64,000 bases of DNA from Eledone cirrhosa (lineage: Eukaryota): the NCBI GenBank assembly GCA_964016885.1, contig OZ024742.1, positions 281,356,001 to 281,420,000 of the forward strand, in the 5' to 3' direction. Shown piece by piece: positions 1 through 64,000 of this stretch (position 1 is the stretch's first letter; each line of letters begins with the position of its first letter). Both the position numbers and the translations under genes were made by a program. The notes under the pieces were generated by a model. That model did no database searches. It saw only the letters and a program-made list of their open reading frames with translations, and was not told the origin of the DNA.

Positions 1-777
1 CACAGCTTTTCATAACGGCTTGTATCCCTATTTCTAAGGTGGCGAATTGTCAGACTCATTATGGCGTCGAATAGAGTGCTTTATGGTACTCGTTCTGGAT
101 TGTGTTCGGCTCCCTGCTCCCTGGCATTCGTTCCGGCTTCCTGCTCCCTGACATTCGTTCCGGCTTCCTGTACCCTGAGTCAAATACTGGGGCCGATTCT
201 TCCTCTATATCTTTCTCATTTCCATTCTTTCTCTGGAAGAAATCTGCTGAATTCAGATCTGTAGAGGGATGGGCTCCGCAAGGCTTAAGATGCTCAATAA
301 ACGCAAAGTTTAATGTTGATCGTATCACATCACATTCCTTGTATTTATTACATGCCTGGTCATTACTCCTGTTATTGCACTTACTATTCATCCTTCTGGT
401 GTTATTCTTATTAATAGTTTGGCTATGTGTCGTCTATTTTCCTGCATATAGTAGCCCATGGTTTCTTATTGCATGGTATCTTATTGCTCCTGTGATTAGT
501 CGTAAGTTGAATTAACGTTAACTTTTGGTGTTTCCGAGACTGTTGTGTACTCTATCTTTTCTCAACAGTCCACCTTGGTCAGGGCACTGTTATAGTAACA
601 ATTGCATAAATGTAATATATTTTATTGAACAAATTAACGTCGAAGGAGGCGGACCATAAGCTTGGCTGATCACGCTTCGGGGAGCCAGCCGCATCAGTTA
701 GAGACAGTTGTTTCTGACAGGACATGCTGGAAGGGGTGTTTGAGGAATCTGCCCCCGCGAATAAGTGGGCGAAGAAG

Positions 778-808
<31 letters not shown>

Positions 809-1686
809 CGGACGACAGTTGAAGTTTTATTCTGTTTGTATAATTCTGTGTGTATAATTATGTCAATAATATATTTACTCAATATATTTATATCTGATTT
901 GGATTACACTATGGTTCTAACTGCTAGGTCTGTCGCATAGCCTGGTTTGTGATACTTAACGCTTATCATGATACGGCTACGTTTTTAATTTTCAATATTC
1001 AGTTTAGTGATTATGCTTTTAGCCACCACATGAAACATGTCCAAGTATATTTGTGAAGTTACCTTGCTATTTTTTTCTGTTTTCTTGCCTTTTGTACATA
1101 CGTGTTTTGTACGTTTCCTTATTCATGTTATATTAGTTATTAGTTTTAACAGCAAGTACGAGCATACTTTCTGATTTTTTTCATAAATATATATAAATTC
1201 ATATATTCCAATATTTAAATATATAATTGCATTTGTCTATACATATGCATATATATATATATATATATGTATAAAAGTATGTCCGGATATCTCTTCATGC
1301 CATTAGTAAACAAATACCGACATATACTTATTCTCAAACAAATACCGACATATACTTATTCTCAAACGATTACACATCTGTGTATGTGTGTGTGGATCTA
1401 TAAATTTGTTTGAATATAAATTTAAATTTTCAATATCACATATTTTATTAATAAACAACATGTGATCACGTTTCACATCATTATAGACACCTTAATACTG
1501 TATTGAATCACTGAAAGAGTGAATATGATCCTATGTTAGACAAAAGAGTAAATATAAGATAAATAGAAATTTTCTATTAATAATATATTAAATTTCTCCT
1601 CATATATAAACATAGTCGTACATATGTACATACATAGCGATATACATATGGACACATGCACACACACGCCCACAACCCCCCCCCCC

Positions 1687-1720
<34 letters not shown>

Positions 1721-1757
1721 TTACCTCTCTATATATATATATATATTTATATATATT

Positions 1758-1789
<32 letters not shown>

Positions 1790-1905
1790 TTTATATTATA
1801 TATTCCCATACATATACATATATAATTTTGGCGGAGGTATTAAATATAACTGTATATTTATTCGTGTAATTCCAATATGCAATACGAATAGCATTAATTC
1901 ACATT

Positions 1906-2011
<106 letters not shown>

Positions 2012-2699
2012 GTATGTATATATTTATTAATTTATTTATATATTTACATATATACACACATATATATACATATGCGTGTGTGTGTATATATATATATATA
2101 TAAGCACACACAAACACATGCACACACACACACACAGACGTATATAAATTAGTGTGTATGTGCGCGTGTGTGCAAGTGTTGTGAGCGAGAAGCGTTTGTG
2201 ATTCGTCTGAGCCATTTTTCATGAATCCGTTCACGTATTTGTGTCTATTTTTACGGGTAATAATATGTGGGCTGGCGTGATATGTTTGCTGTATAGTTGC
2301 TGTATATTTACTTTACGTTTGCATATTAACAGAAAGACATAAATAGTGAGAGGAAACTTGTTAAAGACATTTTAGATGATTCTGCTTGGCAATGACTCGT
2401 TCTCAATTTTCATTGAATAATTTTAGATTGGGAAACATTACATAGGTTTCTGTGGAAGCATGATTTGGCGGCAAAATCTCAAGAAATACATTTAGGCTTC
2501 AAATGTTGTTGCAATACACATATATATATATACGCATACATGCATACATACATACATACATACATACATACATACATACATACATGCATACATACATAAG
2601 TTCATACATACATATATGCATACATATATACGTACATACTTACATAGATTCATACATAGATACATACATAGATACATACATGCATACATACGTGAAAAC

Positions 2700-2755
<56 letters not shown>

Positions 2756-2953
2756 GATAGATAGATAGATAGATAGATACATACATACATACATACATAC
2801 ATACATACATACATACATACATACATACATACATACATACAGATGCACTTCGCCTGTGTACGCAAGAAGATAAGCACCGAGAGAAATTTCACACTCAATT
2901 CCTGATTCATACACCTACACACAACCGCACACACACACACACATACACACACA

Positions 2954-2993
<40 letters not shown>

Positions 2994-3344
2994 TACTAAC
3001 TTGGTAGATATATAATAAGGTAGAGAAGAAAGTTCTGGTTCAGGGCCTCATATTTTGCTAGAAAGTCTTCTTTGTAGTAACTGACCGTACTGATTATATA
3101 TATAACATTCAACGTCTGTATACATATATATAACAACGTCTGTATACATATATATATATAACATTCAACGTCTGTATACATATATGTATGTACGTATACA
3201 TACTTATATTTAAGTAACAGCCGTACTAAGAGTAAGAGATGAAATTTCGTTTCATTTTTTCCATTCAATTTTTATCTTTAAATTCTAGTCGAGTTCTTTA
3301 ATTGCCGAAGTCGAGCTGCTTTATTAAATACTACCACCGACCCT

Positions 3345-3900
3345 AGTTAGTCTGCCACTTGCTGTCCTGTTAACGTACTGAGAAGGAGCCAGGACGCAGC
3401 TGTCTCTTCATCTCAACTGGAGCCAGCGGGCCTACACCGCGGAGATGGCAAGCGTTACGATGGAATCACCCTCTTCCCATTCAAAGAAGGTAGATTCCCC
3501 ATCTGGTACACCACCTGCTGCGACACGTTCTCCACCTACAGCTTAGTCGCTTCGACCACAAACCCCGGTACCGTAGCCCGCCTCGCAGAAGAACGTAAAA
3601 TAAACGAATACCGGGGATTTTCCGGCCGCATCTTCTTCACACTGGTCGCTGTCAAGACCTCTGGCTTAATTGGACCCCGTACAGCGATTCCTCCTCCTCA
3701 ATATGGGAACGTCCTGGGCCCGCCTGAAGAAGGAACCCCGCAAGGTTGGTTGGCTGGTGTGGCGGGTGTCACTGGCCATTGTCGGCGGAATGCTTTTCCG
3801 GTCTTATCGACGAAGTGCAGACCTTCTTCCTCCATGCCCTGGGCCCAAAGCCCAAAGCCCAATCACCCCCCCCCCCCCCCTACCCATCTTCTACGACATT
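3345..3900 (+). mobile_element. CRE-like non-LTR retrotransposon 3' remnant (RLE domain, frameshifted)
   Basis: Manual translation LEPAGLHRGDGKRYDGITLFPFKEGRFPIWYTTCCDT...AEERKINEY...FTLVAVKTSGLIGP...RVSLAIV matches the RPDG..WD.T..DT / AE..K..KY / F.P.A.ET.G / RLSIAI pattern of CRE-clade RLE domains. Confidence 0.75.
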
Positions 3901-4032
3901 AGAGTTCTTGCCATCCTTCCCCTTCCCGCTCTTTTTTCTTTCTTTTTCACTTTTTTCTCTACATTCTCCTATTTTTTTATCTATGGTTTCCTTTTCTTTT
4001 TTATTATTGTTGTTATTATTGTTGTCATATAT

Positions 4033-4240
4033 TGGCAGTATCGGTAGAGCGTCGGACAATACGCTTCATGGCATAGAGTTGCGCCCCTTTACGATCTGAG
4101 ATCAAATCCCCCCGAGGTTAGCTTTGCTTTCATCCTTACGCGGACGATAAAATACAGCACCAGTAATACAGAGGTCGATTTAATCGACTTTCCCCTCCCC
4201 TTTAAATTGCTGGCCTTGTACTAAAAGTGGAAACAATTAT
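4033..4240 (+). mobile_element. tRNA-derived SINE (family A)
   Basis: A-box-like TGGCAGTATCGG, B-box-like GAGATCAAATCC, body ctttgctttcatccttacg..cgataaaata and tail ggccttgt..gaaacaattat; more than 10 copies in the window. Confidence 0.85.
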
Positions 4241-4644
4241 TACTGTAAATAAAAGATCTCCTAATTTAGACAGAGAAAAAATAAATTAACAGCTTAATTC
4301 TAATATGTGGTATATCAATATCCACAAGAACATAGAGTAGTAAGGTCGATAATCAGAACCTCACTAATGGACTAGCTAATTGGCGAGAGATATTAATCCG
4401 GAGTTTGTTGATTATTGGTTTATAATTAATCGATGATTAGCAGATTCTCTTTTTGTCTCGAAAGAGTAGTGTACAAGCAAATAAGTGGATTTGTCTATAA
4501 AGAAGATAGTGGACATTTCAAATGACGGAAGTTGTGAGTACTTTAAATTTATCATATATTAAGCAACAGTTGCCTTACAATTCAAAGCTGAGCTAATTTT
4601 AAGCAATGATCTGAATATAATCGTATACCGATCTAAACCATTAT

Positions 4645-4736
<92 letters not shown>

Positions 4737-4739
<3 letters not shown>

Positions 4740-5405
4740 CGAGATTCCGAATATATAATCGAGATTCCGATTCTCGATAATTTATTTGTATTTATCTCCA
4801 GTCTTTAGCTATTGACCAGTTAATTTTATTGATTTTTTAGTTGATCTTATTGACTGATGAATAGCTCTTGTTAATTTTAACCCGTCTGTTGAGAACTCTA
4901 ATTAATATGTGATATTTTGTATTTTTACAAATATATACACTACTGAATTCATTCGCCTAATATAGGGGTTCCCTCCCTTGCTGGACCCCACGTGCGTTTA
5001 GTAACGGGTGCCTCTGTATTTTTGAACGAAATGCCTGCTGAGAAAGTGGTTTCCTCGTTCATCTTTTTGCCAGAAGTCAGATATATTTTTTATGTAGGCT
5101 GACGGTAATTGATTAAGGAACCGCAGAAACCCAAAAAGCTAGAATTTAACATCCTTCTAGCGGGTCCGGGTAAGATTTTTCATTCATTTAATTTATTAAT
5201 TTATTAATTTATTATTTGTATGACCCGAATTTTCCTGGTCGTTTTTTCGGCTGTGCGAATGATTTTAATCATTGTCTCTATGTGTTGGTATTTAAACGAT
5301 AGTTATAGCTCTGTTTTATCCAAACTATTGAGCCCTTTGCCATGCATTTCAAAGATTGTGTTTCGTTATTTCGTTAACCGAGATTCCGATTCTCGATAAT
5401 TTATT

Positions 5406-5410
<5 letters not shown>
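4737..5410. mobile_element. ~650 bp non-coding element with terminal direct repeat, between (TA)n tracts
   Basis: cgagattccgattctcgataatttatttgtat occurs at ~4760 and ~5378; both sides run into (TA)n. Confidence 0.55.
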
Positions 5411-5450
<40 letters not shown>

Positions 5451-5454
5451 TATA

Positions 5455-6122
5455 TTATATTTTGAGAATAAACTCTCAGTCGTTTACAATAATTAAGCTC
5501 CAGGAAAAGGGGCTCTTCCGAGCAGTTAAATACATTAAAATATATGATAAACACGAAATGTGTTTACATTGCAACAGACAAAGTTAGCCATTAATGAAAT
5601 AAACTAATTAAAGTGAATACAATTTGTCTGTCTCGATATAAGTCAATAAAGACAAGCTTATATTGGCAACGGCCATGATTCCTGGACAGATTTAAATTTC
5701 AAAATTCAAACCTGTTCTGTAGACGAATTTGAACCTCGAAACCTAAATAAGTTTCGCAACGGTGGAATGTGAATTGAAAAATAAAGAGAATCGAAATGGA
5801 ATAGAAATAAAAAAGTGAAATACCCAAATCTTCTGTGCTTATCAACAGGAATCCAGTAAAATTAGTACATCTCACATCAAAAATTTTGCAGGTCTGACTA
5901 CACGTGTGTAGGCAGGCCAAACTAGCCGTCCCACATTCACAGTGCTAGAAATAACAGCCGCTTATGCAGGATTAAATATCAGCTCTACAATAAAGGAGCC
6001 AATGTAAACACATTTCGTGTTTATCATATATTTTAATGTATATATATATATATATATATATACATTCGTTGCAATGTAAACACATTTCGTGCAATGTAAA
6101 CACATTTCGTGTTTATCATATA

Positions 6123-6130
<8 letters not shown>
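5455..6130. repeat. (TA)n-flanked element with an internal segment repeated in inverted orientation
   Basis: attaaaatatatgataaacacgaaatgtgtttacattg (~5534-5571) recurs reverse-complemented at ~6000-6037 and ~6092-6129. Confidence 0.65.
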
Positions 6131-6215
<85 letters not shown>

Positions 6216-6554
6216 AAGCGAGGTATCGTTTAAGGTAATCCAAGAAGAGGTTACGAGTAATCTGTACCATAGAGGATTTTAACGTGCGGCGTTGGTTGAC
6301 TCAACAAGATATTTACTTAGTTGTGGCGTTCGGATGGTCGATTTCGAAGAGTTCCTAAGTAAGCAGTTCCTGGAATATTAATAATGAATGAATGGAGATT
6401 AACACGGATAAGCTATACAGTATGGTTTATTCCAAGCATTAACATATGTTTCATTGGCTAGTATGTAACCGAATGTGTCTTAAAATCGCTATTTGCAATC
6501 TTATAGTGAAATTCGATTTTAAATACTGCTTATACCAGTCAAATTATCAAAATA

Positions 6555-6651
<97 letters not shown>

Positions 6652-7699
6652 ATACTTTGGGAGGGTCATGTTGCCAATAAGAAACACACGCACCATCGCT
6701 TTCACTCCAATTTATTTTAAATTAAATTTATAAATTTAAGAAATTTGTAAATTTCTGGTCGGTTGGTTGGTCGGTTCCACAACTGGACGGTGGTTCATAT
6801 ATTGTCAAAGTACTTTCGTCACACATCCTGTGACCTCTTTTTGAATTTAGTTTCCCGGCCATTCTGAAATTCGGGCTTTACTTACCATGTTTGTTTACAT
6901 TTTCAAAATCTGTATATTTAACTATGTGATCTGAAAGTACTTTCGTTGTGCCTACCTGACATTGAATTCTTGTCGTATGGCTAAATTCATAGGTTGAACG
7001 TTATTCTGCAGGATATAGAGTAGAGGTTGTATGAATTCTTGGTAATTATGCGAGCTTGCTTGTTTTCATGATGGTCAATGTTGGAAGTGTCTATTTCGGC
7101 CAGGGACATGCTTATGGCTCAGACAACTATACAAGCTCTTGGTAATAGGAATTACATATGTGGTAGTTCAGATGAGTTTATGTTTAATTAATTTTATTTG
7201 GATATCATTTTGATAAGGTTTATTTGTTGAGATTAATACTTATTTATTTAGTTTTCTACGTTTTGGATAATTTCATTTTATTTTGTTGATTTTATTTCGG
7301 TAGACAATTTTATTTAAGAATTCAATTTGCTTTTTATTAAATGTTTTCGATAACTTTATTTAGTCAATATTTTGTTTAATAATTTATATAGGTGAACATC
7401 AATAACTTTAGTAAGCCATTTTAATTTTAGATTACCTTTCCTACATGTAATTCAGATTTTAATAGGTATCTGGCTCCAGTTTCCTTCTATCTATGTCCTT
7501 TGCTCCTTTTCTAGGCTTGAATTTCTATCAAGTCTTTTAATTGTAGGTTATGTTTTATCCCTTCATAATTTAACTTAGTTCGGTATAGAGATTTCCTTAA
7601 TTGGGGCAACATTTTATATTTAAGAAAATCTCCGTTTCCTGGGTTTAGGTCCGGTCGGTGTAGATTTCGAGGCAATGAGATTGTAGTGTCTGCAGATAA

Positions 7700-8060
7700 T
7701 TATTCAGAAACTATGTAATATGATAACCTCAGCTTTAAAACGTGTCTTCCCTATATTAGAATGTGTTTTAAAATATAAGGGTCAAGGTATATGGACGGTG
7801 CCTGACATTGAGTATAGGCCTTTAATTCATATTTGGCTATGATTTTCTACAACCATGACACACCTGGACCCTCCACTTCAGCCCCCACTCCCGAATACGG
7901 GCCCTCTCGCCTACCCTCACAATGTAACAATCTTTTCCTAGCTTGGCCACTAAGTCACTGCTAAGGCACTTGCCTTCCAGGGGGCATTTACTGGGGTTTC
8001 TACAGTTACAACTCGGAGAGGTGTTGCAAAATATAGAAGCCTTAAACCGAATTAGATTGA
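7700..8060 (-). mobile_element. Penelope-like element remnant (Cys-rich linker preceding GIY-YIG)
   Basis: ORF 7837..8208(-) contains SCNCRNPSKCPLEGKCLSSDLV, the CNC..CPL.G.CL motif that lies between RT and GIY-YIG in Neptune-type PLEs. Confidence 0.65.
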
Positions 8061-8759
8061 AAAAAGGTCGGCAACTCCAGGGGAAATAGCAACCGTGAGG
8101 AGGCACGCCACGCAAATGCCTCCTCCTCAGTTGGTAACATCTTGAAACGTGAACGACCAGGCAATCATACAACGCGATCCGGAGTTCCGGGGGGGGGGAT
8201 ACCGTCACTACGACTGCTCCAGCCTATGTACACGACGCTGGTCTGTGTTTTAGCTGTTGTTGTCGTTGTTGCTGTTGTTGTTTTGTAACTGTTTACTGTG
8301 GTTGTTGCTATCGTTGTTGTTGTCAGTAGGGTAGTAATATCACTACGTGTGGACGACCATTGGTCGGTGTTTTGCTGTTATTGTCGTTGTTGTTGACGTC
8401 ATTGTTGTTGTTGTTGCTGTAGTTGTTGTTGTTGTAGTTGTTGTCTTAAGGTGGTTGTCAACAAAATATATACCCCCACCCTCTCTCAGAGCTCCATTTA
8501 TCGCTTCCACTGTCTACTGGGCTTTCGCTACACACAGCATTTTCGTTTTTTTCGCTGATAGCTCCTTTCTAGCAAGCACGACAACTGGCAAACCATTCAA
8601 GGAACTCATATGTCTACTGGGCACACAAGCAATAGGACGTGTGTTTTTCCCCCAGCGACATATCAAACATATCGTGTATCATCTGAGGATACCGTTCTCA
8701 TAACAAGGGCAAATGCATGAAGGACATCTCGATTGCATGGAGAACCGTGGAAATAATTA

Positions 8760-8933
8760 TAATTGTTTCTACTTTGGGCACAAGGCCAGCACTTACTCAT
8801 GGCATTACTGGTACTTTATTTTATCGATCCCGTAAGGATGAAAGGCAAAGTTAACCTCTGCGGGATTTGAATTTAGAATGGCAAGGGCCATAACTCTATG
8901 CTGCAAAGCATGACGTCCGACCCTCTACCGATA
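8760..8933 (-). mobile_element. tRNA-derived SINE (family A)
   Basis: Reverse complement of the 24463-24642 copy. Confidence 0.85.
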
Positions 8934-9060
8934 ATGATTAAACGATATATGTAACCTCAGCATCTTATTTTGTTATTTTTATAAAAATCTCCATCGTGAC
9001 TAAAATCTACGATTGTTGATAGCTCCTGCTTACTCCTGTTTTTACCAAAACAATCTCTTC

Positions 9061-9101
<41 letters not shown>

Positions 9102-9108
<7 letters not shown>

Positions 9109-9412
9109 TGTTATTTATAGTGTATTTTGGAATACACTGTATGCTTAATTAAAAGCATTTCGAAGACCTTACGCTATTGTTTTAGAGTAGTGACAGTCTC
9201 ACTTACTTTAAATTGTCAGCAAACAGTGGTGATAGGGCTTTGATAAGTACCAAAACATACGAAACAGAACTCTGTCAGCTTTATCTCCCCTGTTTGCTGA
9301 AAATTTAGGGTAAGTGAGACTGTCACTACTCTAAAACAATAGCGAAGGTCTTCGAAATGCTTTTAATTAAGCATACAGCGTATTGCAAAATACACTATAT
9401 ATACATTCATAT
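9102..9412. mobile_element. Fold-back element in (TA)n with hammerhead-like 3' half
   Basis: Arms ~9102-9226 and ~9290-9412 are reverse complements; contain GAAATGC-ttttaattaa-GCATA; 5' core not canonical. Confidence 0.7.
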
Positions 9413-9469
9413 ATATATATCGCTATTTCAGAGCACCAATTCTCATATATATAAATATATATATTGTTA

Positions 9470-10706
9470 TTCTTGGGGAGGGTCATATTGTTGTAATAAT
9501 ATTGCCAGAATTAATAACAGAACGCACTCACTGGTTGGTTGGTTTTCGCTTCTGTATCTTTTATATCAGTTAATTCATTCGGTCCTCAAGATTTACCATG
9601 ACTGACCAACGGTTAAAAATACAGATATAATAGAGATATAAACACATAGATAATCTAACAAAGTTCTTTCGTTGCACATCTGCAAAATCGTCAGTGGTGG
9701 TATTATGTTCCTCCTGTTGTATTGTATATCTACGCCAACTTTATTTTATCTGTTTATTTATTTATTTATTTATTTATTTTTGTCTTCTCTGCGCATGCGT
9801 TTGCGTGTGTGTATAGTGTTTGGTGTGTTTTCGTGTTTGGGTGACTGTGTTTTGGTTATTGTGTTATATCTTCGTTTACTAGTGTGTGCTTATATGTGTT
9901 TGTTGTTATTGTGTTTGTGTATATATTTATTTATTTATTTATTTATTTATATTTCTCTTAAGTCAGTATTGTTTGTTTGGGTGTTGTTATTCCATTCATT
10001 TTTTTCTGTTTATCTTTGGCCTTCTAAGTTCTATTTCATTTGCCTCTCCGATTTTCCTATCTGCTGGGTCATTTCTATGTTTAGATATTATTCTAATTAC
10101 TATGTTGTTTATGTTACCGTCATGCTGTTGTCTGGCGGGTTCGTATAGTTGAACCGTTTTTTCGTCCTTTTAGTTCCCCCCAGTGTTGATCTATCCTTTC
10201 ACCTATGCTACGAGCTGTCTCGCCTATTTATGTTGTTGTCATGTTTCTGCAAGTACCCTCTGTACATCTTATGCTATAGACTACGTTTCTAGTTTTACAG
10301 TATATCCGGGGGATTACTTTACATATAATACATTTCCTATTAGTACAGTGGGTTTTCTTAAAAGGGTATGTTTTGCTGATCAGGGATTTTATGGTAGTTC
10401 CTGGCTTTTCTATCACTTTAATCTTTAAGTGGGTCTTTCTCAGGGACTTTCGACACTGGTTAGATAATTTCCCTCCAGAGGTAGCGTCCACAAACGTGAC
10501 ACTCTGGTATCTCTAGTTGTCGTACCATCAGGTGGCTTTCCCTATTTTATGTCTAGCCCTATCTAAGCTATTCCTTTCATGTCCAGTTCTATGAGGGTCT
10601 TATACTTCTGCGTAGCTCCTTCGTATACTCTAATTCTGTCTCTTTGGTTGAGAACTGCATGCGGTTGATGAAGTGTTGGATGTGTCTTTCCATTTCTGTT
10701 GGGTCA
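9470..10706 (-). mobile_element. Penelope-like element 3' remnant (RT thumb, GIY-YIG, 3' UTR)
   Basis: Minus-strand CTNRKCIICK...CKTRNVVYSIRCTEGTC...*IGETARSIGERIDQH (GIY-YIG) and upstream HFINRMQFS; contains stops and frameshifts. Confidence 0.8.
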
Positions 10707-10721
10707 TATATATATATATAT

Positions 10722-10874
10722 ATAGTAATAATAATAAATTTGAAGACTAAAATCCAAAGAGGGCTCGAGAAGGACAAATATATATCAAATATATGAGAAC
10801 CGTAGAGCAAAGAGTTTCAGAAGATCCCGTTAAGGGTGAAAGCAGCGATTCTTTGCTTAAACTTTAATATGTTA

Positions 10875-10880
<6 letters not shown>
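10722..10880. mobile_element. Short rearranged copy of the 12700 family, in (TA)n
   Basis: 10722-10810 is the reverse complement of 12860-12950; 10813-10880 matches 12787-12855. Confidence 0.85.
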
Positions 10881-10937
<57 letters not shown>

Positions 10938-11205
10938 ATGTGTGTGTGTGTCTGTGTGTGTGTGTGTGTGTGTGTTCTTCTATACATCTGTTAAAGGTGC
11001 CATCTAAAGGATACTCCTACAGCTCGACCCCAATAGTATTCCCTTTGCTTCCTGCATAATGTCATCTTTAAGATCATCTTTCACCGTAGTTTTATGAGTG
11101 TGTGTGTGTGTACGTATGTGGGATGGGCTGTTATAATTCAAAAAGTTGTTATATGGTTGCAATTAAATGTGTCCGTAGGCGGTATGCCGTTTGAGCACTC
11201 GCGCA

Positions 11206-11389
11206 TGGCAATATCTGTAGAGGGTCGGACGCTATACTTTGACGCATAGAGTTACGGCCCTTGCCACTCTGAATTCGAATCCCGCCGAGGTTAACTTTGC
11301 CTTTCATCCTTACGGGGTCGATAAAATAAAGTACCAGTAATGCACTGGTTAATTGCTGGCCTTGTGCCAAAAAGTAGAAACAATTATTA
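11206..11389 (+). mobile_element. tRNA-derived SINE (family A)
   Basis: Same body and tail as the other family A copies. Confidence 0.85.
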
Positions 11390-11545
11390 TAGATAATGCA
11401 TCAAAACGCAATTTATTAACATATTACATATGTTTCTCCAACGATCAGCTCAACGCAGGATCTGTTACAGCTCGAACCTGACTCTGCATTTCCAAGTTCC
11501 TCAGATATGTTTTGTGTTTTCAAAGCATTCCATACTACTACTATA

Positions 11546-11546
<1 letters not shown>

Positions 11547-11625
<79 letters not shown>
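11547..11625. repeat. (TAG)n microsatellite
   Basis: Direct observation. Confidence 0.95.
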
Positions 11626-12661
11626 AAAGGTGCAATCGTATTGCGTTGATAGGCGGTATGCCTGTTTCCCTAATTATTATTGATACCATGCTCCCCAATA
11701 GCATCGAGTGCTTATCTCTCATCTTGGCATACCACCTGTGAACGTAACAAAGACGAAGACCTATTTCTACTGAAACATCTGTGGCAACCCAAAACAAAAA
11801 ATTAGGTCTATAATAATTCTGCAAAATTTGGACGTGAGTCTACATGTGAAAGCACATACCGGAGGAGCTTTTGATACCAGAGTCAGTAACAAACATAATC
11901 GATCGTTCCTCGAGCTGATCGGCAATGTAACATATGTAATATGTGATTAAATATGTATATAATGCAACACAGATGTTTTTCTTCCCTAATTGTTATTATT
12001 ATCATCACTAATCAACAACAAATAGACTATCAACAACATCAGCAATGACCACAACAATGCAATGAAAACAACTACAAGGAGAATTCACTCGTTTCAACTA
12101 CATTTTTTTGTTTCCGCATCTAGCCTCTTTGACACAATACTATGAGAAGCATCCCTCAAAACTGATGTTGACCTAGCAACAATAACAACATCAGTAGCAG
12201 CAACAATACCCACGACAGAAACAAGAACAACAACGACAACAATAACATCAATTCACTCATTACGTCTACGTCTGTTTCAAGGATCTTACATCTTTTGACC
12301 TGGTTCCTTTAGAAACGCTCCGTGAAAATTTCTCATGCTTTATATGAAGTAACGAAATCTTTTTATGTTCTCATATTCACGTCGTTTATCTAAGTTTTAC
12401 TAAACTAACCCGATGGTCATATCTTCCTTTTTATTGATCCCAGAATGCTTATCTTTACTGAGATATCGTTTCTGCGATTTTTATTGAAACATTTAAATAT
12501 TTTTATCTCGAAATATCCAACTCTTTCGTTATATTCAACAGTGATGCATCTCCATTCCATCAAAACCTTAACTACGAAATTATTCCCATAACCCTTTTAC
12601 TTTCACGCATTTTTTATCTCTCGCATATGCTTTCCTGGCATCTTCTACATTCCAATTCATC

Positions 12662-12700
<39 letters not shown>

Positions 12701-12703
<3 letters not shown>

Positions 12704-12950
12704 TTATTAAAATAACAGATTATAGTTTAAGCAAAGAATCGCTGCTTTCACCCTTAACGGGATCTTCTGAAACTAACTAATGGTTAGTTTCAGAAGATCC
12801 TGTTAAGGGTGAAAGCAGCGATTCTTTGCTTAAACTTTAATCTGTTATTTTAATAAATTTTTGCTCTACGGTGCTTATATATTTGATATATATTTATCCT
12901 TATCGAGCCCACTTTGGATTTTAGTCTTCATATTTATTATTATTACTATA
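12701..12950. mobile_element. Fold-back element in (TA)n with variant hammerhead-like motif
   Basis: Arms 12701-12777 and 12783-12857 plus an unpaired tail to 12950; motif CAGAAGA-tcc(c/t)gttaagggt-GAAA. Confidence 0.8.
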
Positions 12951-13100
<150 letters not shown>

Positions 13101-13271
13101 CATATTTATATCTCATATGACGTTCCGCTTTCTGTTCCCATGCTAATATTTTCATGATAATGTTCAAGCTTTATGTATTTGTCACAGTATGTTAAGCGGT
13201 TATGCTTCCTGCAAGCACAGTCTTAGATGTTTCGGCAATTTATGAATGTTGCATTTGTATAAGTTTCTGCT

Positions 13272-13325
<54 letters not shown>

Positions 13326-13334
13326 ACAATAATA

Positions 13335-15880
13335 TTAATAATAAACTAAACAAAATCTTCAAAGCTGATGCAAAGAAATTTTACCGGGAAATGGGGAAAA
13401 AGGCAGTGGAGATTAAGGAGCCATCTAATCTGAATGAGGTTCAATAATTCTGGAAAAATATATGGAGCAATGAAAAACAATATATTAAGGAAGTTCAATG
13501 GATTAATAGAGGAATAGACAACATGAAATATATTAACTATCAGGAATGACAAGAAATAGAGCTGCGTGTGTTAAGGTTAGCACTTAGTAAAGCACATAAA
13601 GGGAAATCACTCGGGAAAGACTAAATTCCTAACTTTTGGTTAAATGCACTTACAGGGGTGTATCACTTGCTAGTGAAATTACGTCTACTATACAAAATTC
13701 GAATGTAACTCCGAACTCGTAGACAGAAGGCAGTACTTACTTTCTCCCTAAAACTATCGGCCAATAGCTTATCTCACTACGACTTACAAAATCCTGATAT
13801 CTATACTAAATGAGTAGATATACAAATACATTGATGAAAATGAAATCATTCCACAAGAGCAAAAAGGAAGAAAACGGAATGTGTATGAGTGCAAAAACTA
13901 ATTGATAATTAATAAGATGATTCTAGAAAATTGTCAGTCCAAAAAGAAAAATCTAAGCACCGCTTGTATTGTCTATACAAAAGCCTATATTAGTGTATTA
14001 TATGAATGGTTATTAAAAGCTCTAGAAATTTACAGAATCTCTCCCTTAATAGATAACTTTTTACAAGTCGACACAACAAAATGATGACATAAAAGTGTAT
14101 GTCAAAATAGACCAAGTGTTAGATGGACTTTTAACAAGTGTGAAGCCATTTAGCAATAACATTCTTGTCATTCCTGATAGTTAATATATTTCATGTTGTT
14201 TATTCCTCTATTAATCCATTGAACTTCCTTAATATATTGTTGACAAATGTACCAAAGAAAAGTTTAAAAGAGGAAAGCTATCAAAACCAACATCTGTTAA
14301 ACTCGAAATAAATACAACCATATAGGAGTTAGACCAGAAAGTACCTATAAATAACTTGGCGTAAACAGACGTGATGGAATTAAACACAATAAAATGAAGG
14401 AAAATATACGGAAAGAATATTATTATAAAAGAGTAAAGCTGATACTGAAAACTCAACTAAATTCTAAAAATCGTTTCCAGGCTATAATCACTTTAACTGT
14501 ACCGATGGTAGGATACAGTTACATCATCAATTGGAACCTATCTGCTCTTCAAAGAATTGACTCCCACACTCGAAAACTCCCCATAGACAACAAAATACAT
14601 CGCGCTAATGCAAACGTAGATCGCATATATTTGCCAGGACACGAACAGAAAAGGGTACTGACCCAACTGGAACTGTCATACAAAATTGCTACAAGCAGCT
14701 TACAAGTGGACATAGAAATATTCAATGAATAGATTATGGTGTTAGTAAGAGAACACTTACCCCGAAAAAAAAAAAAAACTCCATTCAGTACTCAGAGAGG
14801 CTGGAAAGTACAGGAAAGAAATAAAAACTGATGACACACGTAAATATTGAAGCTGACCTAATTCCAACTGATGTAGCAAAAAATTCACAGAAGCAAGTCA
14901 AAGCTAGAATCACTTGAAACATTTAGAGTCAACAAAAACCCTTACATGGCCAATTCTCATTTCGCACCCAAGATGCTGATGTAGATCAAGCACAAACCCA
15001 TCAGGGGATTTTACCATTCACACAGATCTCACTATTAATTCACACCTCCCTGGCAGTGTCGGTAGAGGGTTGGACGCCATGCTTTGCAGCATAGAGTTAC
15101 GCCCCTTTACGGTCTGAGTTTAAATTCCGCCGATGCAAATTTTGCCTTTCATCTTTACAAGGTCGATAAAACAAAGCACCAGTAATGCACTAGGATAATT
15201 TCTGTAAAAAATATAAAATATAAAAAGGTAGAAGTAGGAAAAGAAAAACAAAGAAATATTAAGGAGTATAAAATGTATGAATTAATTTTGTATTAATAAT
15301 ATTTGAATGGGATTAAATATTAATTAAATTTGCTCAGAAAATTAAACAGAAAAGATCGTGTTGACGTATACTATTAGAAACAATTATTATTAAAGATTTA
15401 AAAAACAAGACCTGTTACTCATTGACATGACTGTACTGTCTGAGAGAAATGTGTCAGCAAATGAGTATGAAAATCTTGCTAAATATAGAAATCTATAAAT
15501 TGAGATAAACAGAATGTGGCACCTTAAAATACAAACTATTCCGGTAGTAATAGGAGCTCTAGGTGTCATAAAGAAAGGTGTGCAAATGTTTCTTGAAAAT
15601 ATACCTGGTAAACCTAGCATCTATGAAATCCAAAATATAGTTCTATGAAAAACCGCCCACACACTTCCTAAATGTTTGTCTTCATAGTATACGTCAACAC
15701 GATATTTTCTGTTTAATTTTTAGAACAAATTTAATTAATATTTAATTCCATTCAAATATTATTAATACAAAATTAATTCATATATTTTATACTCCTTAAT
15801 ACTTCTTTGTTTTTCTTCTCCTACTTCTACCTTTTTATGTTTTCTCTTTCTTACTTTTTTTTTGTTTTATTTACCTATCA
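13335..15880 (+). mobile_element. R4/Dong-like non-LTR retrotransposon, degraded (RT and RLE)
   Basis: Fragments FKADAKKFYREMG, NYRPIAYLTTTYKIL, LIINKMILENCQSKKKNLS, KRVKLILKTQLNSKN, VDRIYLP, KPLHGQF and C-terminal LLIDMTV...KY..L..EINRMWHLKIQTIPVVIGALG; 5' junction lies in ACT/TAA repeats. Confidence 0.8.
15051..15390 (+). mobile_element. Family A SINE nested in the R4-like element, itself interrupted at ~15200-15373
   Basis: SINE head and body at 15051-15198; tail tagaaacaattatt resumes at ~15374. Confidence 0.75.
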
Positions 15881-16037
15881 AGATGTGACTTGTTAAGTGA
15901 GTGTGAGACGGAAACAATGAATGGGAATAAGCTATCAAAAACTGTCAAAACCAACGATGCCTGCCCTACGTATTTAGTTGATAGTCAGTAGTCATTGCAG
16001 AGGAAGCGAAATCAAAGGAATATATATGATAATAACA

Positions 16038-16248
16038 ATAATTGCTTCTGCTATAGGCACAAGGCCAGCAAGTTCTGTGAGAGAGGAAAGTCGATTAAAT
16101 CGGTGTCAGTTCATCAGTTGTACTTTATTTTATCGACCGCCATAAGGATGAAAAGCAAAGCTAACCTCGGCGGGATTTGAACTCAGAAAATAAAGGGCCG
16201 TAACTCTATGTTACTAAGCATGGTGTCCAAGGCTCTACCGATATTGCC
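16038..16248 (-). mobile_element. tRNA-derived SINE (family A)
   Basis: Reverse-complement match to family A. Confidence 0.8.
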
Positions 16249-16519
16249 GATCTTTATGGTGCAAAAGGGCCGACGATGAACAATACAAAAGACAAGATCA
16301 GCGTCAGTTTATAATGAAATCGAGTACAAAAAGTATATAACAAATACCAATCAACAATAAAATTATAATAATGAGCATTAACCAATAGAACGTGTACCAC
16401 CCAAGGGTAACTTAAGAACCCCACTAAAACTAAACCACCATACTCTCCAAAAGCAGCTTAGGAGAGTGCCCTCCTCCTCTCCAAACCAGCCAGCTATAGG
16501 CGCCTGGTGAAGAGGCGCT

Positions 16520-17620
16520 TTCACTTGGGCCATAATCCCGTTCTGCTACTAGTTGGAAAAGATAGCAGCGAGGATGCGAATGAACAAATCTGGCCAGTCT
16601 ACGTAAAATGTGTGGGGTAGACCATTCAAACTGGGTGATTTGCGTCTCGTACGACCGCTTAAGAATGTTCGTATTTCAAATTCTGTTACCGACTTTTCAC
16701 AGCACTCCGCATCTTCCATTCAGTATCGTTGAAAGCTCTCGAGGTAGGAACTATAATCTCCATGTACCCGCTTGGTCCAAACCATTGTGCAATGTATCGC
16801 TAGAAATCACACACATCTGCTTGGGATTGGCGAGCATGCATCCTTTTTGGTCCACCGAGGTTCGTTGTTGCCGCGTTGCGCCTCTGCCATTCGGAACCAT
16901 AGATCAGCTTTCGTTACTTCATGTTTCGCTGTACGTGCCGTACTTCTGAGAATGCAACCTTCATGTTTCGTATTGCAAATAGGCAGAATGCATTCTAGCA
17001 TGTTGATTAAATGCCGCTGCTAATGGCCTCTTCTAAATCAGCTACTAAACCTCCTCTACTCTATATATTTTCCTATTGCTATTTCTTTATTAAAAGCTGT
17101 TGTTTCAAATCTACTTACTTTCTTGAGAGAGCATAGCCATTTTTAACAATTGCCAGAGTCATGTGTCTCAACTAATGTGCCAATACGATCTTTGTAGTTC
17201 GTATGTACCTGGAACGACAAGTTAAGCTTCAGGTAACTGGGAATCTCTCTTCGTTTCTGTCTCCCGATAACAGTATAGAGTGGGACGTTCCAAGAAAGGC
17301 TTCTAAGAACGGCGCTGAAAATCCAGTATACTCCCCTCCGGGCATAGACTGGGTTGGTTGGTCTGAAAGAGTGAGTAGAGAAGAAATGTGAATATTTACT
17401 CTCCTAGTCCACTTTGAGGTTGGTTGGATTGCTGTCTATAATCTGTTTGGGGTTCCTTTGAGTACTCCTTTAAAACCTGGTGGGGCTTTTACGTCTCAAG
17501 TCCCAATGTCATATGGAAAGCTCTTCTTCAGAGGTTTATAAGTCTCCACAGATAGAGTTTTTGGAACCTTGATGGTGTAGGTTCGAAAACTCTCCCTCAT
17601 ACCCGTAAAATAGCAACCCT
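16520..17620 (-). mobile_element. Degraded L1/Tx1-clade LINE fragment (EN-RT linker and RT start)
   Basis: Minus-strand CCEKSVTEFEIRTFLSGRTRRKSPSLNGLPHTFYVDWPDLF aligns by eye with FCERPISAAEIDDALSQCGKRESPSQDGLPNEFYVAMPDLF of ORF 58586..59767. Confidence 0.7.
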
Positions 17621-18413
17621 CTCCATATCACACGCTTATATTTCCTAAACACATGTTCCATAGCAAATGTATTCCATACAAAACGTATTACCTAAAATGT
17701 TGTCATACGAAGTCGTTTCAATAATTTGAACTCATACAACGAAAATGTGTATAACATCAAATTACCATGGAAATCTAGCTTTCGTATTAATTATTATTGC
17801 ACATATATTCCGCCATGTACTAACCAGGTGATCCTACATCACGATTGGAAAGATACATCCGTTGTTGAGTGATGATTGATACTGTAGTCACCATTAATTT
17901 TTTTTTCTAATTAGAGTGGTGGAAAAGCAACACCAACTATCAATTAATTAAACATTTAATAGCACGACTATGTGTATATATATATAGAGAAAGAGGGAGA
18001 AGCAGTGAGAGGAGGGAAAAAACGAAAGGAGCACATGAAAGAAGGTAGAGGGATAGAGCAATGGCACGAGATAGTAAGATTGAAAGTAAAAACTATCATT
18101 CATATCTACCGGTGTCATGGTTATAAAGTTCAGAAAGCAAAGTTGCCAAAAAAACAGGCCTCTGTACCACTACCACCACCAGTTATTATATAAACTCCCT
18201 ATCTACTGCACCAGTATGCAACACACCAATGAGATTGCACACACTGCTATTCATTGATTTAATGCTATTGAAAAGATTTCCGCTGTAATGTTGGTGTATT
18301 TGCAATTTGGCATATCCTATTGGGTGTCCATCGCCATATAGGAACACTCACAATCAATTGCATATAATACTAGATATATATACAAATATTAAAAGTGCAT
18401 AAGCACACATCTG

Positions 18414-18511
<98 letters not shown>

Positions 18512-18532
18512 ATATATATATATGTATTTGTG

Positions 18533-18573
<41 letters not shown>

Positions 18574-18923
18574 CTGTGTGTCTGTGTCTATGTGTATGTA
18601 TGCATGTGTGTCTATGTGTATGTATACATGCGTATCTTTGTGTGTGCGGATATTTATGTACTTATATATGTATGTATGTTCTTTGGTTTAATAATTTTAT
18701 AATTTTTAACCAATAGAGGAAGAATCGGTTTGTAACATAGTTACAAGACTCTCTCATTGGAATTTAGACAACATCAACTAGGAAGAAATGTCTGTATGTC
18801 TGCATGCGTCCGTTACTATTCCATTAATGGATTGTACTTGCAATTTACTAACTAGTTGTGTTTTTTCTAGTTCTCTATATGTTATGTATGTATGTATGTA
18901 TGTATGTATATGTATATGTGTAT

Positions 18924-19520
18924 GTCGGGTCACTCTTGAGTGCTACTGATAACATGTAACCCAGTACAACCTGTCGCATGGTCGAGTCGTCGGCGACTAA
19001 ACCGGAAACCCCTCCAAGTTTACTTGGTGAGGAGGGTGATTTTGGACACCCTTCAGGACAAATAACAAAATATGACAAAGGGCGGAAGAACTCATAAGGG
19101 TCAGCGGCCATCCGAAAGGGTGTAAATATGTATATACACATGTACATGGGTGCATGTGTATGTATATGCGCGGGGACATAGAAATAGTCGGGCTGGACAC
19201 CCTACCGCGCAGTTAAACCACTGGGGGGTGAAGGTTCCCTAGCCTTTTTCAGGGCATTTTTCTAGGACAAGGCAACTCATGAAACTGGGATAACTCCGAT
19301 ATAAAACCTGCGGCTCAGTAGTTACCGATGATGTTGATCTTTTCTTCTTTTCGGGTTATAGCTACTGTCTCTCAGAGAGTGGGATTGGCTCAGTGTACAG
19401 TCTTTCCTCATTCTAAAAATTATCTTCACGCACAGGCATTGCCCGATAGAATGAATTAATAATTATTAATAATGGTATATTGTGCAATGGCCATACTCGA
19501 TAAGGAGGGGTCAGCCATCA
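18924..19520 (+). mobile_element. Non-autonomous RTE-related element (putative 5' module plus RTE 3' tail)
   Basis: 5' part is similar to 56557-56750; ends in gtgcaatggccatactcga..gagggg..agccatcat, also found at 20729-20770. Confidence 0.65.
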
Positions 19521-19549
19521 TGTATGTATGTTTGCACGTATGTACGTAT

Positions 19550-20772
19550 GTACAACAAAAGTATTTACATCAATCATAAGAGATCTCTTGTATGCATATG
19601 ATTGCGATCTTGAAGCGCACACAGAGAGTGATATGCAGCACATTTTGAATGCATTTTCAGATGCTTGCACTGCCCTAGGATTGACTGTCATTCTCAAGAA
19701 AACCATCTTCATGTACCAACCTGTCCCTGGTAAGCAGTAAAGTGAGCCAAATATCTATGTGCATAGTAAACGACTTGGATTGGATGATCAGTTTGTCTAC
19801 CTGGGAAGCACTGTCAATCGATACAGCAACCTTGATAATGAAATTCCACTCAAGATTAGGAAAGCAAGTGATGCTTTCGGAAACTTGAAAGGTTACTCTG
19901 GGGTCGGCGAGACATATGCAAGAAGACAAAGGTAAAGGTGTACAAGGCATGTGTGCTCTCTTCTCTCCTTTATGCCTGCGAGACCTGGATAATATATCGA
20001 CATCACCTTAAACAATTGGAGCGTTTCCATCAGATGTGTCTCAGACGGATCCATGGCGTTCACTGGAGGGACCACATCAGTGATGTCGAGATTTTGGAAA
20101 GCTCTCTGTGTGACAGTATAGAAGCTCTTGTGCTTAAGCAAAGACTCCGTTGGAGAGGTCACTTTGCCAGGATGAACGATTCTAGAATACGAAATAGAAA
20201 ATGTTGCTGCTGATCGTAATAAATGGAGAAACAATGGATATGAGGGGAAAGTTGCCTTTGAGGCATCTCGAATCGCATACGAGAAAGTAAAGCGGGATGT
20301 GAGGAAGGGCATTACTGTTGCATTTCCAGACAGCGAAGGTCCTTCTATGGCGCTGACATGCAGCGTCTGTGCGAGACTCTGCCTAGGCAAAGCTGGACTT
20401 GAAAGTCATCTTCGCAGTCATAAAGTGTGACCAGTGGTTGACTACGAGGCTGCTGTTGGTGAGGCTACTCATCATGCCTGCCAAGCATGTGGTAGAGAAT
20501 GTAAATCAGCAGGAGGGCTCAAACGACATGCAAAATTACATGAACTCCAACCACAGCCGGCTTTTCCCAGTCAATGTTTTGATTGACAACTGTGTGCAAG
20601 ACATTTTAGATCATTGGCTAGACTAAAAAGCCACACTCGATCGCAGCACTGTTAATTGTTATCATGTGTGTGTGTGTGTGCTTGTTATTATTATTGTCGT
20701 TATTAGGTTGTTGTTTTCTTTTTTTTTCGTGCAATGGCCATACTCGATACCGAGGGGGAAGCCATCATCATG
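19550..20772 (+). mobile_element. 5'-truncated RTE-clade LINE (RT C-terminus and C2H2-like fingers)
   Basis: IRDLLYAYDC..AHTE.DMQ..GLTV.LKKT; FVYLGS; YKACVLSSLLYACETW..LERFHQMCLRRI; RLRW.GH.ARM; CSVCARLC...LESHLRSH. Confidence 0.88.
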
Positions 20773-21342
20773 CACGTATGAATCACGGCGGCGTGTTTTG
20801 CTATTTCTAAATTCCTACTATATATTGCACTCTCGGCAGAGCAGAAAAAGCTAAAAAAAGAAACCAGTTAAACTAGTTTCGTCTTTCTGTTTCGATATCA
20901 CTACGCGGTTTCTTGAGAAAGTACGTCTTCACACCATGGCTAGAGCCGAACTAATTTAAAATGGCTTAACAAATACACCGATATGCTATTAGATGTATTG
21001 TATCTTTTTTGCCTAGGAGATTTTATTCTTCAGACGATTTAACACAGGCAAAGGTGCGTGGCCTAGCGATTAAGTTGTTAAACTCTCAATCATAAAGTCA
21101 TGTGCTTGAGTCCTGGATTGTGTGGTGGATTTTGCTCTTGAGAATGACGCTTAATTTGACATTTCTAATTAAATCATTCAAATTAACTTCTATGAAATGC
21201 AACTGTATAAAGGAGATGTGTAACACAAACAGAAACGATATTTGGAAAATTAGGGTAAATTTCTCCTGGATAAAAATATGTGGACAGAAAAAAATGATTT
21301 TCTCAGCTATTATTTATAGTGATTGGTTATTATTATCCGAGT

Positions 21343-21570
21343 AGCGTGGCCTAGTAGTAAAGGTGTTGGAGTGACGATCATAAAGATGTCGGTTCGATTC
21401 CTGGGCTAGGCTGCGTGTTACAAGTATACTCAGCTAAAAATAGGTGGTGGTTTAACCCTTCGATGGACTGGTGTCCCGTCCAGTGCATTGTCTTGTACTT
21501 TCAGTTACTCCACGTCTTGAAATCGGGATAAGCACCGGCTTAACGAGCCTTAAGTAGCTTAAGACAGATA
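21343..21570 (+). mobile_element. tRNA-derived SINE (family B)
   Basis: gcgtggcctagtagt A-box and ggttcgattcc B-box; related heads at ~21056 and ~53667. Confidence 0.65.
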
Positions 21571-21993
21571 TTTTAGACTTTAGATTATCATTATGATCAT
21601 TTTTGTTGGGGAACTACACATTTCAATTTTCAATGTTTATATATATGTGTGGGGAGGGGTGTATGCATGTGTGAGTGAGGGGCCTGGGACCCCCATCATC
21701 GAAATATACAAGAAAGCTCCATTATTACATGTCAACCTCGAAGGCGGCTAGTGAAGCTGGCATAGGTGTAACCTTTAAACATCAGCCTTTTGCTGTTTGT
21801 TTTTTTGTTTTGTTTATCTTTTCTTTTATTTAAAGGCTTATTTTTTATCGAAGCAGAATCCACTTGACCGTAAGCATTTGGCACTTCTCTGTGGTTTGAA
21901 AATTATAGCTTCTCTTTCGTCCCACCCTTATTCTAGTTCCTGCGAAAAGGTCAATGGTTCTATCACTCCTCTGCAGTAGAAACCAGAACATAA

Positions 21994-22032
<39 letters not shown>

Positions 22033-22539
22033 ATACAAAATCCTTATCGATTAATTCACTGCAGACCCATGGGGGAAGACGACGTAATAGATTTACGATC
22101 GATAGCAGAAACTGGACGGAAATCATATCGTAGAAGTTTCAAGAACGTAGCTTGAACAAGACACTCAATGAAATACATGTGTTTCTTCCTTTATCTGTTA
22201 TCGTTAACAACATCAATCAACTGCAACTCTAACTCAAGCAAGTACGCATTTGCCGATGCTCTGATATAAATATACTGTTGTACCTGTGTATGTTTGTGGG
22301 AGTGTGTGCATGTTTATGTAAACGTGTGTGTGTGACTTTTGCCTGTGAATGTGTATATATGTATGCGTATGTGTTTAGGTGTGTCAGTATTTGTGTGTCG
22401 GTGTGTATGTTTATGCATTTGACTGTGACTGTGCTTGTATGGGAATATGTGTTTGTCCGTGATTGTGTATGCGTGTTTCTATATGTGTATTTATCTGTGC
22501 CTATGTTTTCGCACGTGTGTATGTATGTGTATGCATGTG

Positions 22540-22544
<5 letters not shown>

Positions 22545-22620
<76 letters not shown>
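22545..22620. repeat. (GT)n microsatellite
   Basis: Direct observation. Confidence 0.95.
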
Positions 22621-22622
<2 letters not shown>

Positions 22623-22739
22623 CCGAATTAATTGAACATTTTTCCATTTTATTATCAACTATGGCTGACAAACTTTATCTTTGTGGATCTCTCGGCCTTG
22701 TTTCGGCACTAACATCGACGGAGAAGTCATAATAATCTT

Positions 22740-22784
22740 CACAATCATCATCATCATCGTCGACATCATCATCACCATCATCGA

Positions 22785-22841
<57 letters not shown>

Positions 22842-22848
22842 TATCAGG

Positions 22849-22880
<32 letters not shown>

Positions 22881-23300
22881 CATCAGCATCATTATCATGA
22901 TCATCATCATCATCAGCATCATCAGGATAATGATCATGATCATCATTGTCATCATCATCATCATCCTCATCGTCACTATTACACTCATATCTACCATCAT
23001 CATCATCATCATTATCATCATCACCGCCACCAGCTCTATCCCCACTTCCACCACCAGCTCCAACTCCTCCCCACCTCATCATCTACCACTACTTCATCAT
23101 CATCATCATTGTCTTCTCTATTGCCACGACACGACCATTACATGCACCACTACTACCACTACCTACACATCCATCCATAACCATCATAATTAGCATTATC
23201 CTCACTACCATAATAACCACCACTATCATTACTAACACTAACATCTCCATCATCCACAATATCATCATCATCATTACCATCATCATCATCATTATCACGA
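22740..23300. repeat. Degenerate (ATC)n/(ACC)n low-complexity tract
   Basis: Direct observation; source of the poly-D/M/I ORFs. Confidence 0.9.
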
Positions 23301-24462
23301 ACTTTAATGCAACTTGTACTGAAATTATCGGACCCTTTATTGTTCCTTCACAACAACAATACTAAAGGAAGTAACAACAACTTTCTCATTCCACATAAAA
23401 TCAATCACGAAACATTTGATGTATCAGAGCAATGTGTGGCATACCTTGTAATCTTGTTAGTAATCAATAGGGAATTATTTGGCCTGCAGACCGAAATAAA
23501 CCCCACTAAAACCATGACCACCATCACCACCACCCGGTTTCTATCTTCCTTCACTGCATGATGCAGAAGTTATGAGGTCGTTTCCAAGACAATGACACTT
23601 AACTCACAATATTCTCCCTTCCGAAGTGCTAAGCCCCTCATATGAGCGATAACTTGCAGCGATTACTTTTCCATCAGCAACATAGTTAACTTAATCTCTG
23701 AAACAGGCTCCATTGCCGGATTGGCTGAAGATCAAAATCTATCAAAATAACGACCCCTTTCCGATAGATTTATCGTCAAACTCGTAATGGGAAGGACATC
23801 TGGTGTTAAGGGTTTCCAAACCACGAAACATCCTCCGACTCATTGTGATAGGGTCGGATGTCGTGATACACAAAAACGAGTCTCTTGAGTTGTGTTGCTT
23901 CTTTCAGCACATCTCCCTCGCTATGGTTTGTAATAACGCATTCGGAATTCCATCTGTTAGCGCCATGATATAACAATCCTTCCCTCCGCTAAATTGTAAA
24001 GGGCATGAGATTGTTGTGTGATCATTTAATACATTTAATACATTTATTTCGTTTTGTTTTTTACATTTATGTGTTATGTTCAGTTGAAAAATTATATGCA
24101 GCTGATAAGCTTTGTAACCCCGTCTTGAAAAAACTTGCTCATCATTCTAATACTCCTAGTGGGAAATAAGTAAAGCTGCAGTGCAGGGAGTAGCCTCGGT
24201 TGACATCATGTATGTTTTATTAACCAGTTTATTTTATTAACCAGTTGAAAAATAGTTGAGAGGACAACATCCCGGAATGGACAGGCATGAAGCTGAGTGC
24301 AACCATGAGGAGGGTGGTGAGGAGAGAGGAATAGAAGAAGATGGTTGCCAAGTCATCCATGATACCCCAAATGTCCACCAGACTAGGGGGTAGATGAGAT
24401 GAGATGAACCAAATTAGATAATTTTTACATGAGAAAATCGAATCATTATTCTTTGTAGTGGA

Positions 24463-24642
24463 TTGGCAGTATCGGTAGAGGGTCGGATGCCATGCTTTCC
24501 AGCATAGTTACGTCTCTTTACGATCTGAGTTCAAATCCCGCCGAGGTTGACTTTGCCTTTCATCCTTACGGGGTCGATAAAATAAAGTACCAGTAATGCA
24601 CTGGGTAATTGCTGGCCTTGTGCCTAAAGTAGAAACAATTAT
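24463..24642 (+). mobile_element. tRNA-derived SINE (family A)
   Basis: tggcagtatcggtagag...gagttcaaatcccgccgaggttgactttgcctttcatcc...gtcgataaaataaagtaccagt. Confidence 0.88.
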
Positions 24643-24879
24643 TCTTTGTATGTGATTTTGAAAAGTGTTTAGATTAATGGAAACGTGCAATAATTACACA
24701 TTATAATCCTAAATTGTGCCAGTGCAGTAGATTTTTATAAGTTCAACTCATATCTACAAATGCAGTTTATTTCCATAACCAGTGCACAACACTTTGAAGA
24801 TCGCATCTGACTTCGAAATGCAACTGACTTCTACAAGTGCGATTGATATCAATAAAACATGTGTGTCCTTCACAACGAG

Positions 24880-25055
24880 TAGAGTTGTATCCACAATATG
24901 TGTATTTAAACACGTGTAACTGAATTCCACAAAAGCACTTGACTTCCACATCGTGTGTAGGTGACTTCCACAACATGTGCAACTCATATCCACTATATGT
25001 GCAACTGATTTCCACTATATGTGCAACTGACTTCCACAGTATGTGTAGCTGACGT
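24880..25055. repeat. ~22 bp degenerate minisatellite (tgacttccacaatatgtgcaac)
   Basis: At least 5 imperfect tandem units visible. Confidence 0.75.
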
Positions 25056-26568
25056 TTGAATTTATCTCAGTTCACGACTACCAACACTAGAAGAAAGGAA
25101 TTGGCTAGTTGTATTGCTCAACAAGAATATTCCTCATTCGTCAACAAAGATAGCACCATCTATTCTGCTCTTAAATCGTCCTTATCTGAAAAACAGCAGT
25201 ATTATGAAATTCCTATAAGAGACTATAATGTTCTAAGCTGATAGTAATCAGAAACAGAAAAAGAAAAAAAGATGTAACATGGAATACCATGTTGTTCGAA
25301 AGAACATGTACTTTAAAACTGGCCATCAGAAAAGTACAATTAACTAAGAAATCTATCAAACGTCATGTTCAGCGTAGGCAATCATGTTACATCATCTCGC
25401 ACGGTCTCTAAGTATGTGTATTGCTTTCTCTGTCAATAGCCACGACATTAACCCATCCATTATGTTGCCCCTTGTTTTTCTATATGTCTCTTAGTGGTAG
25501 TCGAGAGTCAAGTGTGGCATTTGACCCCTCCTCCGACTGCGGTCTCTTCACTGAAGGCCCATTCACGCCATTAGTTTGATTCTGTAATTGCTTTTGATAG
25601 ATAATTTCAGAGGTTTAGGCTGCCTTCAGTTCACTCCGCTAGCCGATGTTCTAAATAATTCCTCTCGGCAGCGGAATTACTTTCTCCAAGGTTTTAGTTT
25701 GACTCGCATTCTCATTGACGTTGAGAGAGAGAGGTTGAGAGAGCGAGAGAGGGAAAGAGTGAGGGAGATCAATAGCTTGGTAGACAGCAGGTAGATATTA
25801 GTCTCTGCCTACCAAATTCAAATAACAAGGCATTAGTCAACCTGGAACTATGAGGTTGCGAAGTGAACTATTTAACACCTCAGTTGTGAAAAGGTGAGAA
25901 TAGGTGGAAATGACTTATATTTCATTGTGTATTTATGTTTTGTTGGAAGAATTTCAAGTTGACATTTTTCAAACATAAAACTCATGCTGCAAGATATTCT
26001 TAAGCCACATTCGCGAGTGAAAATATGTCAAGATATACGACCCCGCTTCACTTGTCACATCGACGATCGTTCTTACATGGAAATAATAAATAACAATAAT
26101 AATAACAACAAAAAACTTAACAAATAGCCAGAGATATATATTATGAACATTGACAGGCTGTAAGAGAAGACCTAAAAACAAAGTCTGACACTGCTACCGC
26201 CGCCAACATCAACGACAGTAAAAACAAAGGCGCTATGAAACAAAGAAAATATTCCGGAAAAAAATTATATAAACGTAAAATAAATAAAAATACAGTTTGA
26301 ATTATTAACCATGAAGAGACAATTAAAACAAAAGAATCCAACGAAGCAAATTGAATAGGCTATTGGTTTTGTACATAAATTTAAACAGTGTAAAGATAAG
26401 CAAATAAACGTTGTACATCATTTTTCTGACGTTATTCTATTTGGGTGGTGTTTGAAAAATGTGTAGTAAAAGGCTAGAAATGTTGTTGCTTGTCGTAAGT
26501 CATGATTTTCATTCTCTCCATTTTCTGTGTCTATTTTTCTTTCTGTCTTTCGTTTATATAACTGTGCG

Positions 26569-26601
<33 letters not shown>

Positions 26602-27578
26602 ATGTGTGTGTGTGTATAGTGTGTATACGTGCGTATGTGTGTGTGTGTGTTTGCTTACGTGTATCTAACACGATATTACTTACAAATATATATAAGAAAT
26701 TATTTTAAAACCATACAATTTAGTTACATTTCTGTGTTTGTATTTTTTTCTTTTTATCGAAATGTTAACATAAATGTCTGGCTGTTTAAATGTTCAAGTA
26801 TTTTCTTCGGTAATAAACATTTACAATTGCAGAAGTTTGATTCTGTTGTTATTGTTGTTGATATTAGTCATTGTTATTGTTGTTTTTAGATAATAATTTT
26901 TATTAATAATACTAAAGTAAAGTACTATTGATAACGACTGTTACTTTTTAAATATGAAACAAAAAAATGAAATATAATAAAATATCTTTTATATATTAAA
27001 TATAGCTATAAATGATGAATGACATTTGTGGTTGTCTGAATTTCTACAGTTTTTAGGAACATTTAACATTTAAATTAAGCGTAACATTATGGCCAATCCT
27101 CTCTTTATGTTTTCATATTGGTGATATCAAACAATGATAAGGTTAATGGTGGATGATAGTTTGGCAGAAACAATATGGCGACATTTCAAATGATTTACAG
27201 AGTTTAGATTCGTGTTGTCTAGACATTAAGTTCGAATCGCGTTGATTTAAGTATATCCTTTCATGATTCAAATGATGTGGAAAGAGGAGCGATAACATAG
27301 GTTTTAACTTGCATAAATTATAATTAGCAAAATTATTTTTAGAAGTATCAAACGAGCGCTACGGCAGCATCCTATCAGCAATTAATGCCTTTACTTTAAT
27401 ACTGCAAATGTTTCCAACAATCCAGTTCCGATATTATAAATATTTGAAATAGCAAGCTCTTAAGATTCTAAACAATCGCCTACGCAGTACCTTGCGTATA
27501 GTTTTCATATTTATAAAATAAATATAAGAAACACATAACACACATATAAACATATACACATACACACGCACATACACA

Positions 27579-27649
<71 letters not shown>

Positions 27650-27666
27650 GCGCGCGCGCATAGAAA

Positions 27667-27704
<38 letters not shown>

Positions 27705-27779
27705 TATATAATGTAAGTGATTCAGTGAATTACGTGTAATGGTACAAAAGCCAGCATTCTATGCACAGGCAGAGTGTAA

Positions 27780-28106
27780 ATATTAGAAGAAAAACCGAGG
27801 AAGTTTCGTTTACAAGTATATGATATTTATTGAGTATCGAACTCTTCCGCGCGTTTCGCTGAAGATTGGCTCAACGTCCCCCATAGGGGTTATGGACCCG
27901 ACTCCACTGTCAATCTGCTCTTCAGACTGGCGATGTCACAAGAAATATATTATTTTATCACATCTGAAGAGCAGATAAATTGTGGAGTCGGATCCATAAC
28001 TCCTATGGGTGACCTTGAGCCAATCATCAGCAAAACACGCGTAACAGTCGATACACAATAAATATCATATACACGTAAACGAAACTTCCTCGTTTTCTTC
28101 TAATAT
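27780..28106. mobile_element. Fold-back element with hammerhead motif on both arms
   Basis: Arms 27780-27925 and 27963-28106; CTGAAGA at 27964(+) and 27925(-); consensus 3' half GAAAC-GCGC-GTA. Confidence 0.8.
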
Positions 28107-28151
28107 TATATATATACAATATTATATATATATATATATATACAGTATTAT

Positions 28152-28252
<101 letters not shown>

Positions 28253-28254
28253 AT

Positions 28255-28288
<34 letters not shown>

Positions 28289-28307
28289 CGTGTATATATA
28301 TATATAT

Positions 28308-28992
28308 AATACATTATAAAGAAAGAAGAAATATTAGATATAATAAGATATACCATACACAAATTCCTTCGTTACTCCTCGACTACGTAGTTTCGTGGCA
28401 TATTATGCGAAAACACTACATCACAGAGATATAGAATTTTTGTGAGGTCTACCAACTTATCAAGAGGATACCTCATTTAGAGTTTCAAACACATCCGTAG
28501 GACGCGAGATAGAATCCCGAAAGGCGGAGGAGGAGTCAATCACGTGATACAGCAGTCAAGAAACAGAGCTAAGCCTCTTACAACCAAAATAAAATACCAC
28601 AGAGGCGGCGGGGGTACTTATATCAAAGCCGTAGAAGAGATGGCTAGGATGGCGAGAAGTATGAGCAATGATAGCTTTCCAGCAGCAACTACACTTCAAT
28701 GGTTACTCTACAATAGGGAATAATAAACAATATAAAGAAATACACAGATACATGCGGACACATACATATGCATGAATATATATCCACATATATCCCTGAA
28801 TTTGTGGTGCCAACCTCACCGTTGTTGCTCTATGAATAACTGGGACAAAATAATCCGAATGGATTAGATTGATTCAGTATCAGAGCTATATAATACATTA
28901 TAAAGAAAGAAGAAACATTAGATATAATAAGATATACCATAACCAAATTCCTAATAAAGGAATTTGGGTATGGTATATCTTCTTATATATAC
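28308..28992 (-). mobile_element. pLTR-like unit with terminal direct repeat, short inverted end and degenerate hammerhead
   Basis: ~60 bp repeat at 28310 and 28895, inverted copy at ~28957-28990; minus-strand GAAAC-TACGTA-GTC at 28381-28394. Confidence 0.7.
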
Positions 28993-29060
<68 letters not shown>

Positions 29061-29099
29061 GAGGAAGTTATAGTTCACTTGAAGCATTGTGTAATGAGG

Positions 29100-29404
29100 T
29101 AAAAACGTTTGAATTTGTAAAGCCAAACAATGCAGGTATGGACATAGAATAGAACATGCAAATGCAAAAGATGTGTTCTAAAAACCAGTGTTCTAAATAG
29201 CTTGCCAAGTCATGCATGACTTGGCAAGCTATTTAGAACATTGGTTTAACCGCTTTACTTCCCTCCGAAGAAGAGATATTATCTCCAAAATTAAGGACAT
29301 TTAAATAAATGTAAGGTAAAAGACTAATTGTCAAGAATATCTTTTGCATTTGTATTTTTTATTCTATGTCCATACCTGCATTGTTTGGCTTTACAAATTC
29401 AAAC

Positions 29405-29410
<6 letters not shown>
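29100..29410. mobile_element. Fold-back element in (TA)n with nested palindrome
   Basis: 29102-29172 is inverted at 29337-29408; internal near-perfect palindrome at 29182-29247. Confidence 0.8.
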
Positions 29411-29446
<36 letters not shown>

Positions 29447-29454
29447 ATATATAC

Positions 29455-29499
<45 letters not shown>

Positions 29500-30014
29500 C
29501 GACTCACTATCATGTAGTAACCATAGTTGTACATTTTTTCTTAGCTTTTGAAATGCATTGCCGCCTTCTCATGGTATGATACGATGACAAATACGATGAC
29601 AAATTGGTGTTAGAAAGATATGATTCTACTGCAGACTTATCGCAACGATTCGATTGCTTTGCTGAGTCTGTCTGTGTCTTAGCCAGTGGTACGAGGAGAT
29701 CTATCAATTATGCTTCACGGCTATATAACGTCATTTAGCAATACCGACCTTCACCCGGGCTGTGTAGCAGTCTTCAAAAAGGTATCACCCTGTCCTCGTC
29801 TTAATATTACCTTCCTCGTCGTCGGTGTCGTCGTCGTTGTTGTTGTTGTTATTTTTGTTGTTGCAGTTTTAGATGTTGACACATTTATTGCTAGGTCTTA
29901 TTTTGTTTCTTTATTCTCTACCTTTCTACTTTTTTTTTGTATTTTTAATTTTATTTTCAATTTTATATATTTATCTGAATTTTATACTTTACCCTTATAT
30001 CTATTCATACCCAT

Positions 30015-30145
30015 ATATCCATCCATATATCTATCCATATAATCTATCCAAATATCTATTCATATAGCTATCCATATATCTATCCAAATATCTATCCATA
30101 TATCTATCCATATATCTATCCATATATCTATCCATATATCTATAC
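30015..30145. repeat. 12 bp tandem repeat (tatccatatatc)n
   Basis: Direct observation. Confidence 0.85.
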
Positions 30146-30237
30146 ATCGCCCACCACCCACCCCCAAAATAAGTGTACATAAAGGGATCATTTGACTTCT
30201 TTTACCACTTTGAATGTGTTAAGCGCCTAACACATAG

Positions 30238-30297
30238 CTGATGAGATTTCGGCCATTATGATCGAACCCAGAGCTGAGCGATATCGAAACAATTGTC
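30238..30297 (+). ncRNA. Hammerhead ribozyme motif (core intact, stem I poor)
   Basis: CTGATGA-GATTTCG...CGATATC-GAAAC-AATT-GTC. Confidence 0.65.
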
Positions 30298-30478
30298 AGA
30301 AGCGATAAACTTCATATATTCTACAGCTTTGAAATTATTCCTATTTAATAGTTTTTACCGGAGTAGACTGAAGTATGAATCCTACATCAGACGGAACCTC
30401 GTAAGATCATTAAGTGATTTAACTGACGAACCACCTGTAACTCTAGTTACACACATATCTACTTCGTACATATATATA

Positions 30479-30530
<52 letters not shown>

Positions 30531-30691
30531 CATATCTATATATATATATATATCTATATATATATATATATGCATATAGACATACATATATACACACACA
30601 CAAACACACGTGTGTATATATATATCTATATATCTATATATATATATATATATGCATATAGACATACATATATACACACACACAAACACAC

Positions 30692-30784
<93 letters not shown>

Positions 30785-30793
30785 TATAGATAG

Positions 30794-30824
<31 letters not shown>

Positions 30825-31345
30825 TGTATCTGTATACACACGTGGACATTTTGTTTATATAAGCGGGAATTGATATAACATCACAGTATTGAATAGTGGT
30901 TTTTATCATCTATTCGACTACACCGGATATTCATTTTAGTATAAACATACAATTATCTGTATCATATCGCTCTAGATGTTTGCCTTATCGCTTCAAAAAT
31001 CAGTTGGGTTTCGTCATTATAGGTTTTTTCTATTTTGTTCTTAGATATATTGTATAGTATCACTTAGAATATGTATTTCGTCTTTCAGTCAATAGATAAT
31101 CATTTCGAAATTCGTATTAGGTTTCCTATAATTTATAATTCTTTTGTAAGCTAGTGTTGGGGTTGGGGTTGGTGGTAAATAAAACACACTCGTCTCTGTT
31201 GATGATTTGGGATATTAGCATTCTCGGAAATGCGTTTAGTGCTTAATTCTATTCCTATGAAAATTGGATTTGTTTAATCATTACATATATGTAAACGTAT
31301 GTCTCTCTCTATATATGTATGTGTGTGTGTCTGTCTGCGTGTGTG

Positions 31346-31401
<56 letters not shown>

Positions 31402-31495
31402 TTATATATTATAGTTAAAACGGAAAACAAAAACAATAACGAAGAGTGCAGTACACAGTGTTAGTACTAGCTTCACGTTTGAGAGTTTTGGGGGG

Positions 31496-31566
<71 letters not shown>

Positions 31567-32384
31567 CTGTATATATATATACATATATATTATTTTATTA
31601 TTTTATTATTTAATGGACTACGACCATGCTGTGACGCCGCTTTGATTTAGTCGATCATACCGACCCCAGTTCATGTTCTGTCAAGGCAACTTAAGATTCT
31701 CTCTGAACCATTAACCGAATTAGCCACTCCGAGAAATTTGTATAAAGGGTTCTGCTGAACGGACTACAAGGCGGAAGAAATATTTGCAGTAGGATACACA
31801 GATTATAAGTAAAAAATGGGTAGAGTATGGTAGATAATTAACCACAGACTGCTAATTGTATAACATTTTCAGCACCACTCAATCATAACTTCAACTTCAA
31901 AAAAGCTTTGATTGTTTTTGTTGCGAGGTTTTATTGTTGGTGATGAAGTATAGCCCCTTCGACAGCAATGCCAAGGACAATAACTTTTCGAAGCAGTATG
32001 GTTCTCCAGAATAACACTATTGGGTCTTCTATAAAGCAGTAGGTGTTCAGTAAGTATGTCTATTCTCATTAGTTCTTTTCAGCATTTTCCTGGAGAACAT
32101 CAGATTTTCACACCTCCATTTCCATTGGATGAAGGTCCCTTTCCAACCTGCGCTTGGCCGATGATGGTAACATGTTGGAAAGCAGCGAAACAAAACACTA
32201 GGAGCTAATAATAAACTGAGTGCCGGAAGTTCATACGGGAGAAATCAGCTTATAAAAAGGAGCGATTCAGATTAATAGTCATAAGCAGAATGTAGCAACT
32301 TCAAGTATCTCGAATCCACTTTAATCAATGAGGGAAGCTCATTAAATGAGGTAATGGCATTAGTCGGCTTCCAACTAGTATATA

Positions 32385-32484
<100 letters not shown>

Positions 32485-32510
32485 CATTATGCTTAAACTT
32501 TAATCTGTTA

Positions 32511-32581
<71 letters not shown>

Positions 32582-32587
<6 letters not shown>

Positions 32588-32895
32588 AAGAAAGATGAAA
32601 TCGAAAATGCAACTGGTGTCTTTTTTCTTTTTTAATTATACACTTATTTGTTTCGTTTACTGGTTTCGCAGTTCTTCTGCTTTTCAAAAGTCGAATTGAG
32701 ATGTGAGAAAAACCACAAACCCTCCATATCAATTCTACTTTCGAAACCGGTAAAGGAACCAAATAAATATATATATATATTTTTTAAAAGACTCCAGTTG
32801 CATTTTCGATTTCATCTTTTCTCCTTATACTTTCACTCGTATAGGACACCTCGGTTTTTTTTCATTTTGTAAAAAATCCTCACTTTCTACTAATA
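32582..32895. mobile_element. Fold-back element in (TA)n; family also at 38045-38190, ~44165-44195 and 56338-56470
   Basis: aagatgaaatcgaaaatgcaactgg...ccagttgcattttcgatttcatctt inverted arms; minus-strand TTGAAAA-gcag-aagaa-ctgc-GAAA-cc(g/a)g-TA. Confidence 0.8.
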
Positions 32896-32949
32896 TATAT
32901 ATATATTTATATATATGTGTGTGTATGTGTGTGTGTGTGTGAGGGGGGG

Positions 32950-33037
<88 letters not shown>

Positions 33038-33733
33038 CATATACATAAATTGTATTTTTTTAGAATGTTTCCTTCTTAATTCCTCTGCCACATATCTAGC
33101 AACACAAATCAATAATATTTTCAACGGAATTTTATAAGTGAAAGTGATAATGAATGGGAAACGGAGCAGGCAGTCACATGGAAACGGATTTCTTAATGGC
33201 AAATGTGTTTAGAAAATGTGTTCACCAAATTTGTTCATTAAATGTGTTTAGTAAATGAAATATAACATTTGAAGGGTAAAGGGATTGAAAAGATAGATGT
33301 AGTGGATTGCAGAAAGAAAAGAGGGGTCCCAGAGGATAGGGATGGGGAGATGTAAGGGGGCGGTAAAAAGAAGAGTGTAAAGATGGATTGGAAATGGTGG
33401 CGAAAATATTAGGTGTTGTATTTGTTTGTGTGGTTAGATGTCGGGTAAGAGAGAAATTGATCACTGGTGGTGATTCTGACCTAACGAATGTCTCATCAAT
33501 CCAGCTGTTGTTGCTGCTGATGATGATGATCATGTTGATGACAGAAATTGCGACTATTACTGTTTGCAACTTTGTATTCGTCGATATCTTTTTAGTGACT
33601 TTGATTCCCTTTTACTTTTTTCTAATTGGACATATTTGTAAAGGTTCTTTCATTTTTACAGTGTAGAACAGTCTCCGACCAGACAGGAACTTAAAATAAC
33701 ATATTATAGTGTAAGTGGTTATAGGGTGGTGTA

Positions 33734-34040
33734 TTGGCAGAGTCGTAAAAGCGTCGAACAAATGCTTAGCATTATATGTTTTGGTTTGTTACGTTGAGTT
33801 CAAATCCCACCTTTAAAATATTTACATTTCATGCTTCCGAAATCGATAAAATACAGTAGATATTATTACTATTTTCTGCAAAGTTAACCTCGGCGGGATT
33901 TGAACTCAGATCAGTTACGGCCCTTTATGATCTGAGTTCAAATCCGGTTGAGCTTAACATTGCCTTTCAATAAAATAAAGTACCAGGAATACACTGGGGT
34001 AATTACTGGCCTTGTGCCAAAAGAAGAAACAATTATTACT
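33734..34040 (+). mobile_element. Cluster of family A SINE pieces, including a short inverted piece at 33881-33912
   Basis: Match to the family A body and tail. Confidence 0.7.
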
Positions 34041-35373
34041 AGTTTCGAAATAATCGACATGCCTTCCTCAAAATTAAACATTATTACAGTGTATTTGGCT
34101 GAATATTCCACAGACACAGGCACCTTTAACGTAATCCTCAGGTAGAATCAATGCAACACTGTATGACAAGGCTGCTATAGAGATAATCCATTTGACAAGT
34201 TTCAACACAGTTTCCGCCCATTCAATTTCACTAATGTTCTTTGCTTCCGGGCGTATAAGTAAGTAAATAAGTTAGTAGGTATGTGTGTGAGAGAGAGAGG
34301 GTGGAGCAAGATGCGGTGACAGGAAGAGAAGAGAGGAAAAGTCGTCATTTTTACGCCTTTTCTTCGATGTTTTCATGTGTTGGAAGAAAATCTGACCTTA
34401 TCCTGGATTAAGAGAATTTTGAGGGGCTAGGAGTTCAAGACCTGGATATAGATGATAAGCCGGTTGGTCACATGGCTAATTATCGCTGAATGAATTAGAA
34501 CAGCGTAAAAAAAATACCTTCTTCAAAGAAACAAGGCACCGCTGGAACTGAGCATTGAACCTACAACATAATGATCATCAGACCATCACCCTCAGCATTA
34601 GAACACATGCATTCACATACGTGGGTAACAGCCAATACCAAACATATTTAAATTCGGAAGAAAATGCTAAGAATCTCAACTCCAATACCATACTACTCTC
34701 AAAAGAATATAATTCTATTCGGTAGGAAATATAGCAGAATCGTTACTGTATCAGATATTGTGGTATTTCTTCCACCCTTGTCTTTAAATTTTAAGTTCAA
34801 TTACTAATGAGGAGGTCAATTTGTGTTACATTCTTCAGGGGTCGATGAAATAGAGTACCAGCCCATTCAAATACTAGGGTCGATTTAATCGATTGTTCCC
34901 TCTCCAACAAATATCTGGAAATGAGTATATGGTAGAAATCAATATGAAAGACAGTTCTCAAAGTATGTTATTCGCATAAAAGTCAAGATCAAATTTATTT
35001 CCGTCATCCTGCACCCTTCTTAGATATATTTTCTTTCGGTTTATTTATTATTAGATGGAAGAGGGGAAGCTAAAGTGTTTTGGATTCTTCTTTTTTTTTA
35101 GGGATATACGTTAGAGCAGACAATATATAATAAGTCACATTGCCCAATTGTATTCCTCGTAGCAGAAATAATGGTCAAATGGAAGATAGTGTAAGGAAGA
35201 GGGGTAAAGAGAAAAAAGGATGTGATATAAAAGAGCATGTGATAGAGGTGGTGGTGATGAGGATAGTGGTGGTGGATGGTTACGGTGGAGCATAGAGTGG
35301 TATCATAAATAATTGATAAATAGAAATATGACACAGATGTGACAAACGTATGGAAGAGTGGAAGAGAAATCCA

Positions 35374-35530
35374 AAGAAGAAGAAGAAGAAGAAGAAGAAG
35401 AAGAAGAAGAAGAAGAAGAAGAAGAAGAAGAAGAAGAAGAAGAAGAAGAAGAAGAAGAAGAAGAAGAAGAAGAAGAAGAAGAAGAAGAAGAGAAGAAGAA
35501 GAAGAAGAAGAAGAAGAAGAAGAAGAAGAG
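35374..35530. repeat. (GAA)n microsatellite
   Basis: Direct observation. Confidence 0.95.
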
Positions 35531-35663
35531 CAACAGTAACAACAACAACAGCAGCAGCATCTACTACTACTACTACTATTACTATCTCAGCAAAGGAACA
35601 ATAATAACCGCACGACGAAGATTCAGAAGAAATCTGGTTAAAAAAAAAAGAAAGAGAGAGAGG

Positions 35664-35762
<99 letters not shown>

Positions 35763-36810
35763 CCAGGAAAATTAAAGACTGGACAGAGAGAAATGAAAAA
35801 AATATAAAAGAAACCGAACGAAAGAATGAATAAAAGAAAGAAGTGAAAGAGCGAGTGAGAAAACTAGAAAATGAGTAAGTCTGTGGTGATTAGAAATATA
35901 TCACGTGGTCGGAGGATAAAATAACAGGGAGTTGGTGATAGAGAGAGAGATAAAAGATTGTATGTGAATGAATATTAGGAGAAAATGAAATGTATGTGTT
36001 AACTATGAAAAGGAAGGAAGAATTTAATAAGAGAAACAAATTAGGAGTAAAAAAAGAGAGAGAGTGTAGGGGGGGGGGGGGGGTAAGGATGATAATAAAG
36101 TAAAGTTAAATGCGGAGAGCGACAGTATATCGAGAGAACTGAGGGATGGGAGAGTGAGAAAAAATATTACAATAGACATATATATACATATATATATATA
36201 TGTGTGTGTGTGTATATATATATGTGTGTGTGTATGTATGCATGTGTGTGTGAGTGTATGTGTAGAGAGGGACACAGAGAAAGAGGAAAAGAACATGAAA
36301 CAAAGAGAGGGTCAAGGAAAACGAATCGAAATTCCCGAAGAAAGATTCGTTTAAGGAAATAGAAAAGAAAGATGAAGACGAAAATAAACGAAAAATGAGA
36401 GTAGTTAAAGATGGCTATTAGAGATTGGGGGGGGGGGGCTGACAGTGGAATGAAAGAATGAAAAAGATAAGAAATTTAGGAAGACAGAAGGAAAGAGTGC
36501 AAGATTGTTCTTTTTGCCATTGACAAGTGAAGCGTTAGGCCACAGATAAGCAGGGAAGCTAAAGATTTTTCCCCTTAAAGAACGGAAGAAACAACTTTTA
36601 ATCTGATCCATGATATAAAAGAGAGAAGGAAGATAAACGAATAAAACCAAATAATAATAATAAATATAAAATAAATAAATAAGAAAAACAAAAAATATCA
36701 AATCTAAGATGGGCGATTAATATTTTGTAGCTTCCGCTTTATATTTCACGTATAACGTTATTAAAGGCAAGACTTGATCATTGTAATATGTGTATATACA
36801 TATATAAAAC

Positions 36811-36866
<56 letters not shown>

Positions 36867-36872
36867 GTTTTA

Positions 36873-36930
<58 letters not shown>

Positions 36931-37094
36931 GAGAAGAAAGAAGAATACTGCGTATATATATATAATATATAATATATAACATATATACATAATATATATA
37001 TATATGGGGGGGGGGGGTATATGTACGTGTGTATAAGAGAGAGGGAATGAGGGAAATCTCACTAAGTATTGTATAACACATACAATACAACATA

Positions 37095-37340
37095 TTGGCG
37101 GTGAATTGAAGTCGCTAGAGCGTATGACAAAATGCTTTGAGGTATTTTTTCCGATTCTCTGCGCCCTTAGATCAAATTCCTCAGAGGTCAACTTTGCTAT
37201 TCATCCTTGCAAGGTCTATGAAATAAAGTAACAATTCAAGACGGTGGAATAGCGAATTTGTTCAGGTGTCGGAAGTGTTGCCGCCGAGGTCCACTTTTGC
37301 TTTCTTCCTTTTGGGATCGATAAAATTGAGTACCATCTTC
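37095..37340 (+). mobile_element. Diverged family A SINE pieces
   Basis: tggcggtgaattg head, atcaaattcc..gaggtcaactttgc..ttcatcctt body. Confidence 0.65.
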
Positions 37341-37938
37341 AGAATTAGCAGGATTGAGAAAATGTCGGACGAGTTGCTTTGCAATGCTTGTTCTGGATCT
37401 TTTATTTTGAGTTCCTATATCTTGACCTACTTAGATTTGTATATGCATACAAAATTAGGCACATATCTTAAATACCTATAACAGTATACGTATCAATACA
37501 CATTTCTACAAACATGTACATACGCAACCTACGCTCAGACACTAAAAAACGTGCATAAACATTTACACACTCAAACTGGTGAGAACGTACAGGAAAACTA
37601 ACACACACTCACAGAGACCCCGGTAAACTTATTATAGCAATAGCGGTGACAACACAGATTATAGTAAGGAGATAGGAGCACTAGATAAAGCTATCTAAAG
37701 AGATCTGTCTATATTTGGGTATGTGACAAGTTTATCTATTGTAGACTGACTGGCTGTACGCTCCATATTTATTGCAAAAGAAACAAAACGTAGCTTTGGG
37801 TTAAAAGTCTTGTCAAAAGAACTAGTGCTGTGAAAACCACAGTCAGCTTATCGAATAGGCTGCGAGAAAGAACTACGACCTCTCAAATGTGTAGTAGTTA
37901 GTATCTGCTTTACGCATAGGGCCACATGATGAGAATAT

Positions 37939-37991
<53 letters not shown>

Positions 37992-38227
37992 GTGTGTGTG
38001 TGTATATATATGTGTGTCTATGTATATATATATATATATATATAAAGACAAAAAGATGAAATCGGAAATACAACTGGGGTGTTATTTTTTTAAATATATA
38101 TATATTTATTTGGTTCCTTTACCGGTTTCGCAGTTCTTCTGCTTTTCAAAAGTAGAGTTGAGATAGAAGGTCTGTGTTTTTTCTCACTCATATATATATA
38201 TATAGAGAGAGAGCGAGAGAGAGAGTG

Positions 38228-39612
38228 GGTAATAGGAAAGAGTTTAACCCTGATGGCAGAGCTCAAGCCGTTTCGACGGATCTGTTTAATACACGTGCGA
38301 TGTATGCGGTTAGTGGTGTTTTGGAAGGCTGGTGTACGTAGGCTTACTGGTAAGCGGATGTTCTTGATGGTGTTGGTAATGACATCGTTTTTTAGGCAGC
38401 GTTTCAGGAAAATAATTTGGCAGCCAGCGTTGGCCCATTTCTCCGACAGTCTAAACAGTTCCCTTACGGATGCAAACAATGACATCCACCAACTCCTATC
38501 CATCGTCGTCGACAACACCTACTTCGGATTCCTTGACCAAATATACCAACAAACCTCGGGAGTGCCCATGGGATCAAGCCTATCAGGTGTGCTAGCGATC
38601 TCTTACATGGACAACCTTGAACGCAAGGCACTCAACCCCTGCCACCCCAACGCCGTAGCCTTTTTCTCAAGGTACGTGGACGATATCCTCATCCTCACAT
38701 CTTCCCAAGACACGGCGAACAGAATCTATGAGACGTTCAACAACACGGACGAGAACATTGACTTCAGTGTTGAACACCCCAACAAAGACGGGTCACTTGC
38801 CCTCCTCGACTTCCGAATCAACATCACGGAACAGGGAAGGATCCACTGCAACTTCTACCGAAAGGCAGCCTGCAGGGACCTATTCGTTCACTACAAGTCC
38901 GCCCTCCCTAACAGTGCCAAAAGAGGATGCATCAGGAACGAGATCGCGCGAATCAAAAACAGATGCAGCGATCCCGCGAGTGGTGCCTCTCATACCAACC
39001 GATTCCTCGAGGTGCTGGAGACGAACGGGTACCCTACCTCGATCACAGACAGAATAGGAGACACCAGACGCAAGAGACAGAGAAGCATCCAAGGCAAGTG
39101 CTTCCTTAAAATGCCTCACCTGGGCGAGAAAACCACCAACGCTATCCGCAAGGCTATACGGAGGGAGGGCCTCGACATCCACCTGGCCCACTCGGGCCCC
39201 TCCCTGCGAAGATGCCTCTCCAGGAAACCCGAAAAATATACTGACGCATGCTCCCTCAGAGACTGCCCGATACGCCATGCTAACTGTTGCCTACGCTCAT
39301 ACGTCGTGTATATGATAGAATGTGACAGGTGCAACCAATACTACATAGGTAGCACAATTCGACCTTTGCACATCCGGATCAAGGAACACATTAAAACCAG
39401 GGCCTCGTCTTTCCGGAAACACATAGACAAATGCGGAAACAAAGACGGAAGGCCCATTGTCACAATTCTAGCGACTGAAAGAAACGTCGGCACGTTACGT
39501 ATCAAGGAAGCGCTTTTTATCAAACGACTGCAACCGCAAATAAACAACCGATCAGAGAGAAGCGAAATGAGATGGCTGGTTTAAGTTAACAAGCGATGCA
39601 ACAACACACAAC

Positions 39613-39644
<32 letters not shown>

Positions 39645-40275
39645 GCAAACGAGACAACTACACACACACGCGCACACACACACAGTAGCATTCCACCATA
39701 CGAACATACTACACTGCCAATACAGAGGAACAAGGCAACTACACACGCACACACACACACACACTCAAGCGAGACAACAACACACGCACACACACACACA
39801 ATAACATTTAACAAACAGGCAGAGAATGGACTGGCAGCTAGCGCCATCCCACTCCCTCATTCGGCCGCTGACCTCTGTACGACCGACCCCATTTCACGCG
39901 CACGCGCGCCCTGCCGAATACCTCAGATATTCAAAACAACAAACAGCGAAGGACGCGTTCCGGACTTGTCCGACAGACAACCTATTCCCCCACCCCGGAA
40001 AAAACCCCAGTTGATGGATGTGAATCCGAAATATATAGGGACTATTAAATCTCTCCCAAGGTAACTCTCTCTTGTGTTGTTATATTTATTTTATCCTTTA
40101 TACTCTTCCCTTCATTCTACACATTTCACACATCTTATACACACCACGCATCTCAACGTACACCCACTTACATCTCTCTCTCCACCACCTTGTTACCCGG
40201 AGATTTACCCATTTGCATTGTCGAGGCTTCCAAACGACTTAAAGATATTTACTTATTGTTCCACAATGATTCAAG
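38228..40275 (+). mobile_element. Penelope-like retroelement, 5'-truncated with inverted 5' segment
   Basis: RT + GIY-YIG ORF, (CA)n-rich 3' UTR and a pLTR-like region ending in (TA)n; inverted N-terminal fragment at 38280-38480. Confidence 0.9.
38480..39584 (+). CDS. PLE reverse transcriptase (motifs B-C, thumb) plus GIY-YIG endonuclease, open but lacking its N-terminus
   Basis: YQQTSGVPMGSSLS, FSRYVDDILI, LALLDFRI..FYRK, NGYP, CSLRDCPI..C, VVYMIECDRCNQYYIGSTIRPLHIRIKEH, EALFIKRLQPQINN. Confidence 0.92.
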
Positions 40276-40291
40276 CAAACTTCAATACTCT

Positions 40292-40355
<64 letters not shown>

Positions 40356-40358
<3 letters not shown>

Positions 40359-40811
40359 GATATTAAATAAATGGAAACTATATTTATAAAACCATATTTA
40401 TTTCATTATATATATTTCAGGGATATCATATTAGCAATATGTTATGCCTTCCTCAGACAAAATACAATATAGACAGTTTTATAGATAAATAGATTTGACA
40501 TACCGTTCAACATTGACTTGTATTTGAAAAAGTTGATTTGGCAGAATCAACTTTTTCAAATACAAGTCGATGTTGAACGGTATGTCAAATCTATTTATCT
40601 ATAAAACTGTCTATATTGTATTTTGTCTGAGGAAGGCATAACATATTGCTAATATGATATCCCTGAAATATATATAATGAAATAAATATGGTTTTATAAA
40701 TATAGTTTCCATTTATTTAATATCGTAAATATACTCCAAATACTTGTTGAGTGCTTTTATATCAGTTATAAATATTTACTAGTTGTAACCCAACAATTTA
40801 AATATAACTTT

Positions 40812-40815
<4 letters not shown>
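40356..40815. mobile_element. Near-perfect ~370 bp fold-back element with hammerhead on each arm, plus unpaired tail
   Basis: Arms 40356-40541 and 40548-40727; CTGAGGA (40627)...GAAA (40665)-TATATATA. Confidence 0.88.
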
Positions 40816-40871
<56 letters not shown>

Positions 40872-41195
40872 ATATATATACATGCATATGTCCAACCCCA
40901 CTAATGTTTGGGTCCCTAAAGTATATATATATACTTTCGGGTCTGAAATAATTCTGGGTTTGGACATTTGGAACTAGGTGTTGAAACGGCAAGAGCTCAG
41001 CCCTCGAGGTCCCAACTCTTTCATATATATATATAATAGTAAATGTATAGGATCTACCTCGAGTTCGTCGGATACGGCTAGTTACCTTTTATGGCGATCC
41101 TCTACTTTTACTAATATAACCACTCTGCATCATACCATATATCCAGTACTTCTCTAATTTGTAGTCTTCCTGGTCTCAATACCACAGGCTACCTA

Positions 41196-41267
<72 letters not shown>

Positions 41268-41271
<4 letters not shown>

Positions 41272-41467
41272 AAAATGTTCAAGACCCCGACGGCAGAGCT
41301 CAAGCCGTTTCAACGGCCATTTCTGGACGTCCAGAAATAGCCGTCGAAACGGCTTGAGCTCTGCCGTCGGGGCGTTGAACATTTTCCTATTACACACTCT
41401 ACTACCCTAACTATAGAGTACTCTGCTGCGTTATGGTCCATCTGGTTCCTTAACACACTTCCTTCGT

Positions 41468-41470
<3 letters not shown>
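41268..41470. mobile_element. Fold-back element carrying hammerhead 3' half; family also at 38228-38280, ~40980-41022 and 45463-45600
   Basis: Arms centred on tggacgtcca (~41327); GAAACGGC-ttgagctct-GCCGTC forms stem III with a GUC cleavage triplet. Confidence 0.8.
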
Positions 41471-41511
<41 letters not shown>

Positions 41512-41518
<7 letters not shown>

Positions 41519-41950
41519 AAGTTAAATAAAAGTCAAATGATTAAAATTTAGCTTCGCTTATTACTGCTATATATATTTCAGTGACAGCCATCTTTGGCTG
41601 TGACCTCTTCAGGCAGTTTGAATTAGTATGGTATATGACTCCAGTTCCTCAGTGAATTAACAACCCAACAAGGAACTGGGCATATCAGAGTATTGACAAT
41701 ATTATACACCTAAACAACATATGTACTTGTCTATACCATACTAATTCAAACTACCTGAAGAGGTCACAGCCAAAGATGGCTGTCACTGAAATATATATAG
41801 CAGTAATAAACGATGCTAAATTTTAATCATTTGACTTTTATTTAACTTTATTTTACACTACTCCGGAGTAACCAAACCAACCTGCGCACTTCGTCGAGTG
41901 CTCCAGCCTGCATTCTGAGGTGTTGGTATACAACCAACATAAACTCAAAA

Positions 41951-41955
<5 letters not shown>
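41512..41955. mobile_element. Fold-back element with hammerheads at 41563-41617(-) and 41750-41804(+)
   Basis: actgc-CTGAAGA-ggtcacagcc-aaagat-ggctgtcact-GAAA-tatata-TA-gcagt; diverged relative at ~61350-61560. Confidence 0.88.
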
Positions 41956-42005
<50 letters not shown>

Positions 42006-42345
42006 AATGTTATTACGTAAATCAGATAAGAGAAAATCAATGTAAGGAATCAGAGAATGGTTCTCAATGCATCAATTTTTACTTTATTTTATTGAAAGGT
42101 GACTCTTACAGGACAAGGGCTGAAACTCTATCTGATAAAATCATCATCGAACCGAACAGAAATACTCATCTAAACTCATATTTCAATCAATGGATGCCGC
42201 TTATTTTCATCACTTTGGCTCAAAGTAATTTCCATATCTCTAACCGACAGATAACATACAGCAAATAAATAGAATGTAAACCACTAAATTTTATGATTAT
42301 AGCCGCTTGATGAAATTAGCCGTAAATATTCATATATGGGTCCTA

Positions 42346-42396
<51 letters not shown>

Positions 42397-42970
42397 TGTG
42401 TGTGTTTATACGTGTGTGTATGTGTACGTATATGTGTGGTTGTAATCATATTTATGAATGTGTGCATGTACGGTCTATGTCCATGTTTGCTTAAGCCTGT
42501 TTGTTAGTGTATTTGTATGTGTATGTGTATGTTATTCAATTGTGCTTTTATCGTCTGTGTCCGCCTACAGTTATGTAGTGGCTTTTGATGTAATGAAATC
42601 AAACCAACATTGTCCAGTCATGTCAAAGGTCACATCAAATGCCCGCTCTCACTTACACACGCTACACACACAGTTAGCCAAACATAGACAGAGGCACGAT
42701 AAACATTTTTTTAAAAAGTAACGTCACCTTTACCACCAGAACTAAATTACTTATTGATTCAAGATAAACGTATTATAACATCTATATCTAATTAGTAATT
42801 AACTTCTCTGCTTAATTGTTCTCTGTTGCAAAATGTCAGATAAGAAAAAAAGGCATTGTGTTGTGTTGATATGTGTTGATGTGTGAGGGTGAGATAACGT
42901 GGGGAATATATCCTGTTACGGCGCTCTGGTCACTAATAGATGAATATTAGAGGGTCACACTAGACACTTT

Positions 42971-43051
<81 letters not shown>

Positions 43052-43135
43052 CACATAGATTTATATATATATTTACACATAGATATATATGTGTGCATAT
43101 ATACATATATATGTGTGTGTGTGTGTGTATGCATG

Positions 43136-43199
<64 letters not shown>

Positions 43200-43499
43200 C
43201 ATGTGTGTGTTTGTGGGGACATATATATATACATATGTGTGTGAATGTGCGTATGTGTATAGGAGAAGCCACAAAACAACGCAGTAACTGGTGATATATA
43301 TTAGTTTAATACTTGATATAGTACGAAAAGTACTTTTCGGAAGTTAGTCCTTTCTCATATACATATATATCAGGCATAAATGAATCCTTTCTCATATACA
43401 TATATAAGGCATAAATGAATGGACTGAGATTGTTTTGGGCCAAGTGTGGGTGTGGTTAGTTTTTTTTTAATTATTATTAATGTATGTCTTTGGCAAGGG

Positions 43500-43712
43500 T
43501 GAGGCTCAGTAATCTAGAAAGTACCATGAGGGCAAGACGGCGATGGATGCTTGGTCAGGTGCTACACTTTGCAAACCTGTAAAGACCCTGCTGAGGTTTA
43601 TAAAAGAGGTCCTGACAAGCATGGGCCTAAACAGGGATCGTGTTTCACTCGTCTTTTCGTTATCTTCGCCCAACTTTTTGTAGTCCTTTTATATGATATT
43701 AGCTATGCAGGA
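43500..43712 (+). pseudogene. Possible highly degraded RTE RT fragment
   Basis: GPKQGSC...FAQLFVVLL resembles the GVKQGC.LAP.LF motif. Confidence 0.35.
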
Positions 43713-43734
43713 CATATATATATATATATATATA

Positions 43735-44307
43735 TGGTGCACTGGCCAGGTTTCCAGGTTGCCCAATGGCAAGTGGGCCCCAGGGAGCCCACGGTGAAAT
43801 TGCAAGAGCCCACAGTTGCATTGCAGGGCCCACTATATTATTTTAGAGGCCTATGATTTGATTTCAAAAAATACCTGAAATCTAAGAGAAAGAATAATTT
43901 TTTTTTTAATAAATAAAACAATTAAGCAAAGCATTTGGTCAGCCAATTCCGCAGGAAATTACTAGAAACCAAAATATAGGATAGTGCAAATACCTGGAAT
44001 CAGTGGATGTACATTCTACTAAATCTAAAGCTTAGTGTATTCATTCATGCATGCAAACATACATATTTAGACACAGACACACAAGCATATATATATATAT
44101 AGAGAGAGAGAGAGATGAGGGGGGGGGGGGTGAAATCGATAATTAACTGGAGTCTTTTTAAGAATATTTATTGGTTCCTTTACCAGTTTCGCATTTCTTA
44201 ATGTATATATATATATATACATATATACTTACACACGAACTACTGACCAAATAATATTTGGTATCAATGGCTTAAAGACATCTATCAAATCAATTAGTGG
44301 TGAAGGT

Positions 44308-44345
<38 letters not shown>

Positions 44346-44577
44346 AACGCACACAAAGGTCATTATTGAAAGTCTCTGGAATTCGAAAAATACATAATAT
44401 TTTTTATTGGAGAAGGTAAGATATTTTTCCGTAAAAATTTGATTGCACCGTTTTGTTTCCACTTATGTATTTTTTGAAAATGTTATTTATTCATTATAAA
44501 AATTAAATGATAGCATTCTATGTGTAGGTGGGCCCCCTTCATCTGGTAAGACCAATACTTTTAGACCTAGTCCGCCA

Positions 44578-44580
<3 letters not shown>
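43735..44580. mobile_element. hAT-like MITE in (TA)n
   Basis: Right end cctagtccgccactg (reverse complement of cagtggcggactagg), degraded left end, subterminal gggccc repeats. Confidence 0.55.
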
Positions 44581-44647
<67 letters not shown>

Positions 44648-44650
<3 letters not shown>

Positions 44651-45431
44651 GCCAATCATTGTAGGTTTGAATCTAACTGACATGCAAAAACATATATATA
44701 TATAGGAAAAAGTTAAGCCCGAATCACAGTACATTCAAATATCACAGAGAGAAAGATATATATATATATAGGGGGAGGGGGCAGAAATGAGGTAGAACAG
44801 AAATTAAAGATGGATTGAAGGTTAAAATGTAGTCTAGATAGATGTGAAACTAAACGATGATGTAGTTTATGGAACACCCTAATTATTTAGAAGTCGACCT
44901 TAAGTAGAAGGAATAACATTAAGAAAGACATGAACGACACCTCATCATTTTGTTTTGAAAATTTTGAAAGTAGGTTTATAAGTATGAATTTTCATAAGAT
45001 TTTTTTAGTTGTCTCTGTGGCCTAGCGGTAGGTACTAGAGGCGGTGGAGATCGTGGCCGTGAGTTCAATCCTGGTCAAGCGGTACATGTAATCTTTTTCA
45101 ATTGTTATTTTACAATCAATAGAAACAAATGAAAACGTTTACTGGGAACCCTACTCCCCACCAAATTTCAGACCAAGATCACCACCGTCTATGATTCCTC
45201 CAAATAGGCCAGCGAGACAGCTACAAAAGTATGATAAAAATTGATAATTAAAAACCTACTTTCAAAATCAAAGTTAAAATGATATGGTGTCGTTCATGGC
45301 TTTCCTAGAGCTATTATTTAGGGTAATATTTAGGGTCGACTTGCCAATCCTCTGGAACTTTAGTAACAACCTTATTATTCCTAAGTGTGTTTAAATGTTG
45401 AATTCATTTTATTTGATTATTTTAGCAAAGA

Positions 45432-45466
<35 letters not shown>

Positions 45467-46400
45467 AAAAAGTATGACCCCGACGGCAGAGCTCAAGCCG
45501 TTTCGACGGCTATTTCTGGATTTCCCACTCTACTACCCTAAGTATTGAGTACTCTGGTGCGTTATGGTCCATCTGGTTCCTTACCACAATTCCTTTGTTA
45601 TATATATATATAAATGAAAGGTATAGAAAACATATATATATATATATAATGCCAATCATTTTAAGTTTGAATCCGACGTGCAAAAACGTATATATATGAA
45701 TAAAGTAAGCTCAAATCATAGTACATTCAAATATCACAGAGAGATAGAGAGACGGGGTGAAGAAATGATGTGCAACAGAAATGAAACATGGATTACAGGT
45801 TAAAATATAGTCTAGATAGATGTGAAACACAACGAGGAGGATGTTTATGGAACAACCAAATGATTTGGAGGGCGACCTTAAGTAGGAGCAATAACATTAG
45901 GAAAGACATGAACGACACCTCATCATTTTGTTTTGAAAATTTTGAAAGTAAGCTTATAAGTATGAATTTTCATAAGATTATCGTAGCTGTCTCTGTAGGC
46001 TAGTGGTAGGTACTAGACACGGTGGAGTTACTAACTTTGGATTCAATCCTGGTCAAGAAGTAAATGTAAGCTTTTTCAGTTTTTATTTTACAAACCATAG
46101 AAAAAAGACTGGAAATATTTACTGGGAAACCTACTCCCAACCAGGATCGAACTTCAGACCAGGATCACCACCGTCTATGATTCCGCCACGGAGACAGCTA
46201 CAAAAGTATAATGAAAATTGATACTTATAAACCTACTTTCAAGATCAAAGTTAAAAAGATTGGTGCCGTTCATGGCTTTCCGAGAGCTATTAGTAATATT
46301 TAGGGTCAACTTGTCAATCTTCTGGACCTTTGGTAACAACCGCAATATTCCTATTTGTGTTTAACTGTTGAATTAATTTAATTTGATTATTTTAGCAAAT
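44648..46400. repeat. Diverged tandem duplication of a ~760-790 bp unit containing an inverted-repeat element with a tRNA-like core
   Basis: 44648-45435 is similar to 45648-46400; internal inverted arms ~44892-44985 and ~45243-45345; A-box tggcctagcgg at 45018, B-box gttcaatcc at 45063. Confidence 0.85.
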
Positions 46401-46908
46401 GAAGTATCAATATGTTTATTCACAGTTCAGGCACGTTACGCAATCAATCAGCTCGAGATACGGTCGGTAGTAATAGGGCCCTATGTCGGTAGATATATTA
46501 ATTCTTTATAATTATCTCCAAATTATTTGTTGAGCAAAATTTGCCAAAATTACTACTGTGACTGATAGTAGTAGCTAGGCTCTGTCTTAATAGCACCCCC
46601 ACTCCAAGCTGGTTAACCTCAGTGTCACGTGATTGATTCTTTTGAATTTGCCAGTTGACCAAGAAGGCAGTGAATTTTTCAATGGCTTGGAATCTAGCCC
46701 CGCTCGCTTTTTTCCATCCACTGAATTATTTTTATATAAGTTCCCAGTGTCCCCGCATTGCCTGGAAACTTAGCTGAGAATAGACTCTCTGATGACGTAA
46801 GGCTTCTCTATAGTTATTACGTAACTATATTTATCCCCTTACAGAAACTAATTAGTTGGAGTGAAATTTTAGTAAGTCAATTTTCATAACTTTCTTATTT
46901 ACGTCTTT

Positions 46909-47083
<175 letters not shown>

Positions 47084-47088
47084 GGATG

Positions 47089-47164
<76 letters not shown>

Positions 47165-47584
47165 CAGACATACAGATGCCGACGCAAGCGGCCTCAATTT
47201 TCACGCAGCGCTATCTTTCTGCACATGTTAGCATTTCATTATTCATGATAACCTTAATATCTGCTTAATAGCGTCGCGATGATTGCGTATGTATATGTGT
47301 ATATGCATGCTTTGTGTGTGTATGTTTGTTTTATTTACGGTTGGACTATTTATTTGTATGTATGCATGTGCATGATAGCATGTGGGGCTCTGTTTTCTAT
47401 TAACCTTTTATTACATAGATATATATATATATGCACTCCTACACATCTCGGCGTGGGCAGACACCTATGTATATTCATTAACGTAAATGTGTAGGTGTGT
47501 GTGTTTATGAATATGTTTCAATGTATTATATATATGTAAACAAACACACATATAAATACAACCACACAGCACACACACATTATG

Positions 47585-47619
<35 letters not shown>

Positions 47620-47892
47620 GGGTGGTGTATACAAATATTTAAAGACTAGTTATAAATTAGAAACCACTTTCAATTAAAGGAGATAAAGCACCATATTAAA
47701 ATGAATGTGATTTTAAAACTACATATATGGTCAAAAATTTCGCAATGCTCCAGGATTTCAAAAGTTCGTGTCATGCACCATGTTCCCTAAGTATGGATAT
47801 ATATATCTATCTATATATATATATGTACGGAGGATAAGAGGGCTAGAGAGTGTGTGTTTGCGTCTATAGATATACATATATATTTATATGCA

Positions 47893-48070
47893 GAGGTTAT
47901 ATTTAATTTGTCGGGATTCAACAAGCTTCAACATTTTATAACTGATATAAAGCACTCAACAAAGTATCTGATGAAAGCGCACCATAATTTGCCTTGGTTG
48001 TCCTTAAATATATAATAAAAGAATTATGGTTTTATAAATATAGTTTCCATTTATTAAAATATTGTAGATA
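47893..48070. mobile_element. Diverged copy of the 40356 family (inverted tail joined to hammerhead core)
   Basis: 47893-47967 is similar to the reverse complement of 40740-40810; CTGATGA at 47968; atggttttataaatatagtttccatttatt is shared. Confidence 0.75.
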
Positions 48071-48389
48071 TTTATATGTATGTATATATATATAGTATTA
48101 AGGATACTATTTATGGTTATGCATATACAAAAACGTTTTGTAGTTATATATATTTTTTCAAACCTTAAATAGTGATAGGCAGTAATATATTACTACCTTA
48201 TTACCAGTAAGATAAATAGCTCAATGTAATAACATCAGTTGTTTTACAGAGCAGTTATATATAAGTTATATGAATCAAAGTTCTGTTCAAATCATTTATA
48301 TGCTTACAATTGTTTCCTCCAAACCGAGGTTTGGAGGAAACAGTTTTAAGCATATAAATGATTTGAACAGAACTTTGATTCATATAACT

Positions 48390-48439
<50 letters not shown>

Positions 48440-48445
<6 letters not shown>

Positions 48446-48825
48446 TAAAAGGAATTCCAACTTTGTCTGATTTACTCGTTTTATTTACAATCCTTTAAAA
48501 TTTAGCATGGTATTAGAATGGAATAGTATGGTAGAATATTAAATGTTAAGTGTTAATTCAACAAGTACTTTCATGCTTTCGCAATCTTCAGGTTCATAAT
48601 GTGTGGTGACATTCAAGTTTGCAATTGTCAACTGTTGAAAATTGCAAACTTGACTGTCACCACACATGAACCTGAAGATTGCGAAAGCATGAAAGTACTT
48701 GTTCAATTAACACTTAACATCTAATATTCTACCATACTATTCCATTCTAATACCATTATAAATTGTAAAGGATTGTAAATAAAACGAGTAAATCAGACAA
48801 AGTTGGAATTCCTTTTATTAATATA
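48440..48825. mobile_element. ~385 bp fold-back element with a minimal hammerhead on each arm
   Basis: tgaac-CTGAAGA-ttgc-gaaa-gcat-GAAA-gtac-TT-gttca at 48667-48705; mirror copy at 48558-48596. Confidence 0.88.
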
Positions 48826-48860
48826 ATCTTCTATACACAATCATACACACCCGTGTATAT

Positions 48861-48949
<89 letters not shown>

Positions 48950-48950
<1 letters not shown>

Positions 48951-49077
48951 TACCAAATCAACCTTCTCAAATGCAAGTAGATGTTGTTACGGTATGTCGA
49001 ATCTATTTATCTATAAAACTGGTTATATTGTATTTTGTCTGAGGAAGGCATAGCATATTGTTAATATGATATCCCTG

Positions 49078-49085
<8 letters not shown>
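48950..49085 (+). mobile_element. Single-arm copy of the 40356 family ending at hammerhead stem III
   Basis: CTGAGGA at 49039, GAAA at 49077, then directly (TA)n. Confidence 0.85.
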
Positions 49086-49145
<60 letters not shown>

Positions 49146-49721
49146 ATATAAAGGCGCTAAAGTTATTTAGATACATCCGGGTGTTCCATTTAATAAATAA
49201 CATCTGTTGTATTATAATATATATTGCGGTGAGATATAACTTCTCTCACACAGTACATATTAAACAACGAGAGTGCGCACCACTTAACCTTTGCCCGCCA
49301 CTCACCGACGCTCACGCGACGCTTTTACTGCATATAGACATATTCATACATAGAATGGGGCGCCATCGATTTCAACCATCATTTTTTCGAACAATGAAAC
49401 ACCCTAAAATTAACTTGCAGGTTGCTGAACATTTTACCAACACGAGTAACATTAACGCAGTTCTTAGGAAGATTCATCTAGACACTCTATAGTAAGGCAT
49501 TTATTCGATTTACAGGTATATTCATTTCGACGGCATGAAAATAGTTTCCGTCTACCCAGTTTCACTCACTTACCTTGTGTCGGCTCAAGGCTATGGAAGA
49601 TAACACTTGCTTAAAATCTCGTGGAGTTAGATAAAAACCTAAACTCAAATAGCATCCACATTTACACATGTACATATACATACATACGTACACAAGGACG
49701 AGCACGCGTATGTGTTTTGTG

Positions 49722-49784
<63 letters not shown>

Positions 49785-49973
49785 ACTGAACCCGTGGAGT
49801 ACTTCCCCTGTAGTAATCTTTTCTCAAGTCTAGTACTTTTGTTTTCGATTTCGTCTTTCCTAAACAATAAATTACGAGGCATAACTAATCAGTAAACACA
49901 CACGTACACACACACACATACCTATATATATATATATAATATAAAATCAAAAGATGGTTAAAAGTGTTCCATG

Positions 49974-50044
49974 TATTTTATTATGCGCATTTCAAAAACA
50001 AATGTCATCATGGGATGATATTTGCGTTCTCATCAGATAAAATA
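49974..50044 (-). ncRNA. Hammerhead ribozyme (type I, minimal)
   Basis: Minus strand: tattttat-CTGATGA-gaacgcaaat...atttgttttt-GAAA-tgcgca-TA-ataaaata; perfect 8 bp stem I and palindromic stem III. Confidence 0.82.
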
Positions 50045-50710
50045 GTGAGACATGATATGAAGCTTAAAAAATACTTGCGAGCAGTGAAGTGTTAAATCAA
50101 CATGTGTTGATTTAACACTTCACTACTCGTCCCCAAATCACGTGATTGATCCCCAAATCACGTGATTGCGAAGCGATCTTGTCAAAAAAAAAATATATAT
50201 ATATAAAACGGTAAAATAGTTATCAGGTAATTTGAAACTGTTAAAAATGTATCTATGCAGGTCTAATAATCAAATACACAGTAACCATCCAGAAAGAGGC
50301 TTTAAAACAAAAGGCATGAATTTATGATGATGAAACTTTAAAATCATTTAAACGTTCTTAATGGAGGGAGTTATATATCCGAAAGAAAATAAGCCGCGTT
50401 TCTCTGTTCCTATGCCAATATAAGCTTTTATTTACATTCATTAAGCCTACAGAATCATCAAGTACGAGATGTATTTTGTTTTCTTCGCAATTATCGTTTA
50501 TTTAATTTTCACCTCTGCATATTTTCTTTTATTTTGTTATTCCTTCTTGTTATATTTCTTATATTTTAGTTGATCGTCTTGTTATTGCATTTCTTCTTAA
50601 TTTCATTTATCTATTCGTTGGTTTGCTGTTGCAATGTTTCGTATGTATACATATGCGTGTTTGGTTGTGCGTGAGCTTTAGCTAATTTTTCTTTTATATT
50701 GGTTTATACT

Positions 50711-51191
50711 TTAGGCACAAGGCCAGCAATTTGGAGGAGAGGAAACATTATTAAATCGATCCTAATGCGTGACTGGTTCTTTATTTTATCGACCCCCGTA
50801 AGAATGAAAGCCAAATCTAAAGTCGGCAGGATTTGAACCCAGAAGGTAAGAAGCCATACGTTTATAGAGCAAAGCTTTTGTCCAACGCTCTACCAATGCT
50901 GCAAATCCACAGCCGTATACCTCTTTCATAATATTCATAAATGAATCTATCGAATTTCATAACCAACTCTTATCTAGACGCAAAACTAGGTAAGAGACGA
51001 AAAAAAGTAATTGTTTATACTTTTGGCAGAAGGGCAGCAGTTATCCTACTGCATTACTGGTGCTTTAATTTATCGACCCCTTAAGGATTAAAGGCAAAGT
51101 TAACCTCGGTGCGATTTAACACAGATCGTAAAGGGCCGTAACTCTATGCTGCAAAGCATGGCGTCCAACTCTCTACCGATACTACCAATCC
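50711..51191 (-). mobile_element. Two family A SINE copies (50711-50910 and 51009-51191)
   Basis: Reverse-complement match to family A. Confidence 0.8.
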
Positions 51192-51319
51192 AGACGAAAG
51201 AAAATAATGATAACAGCAATGACGACGATGGTTATGATAATCGTAATGTTAATTCAATAATGATAATTCCATATATAAAAAAATAAGAACATTACTTCTA
51301 ATAATTAGGTGAGGCGTAA

Positions 51320-51985
51320 ACAGGGGCAAGTATAACGGACAAGATGTACGTGTCCGCTACCTCCATCCATCGATTTATGGTTAGCTTCCTCTCGGCCCAT
51401 CAGTATGGGAGTGTTCCACCCTGCTCGTTACCTCATCCTAGCTCTTGTCCACCTTGAGGTCGGGCCCAAAACAGACCCCGAGGAAGTTCACCGGTCCATC
51501 CGTCCAGCATCACACGACACTGTTGCATGGCATGGATTTGTTTCTCTAGATGTTGAGTTGCAAACCCACATACTTTTCCGGGTTGATTTTTGCTCTCGTC
51601 AATATTTTGTTTTCCGAGGTTTTCGACACAATTGCGGTGAGGTCGTCCGTATATGCCTACGTAACACTTCTACGTCCCGTTTAAAACGTCATGTCCACCA
51701 TTAATTCCATTTTCCACAGTAACAACTTTAGATCAGTACGTACAGAAGGGAAAAGAGTAGGCATCCTTGTATGCTTGATCTTGAACGGATCCAATAGGTG
51801 ATCGTTAAATTTGACCACCAAAGACGGGAACGAAACTAGTTCATTTGAGAACAGCGTCAATGTATTAATAGTCGACGCTATCAAAAGCTCTCCATTGATC
51901 GAAATTGATTAGAACCCAACCAAAGGCATATTTACTCCCTACCCTCTATGCTGTATCGCATGAGGTGGAATTTGTTGTGTATGGA
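51320..51985 (-). mobile_element. Degraded L1/Tx1-clade RT fragment
   Basis: Minus-strand AYTDDLTAIVS and AKINPEKYVGLQL correspond to AYADDVTVMVS and EKLNRDESVGLQL in ORF 58586..59767. Confidence 0.7.
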
Positions 51986-51989
51986 CAAA

Positions 51990-52436
51990 GTTAACAGACT
52001 GGATATTATTGTAAATACCAAAATAACAAGTATGTTTATTGATTGATATGATCATCTCATTAGATCACAATATTGCGGCAAATATATTTGACAAGCTCAG
52101 AAAATAAAGACGTCCAAATTGAAATTGAAAAAATGGGGTATCTCATGGTGATCACAATACCAGTGATCGTAGGAACACTAGGATTGATAAAAAAAAGAAA
52201 GGAATTATTTTAGAATGATCCCTGATTTACCACCACTGCAAGAATTGTAAAACATTATTTTAACTTACGATCTGAGTTCAAATCCCGCTGAGGTTGACTT
52301 TGCCTTTCATCCTTACGGGGTCGATAAAAATAACTACCAGTAATGCACTGGGTAATTGCTGGTCTTGTGCCTAAAGTAGAAACAATTATTTTAACTGGAA
52401 CGTCTCCCGTATTGCGAAGTGCATTTGCGCTGTGAA
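51990..52436 (+). mobile_element. R4/Dong-like RLE C-terminal remnant interrupted by a SINE
   Basis: NRLDIIV..LLIDM..EIEKMG...TIPVIVGTLGLIKK..LQEL*NII [SINE] LTGTSPVLR. Confidence 0.75.
52266..52390 (+). mobile_element. 5'-truncated family A SINE with target-site duplication
   Basis: attattttaact on both sides. Confidence 0.85.
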
Positions 52437-52714
52437 AAGATAAACATCTATGTATTTTTTTACATAAATTTATTACATTATATTCCATATACTCCATAAT
52501 TAAATAAGTTGTAAATGATTGTGTACTCTTATATTAATAAATATTATTCTATTGTAAATAAAATTTTCAACAGATAAATGTGCACATGTATAAAGCAAAT
52601 GATATATTTTTAACTGTGTAAATTACATGATGTGAACAATTTGGTGCGTTTCATTTGTGACTTACCAGTGTATATCGGGACATACACTCAGCATGATATG
52701 GAAATAAAACTGAA

Positions 52715-52770
52715 AGAAGAAGAAGAAGAAGAAGAAGAAGAAGAAGAAGAAGAAGAAGAAGAAGAAGAAG

Positions 52771-52800
<30 letters not shown>
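52715..52800. repeat. (GAA)n microsatellite
   Basis: Direct observation. Confidence 0.95.
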
Positions 52801-52801
<1 letters not shown>

Positions 52802-52944
52802 CTGATGATGATGATCATCATAATCCTAATACCATGGTTGATTTCGGGTTAACACGGTTGACATTCTGAATATCAAAATATCAGGCATGACATAGAATAT
52901 TTCCGTGAGCAGATATATTGTGCGTGAGGTGCATGGGTGCATTT

Positions 52945-52977
<33 letters not shown>

Positions 52978-53929
52978 TTGTATGTGTGTGTATGTATATA
53001 TATATATATATATAGACGGCGTTGTGAAACCATATTTAAAGAAATATATACGTGTGGAAGGCGATGATGTGCGTGATCGTATTTGTGTGTTGGTGTATGT
53101 TTTCTTCTTGGTTAGTATATGTGTAAAATGCATGTATATACATGTAAGCACATACCACAAATACACACGCACACATACACACACACTGACGACGCACAAA
53201 CACTCAACATACACATACATATATATATATACACATGCACGTATATACATATTTTTTGCGTATGCACGTACGTGTTTGCTTGTATATCGGGAGAATGTAT
53301 CCATATTTTACATCATTTAAATATTTTCAAACACACCTATTTTCTATTAAAACTAAGGGGGAGGATGTGGCATCATATGTAGCGCTCAGAGACTGAATTT
53401 GTAAGTTTTAAATTTGTTTTTCTATATAATGAGTTCAGAAATTGATTCGAACAACCTTATATGTTAACTGTCAAGATTCAATACATATGTTATATAAAAC
53501 TGCCATCTCATCTGTCTGTAGAGATTTGTTAAACAAGAAATTAATTTAGACCAATTTGTAATACCAAGAGATATTTTGTTTTATAATGTACCAACAATCT
53601 TTATAAAATATTTCACAACATTAATAGGAAATGATTTGTGAAATAGCTTGTATGTGTGCCAAGACACGTGGTTTAGTTGTCAGGGCGTTCGTCTCGCGAT
53701 GACAAGGTCGTATGTTTATATAGCCGCAGCGTGTTGTTTTCTTGACCCAACCTGTTTATTTCATGTTGCTGCTATCAATAAAGCTGGCAAAAATGCGTTG
53801 TACCTGTAATTCAAAGATCAGCTTTATCACATGCTGTTATACGCTGTATCTCCATGAGAATGACGTGAAGATTACACGTATCTATAGAACACTCAACCAC
53901 TTGCAAGTTATTTGTACATGGATACTGTT

Positions 53930-54750
53930 CCATAGTTGGAACACTTCTCGTCGGAACCGACGGAATTCACACATAAATGAGCTCAAGTTGTGCAGGCATA
54001 GCCTTCGTCCTTTCTTCTTCTTCGCCCACTTATTTGTGGCAGTATAGTGAGAGCAGAGACTTCCATGGGGTTCTGTCACAAGCATCAGTCCCCAATTGAG
54101 ACGGCTGTATCTTCAAACCACATTGTTCATGAGCTGGCTTGAACTTGACCATATTCCGACGTGTCTTTGCCAGGCACTTAGCATGGACTTTACAGGGGAA
54201 GCTTAACAAAGAGCTCCCTCTATACTGGAGCAATCTCTCTTGTCTTTTCTTTTGAAAATTGGGATAATCACTCCCGATTGCTATTGCTTAGGGGTTTTCC
54301 CAGAGATGCATGTCACCCAGCACACATGAGTCGGCAAAAGAATACCTTCTAGATTTAATGCTTTTAACATCTCGAGCCGAATTTTATCCTCCACACCACC
54401 CTGGCAACATTGGAGCTCTTTAAGATATAAGGGGAATGGAGGACAGTGGTCAATATTTGATATTGTTATTGTATCTCATCACTTAGATTCTGTGTTGGAT
54501 ATTCGTGTCATGAGAGGGAATGAGCTATCTACTGATCGCCATCTAGGTATCTGCATCATTAGACTACATAAAGACAAGCGAGCCAACTAAACCTGCAGTT
54601 CCGGCTCGGCTTATGGGATCAAGAGTGAAGCGTTGGCAGATTAGGCAGATAATATTCCATTCAAATTCAGAGAATTCCCTGAATTCCCTCAACAAACCGA
54701 GGACGTAGGAACGGACTGGAGACTGTACAGCAGACATAGCCGAATTTATA
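53930..54750. mobile_element. Rearranged RTE (Expander/Rex3-like) LINE remnant
   Basis: Minus strand LLSFPCKVHAKCL...EQCG (RT start); plus strand SIFDIVIVS..SVLDIRVMRGNELSTDRHL (APE endonuclease C-terminus). Confidence 0.65.
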
Positions 54751-55549
54751 ACAGCTTGGCTTCACAATTATGAGTTGCTCCCGCTGTCAACTACAGCCGG
54801 GAATTGACCCAAGTCTTGAAAAGATAGAACCTTAATAGAAGTCCTTAGGCAGCCTATAACTATGTCGTAAAAAGCAAGCATTTTCAAAACAAATAAACGC
54901 TAAATATAGAAGATTGGTGTAAGTGTATGGGAGGGAAGGAGAAAGAAAAAGTGATAAAGAGAAGAAAACTGGAATGTGGCTTTATTTACTGATCTGGGAA
55001 GGATGAAAGACAAAGTTCTGGGCGAGATTTGTACTTCGAAATCTGTGAACCGGAGCAAGGAGCAAGGCATGTTTAATCCGACGCCCAAAGCATTCTGCCA
55101 TTTCGCCATCTTAAGCAATGGTGTAAAGTTACCTAATGTATAAAACATTTTCCTTCAAGGCCGAACAAGAACTCAGCTCGACATGATCTCCTTTGGTGTT
55201 TATCTTGTGTGCATAAACCGCCCCTAATGTAATTCTAACCAAAATTAAAAGCAATGTAAAGCGATAATAGCTTAGGGGAATATTTTACAGTATTAGATTT
55301 ATGGCTGATTTCAGTCACAGATACAACATAATCTGCAGCAAAACCATAATATTCCCACAACAATAATTTAAATTTTATTTAGACAAATAATTGGTGTTAA
55401 CATTTACGTTAAAATTTACGCTGGTTTTGCTTGTTGCGGCTAATTCTGCGTATATATGTGTCTTGTCCGTTGATCCTATGATTGCACTGTTGAAATTCCA
55501 AAGTAAATAAGACTAACTATTTAGCCATGGTAGGAAATATATATGTGTG

Positions 55550-55815
55550 TGAAGAACCCCTTCGGTTACAAATCACCATGGGACTTGTATCTAGATTTCA
55601 AGAGTTACACTTCCCGAATGGTTGTTTGTGGAAGACACGAGTCTCTCCTCTACAAGCCACTGATGTAGTCTGAAAGTAAAGCACTAGTGTTCTAGCGACT
55701 CATTTCTACAACTGAGTAAACTGGAGCAACGCGGAGTAAAGTGTCTTACTCAAGGACACAACGCATCAACCGGTCGGAGAATCGAAGACACAAGCTCAAT
55801 ATCTTAAACCATGAG
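55550..55815 (-). mobile_element. SINE (family B type)
   Basis: actggagcaacg..aagtgtctt.ctcaaggacacaacgc core; related copy at ~34480-34610. Confidence 0.6.
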
Positions 55816-55823
55816 CACTGAGA

Positions 55824-55868
<45 letters not shown>

Positions 55869-55882
55869 AAACACACACACAC

Positions 55883-55935
<53 letters not shown>

Positions 55936-56462
55936 CAAAGTGTTAAAACGATCAAATTTTAGTTTAGAACATTTATTAGCTGACAATTGAAACCGGCTAG
56001 TACCTAGTACTACCCTACATATTTATAGTTATATCAAACATATATAAATATAAATATTCTTAGTACTATATATATACATATATACATATCTACCTATCTA
56101 TCTACCTATCTATGCATGTATATATAATATACATACATATATATATACATATATATAGGTTTATCCCGGGTTCAGTCGGGGGTAACAAAGAGTAAGTAAG
56201 GTACTCATACATAGCAGATTATAAATATTTAGTATAGTAATGGCTTCTACAGGACTAGAACTGTTTCATTGATTTCTCCCGAATTAAACAGAAATAGTCC
56301 TGTAGAAACCATTTCTATGTATATATATATATATATTAGAAAGTGAGGTTTTTTACAAAATGAAAAATAACCCAGGTGTCCTACACGAGTGAAAGTATAA
56401 AGAAAAAAAGATGAAATCGAAAATGCAGAAAATAAGAGTCCAGTTGCATTTTCGATTTCATC

Positions 56463-56535
<73 letters not shown>

Positions 56536-56556
56536 GTATGTTTGTATCTATCTATG

Positions 56557-57165
56557 TCAGGTCACCACTTGGTGCTACTGGTAACATGTATCCCAGTACA
56601 ACCTGTCTCATGGTCGGGTCGTTGGCGACTAAACTGGCAACCCCACCGAGGTTTCTTGGTGAGGAGGGTGACTTTGGACATCCTGCAGGACTAAAAACAA
56701 AACCTGTCAAAGGGCAAAGGAGCTCTTAAGAGTCAATGGCCATCCAAAATCACTGGGAGAGTTGACCCCTTAGGCTTTGTCAAGGCAGAATTCTAGGAGA
56801 AGGAAAACTCTGATATAACACCTGCAACCCTGATGGTATCCAATGATGTTGACTTGTTCTTCTTTTTGGTAAATATCATCTTGGTTAAAAGAGTGGGACT
56901 GGCTTTGTGCAGTGCCTTTGCTCACTATAAAAGCTTCACGGCACAGGCATTGCTTTGTATCTGGAGATCTCTCTGCACTTGTCGTCACATGGTACCATCG
57001 GCCCAGCACTATGTCTCAATAATTGTCACAAGTGTAGTGTTTGTACCAGAGTTTTCAAGTCGCTGGCTGGACTAAAAAGTCACACTCGTTCAGTGCATCG
57101 GTAGGGGTTCTCCTACATGGATATAAAGTAGTGGCCGTACTCGAAAACGAGTTGGCAGCCACCAT
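56557..57165 (+). mobile_element. Non-autonomous RTE-related element (5' module plus C-terminal finger and 3' tail)
   Basis: Head is similar to 18924; ggctggactaaaaagtcacactcg matches 20617-20640; tail gtggccgtactcga..gcagccaccatc. Confidence 0.7.
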
Positions 57166-57324
57166 CTATCTATGTATGTATACATATATATGTAAAATTA
57201 TAAGTGTGAAGAAAAATGTTTAACCAATTTTACTGCGTAGTACATATTGCAGTTTCGCTAGTGCCATGTAGCATGTGCAACCACATTGCAGTTGCACCTT
57301 AGCTAGCTATGAGTCTACAAGCTT

Positions 57325-57355
<31 letters not shown>

Positions 57356-57430
57356 TACTCTTTTACTCTTTTACCTGTTTCAGCCATCCAGCTGAGGCCA
57401 TGCTGGGGCACCGCCCTTGAATATATATAT

Positions 57431-60777
<3,347 letters not shown>

Positions 60778-60780
60778 TAT

Positions 60781-60816
<36 letters not shown>

Positions 60817-60818
<2 letters not shown>

Positions 60819-61164
60819 TTCTTTATTAGCCACAAGGGCGCAACAAGAAAGGGGACAATACAAAGACATGCCGGGGACTTTACATACAGTCGTGTAAAAA
60901 ATATAAAAACAAACAATTTCAACAATCGAAATCCCCAATAGGGGGGAGGCGCCACAAATGGGTTGTTTAATACCCCGTCGATAGAACAACCCTCAACTCA
61001 AGGAGCGTGTTGTGCAAGTGCTCCCTTCTTCCTTTTGCTCTCTTCCTCAACCTACAGGCTTATAAACAGAGAAGGCCCAATCACTCGGGCCATTTTCGCT
61101 TCATTCACCCACCTTTCAGTAAATTTACTGGGGTGCAGTGCCTCTCTCTCCACCCTGATTCTCC

Positions 61165-61167
<3 letters not shown>
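60817..61167 (-). mobile_element. 3' fragment of a related Tx1-like element inserted in (CTAT)n
   Basis: Similar to 57547-57865; flanked on both sides by (GATA)n. Confidence 0.85.
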
Positions 61168-61234
<67 letters not shown>

Positions 61235-61559
61235 TGCCACCAGTTTGAGAAAACACCATAGTTCTGGATTGGGCAGATCAAAATATCGAAATAACGGAGC
61301 TAAACTTTGTGTCATCATCATGTTTTTTCTGTTTTTTTCTGTTCAAGTACTAGCTGTCCGTTGAGGTCATAGGTGTGTAATAATGTTTATCACCGAAATA
61401 TATAAAACAGCGAATATAATTAAACGACGTTAACTTTAACCTGATGAATTACACTTCTTACTTTTAAATTACTCCGGAGTAAACAGACACACCTACACAC
61501 TACGTTCAGTGCTCTCCCTTGCAAACTGAAGTGTCGATAACTAACCAAGACATACTACA

Positions 61560-61684
<125 letters not shown>

Positions 61685-61923
61685 TATTTATTCTATATCT
61701 ATCTATATATCTATCTATATATATATATATATATATATATACAAATATAAATTAGCGAGAATCGTTTTTCGGCTATAGGAAATTAGCGAAAAACAACTTC
61801 CGAGGTATGTGGCAAGCGCTCAGTAGAATCTAACGAACCAGTGCTACAACATACGTTAAAAGGCCAAACACACTGAGACGATGGTTAAACCATTATCCGC
61901 ACAGCCATAGAAACGACCATATA

Positions 61924-61966
<43 letters not shown>

Positions 61967-62089
61967 CCAACGATTAATATGGTTCATTGGTTAGTATTAA
62001 AATAGATTAGAAGCCCTCTTCAGTGAGGTTTTCTGGAGTTATTATTCTTCAGAATAATAATAAATGAAGACATTCACATAATCAAAATA

Positions 62090-62154
62090 TATTTTATTAT
62101 ATATATTTCGAAGGTACTGTGCTGTTTTTCAGTACGTCCTCGTCAGATAAAATA
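62090..62154 (-). ncRNA. Hammerhead ribozyme (type I, minimal)
   Basis: Minus strand: tattttat-CTGACGA-ggacgtactg...cagtaccttc-GAAA-tatata-TA-ataaaata. Confidence 0.82.
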
Positions 62155-63229
62155 CAAGAATTGATGTATGAAATACATCAACTGTCTTGATAGTTCAATT
62201 CCAGTATTGGCAGTGATTTATTACCACAAATCTCAACATTTATATAACAGAAATAATAACATGATACACTTAAATTTAAAGAAGAAGATGATGTGGAGCG
62301 AGATATGGTTATATGGAAGGGGAAAAGCAAGAAGAAAATAAATAAACACATACATACATAAATATTTAAATGAGTAAATAGAAGTATTAGGGAATAACTA
62401 TATAAAAAGAAAAAGGAAGAGAGAGAGAGAAGAGAGAATAAGAAAGAAGAAATAACGACAAAAAAGAAAGAAAGAAAGAAATGATGCGAATATGTATAAA
62501 CCGTTGTTTTCAAATATTAAGCCAAATTGAAGTAACCAATTAGATAACATGAAATGTTTAATATCTTTAGTATTTTGGTTATGTTTAAGCTAATTATACT
62601 TATATATTATATCAAAATTTAACAATAAAAAAGAAAAGTTTTCTTCTAGAGCCATCAGATTCATAGTTTAATTAAGTAGTATATTCATTAATTCTTGTTA
62701 TAATATTTAAAAACATTTTTATCTTTAAAGCATATTTAAATAATTATTAAATATGTATAAAGATAACTATTAAAACATATGCCTATATCACCACCAGTAT
62801 AAATATTAAATATTATATTAAGATCATTTATTATCTGAATTATTCAATTTTCTTTATAAAATCTTTTCAATTCATTGATTGTCATTTCATTACAGGATTA
62901 ATTTGTAGTTATCTTTAATCTCAAAAGTTTTATTATTTCTAATTTACTTCCATAATTACTTATTATTATATATAGTTTCCCTTTAAGGATTACCAAATAT
63001 TATTAGACTGATATAAATCATGTTAAATATACTTTAGCAAGCTATTCGGATAGAACAAAATTATTTACGAAGAATGTAAACAAAGGAAGATAACTTGTTC
63101 ATCATATGTGAACATTTAAAACATTTAAGTATTTTGAAAAACAATAAAAAGATATTTCAAAACGCAAATCAAGAAATAATGAAAACATAGGATACTGAGA
63201 AACATCATGAGATTAATTTACTATATAAA

Positions 63230-64000
63230 AGGGGCAAAATAATTTTTACCGGTAATCCAGATAAAAAAATGTTCTACATCACTCTCACAATTAATATTGT
63301 TTTTAGAAAGAAAAAAATATCAAATACTCAATTTCTTGGAATAAGTTATAAAATTCTGATTCTTACCAGAATTCATCCCTTTCAGTAAATTGCAACCTTT
63401 GCAATTTAGAGACTCTATTGATAATTCCAAATTATGGTAATTTAATTAATAAGAAAAATGAATTATTTAGCAGCTGTCAACATAAGTCTAGAAGAACTTT
63501 TCAAACATTATACAAATTTCGAATGTGAATATAAATGTCGAGGGGTTTCGCTGGCCGTGGTGATCCCTGCCAAAACAACTATTGTAATGTATCGTCTTAT
63601 TGGCTAATTTCATCGTCTTATTGGCTAATCAACCAATGAGAGTAATTGTTGCTCAAAAGCCTCCGCCACTTTGTTTGCACGTTTATTTATCGTTTGGCTT
63701 TCGAATCTTCCTCCTGTATTTCGTCGTTTAGCATCAAAATAGTTTTCTCGTTTTGGTAAGATATATTGTTAATTTATATATGATTTTTAAAATTTATATT
63801 AACTGTTTTTTTTTCAGTTCGTTATAACGTGCTTATAATATTGGTTGTATCATATTTACTTGTATATTTGTCCATATTATTGTTCGTGTTATGTTAGATT
63901 ATTTTATTATTATTATGTTAGATTATTTTTTTTATTATTATGTTAGACTATGTGTATGTAATATTTAATTTTTATTAATTCAACTATAACAATTATTGTG
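63230..64000 (+). mobile_element. Neptune-type PLE 3' remnant (GIY-YIG C-terminus and pLTR-like region)
   Basis: CNLCNLETLLI...NLINKKNELFSSCQHK matches the C.LCL.EK..I...LNK..EL.S.CRH motif. Confidence 0.75.

What the first reader, a model, noticed from the sequence alone, without database searches (positions are those of the whole stretch)
48440..48825. Ultra-minimal 39 nt hammerhead mirrored in a ~385 bp palindrome
UGAAC/GUUCA stem I, CUGAAGA core, UGC-GAAA-GCA stem II (GNRA loop) with a U-U apposition at the position that is usually G-C, and AAGUACUU palindromic stem III that is only stable in a dimer. It is present on both strands, so transcription in either direction yields one ribozyme plus its antisense, which could switch it off by fold-back.
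Basis: partly seen in the sequence, partly recalled or inferred. Interest (0 to 1): 0.7.

Follow-up and report, generated by a model that had tools for sequence, protein, structure and literature searches.

The report
Head-to-head Penelope ends with hammerhead
This mirror-image stretch is two short ends of a very common Penelope-type jumping gene joined head to head, each carrying the element's known small, predicted self-cutting RNA; the mirror is likely a by-product of insertion, not an on/off switch, so the feature is ordinary.

Summary
The palindrome (48440-48825) and the 39-nt hammerhead are real. Each arm is the last ~195 nt (pLTR) of a ~4-kb Penelope-like retrotransposon (RT + CX4CX2C linker + GIY-YIG). 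The hammerhead core occurs 5,579 times exactly in this genome. One arm carries the typical ~39-nt tail, and the flanks are (TA)n. Dimer-type minimal hammerheads in pLTRs, U10.1-U11.1 mismatches, inverted pLTRs and one-sided tails are all in print. This scan also noted such palindromes before on other DNA (495 findings, at least 45 genomes). The copies show how it forms: 58 of 97 arms start within a few bases of a site 31 nt behind a TATA-like box (likely the RNA's 5' end). 28 of 29 head-to-head pairs have exactly one tailed arm, and partner arms are half as divergent as random pairs. Best reading: both cut DNA strands primed reverse transcription on the element's RNA and ran off its 5' end. 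The antisense-switch idea is not supported: in both directions the antisense arm is transcribed first, so read-through RNA would always be a ~-280 kcal/mol hairpin. A modest excess of 5' ends near the predicted cut site (7 of 97) hints at some cleavage in vivo. Interest low.

The parts
48390..48442 (.). (TA)n microsatellite, left flank (target-type sequence)
   Evidence: 92 of 106 outer ends of family copies are followed by a simple TA/TC/CTAT repeat
48438..48634 (-). tail-less pLTR arm of the Penelope-like element, from the 5' hot spot (CAG) to the proximal 3' end
   Evidence: L001 left arm -3..194, no tail
48558..48596 (-). hammerhead copy on the minus strand; stem I weakened by a G-G mismatch (48559)
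48628..48638 (.). head-to-head junction with a 3-nt unpaired centre, at the family's 5'-end hot spot (likely transcription start)
48635..48825 (+). tailed pLTR arm of the Penelope-like element
48667..48705 (+). 39-nt minimal type I hammerhead: 5-bp stem I, CUGAAGA, U-U plus 3-bp stem II with GAAA loop, GAA, palindromic AGUACU stem III, predicted cut after 48700
   Evidence: sequence; energies; 5,579 exact copies of the 33-nt core
48826..48864 (+). one-sided ~39-nt 'tail'; in tandem copies it leads through (TA)n into the ORF
48858..48948 (.). (TATC)n/(TA)n microsatellite, right flank

Best explanation
The palindrome is two short pLTR ends of an endonuclease-bearing Penelope-like retrotransposon joined head to head in a (TA)n repeat, likely made in one insertion when both cut DNA strands primed reverse transcription on the element's RNA and ran off its 5' end. 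Shown: the arms are the 3' pLTR of an RT + GIY-YIG element, whose tandem copies put the same pLTR plus tail in front of the ORF; 5' ends pile up at one site; one arm of a pair has the tail and the other does not; partner arms mostly share subfamily variants. Inferred: the 5' hot spot is the RNA start of a TATA + initiator promoter; the two 3' ends (with and without tail) are the two internal RT start sites described for the anole element; one primer starts at each site, usually on the same RNA or on RNAs of the same source; the two cDNA ends are joined by short fold-back or microhomology. The hammerhead is the element's own dimer-type ribozyme, predicted to be slow and helped by protein. In this locus it is a passenger: read-through RNA would be a constant hairpin that masks it.
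For: Parent element: RVT_1 and GIY-YIG in one frame of L166. The arm follows the ORF stop in 15 of 15 loci found with the upstream region. pLTR + tail precede the ORF in direct orientation in 6 of 20 loci found with the ORF's 5' part. Copy number: 5,579 and 7,644 exact motif matches, controls 0. 5' hot spot: 67 of 115 arms at -6..+3 and 58 of 97 at -6..+9; contig depth falls more than tenfold past this site in two public runs. A TATA-like box lies 31 nt upstream in 9 of 9 long copies inspected, in two subfamily versions. Tail rule: 28 of 29 unbiased pairs (p = 1e-7) and 16 of 16 similarity-picked pairs. Arm divergence 2.9% vs 5.6 +/- 0.2% in 2000 shuffles, 42 pairs. In asymmetric pairs either arm can reach further 5' (tail-less longer in L114, L123, L145, L169, L014, L173), and 9 of 42 pairs differ at 2 or more subfamily sites; copying one cDNA back on itself does not give these directly. 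In vitro, the anole PLE cuts and extends both strands and starts RT at two internal sites that bound the tail (PMC11167929, parts 1-2 of 4 read).
Against: Eight of 75 unbiased loci have an inverted arm that starts at the junction and stops after only 22-134 nt, and many junctions hold short templated repeats of the 5' end; both fit fold-back synthesis. Arm similarity could also come from gene conversion after insertion, and central deletions could create the asymmetric pairs. The start site is inferred from DNA only; an untemplated cap-G was not clearly seen (8 G, 8 C, 6 T, 4 A at -5, mostly explained by the partner arm). A lead from another genome, that shared rare variants are A>G edits, was not met here (2 of 16 vs 11 of 172, p = 0.31). 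Target-site duplications cannot be read in (TA)n.
Confidence: 0.72

Rival explanations
1. Same element, but the second arm is made by fold-back: one tailed cDNA runs to the RNA 5' end, snaps back on itself and is copied, and the endonuclease resolves the hairpin so that the second arm lacks the tail.
For: The commonest junction core has a 3-nt loop, exactly what a snap-back gives. Partial inverted arms of 22-134 nt occur. 23 of 42 pairs have no discordant subfamily site. Self-priming (PMC3846280, discussion read) and EN-mediated resolution of the tail (PMC8557442, passages) are the published proposals.
Against: Pairs in which the tail-less arm reaches further 5' (six cases) need later deletions. 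9 of 42 pairs differ at 2 or more subfamily sites.
Confidence: 0.22
2. The palindrome is a non-autonomous element that moves as a unit (a MITE-like or foldback element, or a palindromic mini-retroelement) from a master copy.
For: Many copies have nearly the same length and junction, and are flanked by TA.
Against: Junction sequences vary; arm lengths range from 25 nt to more than 3 kb. Palindromes occur in several subfamilies, with both arms of the same subfamily. The arm is contiguous with a retroelement ORF.
Confidence: 0.04
3. One reading: a selected riboswitch-like unit in which the antisense arm switches the hammerhead off by fold-back, in either direction of transcription.
For: Both strands carry the core, and the antisense arm does mask the ribozyme in read-through RNA.
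Against: The antisense arm always comes first, so there is no 'on' state. The minus copy has a broken stem I. Copies decay inside the hammerhead at the same rate as outside it (2.9% vs 1.9-2.8% private changes). The same layout occurs in two other families in this window.
Confidence: 0.02

Closest known systems
EN+ Penelope-like elements with inverted pLTR and one-sided 30-40 bp tail (Adineta Pen2a, PMC3846280; overview PMC8557442; D. virilis Penelope, PMC2377424)
   Same: RT + C-terminal GIY-YIG; partial tandems; inverted 5'-truncated copy head to head; tail at one end; TATA/Inr-like motifs in the pLTR; microsatellite targets
   Different: Here the commonest product has no ORF at all: two ~195-nt arms starting at one site. 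The ORF appears to start after the tail and a (TA)n tract, not inside the pLTR.
Neptune/Nematis clades of PLEs (PMC8557442, passages)
   Same: CX4CX2C linker between RT and EN, CxxC inside the GIY-YIG core, DKG motif, (TA)n bias
   Different: Clade not tested by phylogeny; Neptune is the likelier label from the (TA)n bias only.
Minimal PLE hammerheads (min-HHR; PMC4209133, parts 1-2 of 4 read)
   Same: Type I, 5-bp helix I, palindromic stem III that needs a dimer, located in the pLTR; pairs on opposite strands 100-700 bp apart were already noted in Schistosoma
   Different: Helix II is short (3 bp + GAAA) rather than 7-8 bp. It starts with U-U instead of an extra nucleotide plus G10.1-C11.1; U10.1-U11.1 is known from other natural hammerheads (PMC3088659, passage).
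Poseidon_Ac of Anolis (PMC11167929)
   Same: Two 3' ends bounding the tail; AT-rich targets; hammerhead upstream of the RT start sites and mostly uncut in inserted copies
   Different: There the ORF starts inside the hammerhead and no RNA ends at the cut site were found; here a modest excess of copy ends lies near the cut site.
Non-LTR retrozymes (bioRxiv 10.64898/2026.07.22.740005, passages)
   Same: Short hammerhead-bearing sequences related to pLTRs
   Different: Retrozymes are head-to-tail tandem repeats; these are head-to-head pairs or single copies.

Membership tests
EN+ Penelope-like element | RT and C-terminal GIY-YIG endonuclease in one ORF, contiguous with the repeat | tested here: met
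   (PF00078 and PF01541 in one 524-aa frame of L166; the copy has two frameshifts further 5')
EN+ Penelope-like element | Partial tandem arrangement forming pLTRs | tested here: met
   6 of 20 loci; full-length L166 and L170
EN+ Penelope-like element | Inverted 5'-truncated copy and a 30-40 bp tail at one end | tested here: met
   44 of 75 loci with arms on both strands; 28 of 29 pairs with one tail
EN+ Penelope-like element | Target-site duplication | tested here: inconclusive
   flanks are microsatellites
Neptune/Nematis clades | CX2-5CxxC linker between RT and EN; CCHH motif in EN | tested here: met
   CX4CX2C upstream of the EN, CxxC inside the GIY-YIG core and two downstream histidines
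Neptune/Nematis clades | Placement in an RT phylogeny | not tested
   no reference PLE set was fetched
Type I hammerhead ribozyme | Core C3 U4 G5 A6 N7 G8 A9, G12 A13 A14, A15.1-U16.1, H17 | tested here: met
   sequence; consensus as defined in PMC3088659
Type I hammerhead ribozyme | Paired N10.1-N11.1 (usually G-C) | tested here: not met
   U at 10.1 in 57 of 57 and U at 11.1 in 56 of 57 arms; no copy with both changed. U-U is a described natural variant (PMC3088659).
Type I hammerhead ribozyme | Match to an Rfam hammerhead model | tested here: not met
   0 matches at gathering score; the permissive E-value mode was not run
Type I hammerhead ribozyme | Covariation or purifying selection on the stems | tested here: inconclusive
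   young family: 0 of 39 subfamily-variable sites in the motif vs 8 of 135 in the flanks; the private mutation rate is not lower
Type I hammerhead ribozyme | Self-cleavage at H17 | not testable with these tools
   indirect only: 7 of 97 5' ends at +64..+76 around the cut at 69/70; no sharp peak at the exact site
MITE / foldback DNA element | Fixed unit with terminal inverted repeats, moving as a whole | tested here: not met
   variable junctions and arm lengths, contiguity with a retroelement ORF

The most novel reading that the evidence does not exclude
The palindromic stem III of the hammerhead is a dimerisation signal that holds two element RNAs together for a dimeric RT, so that both target strands are primed at once, one at each start site. 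Some of these dimers cleave in vivo (the excess of copy ends at the cut site). The thousands of resulting perfect palindromes are a major source of A-to-I-edited double-stranded RNA in this animal.
Probability: 0.12. Interest if true: 0.6.

Novelty: new member of a known kind. Interest (0 to 1): 0.22.

Why it matters
As a ribozyme or a switch it adds little: it is one more PLE hammerhead. The value lies in the copies. How PLEs build inverted repeats and one-sided tails is stated as open in PMC8557442 and PMC3846280. This young, very abundant family gives clean counts: a single 5' hot spot behind a TATA-like box, a near-absolute one-tail-per-pair rule, and a minority of pairs with arms from different subfamilies. 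These fit two primings on sense RNA better than the published antisense self-priming proposal. The family also supplies thousands of ready-made long hairpins to the host transcriptome.

Tried and rejected
Rfam gathering scan of the window: no match. RNA evidence: no RNA holder listed; this is no evidence either way. Exact-site test for 5' ends at the hammerhead cut: 10 matches vs 9 six bases upstream and 2 twenty bases upstream, so no sharp peak; the pattern misses junctions with a T before the cut. Test for 3' ends at the cut: 30 vs 13, but most are small indels or deletions between ACTT repeats, so inconclusive. Search for a sister subfamily with a paired 10.1-11.1: none. Cap-derived G at the 5' hot spot: not distinguishable from partner-arm sequence. 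Shared A>G variants between arms: not enriched. The first arm tally used a reference that itself had a fold-back and was redone. A sense RNA from the hot spot does not fold into the hammerhead in the ViennaRNA ensemble (stem probabilities at most 0.02). The best two-strand fold pairs beyond stem III into an inactive form (-16.4 kcal/mol), so activity would need help. The paper on dimer cleavage of PLE hammerheads (Lunse et al., PMC5785218) was not held; I saw only its citation and a review's summary. A search for twin priming in PLEs (20 of 39 listings seen) showed no paper on it beyond PMC3846280's self-priming; this is not proof of absence, and supplements were not read. Splicing of the pLTR leader was considered by eye only and left open.

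Full report
Observation. The stretch 48438-48825 is an inverted repeat with arms 94.6% identical, set between (TA)n and (TATC)n/(TA)n tracts. The hammerhead motif is as described: 48667-48705 on +, with the predicted cut after 48700. The 29-nt core also lies on - at 48591-48563, with no chance matches in 100 shuffles. The minus copy has a G-G mismatch in stem I. The catalytically usable stem III is AGUACU. Closing it within one molecule costs energy (+1.1 vs -4.2 kcal/mol open), while two molecules can pair it (-4.8). Rfam has no match at gathering score.

What it belongs to. The arm is a repeat: 5,579 exact matches of the 33-nt core and 7,644 of a 25-nt motif further 3', controls 0. Longer copies run 5' into an ORF; the arm follows the ORF stop in 15 of 15 loci found with the upstream region. 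One frame of L166 holds RVT_1 and GIY-YIG, with a CX4CX2C linker and a CxxC inside the endonuclease. By the features given in PMC8557442 (passages read) this is the Neptune/Nematis type of Penelope-like element; I did not build a tree. In 6 of 20 loci found with the ORF's 5' part, the same arm plus tail precedes the ORF in direct orientation. L166 and L170 are full-length, about 4.1 kb from the ORF leader to the 3' end, with an inverted copy in front. So the arm is the pLTR, and 48826-~48864 is the tail.

How the copies are built. I took the first 100 listed core matches on contig C1 as an unbiased set (75 loci). 44 of 75 have arms on both strands. 67 of 115 arms begin at -6..+3 relative to the window's junction. 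A second set picked by a motif downstream of the ribozyme gave 58 of 97 at -6..+9. Three of its 100 arms were dropped by my de-duplication; they start at -4, 70/71 and 80. Contig depth in two public runs falls more than tenfold past this site. In 9 of 9 long copies inspected, a TATA-like box lies 31 nt upstream, kept in two subfamily versions, so the site is likely the RNA start; this is inferred from DNA only. 3' ends fall at two places, with and without tail (59 and 45 of 104 arms). Of 29 unbiased head-to-head pairs with both 3' ends, 28 have exactly one tail (p = 1e-7). The exception, L166, pairs with an internal tandem pLTR and its far end is tail-less. 16 of 16 similarity-picked pairs follow the rule. 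Two tail-to-tail neighbours (L169, L170) look like separate insertions. Partner arms differ by 2.9% against 5.6 +/- 0.2% for shuffled partners (42 pairs), yet 9 of 42 pairs differ at 2 or more subfamily sites. 92 of 106 outer ends are followed by a simple repeat.

Mechanism. The anole PLE protein cuts and extends both target strands, and starts RT at two internal RNA sites that bound the tail; its hammerhead cuts only with protein and is not needed for insertion (PMC11167929, parts 1-2 of 4 read). My best reading is that the two cut strands prime at the two sites, both cDNAs run to the RNA 5' end, and their ends are joined. This accounts for the tail rule, the hot spot, arm similarity, and pairs in which either arm reaches further 5'. 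Fold-back of one cDNA is the main rival. It is favoured by the 3-nt-loop junction, templated junction repeats and eight short partial inverted arms. Gene conversion and central deletions after insertion blur the test. I put the PLE identity at about 0.97 and twin priming at about 0.7 given that identity.

The ribozyme. Minimal dimer-type hammerheads in pLTRs, with low in vitro activity and opposite-strand pairs 100-700 bp apart, are described in PMC4209133 (parts 1-2 of 4 read). A U10.1-U11.1 start of stem II is described in PMC3088659 (passage). Here the U-U is fixed in the family (57 of 57 and 56 of 57 arms; no doubly changed copy), not a decay of this copy. The family is too young to show covariation. 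Evidence for cleavage in vivo is weak. Exact-site patterns gave 10 at the cut, 9 six bases upstream and 2 twenty bases upstream. In the unbiased set, 7 of the 18 ends that lie inside the arm fall in the 13 positions around the cut (p = 0.0012). Several are compatible with position 70 once microhomology is allowed, but some may share a source, and RT pausing at the fold would look similar.

The switch idea. Because the arms are head to head, read-through RNA in either direction makes the antisense arm first and folds into one hairpin of -279 or -287 kcal/mol. RNA started at the centre would hold one ribozyme and no antisense, but the TATA-like box is not in the palindrome. Neither case gives a switch. 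Two other families form the same hammerhead palindromes in this 64-kb window.

Context in the scan. They are unchecked AI notes. I had the tail rule and arm comparison before reading them; they prompted the tests.

Verdict. A real feature, fully explained as a short inverted-pLTR insertion of a new family of a known retrotransposon type, with its known kind of hammerhead. Interest 0.22.

Noticed in passing
L050:832-1064 (family pLTR), runs X4 vs X1: Ten sites show A>G or T>C at 3-25% in run X4 and under 0.3% in run X1, all with a 5' A or U neighbour, one at A15.1 of the hammerhead. This looks like A-to-I editing of both strands of the hairpins, but X4 is not on record as RNA, is another sample, and has no matched DNA: a lead only.
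   Followed up: partly
window 40350-40733 and 41512-41855: Two more head-to-head palindromes of other families, each with a hammerhead-like motif on both strands (palindromic UAUAUA stem III) and extra sequence on one side, between (TA)n tracts.
   Followed up: partly
window 49039 (+) and 50036 (-): Single hammerhead-like motifs; 49039 belongs to the 40350 family and runs into (TA)n at stem III. All four families in the window have U at position 11.1 (opposite A, G, G or U).
   Followed up: partly
window 48259-48394: A 136-bp near-perfect palindrome (95.6%) directly left of the finding, without a hammerhead; origin not examined.
   Followed up: no
window 38094-39581 (+): 496-aa frame with RVT_1 and GIY-YIG: a copy of another Penelope-like element.
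   Followed up: partly
window 57778-60524 (-): Broken LINE-like element: RVT_1 hit at 58589-59878, with an upstream frame that looks like an AP endonuclease by eye.
   Followed up: partly
L234 (G000:C1:21875900-21876900): Palindrome whose arms start at about the hammerhead cut site and at +80, and which both continue through the tail into the ORF start.
   Followed up: partly
L072:1650-2020: A family copy whose arm breaks into many tandem repeats of a 7-14 nt piece just 3' of the hammerhead, as if by repeated RT slippage.
   Followed up: no
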